In this document: positions 1-64,000 of the stretch, piece after piece
Numbering within the stretch: the stretch's first letter is position 1
How the letters are laid out: each line of letters begins with the position of its first letter
From: Sphyrna mokarran
Taxonomy: Eukaryota
Reading direction: 5' to 3'
Assembly (NCBI GenBank): GCA_024679065.1
Contig: JAGIQG010000024.1
Location: forward strand, 31,682,001 to 31,746,000
Length of the DNA stretch: 64,000 bases
Position numbers and translations under genes: made by a program
Notes under the pieces: model-generated
Database searches by the model: none
Seen by the model: only the letters and a program-made list of their open reading frames with translations
Told to the model about the DNA's origin: nothing

Positions 1-99
1 GTGTTCACCACTGTGCCCCCATGCCATCCAAATGTTACAATGCAAGTGACTAGCAAAACGAAATTAGGCAAGATTATTTCATGTGTAAGTTTTCCAGTA

Positions 100-413
100 T
101 TCTTGAATCCCTACAATGCACGAGGAGGCCATTTGGCCCATCAAGCCTGCATCAACAACAATCCCACGCAGACTGTCTCCCTGTAATTCCACTTACTTAC
201 CCTACTACTGTCCCTGACATTAAGGGGCAATTTAGCATGGCCAATCGACCTAACCCACACATCTTTAGAGTGCGGAAGGAAACTTAATCAACTGAACGTG
301 ACCCACACAGACACGGGGAGAATGTGCAAACTCCACACAATGATCAGAGACTGAACCTGAACTTGGCTTCCATCTGCTACGAAGTAGCCGTGCTAACTGG
401 CCACAGTGCCACC
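100..413 (-). mobile_element. V-SINE (HE1-like), CR1-type tail
   Basis: Reverse complement has a tRNA-like head, V-domain (tttgcacattctccccgtgtctg) and tail ...gggccaaatggcctcctcgtgcattgtagggattc. Confidence 0.85.
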
Positions 414-957
414 CTCTACACTTAATAATCACTTGACATTTTAGTCTACGTTCCTTTAACACGACTACAACTTAGACAGACACTTAATACTGGTGAAATC
501 GACATACTGAACAGGAACAAAAGGTTAAATAATTGCATGGTGTGGATATCAAAGTAATCAGGTGAGTGGCAAAAAATCGTGCACTCTCTTAAAGTCAGAT
601 AAAATCAGCCTATTAAAATATAAATTCATTCCAATTAGACTATTTTTACCCTTGGAGATTAGATGAAGAATTATGGTGCCAAGGAAGAAAGTGCAAAAAA
701 CTGATTGATAAGAAAAAAAAAATCACAAAGATTAAATGCAGTTTCTTTTTCTTCGGATGCATAGCAAACATGTTGCTGGATCCATCAAGATGTCTTATTA
801 ATTATCAAGAGGGGAAATGGGTCATCAAACATAGGGTCAAGCGCCTTAAGCTTGGCTAGTAGAATTGAGATTGAAATAATCAGAGAACAATTTGCAATTC
901 TGATATACTACACATCATTACAGACAACACATGGTTCCTTATCCTTTTGTGTTTCAG

Positions 958-991
958 AAGAATAGCAGAATACAACTTTGAACATGAGAAG
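958..991 (+). other. Candidate 34-nt exon (RIAEYNFEHEK), unassigned
   Basis: Pyrimidine tract ttatccttttgtgtttcag, donor AAG|gtaatt, one open frame; protein not recognised. Confidence 0.25.
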
Positions 992-1693
992 GTAATTGAA
1001 GTATTGAGTGTTTAAGGGGAATGCATCATTAATCAGACTAATTCTTCCAGAATGCTGCATGAGTGTTTCCATTTTCATTGCCTTCAAAGGGAAGCTTCTT
1101 AGATTTGAACATTGGCTGCTCATACTTGTACTTACATTTCAAAAAAGAATACAAAGAGTTCCTCTGTACCCCAAGGAACCAACAGTAATGGCGTTCATGT
1201 TCCTTTTCAATACATCAATAATGAAGATTGATTGATTTTCTCACAATATTCAGTTTAACCTTGTCCATAACATGCAAGCTCAAAATCAAATTTAACTCTC
1301 TGAAGACAAGAATGATAAATAAATTAAGGAACCTTACAGTGGAGGAAAGAAGATAGTAATTTAGAAGTACAATGGAGTTCCTACCACTGGTTATTTCAGG
1401 GTCTGCTGTGAAGGAACAATGCTGTTTATGAAGCGCACAGCTGCCCCACAGGTGTTCATGAGCTTTTGAACAATTAGTACTTGCTGGAAATTTATTTCAG
1501 CGTGGCTCCTACTACATATTGACCATGGTGTGTGAATGCAAACTAAGGGATAGCAAACCTCTCCAATCAATGAAACTGAAGAAACCTAACTGAGATATGA
1601 AGAGTCGAAGCCAGGAAGGATGAATTAGAATATTTAATGTAAATTAATCTTCAGAAAGAAAATAATAAATAAAGGGGGAAAGGGAGATGTATG

Positions 1694-1720
1694 AAGAGAG
1701 ACAGAGAGAGGGAAAGAGAA
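1694..1720. repeat. Degenerate (GA)n tract
   Basis: aagagagacagagagagggaaagagaa. Confidence 0.6.
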
Positions 1721-2239
1721 AGTGAAAACCAATTTTCCAAAGATCTCCAACCAAGGATTACATTTTGGAAGGGCAAGAGCCAGATTTTCAGAGTGTCAGG
1801 AAGATTCTGTGATCTTCAAAAGTGCAAGGCAGCATTCAAATGCAGTAGCCCTTGTTCCTTATCCATCAACAGAGAAGGGGCAGGCCATTACTCACATGGT
1901 TGGCAAACCTAAACTCAGCAGGTCATCGGAACTTAGTGCTCCATTCAAACAGAGCACACTTTGGCTGTCGTAAGGGCTGGAATCCGCAGAGTGGAAGTTT
2001 CAAATTAAGATTGTAGACATAAATGCTCTTGAAGAGTGGATAAGATCTGTTTGAGTGTCATTATCTGAAGCACTCATGCAGCTTTTTGGCAGAGTAATTA
2101 CCATCGATATTACACCTCACTTGTACATTCAATGCTTTAATTATCTGCTCATGTCGAAAGTTGTCCTCTGCTATGGAGTATGCAGGTTATGACGGGGCAT
2201 GAAGTAATTGGGGGCATGGAGTGGCAAATAAGAACACAC

Positions 2240-3745
2240 AAGGCTACATTAATTAGGAGCAGAAATAGGCCATTCGGCAATTCAATCCACCTCTGCATTC
2301 AATAAGATCGTGGGCTGATCTAATTGAGGCACTAATTCCATTTTCCTCTCTGCCCCTCTCATTCTTGGCTCTCTTATTTATCAAAATTTAACTCTGCCTT
2401 GAATAAATTCAATGACCCAGCCTCCACATCTCTCCAGAGAAGAAAATTCCACAAACTAACAACTCCCTCAGAGTAACAATTATACTCATGTCTGAAATGT
2501 GAGACCCCTAACATTTAAACAGCATCGCCTATTTCTAGACCACACAAAGTGTTCACCCTGTCAAGTCCCCACAGGACCTTATACGTTTCAACAAGATCAC
2601 TTCTGGCTCTTATGAACTCCAGTGGGTAAAGGCCCAATCCTTCCTTCTAAGGTAACCCTTTCATCTCAGGAATTAGTCAAAAGGATCTTCTCTGGACTGC
2701 TTCTAATGTGATCAAATCATTTATTGAGCAGAGACTAAAACTGTACATGGTAATCCAGCTGTGATCTCATTAACCCTCCGTATAGTTTTGGAAACACATC
2801 CCTACATTTATACTCGCTTCCCCTTGCAATAAATAGCAACGTCCAATTTGTCTTCCTCATCACTTGCCGTATACGTATATTAATTTTTTGTGGTTCATCT
2901 ATCAAGGCACCCAGATCCCTGAGTACCATAGAGTTCTGCAATCTCTCAACATTTAAATAAGATGCTGATTTTCTGTTTTTCCTGGTCCAGTTCATATTTT
3001 CTCAAATTATGTGCCATCAGCCAAATTTTTTGCCCAATAACTTAACCTAAATTCTTCACTGACTCTTGATATCCTCTTGACAATTCACTTTCCAACCTAC
3101 ATTGTGTCATCATCGAACTTCATACATTCAGTCCCTTCACCCAGGCCTCTGATACAGATTGTAAATAATGGGAAGCCACTGCATTAATCATCATAAGCAG
3201 TTTCACAACACCAGGTTAAAATCCAACAGGTTTATTTGGAATCACAAGTTTTCAGAGCACTGCTCCTCACCTGAGGAAGCCCATGATTCCAAATACACCT
3301 GTTGGACTTTAGCCTGGTGTTGTGAGACTTCCTACTGTGCCTCCTCCAGTCCAATGTCAGCATCACCACATTATCAATTACCAAGGTATTCTAGTAACAG
3401 ACTGCCAATTTTAAAATGACCCATTTATCCCTATTCTCTGATTCTTGTTAGTTTATTGATCCTCTACCCATGCTTATATATTACTCCTTATACCATGAGT
3501 TTTTTTATTCTATGACATAACCTTTGATGTGGCACCTCATCAAATTCCTTTTGGGAATCCATCTGTCCACCTCCACAGCTTCCATATTATCCATCTTGGT
3601 AGTTACTTCTTCAAAGAACTGTAATAAATTAGCCAAACAACATTTACATTTTGCAAAACCATGTTGACTCTGTTGGATACATTATGAATTTCTAAATGTC
3701 TTGATATTGCCTCCTTAAAAATGGATTCAAGTGTTTTCTCAATAA
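2240..3745 (-). mobile_element. Decayed CR1 LINE 3' portion (RT C-terminus and tail), interrupted by a Penelope-derived insert
   Basis: ORF 2735..2995 (RDLGALID...FIARGSEYKCRDV..LYGGLMRSQLDYHVQF) parallels the intact CR1 RT at 31446..33461; RT remnant caaaaccatgttgactc near 3655. Confidence 0.85.
3193..3372. mobile_element. Penelope-derived fold-back insert, family A
   Basis: Inverted arms cacaacaccaggttaaaatccaacaggtttatttgg / ccaaatacacctgttggactttagcctggtgttgtg, plus ~40-nt tail ccagtccaatgtcagcatc. Confidence 0.8.
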
Positions 3746-4037
3746 AAGGGTAATTTCTAAGGAAGGCATGCATAAGCAATTTAAAATTAGGATTACTCTA
3801 TTTTTTCTTCATGTAATCTAATTTAATTTGTGAACAAAATGTGCTTCAAATCATCCACTTTCTGAATAATTCATAATTTACAACAGGATTAAAAACTGAG
3901 CCTGTGTGGATTCACCATCTGGGTGTGAGGTGAAAGAAGCCACATGTTGAGATTCAGTGGAAGTTGGGTACGTTGGAATATAGATGTTCTCCATTTCTAT
4001 ATAAAGTTATAAATCAAAAAGTCAATAATAGTCATTA

Positions 4038-4330
4038 TGGCATAGTAGTTAGCACTGCTGCCTCACAGCGCCAGTGACCACAGTTCAATTCTCAGCTTGG
4101 GTCACTGTCTATGTGGACTTTGCACATTCTCAGTGTGTCTGCATGGGTTTCTCTGGGTGCTGCAGTTTCCTTCCAAAGTCTGAAAGACATGCTGGTTAAG
4201 TGCATTGGCCTTGATAAATTCTCCCTCAGTGTACCCAAATAGGCACCTGATTATGGCAAGTAGGGAATTCTCACAGTAACTTCATTGCAATGTTCATGTA
4301 AGATCACTTTTGACAATAATAAATAATCTT
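4038..4330 (+). mobile_element. V-SINE with MER6-type tail
   Basis: Head tagttagcactgctgcctcacagcgcc; tail cagtaacttcattgcaatgtt...tgacaataataaataa. Confidence 0.85.
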
Positions 4331-5962
4331 TAAAAAGTCTATCTTTGACTATCACGAATGAAAATTTGATTTATTGCTGTGCAATTATCAGGTTATGCTT
4401 CCCACGGACTAACTGCATCAGTATGGAGAGTTACAAAGCGTTCATGTAGCTTACAATTTCCTGGTGACTTGCATTATTGCAATGCCTCATCTTTGTCATA
4501 AGGATTATTTTACAACACTTAAGTCGCTGGAAACTTTGATGCAAGTCACTATTACACATGCTATACCATTGTTTTCATTCTTCTATCATTACCCCCAACA
4601 AAACAGTGAACAAATATTTATTCCTGAGCATCCATAAAAATCATTTGCAATCACAAATCACCTGTGTTAATGGTACCTTTAGAAGCAGTATCACTGGCAG
4701 ACCTTTGATGGCCTAACTGAGGTATGATTTAGGGTTGAATATCAGTTTGAAATACAGGCAAAACTGATTTTAGTCTAGCTCTGAGTAAAAAAAACTTTTT
4801 CTTAAATGGAAAAGAGTAGCTATTGGAACATTGACATGGTTATAGTGTACGTGCAGTAAAATCAGTCCTTGTAACATTTATCCTTTCAAATACAACATTT
4901 ATCTGGCTTGCTTCAGGACAAGACTAAATCCAGTTATTTAAAAGACCAGTAACTTGCATTGATTATTTCTTCAATAACCTAACTCCGGATGAAAGATCTG
5001 TGTGGTCTGTTTGAAGTATCTCCCAATAAAACATACACAATTGCAATTCAGAACATGTAATTCAACACCCCCTCAGCCTTACTACCTAACTGCAGGTAAC
5101 CATAAGCTTCAGGCGTGCTTACACTTCTGAAGGGTTAGGGAGTAGGACTTTAGCTTTCTGTAGATCCCACATAAATGGGACCATCTTTGGTAAAGAAAGT
5201 TTAGTGTCCAAAAGGCAATATTCCCTGGTTAAATTCATGTGTTGCACTGTTCTTTATTTTTGTCTCACTCAGTACATTACTGAATGACTTGACTTTTAAA
5301 TAAGGATTTAATACTTTTCCATTAGGGTCATACATTTTAAAGAACATGCAAAACATCTTTTTGTGTTTAAAACTGCAACTAAATTTTTAATGTAATCACT
5401 GCCCCATAAAACTATGCCTGCTTTAAACTCAAAGCACCTTACTTTAGACAAGCTTGTGCTTGATCACCAAAGGATTTTTGTTTAATTTTCTATGAAATGT
5501 TATCAATGTTTATTTATAAATTGGGTCTTGTCTAACATGGAGAGGTTTCACTTGCATTTAAATTGATTTTATTACAGCGTTTTCTAACAAAATTATGACC
5601 CCCATCTTGAGATTAGAATCAAACAATACATCACTAAATGGTACTCTCTTTTTTAATTATGAGAAGACTGCACCAATTAAATGTATTTGTTGTAAAACGT
5701 GCATTGCATATTTTTGAAAAAGTTTAACTGCGTATTTCATCTACTTATCAAAAATAAATGTTTAATTTCTTGGCTCTACAGAAAGATAGCTTTGAGATTG
5801 CTGAACTGTGATTTTTTGAATGGAATAAACATGAACTTTAATTTGCCGATAATAATTGTGAAGTTCATTCACCAATATTGCTGAGGCTGTTGAAAGTTGG
5901 CACTTCTGCTTCATCACTATGCTCATGACAGCATATTTTCATGATTTGATCTGGAAATTTAT

Positions 5963-6127
5963 GGTAAGAAGTCTAACAGCACCAGGTTAAAGTCCAACAG
6001 TGTCTCACCTGATGAAGGAGCAGCGCTCCAAAAGCTTGCGATTCCAAATAAACCTGTTGGATTTCAACCTGGCATTATAAGATTTTTACTATGCCCATCC
6101 CAGTCAAACACCAACAACTTCACCTCA
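5963..6127 (+). mobile_element. Penelope-derived insert family A with degenerate hammerhead
   Basis: ctcac-CTGATGA-a-GGAGCagcGCTCC-aaaagct (G of GAAA mutated), flanked by inverted arms. Confidence 0.8.
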
Positions 6128-6354
6128 GGAAATTTGTGGAATAAGGTTAGCAACAGCAAAATTGGTGTGCAAAACGTTGTATTTGCAAACTATGATGTCA
6201 ATATATTGCAGAAGATTCTGGGCTAATTATCTTCACTGCTTCAATTAATTATTTTATTCTGCTTTTGACAATGTTTCCTTGTCAGCATTCTTCATTGCAC
6301 ACCACATGTTTGAAAGGTGACACGTGTGCAAACTGATTGAAGACTCTGATAATG

Positions 6355-6635
6355 TGACTGTGGGATTAGTACTGCTACCTCACAACTTGGTCACTGTCTG
6401 CATGGAGCCTACACATTCTCTCCATGTTTGCGGTGGTTTCCTCCCATTGTCCAAAGATGTGGGGATTAGATGAACTAGCTATGCTAAATTACACCTTCAT
6501 ACCCCAGACTGCTTAGGTTAGAGGGATTAGCGAGGTAAATATGTGGGGTTATGGGGTTATAGTCTAAGTAGGATTATTGTCAGTACAGAATCGATGGGCC
6601 AACTAGCCTCCTTCTGTTCTGTGGGGTTCTATAAT
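6355..6635 (+). mobile_element. V-SINE (HE1-like), CR1-type tail
   Basis: ttagtactgctacctcaca...gatgggccaactagcctccttctgttctgtggggttcta. Confidence 0.8.
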
Positions 6636-6723
6636 TCGACGATTATTCAGAAATAATGTGTTGTCAGAAACTGGAGAATTTTAAATCAGAGTCATACTGA
6701 ATATTAAATCTTGCCCAAATGCT

Positions 6724-6858
6724 GGCTGAAATTCTCTAACCTCATCTGAGCTGAGATTCTCCAGTTCCGCTGCTGTGAATGGAGATTTGACTGAGTGCCA
6801 AATTGTCCATTCTCGCTTGCAGTAGCAGTGGGGCATAAGAGAGCAGAGAATTCCAGCC
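6724..6858. mobile_element. MITE-like TIR element
   Basis: TIRs ggctgaaattctct / agagaattccagcc; internal gagatttgactgagtgccaaatt motif shared with other copies. Confidence 0.65.
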
Positions 6859-7204
6859 ATTCTGTTCCTCTCTTCGCATTTTGAATTGATTTTTGTTTGC
6901 TTTAGCTAACTGTATTTCCTGGTATTAAATTGGATAGCCGAAGGCTTATCAGCATGACATGTAACACTCCACCTGAAAGGAATACCTGTTAACGTTGAGT
7001 TAAAACCACGCGTAGACATTATGGCCTCGTTCGAGTGAAATTGGAAATTCCTGCCACTTCTTGCCCTCCCTGATTCCATAGTGACAATGCGGTAGAATTC
7101 CAATGCATTTATGTTTCAGAGGTCAGCCCATTCCACGTAAAAAGGATGAATGAAATTCAGACATACTTGCTAACTGTTACTCCCAATGGAAACTGATTTA
7201 AAGA

Positions 7205-7435
7205 TAGAACAAAGAACAGTACAGCACAGGTATTGGCCTTTCTGTGCCAACACAGATACCTCTTTAATCTAATATTTTCATGCCTCTACATGGTCAATAT
7301 CACTCTATTCCCTGACTATTCATATATTGATGCAGATGTGTCTCAAATGTTGTCATAAAATCTGCCTTCACCACCTCCTCGAGCAGCACGTTCCAGGCAT
7401 TCACCTTCCACGTGAAAAACATCCCTTTTAAATTT
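7205..7435 (-). mobile_element. CR1 3' tail fragment
   Basis: agaacaaagaacagtacagcacagg...ccttcaccacctcctcgagcagcacgttccaggcattcacc. Confidence 0.7.
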
Positions 7436-7497
7436 AACATCACCAAAAATGGTTGAGAATAGGGTTCATGACAGCTCTAGGCGCTGCCCTTCCCTCC

Positions 7498-7700
7498 TGT
7501 GGCTCAGTAAGTCGCAAACTCAGCTGTGTATGTGAAGGTTATGAGTTCAAATACGGCTGAAGAGACTTTGAAGACAGAATCTAGTCTGATGGTTCAATGC
7601 AGTGCTGAGAGAGTGTTGAATTATCAATGGGATCATCTTTCAGATCACACATTAAGCAAGGCCCTGTTTGCAGTCTCAGTTTGATATGAAACGTCCCTTA
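7498..7700 (+). mobile_element. Old Deu-domain SINE (SacSINE1-like)
   Basis: gtggctcagt head; tgcagtgctgagagagtgttg...atctttcagat...attaagcaaggccctgtttgc resembles the Deu domain. Confidence 0.6.
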
Positions 7701-7799
7701 CATTAGCCATTCCTCATTTTTTGCAGACTGAGAGAGAGGAAGGGAGAGTTGCAGATGAAAGGAATGGAAAGGAAAAAACATGAAATGTAAAGAGTTTAG

Positions 7800-8432
7800 A
7801 AATGTGAGAGGGGATCTCATAGAAACTTATAAAATTCTAACAGGGTAGATTCAGAAAGATGTTCCCAATGGTGGGGGAGTCCATATTAAACCCTTTAATG
7901 CCTCTGATAAATCAGAAGCTAAACATGTTAATAGACTTTTAGGTCAATATCATTTGCAGAGACAAGTTTCTTTTACACTTGGGTCAGATTAGTTAAGACT
8001 ACATTTAGGTAAGATTGGCATCTTAGTTATAAGTGTTGTGTATTTTACAAAATGAGCTCACGTGTCCAGTTAAACCATTTGCAGGAACTACGTATTGAAT
8101 TGGTCTTTGTTTTCTTTCCTCTTGTCACAGAAATATAATGTGGATATGGAAAATGGAATACTGCAAGGGTCATAGTTTGAGGATAAGGAGTAAACCTTTT
8201 CGAACAGAAGTGAAGAGTAATTTCTTCACCGAAAGGCTTATGAATGTGTGGAATTCACTATCACAGAAGGTAGTTGAGGCCAAAACATTCTGTGATTTCA
8301 GGAAGAAATTAGACATATCTCTTAGGAAATAAAGGAATCAGGGTATTGAATTTGGTGATAAACCACAATCATAATAAATAGCGGAGCAGGCTGGAAGAGC
8401 TGAATGACCACTGCTGCCTCCAGTTTCTTTGT
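7800..8432 (+). mobile_element. CR1 3' fragment split by an inverted local duplication
   Basis: aggggatctcatagaaacttataaaattct (GDLIETYKI) before 7886; ggtcatagtttgaggataagg (GHSLRIR...NFFTER..NVWNSL) resumes after 8165. Confidence 0.85.
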
Positions 8433-9249
8433 TTATAACTGAGAAACAAAGAACAAAGAAAAGTACAGCATAGGAACTAGCCTTTTGGCCTTCCGAGCCA
8501 ATCTTGATGTCCGAACTAAACTAAAACCTGCCCTTACATGGTCTGTATCATTCTATTTCCTCCCTATTCATGTACCCACCCATGCCTTTTAAATGTTAAT
8601 AATGTGCTTGCTTCCATCACCTCCTCTGAAAGCATGTTCCAGGCACCCACCACTCACAGCGTGAAAAACCTACCCTATACATCTCCTTTAAACTTTCCCT
8701 CTCTTACCTTGAACCTGTGCCCCTTTGTAGTTGATACTTACATCATAGGAAAAAGCATTTGATTATTCCCCTTGTCTATGCCTCCCATAATTTTACAGAC
8801 CTCTATCAGGTCTCCCCACTGCCTCTGTCTTCCTGGTGAAAACAATCCTAGTTTATTCAACCACTCATCACAATCAACACCCTTGACACCAGGCAATATC
8901 CTGGTGAAGCCTCTTTTCACTCTCTCCAAAACTTCCACATCCTTCAGATAGTGTGGTCACCAGAACTGTATGCAATATTCCATTTTCCATATCCACATTA
9001 TATTTCTGTGACAAGAGGAAAGAAAACAAAGACCAATTCAATACGTAGTTCTTGCAAATGGTTTAACTGGACACGTGAGCTCATTTTGTATGCTACACAA
9101 CACTTATAACCAAGATGCCAATCTTACCTAAATGTAATCTTAACTAATCTGACCCAAGTGTAAAAGAAACTTGTCTCTGCAAATGATATTGACCTAAAAG
9201 TCTATTAACATGTTTAGCTTCTGATTTATCAGAGGCATTAAAGGGTTTA
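7887..9249. repeat. Inverted duplication: 7887-8165 is the reverse complement of 8971-9249 (279-bp arms)
   Basis: By-eye alignment shows about 7 mismatches and no net indel. Confidence 0.95.
8443..8982 (-). mobile_element. 5'-truncated CR1 LINE
   Basis: ORF 8738..8938 LERVKRGFTRILPG...LGLFS...GDLIEVCKIMGGID; tail aacaaagaacaaagaa. Confidence 0.85.
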
Positions 9250-10012
9250 TTTTCAAAGTGAAAGCGGGAGCTTATTATCTTAATCTTTTTGAAGATTTTG
9301 TGCCAATTATTTTCAGAACAGTATTATTGCAAAACCATAAAGTGATTAAATTTTAGTACTTTGTTTTAAAGCGTGCATGGAAAAGTCATTATTTCTGAGA
9401 TTAAAAATGAGAACTTTTCAGAAATTCTAAATGCTGTTAATTATTTAGCAAATGCAAAATCCTAAAGCCAAACAGTTTGTTCTGATCCTGTTGGGTTGAG
9501 TGCAGATTGGCCTCTATTGAGTCTAAGGATTGGATACTTTTCCATGATGTGATGCAGTTTGATGTAGTTTTCTCTCTCCCAAAGTGGCTGGCATGAATGC
9601 CCCATCTGCGGAAGATGGGAAAGCAGGAGCCATGACCAGTCCTGAACCTGCTGAGGCTGGATGGTTGAAATCAGGCAGCTGTTGTGCTGGGTTTGATTTG
9701 GTTGTCACATCCAATGATTTCCACAGATTCGTCCACTCTCTTTGGCTCTCTGCCCTGGCAAACATTGCTCTTGCACGTATCCACTACTGACAACAAAGCA
9801 TAAAATTAGAGAAAATGTCTGAAACGTCTCCCACCTGCCACTTAATGCTGATCTATTCAATCCACCCAGTGCTTGCCTCTCAACAAAATGGCTGATTTGG
9901 AAACGCTATTAATTGACAGCTAGAGACATTTACATTAAATTCTTACTGTAGAATCCTTTGAGTGAGATGATCACAACAGGTAAATAAAGAAAGTTGATGA
10001 TATCTTTTTGGA

Positions 10013-10345
10013 TTCATTTCGAAGACATGGGAGTCACTGGTTGGGCCAGCATTTGTTGCCCATTCTTAGTTGTCTGAGGGCAGTTAAGAATCAACCACAT
10101 TGCTGTGGCTCTGAAGTCATACATTGACCTGACTAGGTAAGGACAGCAGATTCCCTTCCACAAAGGACAATGGTGAACCAGATGGGTTTTTCCGACAATC
10201 GATAATGGTTCCATGGTCATGAGTAGATTCTTAATTCCAGATTTTTTTTTTCCTTGAATTAAAATTCCACCATCAGTGGGATTCGAACCCAGATCCTCAG
10301 AACAAGCGCTGAGAATAATTCAGCGATAATAGCAATGGGCTATTG
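10013..10345 (-). mobile_element. tRNA-headed SINE family B
   Basis: B box (gggattcgaaccc on +), aatctggaattaagaatctact core, tail gggcaacaaatgctggcccaaccagtgactcccatgtc. Confidence 0.8.
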
Positions 10346-10609
10346 TTTCCCTCTGTTTATGGCATTATGGCTGCTATACAGTCAAGGAAAATCTGGCGTG
10401 ATCTGATCCTGTAAGCACGAAGGGTGGAGAAAGAAATGTTTCCTGACCAAGTTCAAGAAATGATAACAAAAAAGAGATGGGCTGAAATGATTTTTGACTG
10501 TGGTCATACGAATGCTTACTTAGCCTTACAGGTCCAAGGACACATCTTCCGGGAGACTTAAGTTATGTCTACTATATCAATGTCACAAGAAAATGGTCTA
10601 AATAGAAGA

Positions 10610-10718
10610 TTAACATTGGCTGTATTCTCTCTCCACAGATGCTGTCAGATCTGCTGAGATTTCCCTGCATTTTCTATTTTTGTTTCAGATTCCAGCATCA
10701 GCAGTATTTTGCTTTTAT
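10610..10718 (-). mobile_element. Penelope-derived terminal fragment, family B
   Basis: ctctccacagatgctgtcagatctgctgagatttcc...gattccagcatcagcagtattttgc; homologous to 14250-14340, 45244-45400 and 63296-63440. Confidence 0.7.
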
Positions 10719-10760
10719 CAAATGGTTGATGTCAAAGTTAGGGGATGGACTCAGAGTTTG

Positions 10761-11058
10761 TGGGTGGCACAATGGTTAGCACTGCTACTTCACAGTGTAA
10801 AGGATGCAGGTTCAATTCCAACCTTCGACGACTGTGTGGCATCTGTACGTGGTCCCGGGTATGTGTGAGTTTCCGCTGGATGCTCTGATTTCTGCGCACA
10901 GTCGAAAGATGTGCGGGTTAGATGGACTCACCATGTTAGTGGGATTAGTAGGGTAAATATGTAGGATTCTGGGATTGGATCTGGATAGGATGCTCTGTTG
11001 GAGAGTTGATGAAGGCTCAATAGACCAAATGCCTGCTTCTGCACTGTAGGGATTCGAT
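10761..11058 (+). mobile_element. V-SINE (HE1-like), CR1-type tail
   Basis: ggtggcacaatggttagcactgc; B box ggttcaattcc; tail ctgcactgtagggattc. Confidence 0.85.
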
Positions 11059-11986
11059 GAATTTGATGGCTGTGTTTCCCAACTATCCAAAATTAACCAG
11101 TAAAATTATGGGTATTGCAACACCAGAGACCGTTACATGGCAAGACTTGACAGAATGCGAGCTTATAGTCTCTCCTCACATACCTGCAGTTTCAGCATTG
11201 TGGTTGACAATCCAACTGAAGATGGAGAGAACTGCTGGAAAATGGACGCACTGGAAATGTGAGCTCATCCAAAATTTTGCCAGCAGTGTCCTGTTTTGCA
11301 CAATGTCTCGTCAAGCAGTAACCTTATTTGACTCGTTGTGAAAGAAATTTATAAAGATGTCAAACCAGCCAGATCCACAACTGACCCTGTACAACAACAA
11401 AACAGACATGCTCCTTATTCAGTCTAAAATTCACCTCAGTCCCAAACACTGGAAACATTAGGTGGAATTCTCCCATTTTGCACTTGATCGCATAGCAGGG
11501 TGGAGACCGGGTATGATTCCTGTTGCAGACGATGGAAGGAAAACACACCATATCTTCCATCCTAGGCATAATTAATTATCCATTCAAGGGTTTTTCTCAT
11601 GTGGGGAGGGATTGATGACACATGCCAATCAACATATTTCGATGCCATATTCAAAAGGCATCTTATATCACTGACCCACTGTTCAAGAAAGAAGATAGAA
11701 TTCTCGAAGATACACATCCAGAAAGACTTTGAGCCTGGAAAATGACACTGAACCTTTAGATCCACATAATAGATGCTTTTCCCACCTACTGCTGTGAAGT
11801 TCCAGGCTCTCGGATCACAGGCGCCCTCCATCATGAACCTTAGCAGCACCCCTGGTCTTTCTCAGGTACATTCTGTCTTTCTGTTGTCTGAGATGTGTTC
11901 TGGGCCAACGTGTTTTCCCTCTGGCAAGTGGAGGATTGGCTCTCTGAAAGGTTCCAGTCGGGTCTTCAGCTGCATCCCATCAGTTC

Positions 11987-12290
11987 CATAGAATCCCCAC
12001 AGTGCAGAAGGAGGCCATTCAGCCCATTGAGTCCACATCAACCACAATCCCATCGAAGCCCTATTCCTGTAACCCCACATATCTACCCTCCTGATCCCCC
12101 TGACAACTTAGCATGGCCAATCAACCTAACCCACACATCTTTGTACTGTGGGGAAAAAAAAACACAGCTCTTGAAGGAATCCCACACAGACACGAGGAAA
12201 ATGTGCAAACTTCACACAGACAGTGACCTGAGGCTGGGAATTGAACCCAGGTCCCTGGCTCTGTGAGGCAGCAATGTTAAACAGTGTGCT
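11987..12290 (-). mobile_element. V-SINE (HE1-like), CR1-type tail
   Basis: catagaatccccacagtgcagaaggaggcc...gggaattgaacccaggtccctggctctgtgaggcagc. Confidence 0.85.
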
Positions 12291-12564
12291 TCCAGCAGGA
12301 TTCTTGGTGGGCAGCATCCAGCTGTAATTTCACACTGATTCTTGGGTCTCCTCCTGAATTTGCACCTGGGGTAAACGCTGATATCTCCATATCATGAATT
12401 TGCAGCTCCCATGTCTTTTTTCAATGTCAGCATGCACAGAAACACCTATCAGGGTCTGGAACTAACTCTAGATTTATCCAGCCAGTTTAGAAAGAGGGCA
12501 GCTTTCAGCTTTGCAGTGATAAACGTCAGCAAAAAGATACCCTTAAAACAGTCTCAACTCACTT

Positions 12565-12832
12565 TTTAGTTTATTTATTAAGTTCATAAGTGGGCTTACA
12601 TTAACACTGCAATGAAGTTACTGTGAAAGTCCCCCAACAACTCCAGCACCTGTTGGGAACACCGAAGGAAATTTAGCATGACCAATGTAACTAACCAGGG
12701 CACCCAGAAGAAAGCTTGCACACAGCCACATGGGGAGAATGGGCAGACTCCACACAGACAGTGACCCAAGACGGGGATCCAACCCGGGTCTTTGGTGCTG
12801 TGAGGCAGCAGTGCTAACCACTGTACCGCCCT
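12565..12832 (-). mobile_element. V-SINE with MER6-type tail
   Basis: tttattta...ggcttacattaacactgcaatgaagttactgtgaaa...gtgaggcagcagtgctaaccactgtaccgcc. Confidence 0.85.
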
Positions 12833-13704
12833 TACAACATGACACTTATACGATATGGAACTTATAGCTCGAAGCAGACTATTTGATCCAATAATTTAAT
12901 GCCAGTGTTGATATTCCATCTCAGCCTCCTCCAACATTACTTGCATCTCATCCCAACAACATTTCAACGATAAGGTGAGGTGAAGAAAAGGTGTGTTTCT
13001 CACATACATTTATTTGAGAAATGATTTGCTATGGTTCTGACTTTGTAGATGTAAGGCTATTTCTTGTCAATGTGTTTATTAATAGCCTGCACTTCAGAGG
13101 CATGTTAAAATTGTGATACAATTTACATTCAATAATCATTCCCACATAGCTAACATAATTTTCTTTTTAAAAATTAATTGTTTTGCCATTCAGTGGCTGG
13201 AGAAGTGATTAAAGATTTTAGTTTTAATCATCGAACCATCCTTCTCAGTAAATGATTTGGGAGAGTTTTCTTGTACCTAATATTGTAGCAAATAATTGAG
13301 AATTGTGCTTCTTATTAGAGGGGCAATGACACATTTCACAGTCAACAGTTTTCAATTACAGTTTGATGAACTGAAACATAATTTAACTTGACGACAAAAT
13401 GGCATCCCTTAAAAAATTGAATTTCAGGACATTTAATGTGGAAAACAGATGAAGTCGAATACCAGCCCATTGCAGGAAATTAAAATGCTGTTTTTGCATT
13501 AACGTGTATGCAAAACTAAGCTTGCCATCAGCACTGCTGTCTGGGTTTGGAGTCAGATGAGTGACTGGAAGACAAACAACATTAAAAGATAAAAGGCACA
13601 AGAAACAACTCATGTTGTTTGGGCTCCAGACCACTGGCAAGGCAACTCCAGTCAAAAATAAAGTTTTTTTGCCCACATGGAAAGTTTTTTGAACGTTTGA
13701 GAGA

Positions 13705-13955
13705 GATGTACAGAGCTGGTTTTTCATGTAGAGAGTGATGGGTGCCAAGAGCATGCTACCAGAGAAGGTGGTGGTGGAAGCAGGCATACGAACAACATTT
13801 AAGAGGCCTCTGGGTGGGGACATGAATAGGGGGGGGAAAGAGAGGGATACAGACTGAATAAGGGCAGAAAGCTTTTAGTTTAGTTTATTTCAGGCACCAG
13901 GATCAGCATGGGCTTGGACGGCTGAAGGGCCAGCCCCTATGCCACATTTTGTTCT
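13705..13955 (+). mobile_element. CR1 3' end fragment
   Basis: agatgtacagagctggtttttcatgtagagagtg...gggcttggacggctgaagggcc. Confidence 0.65.
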
Positions 13956-13994
13956 CTGCATTCACAGTTCATGATGCATTCTCTTTCAGAGTGC

Positions 13995-14595
13995 GGAGAG
14001 CAAATACAGAATGCATGGTCACTTTTTTGAACACCTCCAGTCAGTCTGCAAATGTGACCCTGAAGTTCTGCTTACTTGCTGCTTTAATTTTTCAACGTAA
14101 ACCGTTCTGATCTTTCACGATCCTCAGCTCCATCAATTCTTCCAATAAAGCTTAAAGAACAGCGGGTGTTGATCTTTTGATTCGGTACTTCTATGTCCTT
14201 TCATGCTGACATTTGAGTTCAACACACATCCCACTTTCTCAGCCAAATGTAAAGGCAAAATGCAACAGATGCTGGAATCGAACAGGAAAACAGAAAATGC
14301 TGCAGAAACTCAGCAGGTCTGACAGCATCTGTGGAGACTATATCACTCTCTCAGACAGCGGGCATTGGTACTAGTTGTGCTGTAACCATTGCACCTTTTC
14401 TGGACACACATTCTTTCCTTGTCAATCACCATTCCATTTTACTTTATGATATGTTTCATCACTTAATGACTTCCATCTTCCACCTGATCACAAACATTCC
14501 CTTTTGTCTTTCTCCCCCTTTGCTTTTTCCTTGCCTCTGGACTGGGTTAAAAATAATTACATCTCTGACTTGAAAGATCATTAATCTGAAATACT
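13995..14595 (+). mobile_element. Decayed Penelope-like element: GIY-YIG C-terminal remnant plus family-B terminal repeat
   Basis: EHLQSVCKCDPEVL at ~14030 and tttgagttcaaca resemble the PLE endonuclease end; the inverted family-B arm lies at 14250-14340. Confidence 0.55.
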
Positions 14596-14748
14596 AGAGG
14601 AAAAGAGGAATTTGGAACTAACTTCTTTACAGTGTTAACGTAAGCCTTACTTGTGATTAATAAATAAACTTTAAACTTTTACAATGTGTCTCTGTGTCAG
14701 GCTGAGACAGAAAACCAGTGTGAAGTTTTCCAGCTCACCTCACACTTT

Positions 14749-14957
14749 GGCTGGAATTCTCCAGCCATTCACATTGGCAGGGTTCTCCAGTCCTGCCGGT
14801 AGTGCACTTCTGCCCATAGATTTCCTGCCAGTGTGCGGTAACATGAATGGGAATTCCCATTGATAGTGACAGGACCAGAGAATCCCGCCATTAGCAAACA
14901 ATGGGCCACCTCCTGTCGGCAGGAAATATGCAGGAGGGAGGCTGGAAAATCTCACCC
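14749..14957. mobile_element. MITE-like TIR element
   Basis: ggctggaattctccagccattcac ... ggctggaaaatctcaccc. Confidence 0.55.
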
Positions 14958-15797
14958 GTTTTCTTTCCAGGTTTTGATTTTTGTGCTTCAAAAGTGGGTG
15001 GCTGTGCTTTTCACCAGCGCTCTGGTGGAGGGGCCCCTCAGAGAGCTGACAAGACCTACTCCACAATGAAAAGAGGCCCCCAATCAGAACAAAAAGTAAC
15101 TCCCCAATCCCCCACCCCACTTCCATTGAGGTATTTGGGGCTCTCCCCCACCTTCACCAATCATTGCTGGCATTCCCTCCCCCCCTTCAGTTCCCCCACT
15201 CCCTCACCACCCCCATCACCCACCATCAACGACAAGGCTCCCACTAAGGCCCTTGCCTGGCACAGTCTGCTGTCACATGTTGGCACTGACCTGTGCCAGG
15301 GCAGTAACCAGCCACATCCCTCTCCCCTGGGGTGCACTACCAACATCTGCAGCCCCTGTTGGATCCCCTCAAACGTTTCTTCTTTGGGCAAACCTCTTGC
15401 GAAACTTCCCAATGTGACAGAATGTCGACAAGGTATTATTACTTAGGAGAGAGTAGTTGGGGGTCGATGGGCAAAGAGGATTATGTGGCCAGGGACCTGT
15501 TTATAATACTTAAACGTGTTACAATTTATTTAAAGAAGGTTCCCACTTCTTATAACATGAACATAATGATGTCACCAGTGAAGTGTAGGGAAAATCAGGA
15601 AATGTAATCTTTCCAAGAGATACTTCTCCCGGTTCTCACCGGATTTTGCGCCTGTACCAGCAATTCCTGGTGCACCGTGTGGGCTCAAAGTCTCTCCTAT
15701 TGGCTCGATTTCTCTCTCCATTGCTGTTCTTTGAACCCGATGAGTGTTTCTCACATTGTTTATTTGTTGTTTTCATGTCAGGTTTTGACACTCACCA

Positions 15798-15933
15798 GCT
15801 GGGATTTTCCAAACATTCACGCCCTGCCACTGCTGTGAGTGAAGACAGAGAATTTGGCGCTCAGCCATATCTCCGTTCACTGCAACGGGATCTGAAAATC
15901 CCCCACAAGTGTGAATGGTTGGAAAATCCCAGC
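15798..15933. mobile_element. MITE-like TIR element (136 bp)
   Basis: 23-bp TIRs with one mismatch: gctgggattttccaaacattcac / gtgaatggttggaaaatcccagc. Confidence 0.75.
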
Positions 15934-17161
15934 CAAGATAAGCTCAGCATGCCACAATTTTCCTGGAGTGGTAGGAGAGGGATTTTTATGGTGTCTGGAT
16001 ACCCTCAAACATGACACTAGTGAACTAGCAAGTTGCGGCCGTTACGTAGGCACTAGCCTTTGACTTTCTTGTTAACCCCAACAAGTTAACTCATCATTTT
16101 CCAGGGCTCTTCCATTTGCATTATCTTGCCCACCAAGGTGAGCAGGTTACCACATCAATAGTTTGACTATTTTTTAAGTTTATTTCTTTTTTTAACCACT
16201 GTTCTTGTAAATCTATTTTGCAAATTTGTAATATTAAATAAAGGACAAGCAGCCATCTTCAGGCAGGCACATAAATCTTAGAGACTGTTTAATATGCAAA
16301 TCAGATGGAAATGATATGGATGCTGAAAAGAACTCTATGTCATTGGTGTCAAAATCAAGGTCACAGTTTTGAACTTGCAATGCTGGAATTTTGCACAATG
16401 AATATTCATACAATAAATATTAGACCACTACTGTCCTTTCAAAGCTGTCTGTCCATGGTCCACAAGGCCAGAGTCACTGTTATTAGAGGTGTAGAGATTT
16501 CACAAGCCCAATCCATCCAGTTCATTAGCATCCAGAATTGAGTCGGAGCAAATTGAATAATGTCTGGACAAGGATGGAAGTTGGCCTTGTCCTTCCTCTT
16601 AGCACTCGCTTGACAGTGTAGGGTAAAACTCCCTGAAACTTGGGAAAGGCAATCAATCAGCAAGGCATTCCACATTATAGCATTACTGCGATGTGTCAAG
16701 AGACACAACCACTGCTAAGATGATTCCATAAAATTAAGAAACCATTTTCAGTTGGGTAAATATCCCAGAAAATCCCAGGAACTGGAGGACCACAGAAGAT
16801 TACAAAGAAAATGTCTGTTGTAAAAGCTACAGATCCTTCATTCAGTTGGTACTTGTGGATTGAAGGGAACAGTGGATATATTCTTTTCCAGATGATATCT
16901 TGGTTGGGATGTTCTGATTCCAATAGCATTGGGTGGGTTTGGCGACAGGACCCGAAATTATCGCGAGAAAGCCCAAGTTATGTTTCACCTGGTTTGCAAG
17001 ATTCCCGCGATTGTCTCCCTCCCCACTCCCATCAGTGGCAGGACCCATTTCCCACCATTCAATTCAATATCCCACCATTCAATATTTATTTGAATACATT
17101 AGCAATTCATTATCAGGCCCATACGCCGGAATCAAACCTTCTCCAAGCCTTGCCTCTCCAA

Positions 17162-17239
17162 GGGGGGGAGGGGAGAGAGAGAGGGTGGAGGCGGAGGCGG
17201 AGGTGGTGGGGGGGAGGGAGCGGGGTGGAGGGGAGTGGG
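17162..17239 (+). other. G-rich tract, potential G-quadruplex
   Basis: More than four G3+ runs separated by short purine-rich loops. Confidence 0.6.
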
Positions 17240-19109
17240 CAACCACCTTTTGACATCGGCAAACTGCCTCAGACATAAGGGATACCAGGATGGTAATACC
17301 TGCACTGTACCTGGCTGGGGAAAGACCAAAGGATAACTGGGGACAGTGAACCCCAGGATACTGGGAAAAAGCCCTGTGTACCATGGGCAGAAAACTGTCA
17401 AGTAGATCAATGTGCTTCACAACAGGGAAAGGAAGCCAGGGGTAGTTCAATGCATGGGTGAACAATCATCACAGACTGACGGTTCTACTCAAATTTAGAG
17501 GGTGCCGAGCGCCTGGAGGCAGGATGTTGACACAGGGAAGATGAATGGAAAACCATGTTAGTGATCATTATTACCCCATTGGACCTGAGACTGTTCAGCT
17601 ATAACTCAATTGACATGTTTGGAGTCTAATTACTCTTGCATTTATACCCATTCAAGCACCACTTATGCGTCTATTCACACAATGATGCCCACTCAAGAAA
17701 CACTTACATGTGTTCAGTGCCACTGGTTGCTGCACAGTAGTTAACCATTGGTGCTCGAACTTGCAAAATTGCTGACTGCTATGGTGTACATGCACCATAA
17801 GCCGAGTGGGAAAACATTCCCTCAATGAGTTGATAATGGCGCACTGCCTGAGGAGAGCACCCCTAATTCCTGGCCACATGCTGAAGTGCACATTGACAAG
17901 CGTTCCCTATTGACCACATTTAAGCAAGGCCTGGGGTGAACCTTGGGACAAGAGGGCATTCCTCTTAGTTGATTGGAGCGATACGATATGGAACTTGTGA
18001 CAGAGATATTTTGACAGTAAAGTGCTGCATTACTCAATGGGAAATGCTGCCATTGCCCTTCGTGGGTTCAATGCTGCTTCTCCTACTCACCATCAGCCTT
18101 TGTTGATTTACGTGAAAATCTTGCCCATATCCTCAGCAAAAACTGGGGACTTTTGTCTCGTCAGGAACCATGAATAACCTGATTTATAAGGCAACCTTTT
18201 TTTTAAAACATGAAGTGCTAAAACAGAGTGCGCACATCAACTTGAACAAATGCCATATCCATCTTGCTCTCAGAGTCCTCAATAACAGGAATAGTATTGA
18301 AGATGAACTGTGATTGATATACAGACATCATAAATTTCTGAATTCAGACCATTTGTGAATTTGGCAAGTAAATTCTAAGGGCAGTAGCAGGGTTGGTGCC
18401 TCCTGCCTGGGCGCTCCACTCACCTGAGATCCCCCTGGGAATTCTGCTTGCCATGTGCTTGCTTGAGAAGACCAGTCATGATTCACCAGCTATTCATGCG
18501 TTTTCTGACAGGGGAAGGGCTGAGTCAGGCACAGGGGCTTGATACTTGTAGTTTCATATGTTCAATTGATATTCCCAACATTGAAGTGAAGTTAAAAAGT
18601 GACTTTATAGTTCTAGGGATATATTTCACTCCGGTTGCTGAATCTGCCCTTCTTGATAAAGAACAAAAAATCCTGGCCGAAGTATCTGATTCTTGAACAG
18701 TGTTTATTAAAACCATATTCCCTAAGAAGACCAGCTGCAATGTATCAAGTAATTTTCTACATCCAGCCAATGCCAAGAGGCACAAAATTTCCATCTGTAT
18801 CCATGTGCACTGTCCATCCATCATGGTTTGAGGGTAGAACCAAAGCACTGAAGGTTTTTGTATAAACCTTTTGGGCCTGCATTGAAATTGTTTTATTTAT
18901 TAGTTTTCCCATGTGTTGGGAAGAGAAATATCAAGTGAAGTGTTCCTGTTAAGGCTTTTTTTCTTTTTGTAAGGTTTTTGATCAGGCACACATGGCGCCA
19001 GAGAGAGGTGATGTCTTACGAGCTCCCAGCATACCCTCTAATTCAGTATTTTATTCTCGTTCTATGCTCTTAAAACTGATCTCTAATTCTTTTAAACATT
19101 CTAATCATG

Positions 19110-19331
19110 CTCTTCCCTGTTGCCATCATTCTTTTGAATGGACCTACCATATATTAAAGTTTTTCTCTACATCCAAGCTATGACCGTAACATTATATTCT
19201 GCACTCTCTTCTTTCCTTCTCCCCCATGTGTTCTATCAATGGTATGTTCTATCTGTGTAGTGCACAAAAAGCATTTTTTTTTTTACTGTATCCCAATACA
19301 TGATAACAATAAATTAAGAAATCAAATCAAG
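19110..19331 (+). mobile_element. Rex1/Babar-like LINE 3' tail
   Basis: cttccctgttgccatc...tttgaatggacctacc...acaataaattaagaaatcaaatcaa matches the 3' end of 36115-37047. Confidence 0.75.
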
Positions 19332-19403
19332 TTCTACACATGCTGACTGCCCTCTCGCCCCTCAATGTTCTGGGATTAACAAGGAGACCTGCCAGACCAT
19401 TCC

Positions 19404-19652
19404 ACTAAGTAGTGTTACAACACTAGGTTAAAGTCAAACAGGTTTATTCGATAACAAAAGCCACTGGCTTTCGGACCTCTGACCCTTCATCAGATGAGTG
19501 GAGAGTTCTGATCACACTCCACTCACCTGACAAAAGATCAGAGGCCTGAAAGCTAGTGGTGTTTGCTACCAAATAAACTTGTTGGACTTTAACCTGGTAT
19601 TGTGAGACTTCTTCCTGTATTTATCCCAGTCCAACCCCAGCATCTCCACATC
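19404..19652. mobile_element. Penelope-derived fold-back insert family A, hammerhead-like cores on both arms
   Basis: Minus arm CTGATGA-agggtcagaggtcc-GAAAgc; plus arm ctgacaaaagatcagaggcctgaaagcta; tail cccagtccaaccccagcatctccacatc. Confidence 0.85.
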
Positions 19653-20247
19653 AAGATTATTCCAGGGCAGAGACTTTTAGAGGTATCTTAGTCAAACTTC
19701 ATCAATTGCATCAGTTCTGAGGCCAACTGTACTCTCCCTATTGCTGGTATAGGTATGTTGGCTAGACACTGATTTAGGATGGCACCTGGTTGGTTCTGGC
19801 TGGGCTACTTAGCAGGTAAACCTGTGCATCATCCAAATAAGACCCTCAACATGAAATGCACAACTTATACAAAGTTCAAGGATGTTACACAAGCCATTTG
19901 GATTCCAGTAGGAAGGTAGATTTTTTCTCTCTTTGCAGTGGCTCCCAGGACTGACACACTAAGTTTTCGAGTACTCTATTAAATGGAGAATCTTACAAAG
20001 ATAAGAGATCTTTTAAGGATTCAAAGATCTACAGTTAAAAAATGAACATTGCGTCACACAACATCAAATTTCCTTCTCATCACTATGATAGACCAAAAAT
20101 ATCTCTCAGATGCTCACAGTCCTTTGAGTTCAATTGCAAACATGGATCATTAAATATAAGGACACTTACTGGAATATGTTAGATTCATTTCCTACACACA
20201 TAAATGATAAAAGCAACAAAAATGTTAACACCAAACTCCTCCCTTTA

Positions 20248-20338
20248 TACTCACCTGATGAAGGAGAGCATTCCTAATGTTCATGATCCCAAATAAACCT
20301 GTTGGACTTTAATCTGGTGTTGTGAGATTTCTTACTGC
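20248..20338 (+). mobile_element. Penelope-derived single arm, family A
   Basis: ctcacctgatgaaggag...ccaaataaacctgttggactttaatctggtgttgtgagatttcttac. Confidence 0.8.
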
Positions 20339-20704
20339 TCCCTTTATACTAAGCAAGACCACAACTTTATCAATGCTGCTTCAAACAGCACTATATATAT
20401 TTCAGGAAATGTTCCAAAGGCACAACAGCAATTCTAAATTTGGAATGAAACAAATGAAAACAAAATCTTTATTTATTGATTTACAGATACTTAAAGGTAG
20501 AATGCATTCAGTAAATCACAAAAACGAACTGTAACAGTGATCTATATTAAATGGTTATAAAAACTAGTACATGCAAAGGCAACGTATCCTCATCAGAAAG
20601 AACAATGTTTGATGTCAGCATTTTCCAACTTGAAGCCCATATCTCAGAACTTCAAATGAGAAGCTTGAGTTTCCATACTGATTTGCACAACTGCACGATG
20701 GCGA

Positions 20705-20975
20705 CGTAGGAATTAGGAACAGAAGTAGATAAATTCAGCCCTTCGAACTTGCTCTGCTGATCTCTCCCTGTTCCCAAATCTACCTTCCCACCTGTTCCCC
20801 ATATCTGCTTATCTCTTTTTTTTAATTAGAAATCTGTCTATCTCCTTCTTGAGATCATTTAATGATTCAGGCTCCACCATGCTATGGGACAACGAGTTTC
20901 ACAAATTCACCACCCTCTGCGAGAAGTAGTTCCTCCTCACTTCAGTTTTAAATCTATCACCTCTCAGCCTACACC
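20705..20975 (-). mobile_element. CR1 3' fragment
   Basis: ORF 20899..21087 ends LRGDRFKTEVRRNYFSQRVVNL. Confidence 0.8.
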
Positions 20976-21499
20976 TTAAAACCTGGTGCGACTTCTTACA
21001 ATCCCAGGTGGCGTTATCACTGGATGGGAAGATCCCTGAATGGAACCCCGGCTCAAAAGACTGCAACTTCCACTTCTTTTTAAACATGGAGGAACAGAGT
21101 CACAGGAGTCTAATTAGCTTTAAAAACAGATGTTAAATCTGGAAAAATTGGATTATAATGGAATACTCCTTTACTCTGTCATTATCTTAAAAAATACATA
21201 GATTTTAAAGTTAAGATGGATTACAAAGTATATTTTAAGTTACAATTGCCACATTAACACAAATTCTCTTTAAGCACACAGATTGTCTGTCATCAAATAC
21301 ACACACAATTGTGAACACAAGTTTATATCTGTGAATTTCTCCTCCCCACTCCAGATGATTACTACATCAGTCCCGAAAAGGTACTTTAAAATCTCTTTCA
21401 CAATCATGATTTTCATTAACAGTTTACATTCTGAAATCCAAATACAGTTTCCTAAATAACTTTTAAACAAAGCTTCTGCTCGACTTTGAACAATGGAAG

Positions 21500-21880
21500 G
21501 GCCAGCACAATGACAGTGATTAACACTACTGCTTCACAGCATTGACACTAGTTCAAGTCTTGACCTTAGGTGACTGACTGTGTAGAGTTTGCACGTTCTC
21601 CCCGTGTCTCCATGGGCTCCCCCCACAAGCCAAAAATGTGCAGATTAAGTTGATTGTCTCTGATTTTTGAAGTCCTAACTGATGAGTGCTGCTATCCTCC
21701 CATCTTGTGCCAAATTGTCCCTTAGTGTCACAAGATGTGTAGGTTGGATGGATTAGTCGTGATAAATGTGTGGGTTTTGGGGATAGGACCTGAGTAAGAT
21801 AGTCTGTCAGACAGCTGGTGCAGACTCGGTGGGCTGAATAGCCTCTGTGGCCACAGTAGACATTCTATTCTATGATCTAT
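21500..21880 (+). mobile_element. V-SINE (HE1-like) with ~50-bp internal insert
   Basis: V-domain tttgcacgttctccccgtgtct; tail attctattctatgatctatga. Confidence 0.8.
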
Positions 21881-22046
21881 GAAAAAGAATGCCTATTAAT
21901 ACAGTGACCATACTGGTCATGATGAGTGAGTTGAGAGAGAAAGCCACTCAGTGGCTGCAGCTACAAAGTGATCAGACACACTTTGCCAGAATGATTTGAG
22001 TTTCAACAATTCTCAACTGGCTGCTGTTTTAAGTTTATCCCACTGT

Positions 22047-22540
22047 TTGATTTGATTTGATTTGATTTATTATTGTCACATGTATTAGGATGCAGTTAAA
22101 AATATTGTTTCTTGCACGCTACAGACAAAGAGAAGGAAAGGAGAGAGTGCAGAACATAGTGTTACGTCATAGCTGGGATGTAGAGAAAGATCAGCTTGAT
22201 GGAAGGTGGGTCCATTCAAAAGTGTGATGACAGCAGGAAAGAAGCTGTTCTTGAGTCAGTTGCTAAGTAACCTCAGACTTTTGTATTTTTTTTTACCTGA
22301 TAGAAGAAGGTGGAAGAGAGGGATGCATGGGGTCCTTGATTATGCTGGCTGCTTTTCCAACACAGTGGGAAGCGCGGACAGAGTCAACGGATGGGAGGCT
22401 GGTCTGAGTGATGGAACTGACTTTAATGCAGTCTTGGATACAGCAGGAGCCATACCAAGCTGTGATACAACCAGAAAGAATGCTTTCTATGGTGCATCTG
22501 TAAAAGTTGGAGAGTTATTGCGAAAATGTCAAATTTCCTG
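22047..22540 (-). mobile_element. Rex1/Babar-like LINE 3' portion
   Basis: Reverse complement encodes FYRCTIESILSGCITAWYG; (ATCAA)n tail seen as tttgatttgatttgattt. Confidence 0.8.
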
Positions 22541-22982
22541 TTGCTGAGAGTTGATCAATATGGAGAGTTAACAGCAACTGTGCAAATTCCACATGGCTGT
22601 CACTGCTTTTCATTCATGGAATGGGTGGGAGATTTGGGGGAAGGGGTTGTCATTGACAGTAAATGAACAATAACGACCATTTTGATAAGACAGAAATGTC
22701 CAAGGCTGTGATGGAATTTAAATTCTGCTGCCGGATACAGTTTATGGGAACATTCAAAAGAAAATGGGCAAAAAGTTCACATCATTGCTGGAAGTGTTTA
22801 ATCTGCTGGAAAGATATGGTGATTCATTTTATCTTCTGGTCTGTCTGACCACTGGAAATCTAGTTGAAATGAGGAACACATTGCAAGATATTGATTCCTC
22901 CAGTAATTATCTCATACATTGTTACAACTATTCCTTTCCAATAACATATACATTACACTTTTAAAAACGGGTGTTTATCAAT

Positions 22983-23870
22983 GGGCAGAATTTTTCAATT
23001 TTTTTTTCAAATCATTGGTCCTGGTGTGAAAACCCGGAGAGAATCCAATCTCCCTGTGATGGCCTGATTTTGAAATCAGGCCGATTTTGAATCGGGAACA
23101 TGTTTGATACCTCTGCCCTAGAGAAAGGGTGTAAACCTCAGTGTTCGATGCTTGGGGACTCAGCTCAGAAAGGGTTAAATTAGCACACTCAAACGTTGCA
23201 GGACTGACTAACTTGGCATAATTGCCTCCTCTAGTAAGGGAGAGGGAGTTTATTAGGCAACTTGCCTCTCCTTGCAGCAGATGTGATTCCTGTTAATCCA
23301 GTAATTTGTTGTCTCCTTCACCCTTAGATGGCACTCAACTTTAGATTGCACAAGTGCCTCACCTTGAGCAGCCAGCCACCCAGACTTTATTCCCTGATGG
23401 CCTGGTCTCCATAACCAGTGGTTTTGTTTTCCCTTTCCAGACAGCTCATGTCCTGAGGATGCACTTTGCAGCCTGAGGCTAAGGTTCATTCTGATTGCTC
23501 TCGTCCTCCACCCCATGCAAGGGCCTTTTATCCTCATGGAGTTGCTCAACATTACTGGTCAGAGTCCCTCACTCAGCCTATACAGCCTGGCATTTCATTG
23601 GGAACACACCCAACGGCCTCACTTCCGCCCCCTGTGCTGAAAGTGGGGGGTTGGGGGGAGTCCGGAAGAAGGGCTTGCTATGATATTGTAATGTCCTTAA
23701 ATGAGGTTCCAGATATACTGGGTGGGAATTTTGTTTCATCATCAGTGAGGGGCATGGAGAATCAGGAAAAGTGATCTCACTGGTGAGAATCATGTTTCGT
23801 GACTCCCTTGAGATTTTGCGCCTGCACTGCCATTTTCGCTGAAGACTAATGTGGGCTCAAAATTCTGCCC
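22983..23870. mobile_element. Non-autonomous DNA-transposon-like element
   Basis: Perfect 12-bp TIRs gggcagaatttt / aaaattctgccc; no coding content. Confidence 0.55.
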
Positions 23871-24439
23871 AACATTTTTGATTTCATTCTATGTAAAAGA
23901 ATTTTTTTTAAAAAATGTATTCCTTTCCTAGAGTTACAAAGCCAATCTGCAGAGCGGACGGGCAAACCCTTAATCCATCTCCTTGCTTGCTTCAAAAAGC
24001 CACTCAAATTTCATTCAATTCACGGCTCCCACCCAAGGACCATGCTAGGTCCAAGCTGACCAGAATGGGATTAGACTTGAACTCAAGCTTGATCTTAGCC
24101 AAAAGGCCAGGAAGTGATATTCAGGAGATGCAGACAAAGCAGTGACCACATATTTTCATTTATTATGAACAAGAAAGAAGTGTGGGAAAATCAAGACTTT
24201 ATGGTCAGAGACCCTCTTGCAATGTCAATGATTTTGAATATTGACTTCTGTCATTCACTAAAATGATGTCCGGAAGCCAAGTATATATTGCGGCAATTAA
24301 AAGTTACAATGAACTATGAATTATCCTTTCATATACATTTTAATTTGCTCAGAATAAGTTCAGGATGTTCTTCTGAGATTGCTGCTCTCGCTACCCTTTG
24401 CTAACTTGATACAAGTGGGTTAAATTATGTCTAAAAAAT

Positions 24440-24585
24440 TTTTAGAAATATGGGTATCACTGGCTAGGCCAGCATTTACTGCCTATTCTTAATTATTCGC
24501 TAATTGCCCTTGAGAATGGTGTGATGTGCTACCTTCTTGAACTCCTGCAGTCGACACAGAGTAGACACTTTCACATTGCTGTCAA
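24440..24585 (-). mobile_element. 3' end of the LINE that shares the SINE-B tail
   Basis: cactggctaggccagcatttactgcctatt...taattgcccttgagaatggtgtgatgtgctaccttcttgaactcctgcagtc. Confidence 0.6.
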
Positions 24586-25631
24586 ACAGTGTTAAGACAA
24601 CATATAGACAAAGCATTATGTAAACACAAGTCGCTGTTGTTACTGAATAAAATTACTGTAACTCTGAAGGCACCAAATATGGTTTGGTGAATTGAAGAAC
24701 TCTACCCCCTAATGATTCGACTTCTGCACGAATGATATCAATATGTAATTTCACCAGCTGATCAAACATGTATTGAACTGTGTAAAAAAAACTGTTTACA
24801 AAAGCGAGAAAAGACTCTGACTTGAGATAGCTGCCTGGGGTCACCTGATAACTGCTTTTGCAATTTGACAAGTTTCTGAAAAGTTGTAGACATGCCCATC
24901 CTCATAGAAGTTGACACCTGCTGATGTCAAGAACTACTTCAAAAAGATTTACTGGAAACTCTGCATTCCTAAAAGGCTCTCTCTCAAGTGGACTCAAAGG
25001 GCGTTTTTTTGGCTGTGCTCGCCCCAAATCCAACTGAAGTCAATGAACCTTTACATGTTCTGTGTCCCACCCGCTGTGGTGGGTAGGACGGGAAAAGTCC
25101 GCCCAAAGAATCTGTCAGGACAACAGCTCTATGGGAGGTTGTTCTTTCTATCTAAGCCAGATAAATAGCGAGTATTTAGGAACACAGAATCTGAACACCT
25201 CGATCCGGGAACTATAGCCATTGACTGTTTAGAAGTCAGCAATGCAAATTCTTCTGAAATTGTTAGGGGGAGAGAGGTCATGTGGCTGGAGTAACCATTC
25301 TTTGAAATCTCTGTTAATACAACATATAGGCTGCTGAAACAGGAGTCTGGAAAAACCTGTTAATGGGGCCCTAATATAGAATCAGAGAATTTATAGAATC
25401 AGTGCAGAAGGAAGCAATGGAGCCCATCAACCCTGCACTAACTCTAAAACAGAGCATCTTACCCCAAACTCATCTATCCCCCTGTCTTATCACAATAACC
25501 AGTAACTTTATTTATTGTCCCACAAATTGTCATTATCTATACATCTTGTAACACTCAGGAGTAATTTAGCATGGCCAGCTCACCAAATGTGTACATCCTT
25601 TCACCCTTTTCCTCCCTGTCAAATCAAGGCC

Positions 25632-25762
25632 CTGGCCAGAAGTTTCTTGCCTTGCTTGTGGCTTGGAGTATCTGGTCTCATTGCAGTGGACAGAGTTTGG
25701 ATTGAATGCCACATTCTCCATTCTCATTGGCAGCAGTGGTAGGAAACCAGAGAATTCCAGCC
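25632..25762. mobile_element. MITE-like TIR element
   Basis: ggccagaagtttcttg ... ccagagaattccagcc; internal motif as in 6724-6858. Confidence 0.55.
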
Positions 25763-26038
25763 ATTGTTCTGATTCCAGTTTAAAATCAGACATAGAAGTG
25801 GAGGTCGAAAGGAACACCATGTGCAAAAATAATGGAATGATTGGAAATGAGGGGTTACATTTTGAAAAGAGATTGCCTCTGGAAATTTTAGCTTGACATT
25901 GCGTTAAACTGATGAAATCTCAGGGTTATTACGTAGAGAAATCTGTTAGTTGAGTAATGAACCATCCATTTACTTATCTTGGCACTGAATTTTAATTGGT
26001 CTGAAAAAGTAACTACCTATTGTATTACTTGCAATTCT

Positions 26039-26169
26039 GCATGTTTATGTGCACGCTCATATACGTGTGCATATCCATGCATGTGTGCATAGGTGCATGC
26101 GCACAGTCGCGCATGTGTGCACACGTGCACAGTGTGTGTGTATATGTGTGTGCACGTGCACATGCATGT
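26039..26169. repeat. Alternating purine-pyrimidine (TG/CA/CG/TA) compound microsatellite
   Basis: gcatgtgtgcacacgtgcacagtgtgtgtgtatatgtgtgtgcacgtgcacatgcatgt. Confidence 0.85.
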
Positions 26170-26668
26170 TGCGAAGGTCAGGCACAAATTTATCTTTTAA
26201 TTTTTTTATATCTTTGTCTTGGTGTGTTTTGAACTGAATAAAAATCTCACTGCTTTTTGTTTCAAACTAAAGGAAGCTGCCAAACTGAGCTTCTTTGCAA
26301 TCAGTACGTGCAGTGGTGCAGCTCAGATAATAAGTTAATAAATTCACCCTTACAAATTAAAATAAAAAACCCATTTATGATGAGACTTGGAGTGGTGCGG
26401 TAGAAGGTCTTTACCCCTCTTCATGCAGCCGTAATAAAACACAGAACATTATACAACTTTGCTTACATCTCAAAACCAGTTCCACATTTTTCTAATGAGA
26501 TGTAAACCAAGTGGGATTTCAGATTAATAAAATGTGTTTCTTGAGCATACCTTGGGACAAATGTATAACCTCAGAGTAACATTTGCGATGCAAACTGTGA
26601 ATTTCATGCCCTTGTCACATAAATATCAACCACCGTCAAAACTGAAAAAGAAAGATTAATTCCAGCTT

Positions 26669-26741
26669 GGGGAATTAGCTCAAATGGTGCAGCACTCGCT
26701 TAGCATGTAAATGGTAGTGCAATCGATGCCCACATTCTCCT
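26669..26741 (+). pseudogene. tRNA-Ala(AGC) pseudogene
   Basis: GGGGAATTAGCTCAAATGGT..CTCGCTTAGCATG..GGTAG..ATCGATGCCC.CATTCTCC follows vertebrate tRNA-Ala-AGC; substitutions break the anticodon and T stems. Confidence 0.85.
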
Positions 26742-26754
26742 TGCCTCTGTACTT

Positions 26755-27316
26755 GGCACAGTAGTTAGCACTGCTGCCTCATAGAGTAAGGGACCAGTGT
26801 TTGAATCCCAGCTGAGTCACTGTCTGTGCAGAGTCTGCACTTTCTCCCCGTGTCTGCATGGGTTTCCTCTGGGTCTTCTAGTTTCCTCCGCAATCCAAAA
26901 GGCATGCTGGTTAGGTGCGTTGGCCATACAAAAATCTCCCTCAATGTACCTGAACAGCACTGGTGTGGTAACTAGGGGATTTTCACAGTACCTAGACCAC
27001 ACAGTGGCACGGTTGTTAGTACTGCTGCCTCACAGTGCTAGGGACCCGGCTTTAATTCCAGTCTTGGATCACTGCCTGCATGGGGTTTGCACATTCTCGC
27101 TGTTTCTGTGTGGGTTTCCTTTGGTGCTCCGGTTTTCTCCCATACTTCAAAGTGTGCAGGTTGGATTGATTGGTTATGCGAATTTGAGATGAGTGTCGTG
27201 GGGATTAGCAGGGTAAATACGTAGTGCTATGGGAAAAGGGCCTGGGTGGGCTTGTGTTCAGTGCAGACCTGATGGGTGAATGGCCTCCTTTTGCACTGTA
27301 GGGATTTTATGATTCC
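26755..27316 (+). mobile_element. Tandem pair of V-SINEs (MER6-tail copy truncated at ~26992, then an HE1/CR1-tail copy)
   Basis: Two heads (ggcacagtagttagcactgc; gtggcacggttgttagtactgc), two V-domains, different tails. Confidence 0.85.
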
Positions 27317-27574
27317 AACAGAAAGTACACATTCTCTTTGTGAGTGCAGTATTATGGGTTTTACCTTACACAGTGACATTTCCCATTATTTTTTGTTCTA
27401 ACATTGAGTCAAATGGACACTTAAAAAAATGGAATTCCAATGTTTTCTCTCACTGCTCTGTTGAAACTTTGAATTGAGGTCTTTTTGTTTCTAAAATGGT
27501 CGATGATACCATTTTGTTTCATGTGCTCAAAAGGTAAACAGGAATAAAAAGCAAATTAATAATTCTAAAGTTTT

Positions 27575-27823
27575 TTAAAGCTTATTTGTTCATCACAAGT
27601 AAGGCTTATATTAACACTGCAATAAAGTTATTGTGAAATTCCCCTAGTCACTATAGTCCAGCACCTGTTCGGGTCAATGCATCTAACCTGCATGTCTTTC
27701 AGAATGTCAGAGGAAACAGAGTACCCATGCAGACATGGGAGAATGCGCAAACTCTTTGCAGACAGTAACCCAAGCCAGGAATCGAACCCGGATCCCTGGC
27801 ACAGTGCTAACCACTGTGCTGCC
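27575..27823 (-). mobile_element. V-SINE with MER6-type tail
   Basis: tcacaagtaaggcttatattaacactgcaat...ggaatcgaacccggatccctggcacagtgctaaccactgtgctgcc. Confidence 0.85.
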
Positions 27824-28365
27824 ATAAATTTCGACAAACAGAGCTCTGTCCCATCAGATGAGAAATGGGTTTGAAATCATGCCCATTTCAAACTACTAAA
27901 TATATTGCGGTCAACTTCAAATAACAACTAAGAAGGTGAAACTGGATACAAGGTAGGAACATATGGGGAGGTTGGAATGACAGCAACACTGCCAGTAACG
28001 TTCCAGTGTCTCTTCAGTGATATCTCATCCCCAAGGTGTGATAATCCTTCAAAATACTTGTTTTTTGGATTAATTCCTTTTCCATGTTTCAGAAAGTGTT
28101 TGTGTCTATTTGGCTGATCACAACTATCGGGACCGACAAAAATTATATTCTGTCACGTTCATTCATATCAAATTTAATTGCATAAATACCACATTCTGTC
28201 TACATGTTACATTACAATAGGCAGCTGTTTCTACACATTACCAGGTGATAGTTCAAATACATGTGAAATGGAAAATAGACTTATTAATGTCAATCAGTGT
28301 TGGAATTACTGCCTTGATTTTGTTACCTACAGCTAACCTCTCATCAAAAATTTATATTGAGCAGT

Positions 28366-28885
28366 TTTTTTTTAATTCATTCGTGGGTAATGGACACTGC
28401 TGGCTGGCTGGCTAGCATTCATTACCCATCCACTAATTGCCTTTGAGAAGGTCGTGGTGAGCTGCCTTCTTGAGCTGACTCACAATGCCCTTGGAAGGGA
28501 ATTCCAGGTTTTTGACCCAGTGACTGTGGAAGAAGAGTGATTTATTTCCAAGTCAGGATGGTGAGTGGCTTGGAGGGGAACTTGCAGGTGATGGTGTTCC
28601 CATGTATCTGTTGCCCATGTTCCTTCAGATGGAAGCTGTCGTGGGTTTGGAAGGTGCCATCTAAGGATCTTTAGTGAATTTCTGCAGTGCGCCTAAGTAT
28701 AAATTTATTTATTATTGTCACAAGTAGACTTACATTAACATTGCAATGAAGCTACTGTGAAAATCTCCAAGTCGCCACACTCCGGCACCTGTTTGGCTAC
28801 ACCGATGGAATATTCAGCATGGCCAATGCACTTAACCAACACATTTTTCAGATCTTATAGATAGTACACGCTGCTGCTATTGATG
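28366..28885 (-). mobile_element. LINE 3' end (shares SINE-B tail) with a nested MER6-tail V-SINE fragment (~28700-28850)
   Basis: ttttaattcattcgtggg...ccatccactaattgcctttgagaagg...ttccaagtcaggatggtgagtggcttggaggggaacttgcagg. Confidence 0.75.
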
Positions 28886-30272
28886 AATTTAACTTGCAGA
28901 TAACCTTTCTTTTTGTTATGCAGCTGACTGTGAGTGATAATGGGCACTGGATGGTCAACTATACCTGAAGGAATTGATTGGAGATAGTCAGCATTGTTTT
29001 GTGAAGGGTAGGTCATGCCTTACTGACCTTATTGAGTTTTTTGAAAAAATGACCGAAGAAGTGGATGGGGGTAAGGCAGTTGATATGGTATATATGGACT
29101 TTAGTAAGGTGTTCGATAAGGTGGCCCATGGAACGCTTCTGCAGAAAATGCAGATGTATGGGATTGAGGGTGATTTAGCTAATTGGATTAGGAATTGGCT
29201 AGCAGATAGAAGACAGAGGGTGGTGGTTGATGGAAGTTATTCATCGTGGAGTTCAGTTACAAGTGGTGTACCTCAGGGATCTGTTTTGGGGCCACTGCTG
29301 TTTGTAATTTTTATAAATGATCTGGATGAGGGTATTGAAGGATGGATTAGTAAATTTGCAGATGACACCAAAGTCGGAGGAGTAGTAGATATGAAGAGAG
29401 GTGTTATAGTTTGCAGAGAGACTTGGACAAGTTGCAGAGTTGGGCCGAGAGGTGGCAAATGGAGTTTAATGCGGAAAAGTGTGAGGTAATTCACTTTGGC
29501 AGGAATAACAAATGTGTAGAGTATAGGGCTAATGGTAGGACGCTTAATAGTGTTGAAGAACAGAGGGATCTTGGTGTATATGTGCATAGATCCCTGAAAG
29601 TTGGCAATCAAGTCGATAAGGTTGTTAAGAAGGCATACGGAGTCTTAGCTTTTATTGGTAGGGGGATTCAATTTCGGAGCCGCAACATCATGTTGCAACT
29701 GTACAAAACTCTAGTGCGGCCGCACTTGGAGTATTGTGTGCAATTCTGGTCCCCGCATTATAAGAAAGATGTGGAGGCATTGGAGAGGTACAGAGGAGGT
29801 TTACCAGGATGTTGCCTGGTATGGAGGGCAGGTCTTATGAAGAGAGGCTGAGGGATTTGAGGTTGTTTTCGTTAGAAAGAAGGCAGCTAGGAGGAGACCT
29901 TATTGAAACATATAAGATGATTAGAGGTTTAGATAGGGTGGACAGTGATAGCCTTTTTCCTAGGATGGAGAAAGCTAGCACGAGGGGCCATAGCTTTAAA
30001 TTAAGGGGTGGTAGTTATAGGACGGATGTCAGAGGTAGGTTCTTTACCCAGAGGGTGGTAAGGGTATGGAATGCCCTGCCTGTGGCAGTTGTAGATGCGC
30101 CAAGTTTGGTGGCATTTAAGAGGTTAGTAGATAAGTTTATGGACAAAAAGGGAATGGTTTAGTTTAGAGGTCATGATGTACAGATGCCGGCGTTGGATTG
30201 GGGTGGTAAGAACTCAGTAAGAATTTAGCAACACCAATTTATAATCCAACCGATTTATTTGATAGTAAAAAA

Positions 30273-30304
30273 GCGAGCTTTCGACTCCTGTGTCTTCATC
30301 AGGC
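30273..30304 (-). ncRNA. Minimal hammerhead ribozyme motif (mirror copy)
   Basis: Reverse complement GC-CTGATGA-A-GAC acagga GTC-GAAA-GCTC-GC. Confidence 0.65.
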
Positions 30305-30314
30305 AAATGCATTT

Positions 30315-30346
30315 GCCTGACGAAGACACAGGAGTCGAAAGCTCGC
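30315..30346 (+). ncRNA. Minimal hammerhead ribozyme motif
   Basis: GC-CTGACGA-A-GAC acagga GTC-GAAA-GCTC-GC: intact CUGANGA/GAAA core, stem II, palindromic AGCT in place of stem III, 2-bp stem I. Confidence 0.65.
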
Positions 30347-30624
30347 TTTTTTACTATCAAATAAATCGGTTGGATTATAAATTGGTGTTGCTAAATTCTT
30401 ACTTAGTTTAGAGGGTCATTGCTTTTTCCTAATTGGTCGGCGCAACATCGAAGGCCGAAGGGCCTGTTCTGCGCTGTAATGTTCTATGTCGATGGTCTGC
30501 ACCTGAACCGGAGAGGTACCAATATCTTGGGGGGTAAATTTGCCAGTGCTATTCGGGGGGGGTTTAAACTGATTCGGGGAGGGGGGATGGGAACCTCAAT
30601 TGTTGTGCCAGTATACAGGAGGAT

Positions 30625-31308
30625 GTGAATAGGGAGATCATGGACAAGTTTTCTAGGTTGCAGCAGTATAGTGGCAAACGGGAGGGTGGTTTGAAGTGTG
30701 TATACTTTAATGCGAGGAGCATACGCAATAAGGTGGATGAACTTGCAGCCTGGATTGGTGCTTGGGACTTAGATGTTGTGGCCATTTTAGAGACGTGGGT
30801 AGAGCAGGGGCAGGAATGGTTGTTGCAGGTTCCGGGGTTCAGATGTTTCAGTCAGAGCAGAGGTGGTGGTAGAAGAGGGGGAGGAGTGGCATTGTTAGTT
30901 AAGGACAGCATTATGGTGGCAGAAAAAACGTTTGATGTGGACTTGTCTGCTGAGGTAGATTGGGCTGAGATTAGAAACAAGAAAGGAGAGGTCACACTGT
31001 TGGGAGTTTTTTATAGGCCTCCAAAAAGTTCCAGAGAAGTAGAGGAAGGGATTGCAAAGCTGATCCTGGATAGGTGTGGAAGTAACAGGGTAGTTGTAAT
31101 GGGGGACTTTAACTTTTCTAATATCGATTGGAAAAGCTATAGTTCAAGTACGTTAGAGGGGTCAGTTTTTGTTCAATGTGTGCAGGAAGGTTTCATGATT
31201 CAGTATGTAGATAGGCCAACAAGAGATGAGGCTATATTGGATTTGGTACTGGGTAATGAACCAGACCAGGTATTAGACTTGGAGGTGGGTGAGCATTTTG
31301 GTGAGTGA
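30625..31308 (+). pseudogene. CR1 ORF2 apurinic endonuclease domain
   Basis: YFNARSIRNK, DVVAILETW, GGGVALLVK, GVFYRPP, MGDFN, ILDLVL; ends at a 2-bp insertion just before SDHN. Confidence 0.92.
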
Positions 31309-31445
31309 GTGACCACAATTCGGTTATGTTTACCTTAGTGATGGAAAGGGATGGGCACATACCGAATAACAGTAGTTAAAGCTGGGGGAAAGGTAATTAT
31401 GACACTATTAGGAGAGATTTAGGATGCATACGGTGGAGCAGGGTA

Positions 31446-33461
31446 TTGCAGGGGCTGGGGACATCTGAAATGTGGAGCATATTTAACGAACAGTTTCTGC
31501 ATGTCTGTAATAAATATGTACCTGCCAGGCAGGGAGGAAGTGGTCGAGTGAGGGAGCCATGGTGTACTAGGGAAGTTGAATCTCTGGTGAAGAGGAAGAA
31601 GGAGGCTTGTATAATGATGAGACATGAAGGCTCAGTTAGGACACTGGAGAGGTATAAATTAGCCAGGAAGGAGCTAAAAAGGGAGTTGAGAACAGCCAGA
31701 AGAGGACACGAGAAGACTTTGGCGGATAGGATTAAGGAGAATCCTAAAGCTTTTTACAGATATATAAATAATAAAAGATTGGTTAGGGCAAGATTAGGGC
31801 CAGCCAGAGATAGCAGTGGGAAGTTGTGCGTGGAGCCTGAGGAGATAGGAGAGACACTGAATGAGTATTTTTCGTCAGTATTCACGCAGGAGAAAGACAA
31901 TGTTGTCAGGGAGAATACTGCGATACCAGGTTGTAGACTGGGCAGGATTGAGGTTCATAAGGAGGAGGCGTTAGCGAATCTTGAGGGTATGAAAATTGAT
32001 AAGTCCCCTGGGCCAGATGGGATTTACCCTAGGATTCTCTGGGAGGCTAGAGAGGAGATTGCAGAGCCTTTGGCTTTGATCTTCATGTCGTCGTTGGCTA
32101 CAGGTATAGTGCCGGAAGACTGGAGGATGGCAAATGTTGTCCCTTTGTTCAAAAAGGGGAGTAGGGACCATCCTGGAAATTATAGACCGGTGAGCCTGAC
32201 TTCTGTTGTGGGCAAAGTCTTGGAAAGAATTATAAGGGATAGGATTTATAAGCATCTAGAGAGAAATAAATTGATTAGGGATAGTCAGCACGGTTTTGTG
32301 AAGGGTAAGTCGTGCCTCACAAACCTTATTGAGTTTTTTGAGGAGGTGACCAAAGAGGTAGATAAGGATAAGGCAGTTGATATAGTGTATATGGATTTTA
32401 GCAAAGCGTTTGATGAGGCTCCACATGGTAGGCTACTGCAGAAAGTGCAGATGCATGGGATTGAAGGTGATTTAGCAGTTTGGATTAGGAATTGGCTAGC
32501 TGATAGAAGACAGAGGGTGGTGGTTGATGGGAAATATTCAACCTGGAGTGCAGTTACAAGTGGTGTACCTCAAGGATCTGTTTTGGGGCCACTGCTGTTT
32601 GTCATTTTTATAAATGACCTAGATGAGGGTGTAGAGGGTTGGATTAGTAAATTTGCTGACAATACCAAAGTGGGGGGAGTTGTAGACAGCGAGGATGGAT
32701 GTTACAGTTTGCAGAGGGACATAGATAGGTTGCAGAGCTGGGCCGTGAGGTGGCAAATGGAATTCAATACGGATAAGTGTGAGGTGATTCACTTTGGTAG
32801 GAATAACAGGTATATGAAATATAGGGCTAATGGAAGGACCCTTAATAGTGTTGTCGAGCAGAGGGATCTTGGGGTACAAGTACATAGCTCTTTGAAAGTT
32901 GGCACCCAGGTTGATAAAGTTGTTAAGAAGGCGTACAGTGTGTTAGCTTTTATTGGTAGAGGGATTGAATTTAGGAGCCGTGAGGTTATGTTACAACTGT
33001 ACAAAACTCTGGTGCGGCCGCACTTGGAGTATTGCGTACAGTTCTGGTCGCCGCATTATAAGAAAGATGTGGAAGCATTGGAAAGGGTGCAGAGGAGGTT
33101 TACCAGGATGTTGCCTGGTATGGTGGGAAGGCCTTATGAGGAAAGGCTGAGGGACCTGAGGTTATTTTCATTAGAGAGAAGAAGGTTACGCGGTGACCTA
33201 ATTGAGGCGTATAAGATGATCAAAGGATTGGATAGGGTGGATAGTGAGAGCCTTTTTCCTTGGATGGTGATGACCAACACGAGGGGACATAACTTTAAAT
33301 TAAGAGGTGGTAGTTATAGGACGGATGTCAGAGGCAGGTTCTTTACACAGAGGGTGGTGAGGGCGTGGAATGCCCTGCCTGCAGCAGTTGTGGACTCACC
33401 TACTTTGGGGGCATTCAAATGTTCGGTGGATAGGCATATGGATGATATTGGAATAGTTTAG
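31446..33461 (+). pseudogene. CR1 ORF2 reverse transcriptase (671-aa open segment, catalytic FADD changed to FADN)
   Basis: [47 protein letters not shown]; preceded by in-frame TAA at 31377-31379. Confidence 0.92.
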
Positions 33462-33594
33462 GTTAGAGGGTCCACTGGCCGGTGCAACATTGAGGGCCGA
33501 AGGGCCTGTACTGCGCTGTAATGTTCTATGAAGGTATGTAGCATCTTCTGACACTTGCAATACCGTGGTTTTCATTTTTAATTGTTAAAGGAAA

Positions 33595-34242
33595 GGAATT
33601 TAATTCATGCATCAACTTTCACGCACCCCAGGGCGATTCAAAAAACTTCAGAGCCAACTAGGTACTTTCAAAGTGAAGCCACGATAGTTATAGTAGTGAA
33701 TGTGACAGTTAATATGGTAAGTTCTCTCACAACATCAGGTTAAAGTCCAACAAGTTTATTTGATAGTAAACCCACAAGCTTTTGGGGTTTGCCTCTTCAC
33801 CAAATAAGTGGAGAGCTCTGGTCTCAAACAGAGCATATAAAGGCTGATGTTGTGAAACTTCTTACTGTGTTTACCCCAGTCCAATGCTGGCATCTCCACA
33901 TTAGAGTTAGTATGGGCAGAGAAGTGGTCCTATAAACAACCCTGTAATACATAACCCCCAGATACTATTTTTGAGTGATGTTTGCTGAGGAATAATTAAT
34001 GGTGAGGACACTGGGGAGAACCTTGCCACTCTACTTTGAATGGTGCCAGAGGATGCTTTGCATCCAGCTGATGGAGCAGATGGGATCACAGTTTAATACT
34101 TTGTCCAAATGATGGCACTTCTAACAGTGCCACATTCCTTCAATGCTGCTCTCAAGCGTTAGGCTGGATTGTGTGCTCAAATCCCTGGGCTTGTATCCAG
34201 GAACTTCTGCCTCAGGGTTGAGAGTGGTACCACTCAGCCAAG
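33595..34242 (-). mobile_element. Deu-domain SINE (SacSINE1-like) interrupted by a Penelope insert
   Basis: Head (gagagtggtaccactcagcca on +), Deu-like core gatggcacttctaacagtgccacattccttcaatgctgc, tail around 33600-33712. Confidence 0.7.
33716..33901. mobile_element. Penelope-derived insert family A
   Basis: ggtaagttctctcacaacatcaggttaaagtccaac...gtgaaacttcttactgtgtttaccccagtccaatgctggcatctccaca. Confidence 0.8.
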
Positions 34243-34759
34243 ACTGATACCGAAACATTATGAAGAAATGAAATATTAACTGCACCCTGGAACTCCAATA
34301 TTGCAAATATAATTAGAATAAACCTTTCCCTCGAGTTTGCCGTGGCACACTGCACTCAGTGGTGCAACCAAAGTGTATATTAGATGAATCCTTAGTAAGA
34401 AAGGTCAGTGGTCCATGAGTTTGCAATAAACGGTTTGACTTTAATACAACACTTCTTTGTGCCGAGTCATAACACTCTGAACTATTGTTTTACTTCATCA
34501 TTATTTTCAAAATGGGATGCCGTGATAGAACGATACAATCAAAATTGTCAGGGAAAGGTCAGTACTGACAAGACGTGGAGAACAATTTCAATAATGTAGT
34601 CTTAAAATAAAGAAAAGGATGTATCACAGGGTAAAGACACTGCAGACCAACGTAAGGAGAGTGTATGCCTCAGGCTTGAATACAGATGTGAGGAAATCCA
34701 GAGATTAAATTACAAATTTCCATGTAGAATTTTGCCTACAAACTTATTTTTGAATCACA

Positions 34760-35036
34760 GCATCATGGGATCCCTACAGTGCAGGAGGCCATTTGACCCA
34801 TTGAGCCTGCATCAACAACAATTCTATCCCTGTAACACCATGTACTTACCCTACTAATCCTCCTGACTCTAAGGGACAATTTAGCATGGCCAATCCATCT
34901 AACCGACACATCTTTGGACTGTGGAAGGAAACTGGAGCACCCGCTAGAAACCCACACAGACATGGGGAGGACATGCAAACTCCACATGGACAGTGACCCA
35001 AGGCTGGAACTGAACCTGGGTCACTGGTCTATGAGG
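34760..35036 (-). mobile_element. V-SINE (HE1-like), CR1-type tail
   Basis: atccctacagtgcaggaggccatttgaccc...tgcaaactccacatggacagtgacccaagg. Confidence 0.85.
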
Positions 35037-35574
35037 AAAAATTTCATGGTTAAGGTCAATTTACATTTATTTATAATCAATACATAAAATTTCACGAGGT
35101 ATCTGATGTGTTTTATGTCCTGCAGTGCACAGCAAAATCATCAAGAATTAGCATTTATCGTATGATCGTAGTTTTACAGCCTGCTTCTCCCCATCCCCTT
35201 CTCCACGGCATGCTTTGCGGGATGGAGATTGCCGCCATTGGCCAGTAATGGGATCTTCTAGTCCTGCCATTGTGCAAGGGGTTTCCCATTGTTTGCAGTC
35301 TCCGCCGGGAATCCCGCAGCAAGGTCGGGGGGGAGGTTAGGGGTGTGGAGGTCGCAGTCAGATATTACTTCCGAACAAGCAAGTGCTATAGCTGTAAAAA
35401 CCCTTTGTGCTGCTCACATTCTTGCAGATTGTTTTGTTGCAAATCACAAAGTTAAGGATGTTACTTGGTCCATAGGTGAGAATTTTAGTGATGGAAATTT
35501 ACAATTAATATATCTAGTTTAAACAAATGAGTTGCCCAAGGTGCATCATCGGAGTAGCTCAGTGAGAGTATCAT

Positions 35575-36090
35575 GCACAGCTGTGAGTGCCATATTCTAG
35601 GCTGAATGTGAAATGTTGGAGAGAAAGCAGAAGAGGTTTGCAAGAAAGACTCCAGGGATGAGGAACTTCAGTTATCAGGATGGATTGGAGAGGTTGGTAC
35701 CATTCTCCTTGGAGAGAAAAAGGCTAAGCGGACATTTCACAGAGATGTTCAAAATCAGAAGAGGGATGGAAAAGGAGAAACTGTTTCCTCTTGTTAAAAG
35801 GGTAAAGAATGAGGTTTAAAGTGATTTGCAAAAGGAGCAAACATGATGTGAGGAAAAAGCTCTCACACAGCGAGTGGTTCTGGTCTGGAATGTGTTGCCT
35901 CAAAGTATGCTGGAAGGAGGTTCAAATGCAGTATCAAAACAGCATTCAATGATGAACTGAATAGAAACAATGTGCATGAGTATGGGGAAAAGGCAAGGGA
36001 CTGGCACTGAGTCATGATGCTCATTTAAAGAGCAAGTGCAAAGCTGGTGGGCCAAATGGCCTCTGTCTGTACCGTAACAATTCTGTGATT
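35575..36090 (+). mobile_element. CR1 3' fragment
   Basis: ORF 35613..35819 LERKQKRFAR..PGMRNFSYQDGLERL..FSLERKRL. Confidence 0.8.
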
Positions 36091-36114
36091 GAAATTATTG
36101 CAAAACATAATATT

Positions 36115-37047
36115 CCATTAAACCAGCTTTCAATGCCATTATTCCCACAATACTCATCCCCAAACTCTGTGGTATAGGACTCAGCTCCTCCCTCTGCGAC
36201 TACATCCTGAACTTTCTAACCCACAGACCGCAATCAGTAAGGAGAGGCAACAATTCATCCTCTCTGATCATCCTCAACATCACTGCCCCACAAGGCTGTG
36301 TCCTCAGACCTTTACAATATCTCTCCCTCAAGGTCAACAAAACGAAGGAGTTAGTCACTAATTTTTGGAAGCATCGTGGAGAACACGTCCCTGTCTACAT
36401 TAATGGGAATGAAGTAGTAATGGTCAAGAGCTTCAAGTTTTTATAAGTTCAGATCACCAACAAACTGTCATGATTCTCCATGCTGGCATTATTGTTAAGA
36501 ACCAACGCTTCTGTTTTCTCAGAAGACGAAGAAAATTTGACATGTCTGCTATGACTCTCACCAATTTTTACAGATGCACTATAGAAACCATCCTTTCTGG
36601 TTGTATCACAGCTTGGTATGGCTCCCGCTCTATCCAATACCACAAGAAACTACAGAGTCATGGGCCCAGTCCATCATTCAAATCAGCTTCCCACTCGTAG
36701 ACTCCATCTATACTTCCCACTGCCTCAGAAAAGCTGCCAGAATAATTAGACTCCACAAACCCCGGACATTCTCTTTTTTACCTTTATCCATCAGGAAAAA
36801 GATGCAAAAGTCTGAGGTCACATACCAATTGTCTCAAGAACATTTTCTTCCCTGCTGCCATCAGACTTTTGAATGGACCTATCTTGCACTAAGTTGATCT
36901 TTCTCTCCACCCGAGCTATGACTGTAACACTACATTATGCAGTCTCTCCTTTCCTTCTCTTTGAACAATATGTTTTGCCTGCAGAGTGCGCAAGAAATAA
37001 TGCTTTTCATTATATACTAATACATGTGACAATAATAAATTAAATCA
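36115..37047 (+). mobile_element. Rex1/Babar-like LINE 3' portion (decayed RT)
   Basis: gccccacaaggctgtgtcctcag (PQGCVL); FCFLRRRRKFDMS..TLTNFYRCTIETILSGCITAWYG; tail tacatgtgacaataataaat. Confidence 0.85.
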
Positions 37048-37106
37048 CTATATTATCCTTTATTCAGTTGATTTGCATTTGAATAATGGAAACCGTTTAT
37101 GAATGA

Positions 37107-37463
37107 AGGTTGGGCCTAGTGGTCTTGTTGCAAGACCATTATTCAAAAACTCAGCTAATACTCTGGTGAGACCCAGGTTTGAATCCTGCCACAGCAGATT
37201 GTGGAATCTGAAATTAATACAAAAAAATTAAGAATAAAAATCTACTGATATCTATGAAACCATTGTTGATTGCTGCAAAAACCCACATGGTTTACTCATG
37301 TCCTTTAGAGAAGAAAATCTGCCCGTTTTGACTTGGTCTGGCCGACAGGTGACTCCAGAGCCACAGCAATGTGGTTGACTCACAACTGCTCTCCAAGGGC
37401 AACTAAGAATGGGCAATAAATGCTGGCTAGCCAGTGATACCCATGTCAGATAAAGAAATAAAA
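37107..37463 (+). mobile_element. tRNA-headed SINE family B
   Basis: A box ggcctagtggt, B box ggtttgaatcc, tail aagggcaactaagaatgggcaataaatgctggc. Confidence 0.8.
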
Positions 37464-38584
37464 ATATTGCCTATTCCGAATGGCCCTCTATTTAAGAGGG
37501 CATCTGAAAGTCAACCACATTGCTGTGAGTTTGAGTCGCATGTTGGCAAGATAGATTGAGATTGAATATGTACCTTAGTTCCAGCCTTCCAGTCAATGGT
37601 CCAGTGCTTGAGCTGTGCTGATATATTAGGTTGTATTGGATTTGTTCACTCTGCATAAACTCGAAACTGATTCAGTACATTTCCTGAACAATCCTTGGAG
37701 CTACCAAATGTGAAGTGATTCTAAATTTCAATACTTCTGTCCTTCGAAAGATTCGGTCATCCAAGGATACAATCAAATTGAAGTGTCTGGACTGAATAAA
37801 ATGTTAAGGTTTTCATAGTTTTATGTAACTTTTCCCAATACATTGCATCCCCAAGAGTACAGCTGCCATGTTGATATATCACCAAGGCCAATTAATTATT
37901 CGTACCCCATCACATCTGTGGATTGGCCCCAGGTTGAGATTGTTGAACAGCCAAGGGAAGCGATGTTGGTATTTTACAAGATTGAAGGTACGACTGTAAT
38001 GTTATGGTCTGAGCGAAACTGTTTTCTCTGCTTGCAAGCATCGTACGATTTATAAACTTCAACATGATTCCTCAATCAATTCTGAGATGTAGAATAGTTT
38101 ATCCTTGTGCTATTGTGGTTACAAAAATTATTAATGACCAAAGAAAGGTACTGATAAGCTGTTGAAATTCAAAGGCAAATAATAAACCTCAACACTCCGC
38201 AATTTGGAACCTATTGCCAACTGAACCACCGGCAACTAAGTTAAATTGGATTACTCTGCAAGGTCACTCTAATATCCTTTCAGTAAATTGAAATCCTCAG
38301 TAGATTCATAAAAAGAAACTATAAAAAGATTCAACTAATCGGCAGCATATCAGGACAGAGAAATTGTCTTTCAGTCTACGATTCCAATATCATTTTTTTC
38401 CTTTTAATTCAGGTTTGTAAGAACATGAATATACATCCTTTTGAGTATTCTCAAAGAGGTGATACGCTCCATCACAATGTGATGAATCTGTCATTATGGG
38501 GCACACCTTCCTTTCCAGCTATGTTCATAAATTTGTGAAAACACGTTTAGAAATATTCATATACTCATATCGACAACCTTTCAA

Positions 38585-38862
38585 GTTTATTTTATCAGTG
38601 TCACAAGTAGGCTTACATTAACATTGCAATGCGTTATTGTGAAAATCCCCTCATCGCCACATATCAGTGCCTGTTTGGGTACACCGAGGGAGAATTTAGC
38701 ATGCCAAATACACCTAACCAGTGCATCTTTCGGACTGTGGGAGGAAATTGGAGCACTCAAAGGAAACCCATGCAGACATGGGGAGAACATGCAGACTCCG
38801 CACATAGTGACTCAGGAATTGAACTCAGGTCCCTGGTGCTGTGATGCATCATTGTGCCACCA
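38585..38862 (-). mobile_element. V-SINE with MER6-type tail
   Basis: gtgtcacaagtaggcttacattaacattgcaatg...ggaattgaactcaggtccctgg. Confidence 0.85.
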
Positions 38863-39146
38863 TGCAAACATATTTCACAGAGGGGACTCCATAACCCTGT
38901 CCTTGTATAACTACACAAAGGCATTAAATAAAGAGCAATGGGTATAAAAAAATGTCAATTGAGACTGTTTATCTGAGAAATTTGGGATTTATTTTAAGAA
39001 ACCAAGTGATTTTGATATCACTAACCATCTGAATGAGGTATCTTGGGATTTTTCAGGAGAATGGAAAAGGCCATGATGCATTAACCCAGTATAAAATGTT
39101 CACACTTCCCTGAACCAAAGGCCACAGATCACAGATCCAAAACAAT

Positions 39147-39259
39147 GGCTGGAATTCTCTGATGTCATATTGCTGCAAGAACGGGTACTCAACCAAATCT
39201 CCACTCACAGAAGCGGGACCAGAGATTCCCAGCCACAAGCAAGGCAAGAGATTCCCAGC
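39147..39259. mobile_element. MITE-like TIR element
   Basis: ggctggaattctct ... gagattcccagc. Confidence 0.5.
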
Positions 39260-39671
39260 TAACATTAGTAAAGGGGATTGACAACGTTTTTCCAAGCTGT
39301 CCTGTATTCTTTCATTGCTGCAAAAAAAAACTTTCCTGCAACAACCTCAAATTGTCAATCATTCACAGATCTGATAGGATAGAGTCTTTTCATTGGTATG
39401 GCAGCATGTCAATGGATTTTTTGCCCTTGTTTGCAGAGAGTAGCATAGTGGGAGAAAGAAAATATGGCGTAATTGCAAAAGTCAGCTTTATAGCGGCATA
39501 ATCCAATTTGCAATCTCCACTTCTCAATGGCAGACGTGTTTCCTGCTGCATCACATTTGGAACACCATTTTAAATATATTTGCATCTCATAAACCTTGTT
39601 CGCCAAAATGATCTCCCTTCACAATTTCCCTCCTGCCACACCTCTCTCCCAACCCTCCGCATACAGAGTGA

Positions 39672-39968
39672 GGAGCAACATGGAGGCACAGTGATTAGCA
39701 GTACTGCCTCTCAGTGCCAGGGACCCAGGTGTGATTCCCGGTTTGGGTCAATGTCTGTGCAGAGTTTGCATATTCTCCCTGTAGCTGCATGGGTTTCCTC
39801 CAGGTGGTCTGAGTTCCTCCCACAGTCCAAAAAGCATGCTGGTTAAGGTGCAGTGGCCATGCTAAATTCTCCTTCAGTGCACCCAAACAGGTGCTGGAGT
39901 GTGGCGATGAGGGGATTTTCCCAGTAACTTAATTGCCGTGTTAACATAAGCCTACTTGTGACATTAAA
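39672..39968 (+). mobile_element. V-SINE with MER6-type tail
   Basis: ggcacagtgattagcagtactgcctc...taagcctacttgtgacattaaa. Confidence 0.85.
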
Positions 39969-40337
39969 GACAAGGCTACAGACAGCCTTGAAACAATTAT
40001 TAACATTCATTCAACAGAAAGCTAGGTTAAGATATTTGGCACAACCTTTCAAAAAAGAGCAGGTTTATTCGGGCTTGGTCACTTATTCCTGTTTTTGCTT
40101 TGAAAATGTATAGTTGTCTTGTACCCAGCAGATCATAAATTACACGTACCTACAGCAGGAAATCTCAAAAGGTGTTCTTTGTTTATTGCTTCAAACAATT
40201 ATAATAACGTGCTGAAATATGGATTGGCACAAATCTCAATGAAGCCAAAGAGCTGCAATCTCAAGCAAACACTGAACCTGCTCTTCACAGTTGGTTTCAG
40301 CATTCGTTTCTGCTTGTGACAACTGTGATTTAGGAAT

Positions 40338-40860
40338 GATGGCAGCACAATTGTAATTTCACTGAACTGACAATCCAGAGGCCCAGGCCGATTCTCTGGG
40401 GGCACAGGTAAGAATAAGACAGTAAGACCATAAGATATAGGAGCAGAATTAGGCCATTCAGCCTGTTAAGTCAGCTCCGCCATTCAATCACGGCTGATAG
40501 GTTTCTCAGCCCCATTCTCCTACTTCTTCCCCCATAACCTTTGATCCCTTTACCAATCAAGAACCTGTCTATCTCTGTCTTAAACATAGTCAATGACCTG
40601 GCCTTCACATTGGCAATGAATTTCATCGATTCACCACCCTATGGCTGAAAAAAATTCCTCCTCACCTCAATGCCAAAGTCTAAAATGCCTTTTCCTTGAG
40701 GCTGTGCCCTCGTCTCCTCATTTCCAACTAATCAAAACATCTTTCACAATTGCTGGTGGATTTAAATTTGAATAAAATCTGGAATTGGAAGCTAATCACA
40801 TTAATGTTGACTGCCGTAAAAGCATTGACTAGTGAGGCCTCTGTGTGACTCCAAACAACT
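40338..40860 (+). mobile_element. SINE family B split by a minus-strand CR1 tail (~40410-40745)
   Basis: aatccagaggcccagg...ctggggg before, and aaatctggaattggaagcta after, the insert taagaccataagatataggagcagaattaggcc... Confidence 0.6.
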
Positions 40861-41426
40861 ATCTAGTTAGCTGGGATCTTCCACTACCAATCCACGCAGA
40901 TGAGTTCAGTGATGAGAGAAGAAAATCTTGCGAAAATAGTCAAATCGCATTTCAATTCCATGTGACCATGACACAATTGTCCCCTCCCCTCACTGATGAT
41001 GGGGGACATAATTTAAATTAATTTGCATTAAGCCTCAACATCCAAATTATTTCTCCCCCGGTCAGAAAAAGACATCCATGTCAATGTGAGGGCTGAATGA
41101 CACAAAACCCCACAGGTCTCCCAAGGCATGCACTTGGAGAGCAGATCTCTCAAGAGATCTGAGTGCACCACTCAGGGGCTAGATGGTTATGCCTGGCCAC
41201 TGCACTGGGGTACTGCCTCAGCAGTGGTGCAGGGCGTTGGGGAAGTGCCAAACTGGACTCCTACGCACTGGGGCTGTCTTTAAAAGTAGCGGCCCAATCC
41301 TCAATTGACAAACTTGTTACTGGAATAAACAAATCAGAGGCTTTTACTGTCAGTGGCTTTGCCCATCACAATTGGCCTTTGTCTAATTCTCGGAAAATTC
41401 CGCTTTTCCTGGCTTACTTTTAATCC

Positions 41427-41495
41427 CCTGCAAAATACACACAATATGGACCATTCCCTATAAAATACACATAATATGGGCCATTCCCTGTAAAA
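41427..41495. repeat. 30-bp tandem repeat, ~2.3 units
   Basis: ccctgcaaaatacacacaatatggaccatt / ccctataaaatacacataatatgggccatt / ccctgtaaaa. Confidence 0.8.
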
Positions 41496-41904
41496 CTGTG
41501 GCCATTTTGGTATTCTATATGCTGTTTCTTTAGAGATCCCTGTACATCTGTTACATGACCTGAGATTTGGGATCTTTGTCAGATCCAGAATTGAAAGTGC
41601 CCAACAGCAATGGGTACTTCACAGAAAGAAATCCATCAAGTGTACTGTCATTTTACCCTCTCCCATTGCTCAATGAAACTATAATTTTTGTGTAGAATAC
41701 ACCATGGGAGCCTCTCATGTGACAACTGCAAGCACAGGTGGATCTTTCAACTCTGTCAGAGAGTTCCCTAAACCTCCTGAGAAGTCTGTGTCTAGACAGT
41801 TACTGACTATTTTCGCCATGTTGCTTGGGAACTGCCACGCTCAGCGTGAACTGTAATAAGTAATGTCACATGACAATTAGACAAACCTAAAATTTAAAAT
41901 ACAT

Positions 41905-42300
41905 GGGCCAGAATTCACCAGCCATTCACATTCAGATACCACTGCTAGCGAGAACGGAGAATTTGGCATTCAATTGGAGTTTGCACATTCTCCCTATGTC
42001 TGCGTGGGTTTTCTCTGGGTGCTCCGGTTTCCTCCCACAATCCAAATATCTGCGGGTTAGGTTGATTGGCCGTGCTAAAATCGCCTCTTCATTTCCCAAT
42101 ATGCATAGGTTAGAGCGATTAGGCAGTGAACATGTCGGGATAAAAGGGTAGGTCCTTGGTGGGATTGTGGTCGATGCAGACTTGATGGGCCAAATAGCCC
42201 CTTTCTGCACTGTAGGGTTTCTATGATTCTAACCAGAGCTCTGTTCACTGTAGTGGGACTGGAGAAACCCAGCTACAGATGAGGTTGGAGAATCTGCCCC
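41905..42300. mobile_element. MITE-like TIR element with nested 5'-truncated HE1-like SINE (~41975-42230)
   Basis: at|gggccagaattcaccagcc ... ggttggagaatctgcccc|at; V-domain and CR1 tail inside. Confidence 0.7.
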
Positions 42301-42424
42301 ATGATTTTTTTTTCCCCAATAGCGTTTTATATTATTTATATCAGGAATCATTTGAGATTGGTTTTCCCCAATCCCACATTACAAAGGCATTAATGTTTGC
42401 ATGGGCACCAGGAAGCAATGATGA

Positions 42425-42985
42425 CAGGACCACAGGAGGATTTGCCCTTTGAGATTGCTATGCCACTTAATTAGACCTTGCCCGATCTGGCCTCAACCTC
42501 TACCTTCCTGTCTGCCCCCGTTACTCTTGACTCTCTTGTCTATCAAAAATATATCTAACTCAATCTTGAATAAATTCAATGACCCAGCCTCCATTATTTT
42601 CTGTGGAAGAGAATTTGAGAGACTAATGACCCTCAGAGAAAATAAATTTTTCATACATACTTCATCCCGGAAAAGGTCAGGTCAGCCTTCTCTCAATTGC
42701 TTCAAGCACAATTCTGTCTTTTTTTCAAATAATGAGACCAAAATTCTATTTGATACCCCAGATACAGAGTCACCAACACCCTTTACAACCACAGTAAAAC
42801 TTTCTTCCTTTTATATTCCATTCCCCTTGGAATGGATGCCAACATTCCGTTGGCCTCCTAATCACTTGTTGTTTCTGCGTACTACATTTTTGTGATTTAT
42901 GTACAGATTCCTACATACCACAGAGTTCTGCAATTTCTATCCATTCAAATAGTACACTGCCTTTCATTCATCCTCACAAAGTGTT
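42425..42985 (-). mobile_element. Decayed CR1 3' portion
   Basis: aataaattcaatgacccagcctcc...tgaccctcagagaaaataaattt parallels 2400-2480. Confidence 0.75.
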
Positions 42986-44309
42986 GAGGGATAGACTAAA
43001 CCTGCTATAGAGTTACAGTGGGGAAAGGCTGTTGTTTATGGATCGATAGCCTTTGAAAATCCAGGAGCTGGAAGCTTTGAAAGAAAAACCTTTGTGTTGG
43101 ATGTTTGACATCTAATGAGTTTAATAAATATTAACTGTAATTGCAGTAAATGACATATAGTATTTGGAAGAAATTGGTTTAATTTGGACCTTATGCAATG
43201 TCAACTTTGAATGATTAAGTAATGTATTCATAAATTTTATGAACAGTATATATTTTTGGAATTATAAATTGTATATTTTCAGGAAAAAATAATCGTCCGT
43301 TTCAATTACTTGTCTCTCTCTAATTCCCGTCTGTTCGAGCCCATCTCATTTATTCCCCTTGCTCTTCCCAATTGTCCACTTATTATTTTTATCCCTTTCA
43401 TCTCAGGACATCAACCACCTACTAGGGAGGTGACTAAGCCACCTTCATTATTGTGGAATGGGTGAATGACCTCTGGATGACAAAGTGATGTCTGCAGGTC
43501 AGCCTCAATGTGCTGCTATGAATAGGAATCAGCGTGAAAAGGATTTTCACCTGGATATTTCTTATATTCTGTTCCAGAATATAATGCTTCATCCCCACAA
43601 AGAAAGGAAATTGCCAATGTCGTTTCAGTCAACCTCAACAGTATTCGGGAGTTCACTTCACAAGACTGAGGCAAAGGAACTGAGACCCTTATCTTGGCTT
43701 TGGGTAAGCACACTATTTGGCTTTGTGGTTTGCCCTGGTGACATGTAAATGATGGATAAGAGGATAAGAAGTATCATCTATTTGCATCCATTAGCTGTTC
43801 GCCTGTTGAATAAACCATGTGACTGGATAGGTTCTACGGGGGTGGGTGAACTCGTGATCAGTTCACTATCAATTACCAGCATTCATCTGGCTTACTCAAC
43901 AAAGAAGTGGCTCCTTCTGAAGACAACAGTGGTTAAGGTCCAAGTAAACTCTAAATGAATACTGCTTTACAAGTAAAACCAACCAGCATATAACTTGCAC
44001 TTCATTAGGGCAAGTGCTGAAAGTGAAAGAAGTAATGACTTTTACCCTTGATGTGGTGATAATGCAAAATGTTCATTATCCAGGACTGTCCTTTGATTTT
44101 GTCCCATTTTCACAGCTCCCATCAAATGTATTAGATACACATGTACCACAGTGAGACAAATTGTATCATTGCACTCACAATGTCAGGTACTGGAAAGCAA
44201 AGAGATAAATTGTCCTTATTTCAGTGTTCAAAGATACACTGCCCCATTCTCATAAAGAAGATTTCTCATAAAGAAGATGACTAGCTCACACCTGCTGGAA
44301 ATGCCAATA

Positions 44310-44597
44310 TGGGTGGCATGGTGACTAGCACTGCTGTCTCACAATGCCAAGGTTTTGATTCCCAGCTTGGGTCTGTACGGAGTCTGCACATTCTCTCAAT
44401 ATTCGCGTGAGTTTCCTCTGGATGCTCCAGTTTCCTCCCACTTCCGAAAGACGTGCTGGTTAGGTGCATTGGCCATGCAAAATTCTCCCTCAGTGTACTC
44501 AAATAGGGGCCAGAGTGTGGCAACGAGGGGATTTTCACAGTAACTTCATTACAGTGTTAATATTGGCCAACTTGTGACACTAAGAAATCAACTTTAA
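44310..44597 (+). mobile_element. V-SINE with MER6-type tail
   Basis: gggtggcatggtgactagcactgctgtctcaca...cagtaacttcattacagtgttaat. Confidence 0.85.
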
Positions 44598-45243
44598 AAT
44601 CACTGACCTCTGGCAAATGTTGAAGAATTTTTGTGATTCCCTCCTCAGCTGGTTTTTGCTGCAGATCCCAGCAACTGCGCTATAACATGCAGTTCCGTAA
44701 AACAGAAGATGTGGTCGAAGGACTCACCTCTCCACCAGCCAACGCTCAATCAAATGGGAATCTTCGGCATCAAAAAGATTTGTTTCCTTCCAGTTGGCCT
44801 GGAACACAACTATTCCAAGGGATTAAGTGACTTCTCAGCTCATCTCAACTTTTGAAATTTCTCAATCTGAGGGCATAGTTTCGCAAACATTTATTTTTTT
44901 CAACTTTCTGTTAGTAAATCCTTTTTTGACATTACTGCAGTGGTTTGAAACATGTGTAAGTAGTTCACTCAGCACAGATTTCCTTGAGAATTGTAACCAT
45001 TCTGAAATTCCAGAAAAGATTCCAGGTTCTGGTTCTCAGCAGTGGCATACTTTGAAATGATATGCTGTTAATTAATGTGCAAAACTGTGGAAAAGCACAA
45101 TATAGAAATGGAGTTGACGGAATTTTTCCTAAAGATCGGAGGGTAGTTAATGCACATCCAACCCCCCGCCTCCTTCTCTTACTGGCAGGGGACTTTAGAA
45201 TCCAAGGACTCATACCAGGATAAAGGCAACATTTTGTGGATTG

Positions 45244-45400
45244 CAGGTCTGACAGCATCTGTGAAGAGAAAATAAAGCCAACGTTTTGAGTCTGAATGAC
45301 AGGTCTGATGAAGGGTCATCAAGAATTGAAATGTTGACTCTATTCACTCTCTACAGATGTGTTCAGACCTGCTGAGATTTTCCAGATTTTCTCTTTTTGA
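45244..45400. mobile_element. Penelope-derived fold-back insert family B with hammerhead-like core
   Basis: Arms gcaggtctgacagcatctgt / acagatgtgttcagacctgc; central CTGATGA-agggtcatcaagaatt-GAAA. Confidence 0.7.
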
Positions 45401-47227
45401 CTCATGGAAACCACACCAACAGGAAGAAATGAATGGGAAAAATTGGAGGAAAAAGTTAACTTCATAAGAAGAGATTTGGAGAAAATAATTGAATACGTTT
45501 CCAATAAAAGATGTCATAAATTCCGAAAGATTGAGCTTTGAAAAAGAACGTCTCCAATCCTTTAACATATCACAATCTGTTCACAGTAACTTCATTACAG
45601 TGTGACTGTGAGCCTACTTATGACTAATAAATAAACTTTACTTTAACATATAAGCAGACACAACTGGAGCAAACACCTTCATGAAGGAAAAGGACACTTT
45701 TTTTTACCCCTCTTTTGTGCTTGTCCTGTTGCAATATGATATTGAAACAGATTTGACTGTGCAGCAAGATATCATGAACAAGAAGATGAAACAGCCATTT
45801 TACAAGCAATTCACAAGGGAGGTGACGTATAATTCTCATCATTGTGCCCAAACAAAGGTCACAGCTCTGAACTTCAAGATTGCTGGTCAATTGAGTTCAC
45901 TTTCTTCAACCAAAGGCTTTCATATGTAGTTAAATTGGAACAGTGAGGGCAGTACTTCATATAGCAGAGGTGTACCATTGTTGAAGGCAAGGGGAATTGT
46001 GAATGGGATGCTCAGCAATGATTGTTACTTGAACTCACTTTGGTGGATTTAATCATGGCCCTTAGCTTAGAAGTCACTGGAACACCAGAGCAGGGTTCAA
46101 TCTATTACGAACTAAAATGGGAGAGATGAATGATGTGATTCAGCTCCAGTTCTTGCCTTCTGGTGGATAATGATGAATGTTGGCGATCACAACAGCACAG
46201 AATCTCATCAGCCCAGGGCATCTCTTGTTTCTAGATGGGGGGCAAATGGAGAGCAGGGGCGATGACACTGTCACAGCAAGTCAGCAGAAGGAATATTAAC
46301 ATGTGGAAATGTAGGGTCAGTATGCTGGGAAAGTACAATTACTTGATAGAAATGAGCATTCTTTCTGTAGCAACCTTGTTCTCTAGTTTGCGAATAATTC
46401 TTTTCTCTGGAAATCAAAGAGCCAAAATGAACACTGGAGAAACAAGACAGAATACAGGATATTATGTGTTGTTATACTTTTAACTTGTGGAGGAAACACG
46501 TGACAAGTTCAGACATTCAATTTCCCGCAGCTGCCTGTTTGCTGACTTGCTCGAGGATACGACAAATTAATTTTTTAGTTCAGTGAATTCTTAAAATTGC
46601 TTAATGGAAATAATTTATCAGTTTCCCCTCTCCCAGCTTACTGTACAGCAGAGGAAAGAAGATTTTCTTTTACAAAGTAAAACCATTTAGGTTTGTCGCA
46701 ATTGTAATCCTTCAAAAAAAATAAAAGATTATGAAATGCGCTTTTTATTGGCGGATTCCGGCACTATTTATGTTCTCAATCTGGCACTGCATTTAATTCT
46801 CAACAAGAAAGTGGTGAATTCATTTGAAAATTCAAATGAAGGCATTGTCCAAGTGGCAGATGAAATCTTGCCAACTCTCAAGCCTTGATAGCACCTGAAG
46901 CGAGGACTGAACTATTCAAGTGGTAAAGAGAAAACTGGCAATGTGAAATTCACACCTGAATGCTCATTGCCTTAGCAAAGCTGCCTGGTGTTTTTCTTGG
47001 ATACTCAAACTCATTTAAATACAATCCCCTTCTCTCTCTCTCTCTAACATATACACACACACTCCTTTTTCATGGTCACAGTGAAGAACGCTGCAAGAGG
47101 TTTTACAAATATATCAGATAAAAGAGGGAGAATGCATGTGACATCTGTTGCATCTCATAACATCAAAAGACAACCAGTTACACAGAGGAAAATAAAACTT
47201 GGAACTGTTCTTCCCAACAAACAATTT

Positions 47228-47546
47228 CATAGAATCTCTATGGTGCAGAAGGAGACCATTCAGCCCATGGAGCCTGTGTCAACAAGAATCTTACCCAGGC
47301 TTGTCCCTGTATCCCGATGTATTTACCTTGTGAGTTCCCCTGATACTAAGGGCAATTGAGCATGGCCAATCAACTGAACCTGCCCGTCTTTGGCATGCAG
47401 GAGGAAATTGGAGGACCCGGAAGAGACTCACATTAATGCAGAGAGAATGTGTAAACTCCACACAATCAGTCACCTGAGGCTGGAATTGAACCTGGTCCCT
47501 GGCGCTGAGGCGCAGCAGTGCTAACCACTGCGCCACTGAGCTGCCG
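47228..47546 (-). mobile_element. V-SINE (HE1-like), CR1-type tail
   Basis: catagaatctctatggtgcagaagg...gcagtgctaaccactgcgccactgagctgcc. Confidence 0.85.
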
Positions 47547-47810
47547 TTTCTTCCATATCTCCTCAATTCCTCTGAAAATGTTCTGGAAAATGAACAATAC
47601 ATTGAATTCTGGTCTACTGTTTTCACACACCACATTCTCCCTTCAACTTAGACCGGAATACTAACCAGGGATATAGTGAAATTCTACAAAGCCTGGGAGA
47701 AGAATGAGCCTTTATTTTCTGTTGTTCTAGGTGATTTCATATTCTCTAGTTTGTATAGACGATTCAGCTTCAATTCATAGCACTATATTTGCTTGTAGTG
47801 CAGAAGTTGA

Positions 47811-49127
47811 ATATTGATTAAAAAAGACACATGCTGACAAAGCTTTTTGTCTTACATTCAACAGAACAAAATATCAAGAATATCAAATTTCAAAGGGAAC
47901 AATGATTTACACTGCATGATAAAATGATGCTGATTGTTTGCCAAACCGACTCTGATTGGTGGAGGTGTTGCCATGGGCAATGCAACAGATAGCCGTTATT
48001 TTGGCAACTTTTGCTTTAAATGCAAAATGGGCATTGATTGGTCACAATGAATGCCATAATCCCAATGGCACTCATCAGGACAAAATCACAAGAATACCAA
48101 ATTTTGAAGCCAGCAATAATTTATACTATATGATTAGGAGGCAAGTGGATTCTAATTGGACAGAATATTGTTTTGAAAAACTTACTAAGGAATAGTTACC
48201 TCCAACTTTTGGTCTTTTTGGCTCTGAAAGCTGCCTGATCTACCTCAGGTTACCCTGGAAGGAATATTGTCTCAAATATTTGGGCAAAAGGTCAAGCTAA
48301 CTGTTTCATGATGCTCCTATGCAGTAGCAATGCAAATGGTATTCTTTACTAACAGAACACTGCCAGCAAGGCAAAAAGAAATACTACCTACCACATAAAA
48401 CTCAGAATATAGGGTGGAGTTTTATAGCCCGACATCAACAGAGAATTCCATTGTCAGGCTCTTGCCTGCATCGATTTGGTGGCAGGCAATGTGGTGGAAC
48501 TTTGGCCATAGTGTCTAATTTCAAATATGATTCCACAACTGGACAGCACACCATGAACAATCCCAAATGTGATAAGAGTGATGCTGGCAACCAATTGCTA
48601 GACTGTCCATCAGGCTCACAATATGCCGCCTGCCATTGTTGCATGGGTGGGTTGGTTGCGATGTTTAAGCCATGCAGGCTGGCTGAGAGCAGCAGAGGCT
48701 GAGTGACAAGTCCCTACTATCAAAGACCTGCACATATGCAATGATACTCTCTGCTGCTCTCAGCAAATGCTCTGGTGAATTCAGCCCCAACTTCTTTCCT
48801 TCACAGGTGAGAAACTATTTCTGCTGTTTCTTTCATACATAGAGTGCGCGTGATAGCAGATGTGAACTCATCCAAAAAACGAGTATGAAATTCTCCCATT
48901 TTCACGCCCTTCTTGGACTTAGAATTTTTTTGATAAGATCACCCCCTTTGCGGATATTTGTGTATTCTGCATTGTAAAGCTTCAACCACAGTGTACTTGC
49001 AAACCAATCAATACCTTTTCTCATGTGGTATAAATTGCTGTTCCTTTTGAAATTTGGTCTTCTTGCATCTGTTCTGATGGGTTCAAGATGAAAAGTTTTG
49101 ACAGCATGTCTCTTATTTCAGTAATAT
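47811..49127 (+). mobile_element. Penelope-like element family C: inverted terminal arms, ORF remnant, nested insert (~48410-48945)
   Basis: 47811-47945 is an imperfect inverted copy of ~49000-49127; FGSESCLIYLRLPWK at ~48217; CTGATGA on minus at 48072-48078. Confidence 0.6.
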
Positions 49128-49310
49128 GCATGGCATTATCAGAAACTGAGGGGAACACTGAATTTTCTTTAGAATGACTTACTTGAGCAATAATCTAAGG
49201 TTTTCCTCAACCCAAACCTTATAAAAATTCTCATTATTGTACATTGAAATGAAAGACAATAGACAACAAATGCCACTCTGAATCTTGAACCAGGTGTTCA
49301 GCAATTTGTC

Positions 49311-49418
49311 GGGGGCTGGTTTAGTTCATTTAGGTGGACAGCTGGTTCATGATGCAGAGCGATGCCAACAGCATGGGTCCAATTCCCATACAGGCTGAGG
49401 TTATTCATAAAGACTCCT
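49311..49418 (+). mobile_element. tRNA-derived SINE head, another family
   Basis: ggggctggtttagttcatt (A-box-like) ... gggtccaattccc (B-box-like). Confidence 0.5.
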
Positions 49419-49564
49419 GTGGATAGGTGAGTTCTTTGACCAGAGCTTCTGTTTTACAGAGCTGCACGTTACAACTTGAGTCACTGGGATCTCCAGCAAA
49501 GACAAAGGGAAGGGATCACAGAAAATTGCTATTTTTCAACATTTGCCAGTGATCAGTGATTTTG

Positions 49565-49860
49565 AAGTTTATTTATTAGTGTCACAACTAGGCTTACATT
49601 AACACTGCAACGAGGTTACTGTGAACATCCTCAAGTCGCCACACTCCAAGGTCAGTTCAGGTGCGCGGAGGAGAATTTAGTATGGCCAATGCACCTAACC
49701 AGTATGTCTTTCAGACTGTGGGAGAAAATCAGAGCACCCGGAGGAAACCCACGCAGACACGAGGAGAAGGTGCAGGCTATGTGCAGACAATGATCCAAGA
49801 TCAGGAATCGAACTTGGGTTCCTGGCACTGTGAGGCAGCAGTGTTAACCACAGTGCCACG
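49565..49860 (-). mobile_element. V-SINE with MER6-type tail
   Basis: aagtttatttattagtgtcacaactaggcttacattaacactgc...ggaatcgaacttggg. Confidence 0.85.
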
Positions 49861-49977
49861 CCTGTATTAGTGCTATTTAAAACTTTAAGAATAGAACAGA
49901 TCTTAAGCACTTAGCGAAAACCATCTGTTAGCTTCTTCTCCAACCAAATTCTTTGTTTTTTTTCACTCTTCTTTCAG

Positions 49978-50030
49978 ACTCAATGCTACAACAGTCTGAC
50001 AGGTTGACTGGTGACTGGTCCCTCTCTCAG
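49978..50030 (+). other. Candidate 53-nt exon, unassigned
   Basis: Long pyrimidine tract ending ...cactcttctttcag; consensus donor CAG|gtaagt; one open frame (SMLQQSDRLTGDWSLSQ). Confidence 0.35.
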
Positions 50031-50405
50031 GTAAGTATCGGTCTCCAGCTTCATTTTGATTTATTACCCCCCGCTCCAGCCTGCTTCTTCGCTGGTCTGC
50101 TGTCTCTCCGACTCCCAGGCAGCCATTGTACCAGTTTTCAGTTCCCAATGGCTTGGAAAATTTTGCCAATACTTTCAACATTAAAGCCAGCAAAAGTGAT
50201 AGCGAGATGTGCAAACCAGTTCAAACTTTCACTCTCCACGAACTTCAACTGAAAGAAGCTCAAATGCAGTAAAAAATTTGATTCACTACAAATTGATTTT
50301 GCAGTGTTAAGATCACTTTCAGACTGTTAATCTTCCTGATAGAAAGAACAAGGTTGCTTCACTTTCAGTTCCTTTCAAAAACAAATGGGAATCAACTGGG
50401 GAAGG

Positions 50406-50772
50406 CCATGGCTATATGCTATTATCACAATATTATTTATTTATCCAGAAACTTTACTCATGTTCCAGAGACGTAGGTTCAAATCCCACCAAGACAGGTG
50501 GTGGAATTTGAATTCAGTAAAAACTATCTAGAATTAAGAATCATTAATTAAGATGACCATGAAACGATTGTCAATGGTCAGAAAAACCCATTTGATTTAC
50601 TAATATCCTTTAGGGAAGGAAATCTGCTGTCCTCACCCCGTCTGGCTTAGGTATGACTCCAGAGCCACAGCAATATGGTTGACTTTCAGCTGCACTCCAA
50701 AGGCAACTAGGGATGGGCAATAAATGCTGGTCTGCCAGCGATGCCCATGTTCCATGAATGAATAAGAAAAAA
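50406..50772 (+). mobile_element. tRNA-headed SINE family B
   Basis: B box ggttcaaatcc; tail gggatgggcaataaatgctgg...ccatgaatgaataag. Confidence 0.85.
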
Positions 50773-51649
50773 ATGAAAATCAACTTTCCAAATGTTCTCA
50801 CAGACTTGGATTAATTTCCTCATCAGCGAAACAATCGACATGGGATGATAGAGCTATTTATCAGACCCATAACAAAACAAAGGCACCAATCATAGCATTA
50901 CTTGTTCCCAATATGGAACAATCTGTCATGACAACAAAAATCAATGAATACCAACAAGTATCATAATGTTCGTCTCATTTATTCTTCCCCCTTCTGTTCC
51001 AAGAAAAAGCTGCACGCAAGTAAAATTAACTTGATATATCACTCTGTGAGAGTACTTGTGTACGTATATTAATCTTTCTGCTTTCCTTTCACACCACTTA
51101 TGCACTCCTCAACAATAATGAATGAGCCCTTATAAAACATTCATGTTCTTAACCAACTTATTTGTTTCTGTTATAACTATGATATGAAATATTGATAGTT
51201 TTTTAAAATTTAGTTTTTTTTAAACAGAATTAATTTTGCTGAGTATGTACAAGATATTAATCCACATTTGTCCCAGCTAAACCTTGCGGTGGAATTATGA
51301 GCAGATAACACTGATGTAAAACTGAACGCAGAAAAGGAGCTCAATTGGTTAAATGGAATGGAACAATTCTCAGCTCAGATTAAAATCATGGTTCGCAGAA
51401 TATCCAAACTTCTCATAGTTCACATCTGAAATACTCTGAAAATTGTCAAATATATTAAACTGCCAACAATTCTGCTCTTCTGAATAATAATTTGCACCTC
51501 TTTAACTTCAGCTGCTGGTCCCAAATGACTAAGACCACCTTACAAAGGAACAGCAGCAGAGACCTTGTGACAGCAGGAATGGATCCAATGCGCCACCATG
51601 AAAAACACTTCCACAGATCCCACAGCGTGCCCACCCAGCTTCAACATTC

Positions 51650-51830
51650 CTTGTCCAAAGATATGAATGATACGTCAATTGACCATGCTAAATTACCTCT
51701 TTGTGTCAAGAGGATGAGCACGGTGAATACATGGGGTTATGGGAATTGGGCCTGGGTAGGATTGTTGGTGCCGCAAGCTCAATGGGCCGAATGGCCTCTT
51801 TTCATACTCTCGGGATTCTACTTTATTCTA
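51650..51830 (+). mobile_element. HE1-like SINE 3' half
   Basis: tccaaagatatg...ggccgaatggcctctttt...gggattcta. Confidence 0.7.
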
Positions 51831-52729
51831 CAACTGGGCTCTCCTCAACCATTTCCGTACCAGTCAAGGCCTTTACACAGCAAATCGGCACAAGTGGGGG
51901 CTTCCAGGGAACCCGGACTGCAGCCGTGGTGCTCCCTAATCAACGACTCACATCATTGAAAACTGCCCCATGGAAAAATTCAGTGGAAGGGCTTGAGGAG
52001 CTCCATTTGGCTACTGCCAAAGCTTTGCCCAGCTGGGTGATAAATGCATATGCTGAAAAAAGAAGTTGCAGCAGCACAGCAAAGAAACACTGTAAGGAAC
52101 ATGAATTGGGAATCTGAACACTCCCAAACTGCAGGAACATTGGGTGTCAGGGATTAGGGAATAGGGGGGGAGGGTTGGAGAGGGGGAAAGCGTCTGAAGC
52201 TTATTCTCTACACTTTTAATGAAGAGGGATCTGTGGATCTCACTAATGGTCTTTCAGAGTTTAGAGCTGAGTCTAAAAACAGCTTTGCCATTGTTCTCTG
52301 AATCTTTGCTGATGTATAGACAGTTTGAATATACACACACAAAATGACCAGCACTGCTTTCAGTACCAAACTTCAACTCTTCATATTTCATGACATGAGA
52401 ATCTGCATTTCTTATGCCATGCCTCGATATTGGGTGACCTCCCTTTAGGCAACTTTCAACATTTCCTTGGGCTTGATTTTATCAGCAAAATCATTGCAAT
52501 CAGATTATCTATTTCTATTTCGTTTAATAAAATTGGAATTGGAAAAGTGGTTAGAACTTATTAAGTCGCCTTTTTGTCAAGTAACCTTTCAAATAAAGTC
52601 TCAGGTGTGAAACTGTAATTTTGTTTTGCAGATTCATTACCTTAATCTAAAGTGGCAGCTCATTGTGTGAGGCAGGTCGGCAAACTTTGAGGAAGATTCT
52701 TCTCATTTTTTTTGATATCGCCATCATTA

Positions 52730-53272
52730 GGAGACTAAAGAAATTCAGTATGCCCACTATGACTCTTACCTATTTTTAAGATGCACCACAAAAAGCACGC
52801 TTTCCAAATGTATCACATCTTGGGATGGCATCTGTTCTGTCCAAGTCCGAAAGTACAAAGAATTGCAAAGATAGCCCAGTTCATTACATAAACCAGCCTT
52901 CCATCCATTGACACTATCTATGCTTGCCACTATCTCGGAAAAGCAGCCAGCATATAAAGGACACCGTGCACCTCAGGTATTCTCTCTTCCACCTTCTTCC
53001 AAATGGAAAAATATACAAAAGCCTGAAATCACATAATCAACCAATCAAAAATAGCTTCTTCCCTGTTGTCATCACACGTTTGAATGGACCTACCTTAGTT
53101 AAGTTGACCTTTTGCTACACCCCACCTATGACTTTAACATTACATTCTGCACTCATTTCTTTCCTTTTTTCCAACGTGGTCTATGAAGGGTATGCTTTTT
53201 CTGTATAACATACAAGAAACGATACTTTTCACAGTATACTAAGACAAGTGGCAATAACAAGTCAAATCAAAT
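52730..53272 (+). mobile_element. Rex1/Babar-like LINE 3' portion
   Basis: aagaaattcagtatgcccactatgactcttacc...agcttcttccctgttgtcatc...gtcaaatcaaat. Confidence 0.75.
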
Positions 53273-55409
53273 TATTTATCTAATTCATTCTTTTTGGGGT
53301 GAGACATAAAAATCTCTTCTTCCTTTTACAGAATTCATTTATGATTTTAGACATTGAACATATATCTTCTCTCAATCTTCTGTCATACAAGGATGTATTT
53401 TTCCTAAATTCATTCATTTCACATCCAGTAAAACACCCAATGACCTAAGTTTTCAGTATTCGATTTAAGATGGAGTCTTTATAGGTCGTAGGTGCGAATT
53501 TCATCCACTCTTGGAAGAAAATCCTTGCCTTAGAGAGCTATTGGCCAATCAGATTGGCTGACAGCTCTCCAGCCCTCCAGGTGCAGCGCTGCAGTGGCCA
53601 GAAGAGGTATTGTAGCATGCTGTGCCAGAGCCTAAGTCCCAGATCGCACTTCAGGTGTGTACCAGGGGTCCAAGGAGCATGAGAATAGGGTGTGTGTTGA
53701 TCTTGGTATCAGGGAGGCAGGCTAGGGTGTGGGGAATGTATTGGAGTTAGGATCAGAGCTTCCAAGTCCAAGAGGGGTGACCGTCCCTTCTTTCTCACAC
53801 AAAATTGAGATTTGTTATGTTTTTTCATCGACACATGCTCTGACTGGTGCCTACCAGTGTATGAATTGAGGCTGAGGGGGAAGAGGCCCTTAAACAGCCA
53901 TAAAGTGGTCACATAAAGGCTTTAAGAGGGTCACAGAGAGGCTCTGCCTGCCCTACTGTGAAATTGCACTTGTTTCAGGGCAAGCAGCTTCCTGGAAGTA
54001 ATCCCATTCATGCAAATATTATGCTTTCTCCCAGTGACTCAGAACTCATACAATCCTATGTCTTTTGATAAATACTATTACGTTAAACAAAGCAATACAC
54101 TACTGCAGTTCAATTTACTTCAAATAATTCTTCACGGAATAAATGAATCATGGTGAGTGACCGGAGTTATCCAATTCGGTGGAATTATCCACCTGAAATA
54201 AATAAAAATCTTACACTGACTTCATCACATCATCCAACCATCTCTTGAATCAAACTAGGATTTTTTTCTTTGACTTTCATGACTATCAGGATGATTGCTG
54301 GTTGTGTGTGTGAATTTGAGTATTGAATACTATGACACTTGTATCAGACACCATGATACATCTGGGGTCACCTGATCTGGGGGTTTGTTGTATATTTAAC
54401 TGGTTGCATGATTGCTTTAAGAGTTGATCACATGATTTGAGGATGTGTTCATTAAAGTGTTGTACAGGTTGCTGTTTTAGTTTCAGTTTGCACTCTGGGC
54501 AGAGCTCCTGGAATAAACCTGACGTGTGCTACCTTGAATCTGTGTGTTTTATCTTTTTGTTTAAAACCCACTATCCCTCACATAGTTAGGACAACACAAG
54601 GTCAGATAACACATGTTAGGTAGTTAGCTAGCAGGTTAGATTGAATGACGTTGCTCTGGCTGTTAAATCTGTGACCTCGAGTGTTGCTTTTTTTTCAGCC
54701 AGAGATGTGAAATTGACGATGAAAATAATGATGAAGATATTTAGGGTTGGGTCACGGTATTTGCCAGGAGCTGATGGGGCCACGGCCTGGGGAATTGTGC
54801 CATTTGATCTGATGGACAATGCCAAGGAGAAATGGAAAACCTGGCTGGAGTGGCACAGTAAATGCTGCTTCTCAAATTATGGAACTAACACCAGGCAAAA
54901 ATGTGAATTGCAGACTTACTTCAATGGAACTTACTTCAATTAAACTCTGTTCACTGAAAAGAAATCCCTCACTGTAAATTTGCTTTGATGCAATTAATTC
55001 AGTCTTGCGCAAGGTTAAAAATAATCACTATCAAATTTAATGTATTTTTTTATATAGCTGCACATTAAAACACATGTAACAATTGATGAAGGGTAGATTT
55101 CTTGAAGACCTTAAATCATTTTCGCAGGTTTTTTTTGACATAATTTTCATCTGATGACAGTCTCTACTTGTGTTGATCAAGAGAACATGACTGCAAACCA
55201 CAGCCTTTGTGCTTGGTGGTTTATTTTGGCCATATTTAGTGGAACAAAACTTAAGGTCAGAATTCTTATACCAAGTAGAGAGCTTTACACCTTTATCTGT
55301 AAGAATTACTTATAGCCCAACACCAATAAAAATTCACTGACCTAACTGCAGCAAAGCTGGACGTTGCCAATAGCATCATATACAAAATTTTAAAATATGC
55401 ACTCAAAAA

Positions 55410-55693
55410 TCATAGAATCCATAAAGTGCAGAAGGAGGCATTCAGCCTATCAAGTCTGCACCAGCAACTATCCCACCCAGGTCTATCCACGTAACCCCAT
55501 GTGTTCACCCTCTTGACATTCAGCAGCAACTTAGTATGGTCAATCCATCTAACCCACACATCTTTGGAGTGCAGGAAGAAACTGGAGCACCCAGAGGAAA
55601 CCCTCACAGACACAAAGAGAACATGCAAGCTCCATACAGAGAGTGACCCCAGTCCCTGCTGCTGTCAGGTAACAGTGCTAACCATTGTGCCAC
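55410..55693 (-). mobile_element. V-SINE (HE1-like), CR1-type tail
   Basis: catagaatccataaagtgcagaaggaggc...agtgctaaccattgtgccacc. Confidence 0.85.
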
Positions 55694-55754
55694 CTTCCCA
55701 TGTCACAAACTGCTTTACTACCATTGACGTTTAAAGATTGAGAATCCAAAAATG

Positions 55755-55996
55755 TTCGAATCTCACCACATCACATGATGAGTGATGGCCATGGAATCAT
55801 TGTTAATGATCTGAAAAATCTGGTTCAGTAATGTCCTTTAGTGAAGTAAATCTGCCATCCTTACCTGGCCTGACCTTCATGCGACTCCAGAGCCACAGCA
55901 ATGTGATTGACTCTCAACTGCTCTCCGGCATCTAAGGATGGGCAGAAAATGCTGGCCAACCAGAGATGCCGATGTCCCATGAATGAATAAAAGAAA
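55755..55996 (+). mobile_element. SINE family B (partial)
   Basis: aatctgccatccttacctggcc...gactccagagccacagcaatgtg...cccatgaatgaataaaa. Confidence 0.8.
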
Positions 55997-57117
55997 GTAA
56001 ATTATATTTGTCAGCAATTCTGAAATCATGTTCAGATTGAAATGGGCTGAGGTTGTCCATGTTTGTTTCACATAACACACTGGAAACCACTGGAGTAAAA
56101 AAAAACTTTTCTATTAGCATTCAAACTGATATCAGACAAGAAGTAAAATAACATCAGCCATACAAATCGTCACAAGGTATCATGCATCAAATGAGAAAGA
56201 GAAACAAGATATCATTAAAAGGAATCTTCTCATTTGAATTTTTCCTGAAATCACACGTTTGCACCTTATTGTTAGACAATCGCTTTGAAAGCGCAGCTTT
56301 AGGTGAAGCAGTTAATTTCAGCTCAGTTAATAAATAAAAAGACAGCATTACAAATCTATCATGAGTCCTGGGACAGTGCCAGATCCTGAAACAGTTTGCT
56401 CTGAAGTGTCAGTTCATGCAGAGTGGAAGATCCCTCCTGCTGCTGCACAGTCAACATAGCTCCTTGTTTACTCTATAAGAGGCTCGTAGAAGAAACTGAG
56501 ATCTCCAATGTGATTATCACAGCGCATCAACAACTTGCGAGGTCGGTCTCTGAAGTACAATAAAAAATTGCATCTAAGTCACTTCACCAGGATAACAACA
56601 CCTTTTTGTTTGACTTGTCAGGATTCCACGGAGTGAATTCATTATGTCGAAGGACTGTTACGCAACAAGAACTAAAACATTCAATGAATTCAATTTGGGG
56701 TTATGTGTATCATCTGATGATAGATTTGCCAGGATTTTGGATAATTCTGCTATTTTTAAAATAACTAGTGCTGGTTTAAATCTACTCAACTATGTCAGTG
56801 ACATTGCTATGGAATTGATTTCAGTAATCAAAGATGTCCCATGAATGAATAAAAGAAAGTAAATTATATTTGTCAGCAATTCTGAAATCATGTTCAGATT
56901 GAAATGGGATGAGGTTGTCCATGTTTGTTTCACATAACACACTGGAAACCACTGGAATAAAAAAAACTTTTCAGATTATTGGCATTCAAACTGATATCAG
57001 ACAAGAAGTAAAATAACATCAGCCATACAAATCGTCACAAGGTATCATGCATCAAATGAGAAAGAGAAACAAGATATCATTAAAAGGAATCTTCTCGTTT
57101 GAATTTTTCCTGAAATC
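55971..57117 (+). repeat. Direct duplication: 55971-56252 repeated at 56833-57117
   Basis: Near-identical ~282-bp segments with a few substitutions and a small indel, separated by 580 bp. Confidence 0.95.
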
Positions 57118-57375
57118 TTTGATTGTCATAGTGTTATTGGATAGTTGTCTTTGCCCAGTGGCATTATCAATGAAATGGCACTAGCTGCATTGTGTTTTAC
57201 CAACTTGCTCTCATTCATCTACAAAAACACAATATAAATCAGGCTGAAATGCACCACAATAACTAGTACTGAAACAAAGATTAGAGATATTTCATTCTCT
57301 GCTCCTTTCTCCCAAGAAAATTAAAAGCAGCCTTTTGTGAAAACAGTGCCTCTTTAAGGGGCAGACTATTAAGGA

Positions 57376-59150
57376 GAGACAGTAGCGTCGTGGCAATGTT
57401 ACTGGACTAGAGACTTTGGTTAGTGTTCTCGGTTCAAATTTCACCAAGGCAATTGGTGGGATTTAAATTTAGTTAATAAATCTGGAATTGAAAATTAGCC
57501 TCACTTATGGTGAGGGTGAAACAATTCTACGCTGTCATTAAAAAAACCATCTTCTTTACTCATAGTCAGAACTGCATGGGACTACAAACCCACCAAAACA
57601 TGGTTGACTTTGAAACTGCCAAACAAACGAAGCAATGACTAGGGAAAGGAATGGAACTGGATGGACCATCTGGCATCAATCTAAACACCTGTCAATCCAA
57701 CAAAGTTGTCCTTATTTGATATGCTATGCCAAAATTTGGAGAGGTGCCACACAGATGAATAAAGCAACAGCCTGACAATGTCGTACATACAAAATCCCAG
57801 ACACAACCAGCACCAGACCTAGTCATGTCCTGTCCCACTGACAGAACAGATCCCTCAAAAGTGGCACAACAGTGGTCCACGAGAGTGGGAGGTAGTAGCC
57901 CGAGTCTTTAACATTGACTCGAGACCCCATGAAGTCTCATTGGTTCAGGACAAACATGGGCAAAGAAACCTCTTGCTGGTTACCACAATCAGACATATCC
58001 TACCTCCTCCCAACATGTTCCTCAGCTGATGAATCAGTCCTCCTCCTTGTTGGATGCCATTTGTAAGAAGCGCTAAGGTGGCATGGGCACAGAATGTATC
58101 CATCATCAAGATTGGCTTGCTAGCATCACCATTGACTGAGTCCCCACGAAAATAGCTGCTAGACTGGGGTTGCAGCAGGTGGTAAGGGAATCAACAGGGA
58201 AATAAAAACCGATGTAATCTTCCCTTCATCAAGCTGTCACAGATGAATTTGTCCATGATAGTATTGACTGCACAATCTTTGAGGAGACAAAAACTTGCCT
58301 AGATAGTGAGGATACCCTCCATCTTGTTGTGTAGCTCTCCCACGATATTAAATGCAATAGATTGTAAACTGATATAACAACTCAAAGCAAAGCATCCAAG
58401 AGCGACTGTGCATTATCGGAAGCAGAGTTATACTCAACCACAATCTATAATTTCAATGGTGTAACATTTCCCTACTCTAGCCTGGCGACCAACTATGGTT
58501 CAATGAGAAGTGCTGAAGGGTAAGCCAGGAACAATACCAGATATACTTTAAAAAAAAGTGCCAACTGCTGAAGCTGCAATATAAGATAAATTGCAGGCCC
58601 AATAGTGAAAGCAGCATGCACCTGAAGCAATTACATAACCAACAAGTGGGATCACTTTTGCAGTCTTGCCACATCCAGTCATGAATAGTGGGGGACAATT
58701 AAACACCTCCTGGAGGAGGAGGTTCCACAAATATCCCCCATCTTCAACACTGGGGGAATTCAGCACATCAGTGCAAAACATAAAACTGAACAATGTGCAA
58801 TTCAATTCACTCCACATGATATCAAGAAATGGCCGAAAGCACTGGATACTGTGAAGGCTGTGGGCTTTGACAGCATTCCAGCAATATTTTCAGAACTAAC
58901 CATCCCTGCTAGCCAAACTGTTCCAGCACAGCTACCTCACTGGTATCTATCCAACACTGTGAAATGTGCCCAAGTATTTCCTGTACACAACTCCAAACCA
59001 GACAAATACCATGCCATCAGTCCACTCTTAATCATCAGAGAGTGATGGAAAAGATCATCAAAAGGTCTTTTTTTTCTCAGAAACAACCTGCAAACTAATC
59101 CTCAATTTGGGTTGTGCCAGTGCTATTCAGCCCATGACCTCAAGAGATGG
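57376..59150 (+). mobile_element. Decayed LINE (CR1/L2 group) preceded by a SINE-B-type tRNA-like head
   Basis: Head 57376-57622; APE start atgccaaaatttggagag...aagcaacagcctgac (KQQPD); RT linker gatatcaagaaatgg..gcactggatactgtgaaggctgtgggctttgacagcattcca (DIKK..ALDTVKAVGFDSIP). Confidence 0.65.
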
Positions 59151-60802
59151 CAAAGTTGGATTAAAATCAAAAATATTCTTCAAACAAAACTTACACCACG
59201 TACAGCCTCAAAGCCCAACCAGATCCTATCTTCACCCAATACCCATACACTTGCACTTCTCAAGAGATGAGGAAGTAGGATGCCTTGTTGAACTTTCCTT
59301 TGCCTTCCCCAAACCGCAAGCATATTCCTCTCTTCAACCTCATTTAAACCAGTCAGTGTTCTTTTTACTATCGTCAAAAGCAACATTTAGATTCTTGCTG
59401 GGGGAAAATCAATATACATCACATGTAGAATCCACATGGTGGCTTGAGTTCATAAGAAACTCAGGGTTAGAAAATTATAGTCTAATTGAAAAATAATATT
59501 GAGAAAATGTTTGAAAATTAACCAGTAATTAACAGTTAAATGGATTGCCACTTAGATTAACAATCAAGTTCTCTCTTATATGGTCTACCACAATAAAATG
59601 AACAGCATAGCAATTTTTTACATGCATGATACTCCAACCTCAAATAGCAAAGAGTAATAAAAATGGCTAATCTTAGAAACCGTGCAATGCAAAAGGAGGC
59701 CATTTAACCCATTGAGTCTGCACCAAGATTAATTTTAAACTAACTGCACTGCAATATTAATGGTGGCTAGTTGCAAACATAGGTAGATTGGGAACAAACT
59801 ATGCTGGAATTGTATCTTTTAATTGATTGCAGGCAGAAGAAAATCTGATTTCAAGTACAAAAATTGTCAAGTAATAAATATCCTGAAGTGTACAAGGCTT
59901 TGCAGTGCTACAAAACAAGGTGAAAAATCCAATTCTGCCCTTCTGTTTTCTTTACTTCAGTTGCTGAAATGCAGCAGAGCATTGGTTTAGTTTCAAAGCA
60001 AAAGGTTTTTCTTTTGCAAGTTGAATACTCATCAACATTGTTTAATAGCACTTTTTCTGGCTGAAGTATCACAAATTAATGATAAATTTTAATCACTTCT
60101 TCTATAATGAAAGTTACTAACGCCTGTATTGTGATTGATTTGTGACTTTATCACAGGCGACAGAGACCATTATTATTGGTGCATTAGAACTGGCATTTTG
60201 TCAAACTTCCTATTTTACAGTGTTCCCGTCTCCCTTAGAGGATGCGACAGGAAATTGCTGCTTTGTGATACCCCATGCCTTGCTCTAGCCAATAGGCCTA
60301 ATTAATGTTCAGACACATCTTCAATGCCTCCAACAGTGATGACAAAGGATGTATGAGCAGCAGCAGGACAGCAGTTTCATTAGAAAAAAAGCTTTAGGAT
60401 GTAACCTTCATTGGGACTTAGCTCTCATTTACAAATCTAAGAAATTAAGTCAGCCAAAATTCAGTTGTCAATCTCAATAACAAATTGATGTTTTCAATTG
60501 TGATCCTGCTATGCAGCTCAAAGCATTTGTGAAATTTGGTTTCAAAGCTTTGAAAGATGATCAAGATGCAGCTCGTTAAAAATACACCTCAATTCACCAT
60601 GCTCTGTCTGCCTTTTGAATTCACTACCCTCTTCACCCTCCTTAATCCTAAACTCCACATAAGCTTCCCAACCCATATTCACAATTATCTCTTGACCTTG
60701 TTTACCTCATCTATCATCGGTAAGGTCAGTATTGATCTCTTCATACTAGTGAAATCCAACAAAATCTCCTTTCTCATCCAAATTTACTTGCTTCTGAGTT
60801 CA

Positions 60803-60888
60803 GTAGAAAAGTCTCACAACACCACATTAAGTTCAACAGGTTTATTTGGTAGTATGAACTTTCATTGCACTGTCCCTTCATCAGGTGA
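60803..60888 (-). mobile_element. Penelope-derived single arm, family A
   Basis: aagtctcacaacaccacattaagttcaacaggtttatttggtag...ctttc...cttcatcaggtga (CTGATGA...GAAAG on minus). Confidence 0.75.
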
Positions 60889-61178
60889 ACATCTCAACAT
60901 CATGGCTTCTGAGTTTAACCTTGGAAAAAACTTCTCCCCAACTTCAGTCACAATTGCACTTTCAAAATCCTAACTGCCTCATCTTTAGTCTTCTGTTCAC
61001 CACAATTGTTCTGGAATCATCAATATGCTCAACCAAACAATTGTGTTTGATGCCCTGGTCCCCATTAATTTCTCTGGCACTGACTGTTTCCCTTTCATGG
61101 TTTCCATCTCTGCTCCCAGAAGTTAAAGGCACACAGAAGTGTACAGATATGGCAGAAACTGGTTTAGCCATTCACTGT

Positions 61179-61270
61179 AAGAGGTCTGACAACACCAGGT
61201 TTAAGTCCAACCAATTTATTTGATAGTAAACTCACACAAGCTTTCGAGGCTCTGCTCTTCGTCAAGTGAA
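61179..61270 (-). mobile_element. Penelope-derived single arm with perfect 15-bp flanking direct repeat
   Basis: ttagccattcactgt at 61164-61178 and 61271-61285; minus strand cac-tTGACGA-a-GAG cagagc CTC-GAAA-gctt-gtg. Confidence 0.85.
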
Positions 61271-61712
61271 TTAGCCATTCACTGTCATATGTCATTAGAC
61301 CACATAAAGAATGGCCCTTTCCTGCCTTACCTGCCAAACCTGCTCACTATTCCAGGATTATCCTGGAAAGCAAGAAAAATTTCTGGTTTGTTTTCTACTC
61401 AACTGCAAACCATCAGCTAAAACTACTCCCCTGTATTTTCCCCACCCTCACCTCCAATAACTCTGAAGAGTTCAGAGCTTCTTTGTCACTCAGACTAAGA
61501 CCATCTCAGCTGACTGTCCCACTTTCCTTTCTTTCTCTTGAATGCCAGGACAAACATCCCCTGAAGTTTTCACCCAATTGCATATTGTTCTGCAGTTCCA
61601 CTTCTTCCTTTACTCATGTCTTCTCAAAGTTCATCTAATAAGACCCACATTGTGCTCCCTCAAACCTGTTCCCAAATAGCCACTGATGAACCATTTTCCC
61701 CACTGTTAACTT

Positions 61713-62030
61713 CTTTGATTTGATTTGGTTTACTATTATCATATGCATCAGTATATAGTAAAAAGCAGTCATAGCTAGGGGTGTAGCAAAAGATCAACTT
61801 AATGAGAGGTAGGTCCATTCAAAAGTCTGATGGCAGCAGGGAAGGAGCTATTTTTGAGTCGGTTGATACACAATATCAAGGTTTTTGTTTAGCTTTTTCC
61901 TGATAGAAGAAGGTGGAAGAAGATACCTCCAAGGTACGTGGGGTCCTCGATTATGGTGGCTGCTTTTCCGAGGCAGTGGGAAATGTAAACAGTGTCAATG
62001 GGTGGGAGGCTGGTTTGTGTGATGGACTGA
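61713..62030 (-). mobile_element. Rex1/Babar-like LINE 3' end
   Basis: tttgatttgatttgg tail; aggtaggtccattcaaaagtctgatggcagcagggaag as in 22200-22250. Confidence 0.75.
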
Positions 62031-62504
62031 GCATTCTTTTTCTTCAGACAGTGTTTCCCTTTCTTTCAAATCTGCTCAAAAAGTAGCTTTTACCCCATCA
62101 TTATTTCAAATTGTCACCTCATCTTCCACCTTCTTTCCTTTTCCCCTATCCTTGCCAGAACCAGATTAATTCTCATCAAAGACATAACTGACATCCAATA
62201 ATACGGTGACAATAGTACATTTTTCTCCTTAGCATTCTCAACCTCCCTACAGCCTTTGACATGATTAACCACTCTATCCTCAAACAATACCTTTCCACTG
62301 TCATCCAACAGAATGGAACTGCTTTCATGTAGCTCCATTCTTATCTATCTAATTGTAGCTACAGATCTTGGTGAATTCTCTTCCCACTCCTGTACTCTTA
62401 CCTTTAATAACCCCCAAAGATCTATCCTCACACCCCCCCCCCCCCCACAACCCACCGAACTCACATCTACATGTTGCCCCCTCAGCAACATCATCTGTAA
62501 ACAG

Positions 62505-62718
62505 TTTAGAGTTTATTATTAGTGTTACATGTCGGCTTTCATTAATACGGCAATGAAGTGAACATCCCGGAGTCACCACACTATAGCACCTGTTCAGGTA
62601 TACTGATGGATAATTTAGCATGACCAATGCACCTAATCAGCACACTTTTTGGACTATAGAAGGAAAACACAGCACCCAGAGAAAATCCACAGACGGGGAG
62701 AAAGTGCAGACTCCATAC
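62505..62718 (-). mobile_element. V-SINE with MER6-type tail, head lost at the Penelope insert
   Basis: tttattattagtgttacatg...acggggagaaagtgcagactccatac. Confidence 0.75.
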
Positions 62719-62719
62719 A

Positions 62720-62917
62720 ATAAGAAGTGTCACAACACCAAATGAAAGTCCACGAGGTTTATTTGGCATCATGAGATTTCGGAGCGCTGCTACTCCTTCT
62801 TTATCAGGTGAGTGGGCACAGCAGTGGACCATTCACTGATGAAGGAGCAGTGCTCCAAAACCTCATGATACCAAATAAACCTGTTGGACTTTAACCTGGT
62901 GTTGTGAGAATTCTTAT
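62720..62917. mobile_element. Penelope-derived fold-back insert family A
   Basis: Inverted arms; plus core CTGATGA-a-GGAGCagtGCTCC-aaaa. Confidence 0.85.
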
Positions 62918-63690
62918 GACTTTCCACTTTCTATGCCCAAGCCACTTTTGTATTCATTTTACTAGCCCACCTTAGATGCCATATGACTTCATCTTCTGTA
63001 TCAGCCTGCCATGGGGAACCTTATGAAATGCTTTACCAAACTTCCATGTATACAACATCCACTGCCCTGTCCTGGTCAATTTTTCTTGTCATTTCCCCAA
63101 AGAACTTGATCACTTTTGAGAGACATAACCTCCCCTTCACAAAACTATGCTGCTGATCACTAATCTTTTCTCTTCTGGATTCCCTCCCTAAAAACCTTCT
63201 CCAATAATTTCCCGACCACTGATGTAAGGCTCACAGGTCTGTAATTTTCCAGATTGCCTCTTCTGCCCTTCTTAAACAGAGGAATCATGTTAACTAAAAG
63301 AAAAAATGCTGGAAAATCTCAGCGGATCTGGCAGCATCTGTAGGAAGAGAGAAGAGCTGATGTTTCTGATCCAGATGACCCTTTGTCAAAGTCCACTGGT
63401 TTGAGAATCCAGCATCCATAGTAATTTGCTTTCATTTTTGGATAATGTTAGCTACTCGCCCACGACTAAACAGGATACAAAGATTTTGGCCAAGGCTTCA
63501 ATAATATCTTCTCTTGCCTCTCAATATTCTGGGATAGACCCTATCTGGCCCTGAGACTTATCCAACTTAACGATTTTCAAGACCTCCAATACCTCCTTTT
63601 TTTATCTCAAAATGTCCCAAAATGTCAACATCCTCCTTTCTGCACTCACTACCCACCATATTCTTCTCCTTTGTGAATACTGATGCATTA
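62918..63690 (-). mobile_element. Decayed CR1 RT region with nested family-B Penelope fragment (63296-63440)
   Basis: aatgctttaccaaacttccatgtatacaacatccactgcc, ccccttcacaaaactatgctg, gatgtaaggctcacaggtctgtaatt (YRPVSLTS on minus). Confidence 0.8.
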
Positions 63691-63761
63691 CTCTAGTGGT
63701 AGTTATTGTGAGTGTAGAATCAATGAGTTAAAGGGCCTTTTCTATGCTATATGACTCCACT

Positions 63762-63884
63762 GCCAGAATTCTACCACCCCGCCTGTCATAGAATCAGTGT
63801 GGACGAGGGGTGGACAATGAAAATATCCTTGATCCTGGGTGGGATTTTCCGACCTCGGTCAAGTGAAACCATCAAATCCTGCCC
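63762..63884. mobile_element. MITE-like TIR element
   Basis: gccagaattctacc ... aaatcctgccc. Confidence 0.4.
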
Positions 63885-64000
63885 AACGATTCTGATTCAA
63901 TGGCTCCAAACTTTGGTGTCACATTAGATCTGGAGATGAACTTTCAATCACATGCCCTCACCACCACTATGGTTGCCTGTTACTATCTCAGCAACCTCTG

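Follow-up and report, generated by a model that had tools for sequence, protein, structure and literature searches.

A Hammerhead Palindrome in a CR1 Retrotransposon as a Head-to-Head Pair of Truncated Penelope-like Element Ends

Introduction

Near the middle of a 64-kb window (the whole stretch of Sphyrna mokarran DNA that was analysed), two arms of a near-perfect palindrome each carry the core letters of a hammerhead ribozyme, one on either strand. The question raised by this locus is whether such an arrangement functions as an RNA element or is what remains of an insertion. The insert is a pair of 5′-truncated end (pLTR) copies of an endonuclease-bearing (EN+) Penelope-like retrotransposon (PLE), placed head to head between 12-bp target-site duplications (TSDs) within the 3′ end of a CR1 element. 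Head-to-head inverted truncated copies with a one-sided tail and a TSD have already been described for PLEs (PMC8557442; PMC3846280; PMC8969392), and the origin of PLE tandem and inverted structures has been called still undefined (PMC8557442).

Structure of the Insertion

The palindrome described originally is borne out. The arms at 30216–30309 and 30310–30403 are exact reverse complements apart from a sole mismatch at 30298 (A)/30321 (C), and sequence comparison finds no spacer between them. In a repeat search of the window, chance matches stretch the arms out to 30211/30408. The core strings also lie where they had been placed, with CTGATGA and GAAA on the minus strand (30302–30279) and CTGACGA and GAAA on the plus strand (30317–30340), and the cut site predicted from the sequence falls at the position given before, after CTC at 30344. 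The claim that both cores are intact holds for the core letters but not for the helices, stem I having 2 bp and stem III consisting of the palindrome AGCT with no loop.

The target duplication is shorter than the 16–17 bp first claimed. The exact repeat spans 12 bp (TTAGTTTAGAGG; Table 1) and is the only direct repeat within 29500–31200; the modal TSD length in the PLE family is 12–13 bp. The added TCAT is the tail end of the element and not target sequence, because paralogues at unrelated sites carry it as well. A 40-nt one-sided extension without a partner, overlooked previously, lies between the left TSD and the left arm. The host was rightly taken to be a CR1 element, both of its parts aligning with an intact CR1 at locus L062 (identities in Table 1). 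The insertion splits it 8 nt past the ORF2 stop, and this stop codon (TAG, 30160–30162) falls within the target duplication.

Table 1. Features of the insertion and its host (positions in the window; positions with a sign are counted from hammerhead C3).
Feature	Coordinates	Strand	Basis
Host CR1 LINE, ORF2 end, 5′-truncated and frameshifted	28968..30170	+	blastn 93.3% over 1205 nt and tblastn against intact CR1 L062; Pfam of L062 ORF
Left TSD copy, 12 bp; ATG at −5..−3 before the TSD fits the family target motif	30159..30170	+	
One-sided PLE tail, +93..+132 from C3; ends at parent ORF start codon (ATG 30174–30172)	30171..30210	−	tail continues into 893-aa ORF in full-length copies
Left arm, 5′-truncated pLTR copy, sense on minus, 5′ end at −8	30211..30311	−	
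Core of a minimal type I hammerhead; N7 is T, likely by CpG decay; cut predicted after 30275	30275..30302	−	
TGCA, 4-nt self-complementary overlap common to both arms at the junction	30308..30311	.	arm mapping; same centre at 109 loci
Right arm, 5′-truncated pLTR copy, untailed, end ~+86	30308..30402	+	
Core of a minimal type I hammerhead; N7 is C; A9 followed by an extra A, stem II 3 bp, loopless AGCT stem III, stem I 2 bp	30317..30344	+	
Right TSD copy; CAT at +3..+5 after the TSD mirrors the left motif	30403..30414	+	
Remaining host CR1 3′ UTR	30403..30489	+	blastn 92.0% over 87 nt against L062

Other features of the window were recorded alongside. A second, longer CR1 (30491–33530, 81.5% identical to L062) starts immediately past the end of the host CR1. 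Related pLTR families are represented by four older head-to-head pairs, all decayed, at 3194–3334, 19407–19613, 33708–33874 and 62745–62892, with arm identities of 74–78%; these pairs make up four of the seven related stretches checked in the window. No remnants of a PLE ORF were found by tblastn within the 64 kb. A U2 snRNA-like fragment at 23912–24118 (−), under the Rfam gathering score, is probably a pseudogene, and an alternating purine-pyrimidine repeat at 26037–26163 yields sub-threshold miRNA matches.

The Parent Element

Genome G000 (2.77 Gb) was searched for related copies, and 40 of 1427 candidates were scored. All 40 scored places match at 93–100% over ~238 nt, and the flanks differ at each. 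Both near-identical copies and a parent element with an intact ORF were thus found in this genome, in agreement with a recent insertion from a distinct PLE subfamily.

The intact parent (L207:403–3084; G000:C1, from 83496402) encodes 893 amino acids with reverse transcriptase (RT), Cys linker and GIY-YIG motifs. Loci sharing the same end encode an RT (RVT_1, E 7.5e-10) along with a GIY-YIG domain at the C terminus (E 8.9e-5), and the single ORF with RT and C-terminal GIY-YIG that characterizes EN+ PLEs is present in the parent family. The L207 protein itself matches RVT_1, with no GIY-YIG match on the whole protein at E 0.1; the domain match comes from the C-terminal piece of L066, at 23.2 bits against a cut-off of 22.6. 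The L207 translation contains the motifs given for EN+ PLEs in PMC8557442, namely ADKGG and VVY-LIS-CKKGC-PEA-WYIG, then NEH and GEH. The DKG and CCHH motifs are present, with two cysteines between GIY and YIG, and the CX2-5CxxC linker upstream of GIY-YIG, the mark of Neptune and Nematis, reads CHSNLCKTC.

In L206, L208 and L209, the pLTR with its hammerhead lies both upstream and downstream of the ORF, in the partial-tandem arrangement of PLEs. With hammerhead C3 counted as +1, the parent ORF starts at +129, and the tail therefore ends at the parent start codon. The layout of an EN+ PLE insertion, with an inverted 5′-truncated copy, a one-sided 30–40-bp tail and a TSD, is found at the locus studied here. 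Two further arrangements were noted in the family. The L207 ORF is flanked by an inverted copy plus an untailed end, and L211 (G000:C749:36342000–36344600) is an array of ~nine 155-bp units without a hammerhead core. Each unit joins the pLTR, from +32 onward, to the tail and the opening codons of the ORF, and the array is inverted at one point.

Copy Number and Anatomy of the Pairs

Exact-pattern counts in G000 found a 30-nt stretch of the core 4,881 times, together with 8,988 copies extending on to −108 and 3,038 head-to-head pairs within 400 nt. The two cores are at most 30 nt apart in 967 cases, and the identical spacerless centre occurs at 109 loci. The palindrome is not unique; it is one of ~1000 such copies in the genome.

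The first 50 of the 3,038 listed loci, which one anchor pattern had picked out and which all lie within the initial 40 Mb of contig C1, were taken as a sample, and both arms were mapped on a parent copy. Exactly one arm is tailed in 50/50 pairs, the untailed arm ends at +80..+110 in these 50, and the TSD measures 12–14 bp in 37. Three complex loci were left out, leaving 47 simple pairs with 94 arm ends. The 5′ ends cluster, with 59 of the 94 at −22..+2, compared with 3 at −47..−23, 10 at +3..+27 and 14 at +28..+52. Within a pair these ends correlate (rho 0.52, 47 pairs); in 16 pairs it is the untailed arm that extends farther upstream, in 10 it is the tailed arm, and in 21 the two are equal. 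The arms of the simple pairs differ at 53/3419 sites (1.55%) against 6.8% after shuffling, and none of 2000 shuffles was as low. Both cores could be parsed in 26 pairs; the diagnostic sites are identical in 13, show single changes in 10 and carry different haplotype states in 3. As the latter states are found as haplotypes in other copies, these 3/26 pairs suggest that two RNA templates are used at times. Upstream sequence missing from the tailed arm is present in the untailed arm of two of eight long pairs, and amounts to more than 1.5 kb in L066.

The mismatch at 30298/30321 occupies the variable N7 position of the core, and its proposed origin in CpG decay is most likely correct. Only 4/50 listed pairs differ at N7, all by C/T in a CpG, and the arms agree in the other 46 (24 G, 10 T, 8 C and 4 A by hand count). 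Among the listed copies of this subfamily, N7 is T in 3/100.

The targets bear a symmetric MTG...CAK motif, which the site in the window fits on both sides. From 79 loci examined, 63 had a TSD of 11–14 bp; with the motif picked after inspecting the data, MTG lies within −6..−2 on the tail side in 50/63, on the other side in 53/63 and on both in 42, against a background of 0.12. Other repeats have taken separate insertions at an identical site in more than one of their copies, some of these insertions being of different haplotypes (L108/L114/L087; L092/L128; L090/L011). Such shared sites point to a target-sequence preference.

The Hammerhead and the Switch Proposal

The locus carries the conserved core of a minimal type I hammerhead (CUGANGA, GAAA and NUH, with helix II). 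An Rfam search did not call a hammerhead here at E 1. A match to mir-553 was rejected, being well under the gathering score and of the kind that any long hairpin gives. Helix I has 2 bp instead of the 4–5 bp of the class, with a predicted pairing probability for this stem of 0.0009 in a lone arm and 0.0000 in the insert; stem II of a lone arm reaches 0.04. For the full insert, a hairpin of −166.9 kcal/mol is predicted; the hammerhead helices come to −3.3. The hammerhead pairing probability is 0.0000 both there and in a nascent transcript stopped at 30356, as computed with a folding program that represents neither a loopless helix III nor dimers nor protein assistance.

The palindrome had been proposed to act as a self-silencing switch, in which the hairpin competes with the ribozyme or serves as a source of siRNA. 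The core letters are intact on both strands, and a long dsRNA hairpin would form upon read-through of the locus. PLE hammerheads can be protein-assisted (PMC11167929), and helix I of Drosophila virilis Penelope is also 2 bp (PMC4209133). Nevertheless, the predicted energies lie far on the side of the hairpin, and the hammerhead helices have a near-zero probability. Whichever strand is read, transcription passes the antisense arm before it reaches the core, and each transcript holds a single sense core, whereas PLE motifs are described as acting as dimers (PMC4209133); it follows that a switch is unlikely. In the same report, cleavage by minimal hammerheads of metazoan PLEs was absent when the motif was single and slight in dimers. 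Moreover, ~1000 like copies arise as by-products, and this copy bears no mark of selection. A functional switch is consequently given very little credence. Roles as a dsRNA or ADAR substrate and as a cruciform may be side effects of the palindrome.

Across 76 cores of the family, helix I ranges from 0 to 6 bp, with 2 bp in 31 cores and 6 bp in 7. Judged from these sequences, selection on cleavage in the family looks weak. It was also noted that the 3′ strand of stem I (+29..+36 from C3) varies among source haplotypes family-wide, with the core letters constant.

Formation of the Pair

The evidence on mechanism is a genomic footprint throughout. The pair likely arose from one insertion event, with reverse transcription primed off both nicked target strands on one RNA, a reading to which a probability of roughly 0.7 is assigned. 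According to this model, a dimeric RT-endonuclease would nick the two target strands 12–13 nt apart. One 3′-OH would prime at ~+130 of the RNA and the other at ~+90, and both cDNAs would run off at the RNA 5′ end, which is placed at ~−20. The cDNA ends would then be trimmed and joined, at this locus through TGCA. The product has no ORF and would, by prediction, be a dead stump; a transcript reading through it would fold into one long hairpin in which the hammerhead would not cleave.

Several of these steps have counterparts in the PLE of the anole. Both strands were cut and extended in vitro, reverse transcription began at two internal RNA sites bounding the tail, the enzyme is predicted to be dimeric, and hammerhead cleavage was not required (PMC11167929). 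The preference reported for the anole enzyme, ATT in AT-rich DNA, is unlike the MTG/CAK motif and counts against the model (PMC11167929).

The principal alternative is self-priming, in which an antisense RNA or the first cDNA folds back on itself and the endonuclease resolves the hairpin, leaving the one-sided tail; the element and the dead product would be the same. Self-priming has been proposed for head-to-head PLE palindromes (PMC3846280), and the tail has been attributed to endonuclease-mediated resolution (PMC8557442). The matching arms, the correlated 5′ ends and the TGCA overlap fit a fold-back, and a hairpin cut later at either of two sites could also yield one tail per pair. The near-equal 5′ ends in 21/47 pairs and the rho of 0.52 count against two-strand priming to the extent that a fold-back predicts them too. 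What speaks against the fold-back is that neither arm is a subset of the other. In its simple form it predicts no pairs with a longer untailed arm, yet the untailed arm has extra upstream sequence in 16/47 simple and 2/8 long pairs, and the arms are of different haplotypes in 3/26. Self-priming is accordingly regarded as unlikely. It is still less probable that the palindrome is itself a mobile non-autonomous unit, similar to a retrozyme or a SINE and copied whole from palindromic masters. The exact spacerless centre at 109 loci would suit such copying, as would the centre and haplotype that L009, L011 and L017 have in common. Against it, the centres are highly varied among pairs, and copies that share one centre differ in their N7 and loop states. 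Spacer lengths run continuously up to kilobases with an ORF inside, and the palindrome lacks the tandem array that non-LTR retrozymes are stated to need (10.64898/2026.07.22.740005).

The arms could also be unreal or secondary, either as an assembly fold-back artefact or as two older arms homogenized by gene conversion. The arms are 99% identical, and none of the contigs listed bridges the locus. Joints that skip 30159–30402 occur in two contigs of X1 and one of X3, an empty allele being indistinguishable from other CR1 copies. Opposed to both possibilities are the clean TSD, the one-sided tail, the family-typical target motif and the single CpG-type mismatch, together with hundreds of differently flanked loci of the same anatomy. 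The TSD, the tail and the 109 loci with the same centre make the artefact very unlikely. The homogenization once considered is unneeded, since nearly all copies have matching arms while their centres vary. Artefact and homogenization together are left with a minimal probability.

With priming off both nicked strands as the preferred reading, two further candidates for the 5′ edge or the template were rejected. Hammerhead-cleaved RNA as a template is contradicted by the arm ends, only 3/94 of which lie at +27..+33. Splicing at an acceptor-like TTGCAG site (−19) gave 0 copies against 8,988 unspliced, in a check that counted copies with at most 45 nt between one upstream anchor and the acceptor. 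The genome-wide count of non-parental bases drops only from 508 at −20 and 359 at −21 to 219 at −23 and 238 at −25, with point mutations mixed in, and this limited drop counts against the model. A check for cap-derived G covered 22 contexts at 20 loci, of which 6 were point mutants, 9 had their G from the partner arm and 7 were undecided.

Comparison with Known Systems

The architecture is already known, and the single locus is ordinary. The complex insertions described for EN+ PLEs (PMC8557442), including Pen2a of Adineta vaga (PMC3846280), show the same head-to-head inverted copy, single-end tail, TSD and palindrome at the inverted junction, and the same pLTR with a hammerhead and a tail reaching the ORF start. 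In contrast to these, the copies here are cut to ~95 and ~140 nt with no ORF between them, the 5′ ends cluster just upstream of the hammerhead, the target motif is symmetric, and the TSD is 12–13 bp, as opposed to 8–10 bp in the examples from rotifers. Poseidon PAc of Anolis carolinensis (PMC11167929) shares a tail bounded by two internal RT start sites ~100–140 nt from the hammerhead, an uncleaved RNA template and the use of both strands. It differs from the parent described here, which has the CX2-5CxxC linker of Neptune/Nematis, an ORF starting 129 nt after C3 (inside the hammerhead in PAc) and a target motif of MTG..CAK instead of ATT (PMC11167929).

The minimal hammerheads of metazoan PLEs (PMC4209133) have the same extra base between 9 and 10.1, G10.1-C11.1 pair, palindromic 15.2-16.2 and absence of a helix III loop, whereas the present haplotype has a stem II of 3 bp and a stem I of only 2 bp. 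Dual hammerheads on opposite strands, 100–700 bp apart, were noted in Schistosoma in 2014 (PMC4209133). Non-LTR retrozymes resemble the insert in their non-coding nature, type I hammerhead and origin from a PLE pLTR, but are described as head-to-tail tandems in which one strand bears two or more cores (10.64898/2026.07.22.740005); the locus is head to head with one core per strand, and a head-to-tail series of two or more units, each with a complete core on the same strand, is not found there. In a literature search of limited coverage, neither twin priming in PLEs nor PLE palindromes in sharks turned up in any paper, and no relevant recent study of the mechanism was found.

Significance

It is the set of copies, rather than the single locus, that bears on the origin of PLE tandem and inverted structures. 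The ~3,000 short palindromes may be a genomic record of PLE insertion, in which a dimer would cut a symmetric MTG-N2-(12-13)-N2-CAK site. One transcript, starting ~20 nt upstream of the hammerhead, would serve as template for two cDNAs, each primed at its own fixed site in the 5′ pLTR, and these would be joined head to head. The odds of this wider proposal are put at about even. If it is true, inverted pLTRs would no longer be ascribed to antisense self-priming, and the nick sites, the start sites and the start of the transcript would be mapped for a vertebrate Neptune-type element whose intact ORF is available. Concrete predictions for in vitro work with that ORF follow from the one-tail rule, the symmetry of the target motif and the sharp edge of the 5′ ends. 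In addition, ~1000 near-perfect hairpins in one genome could supply dsRNA or fragile sites.
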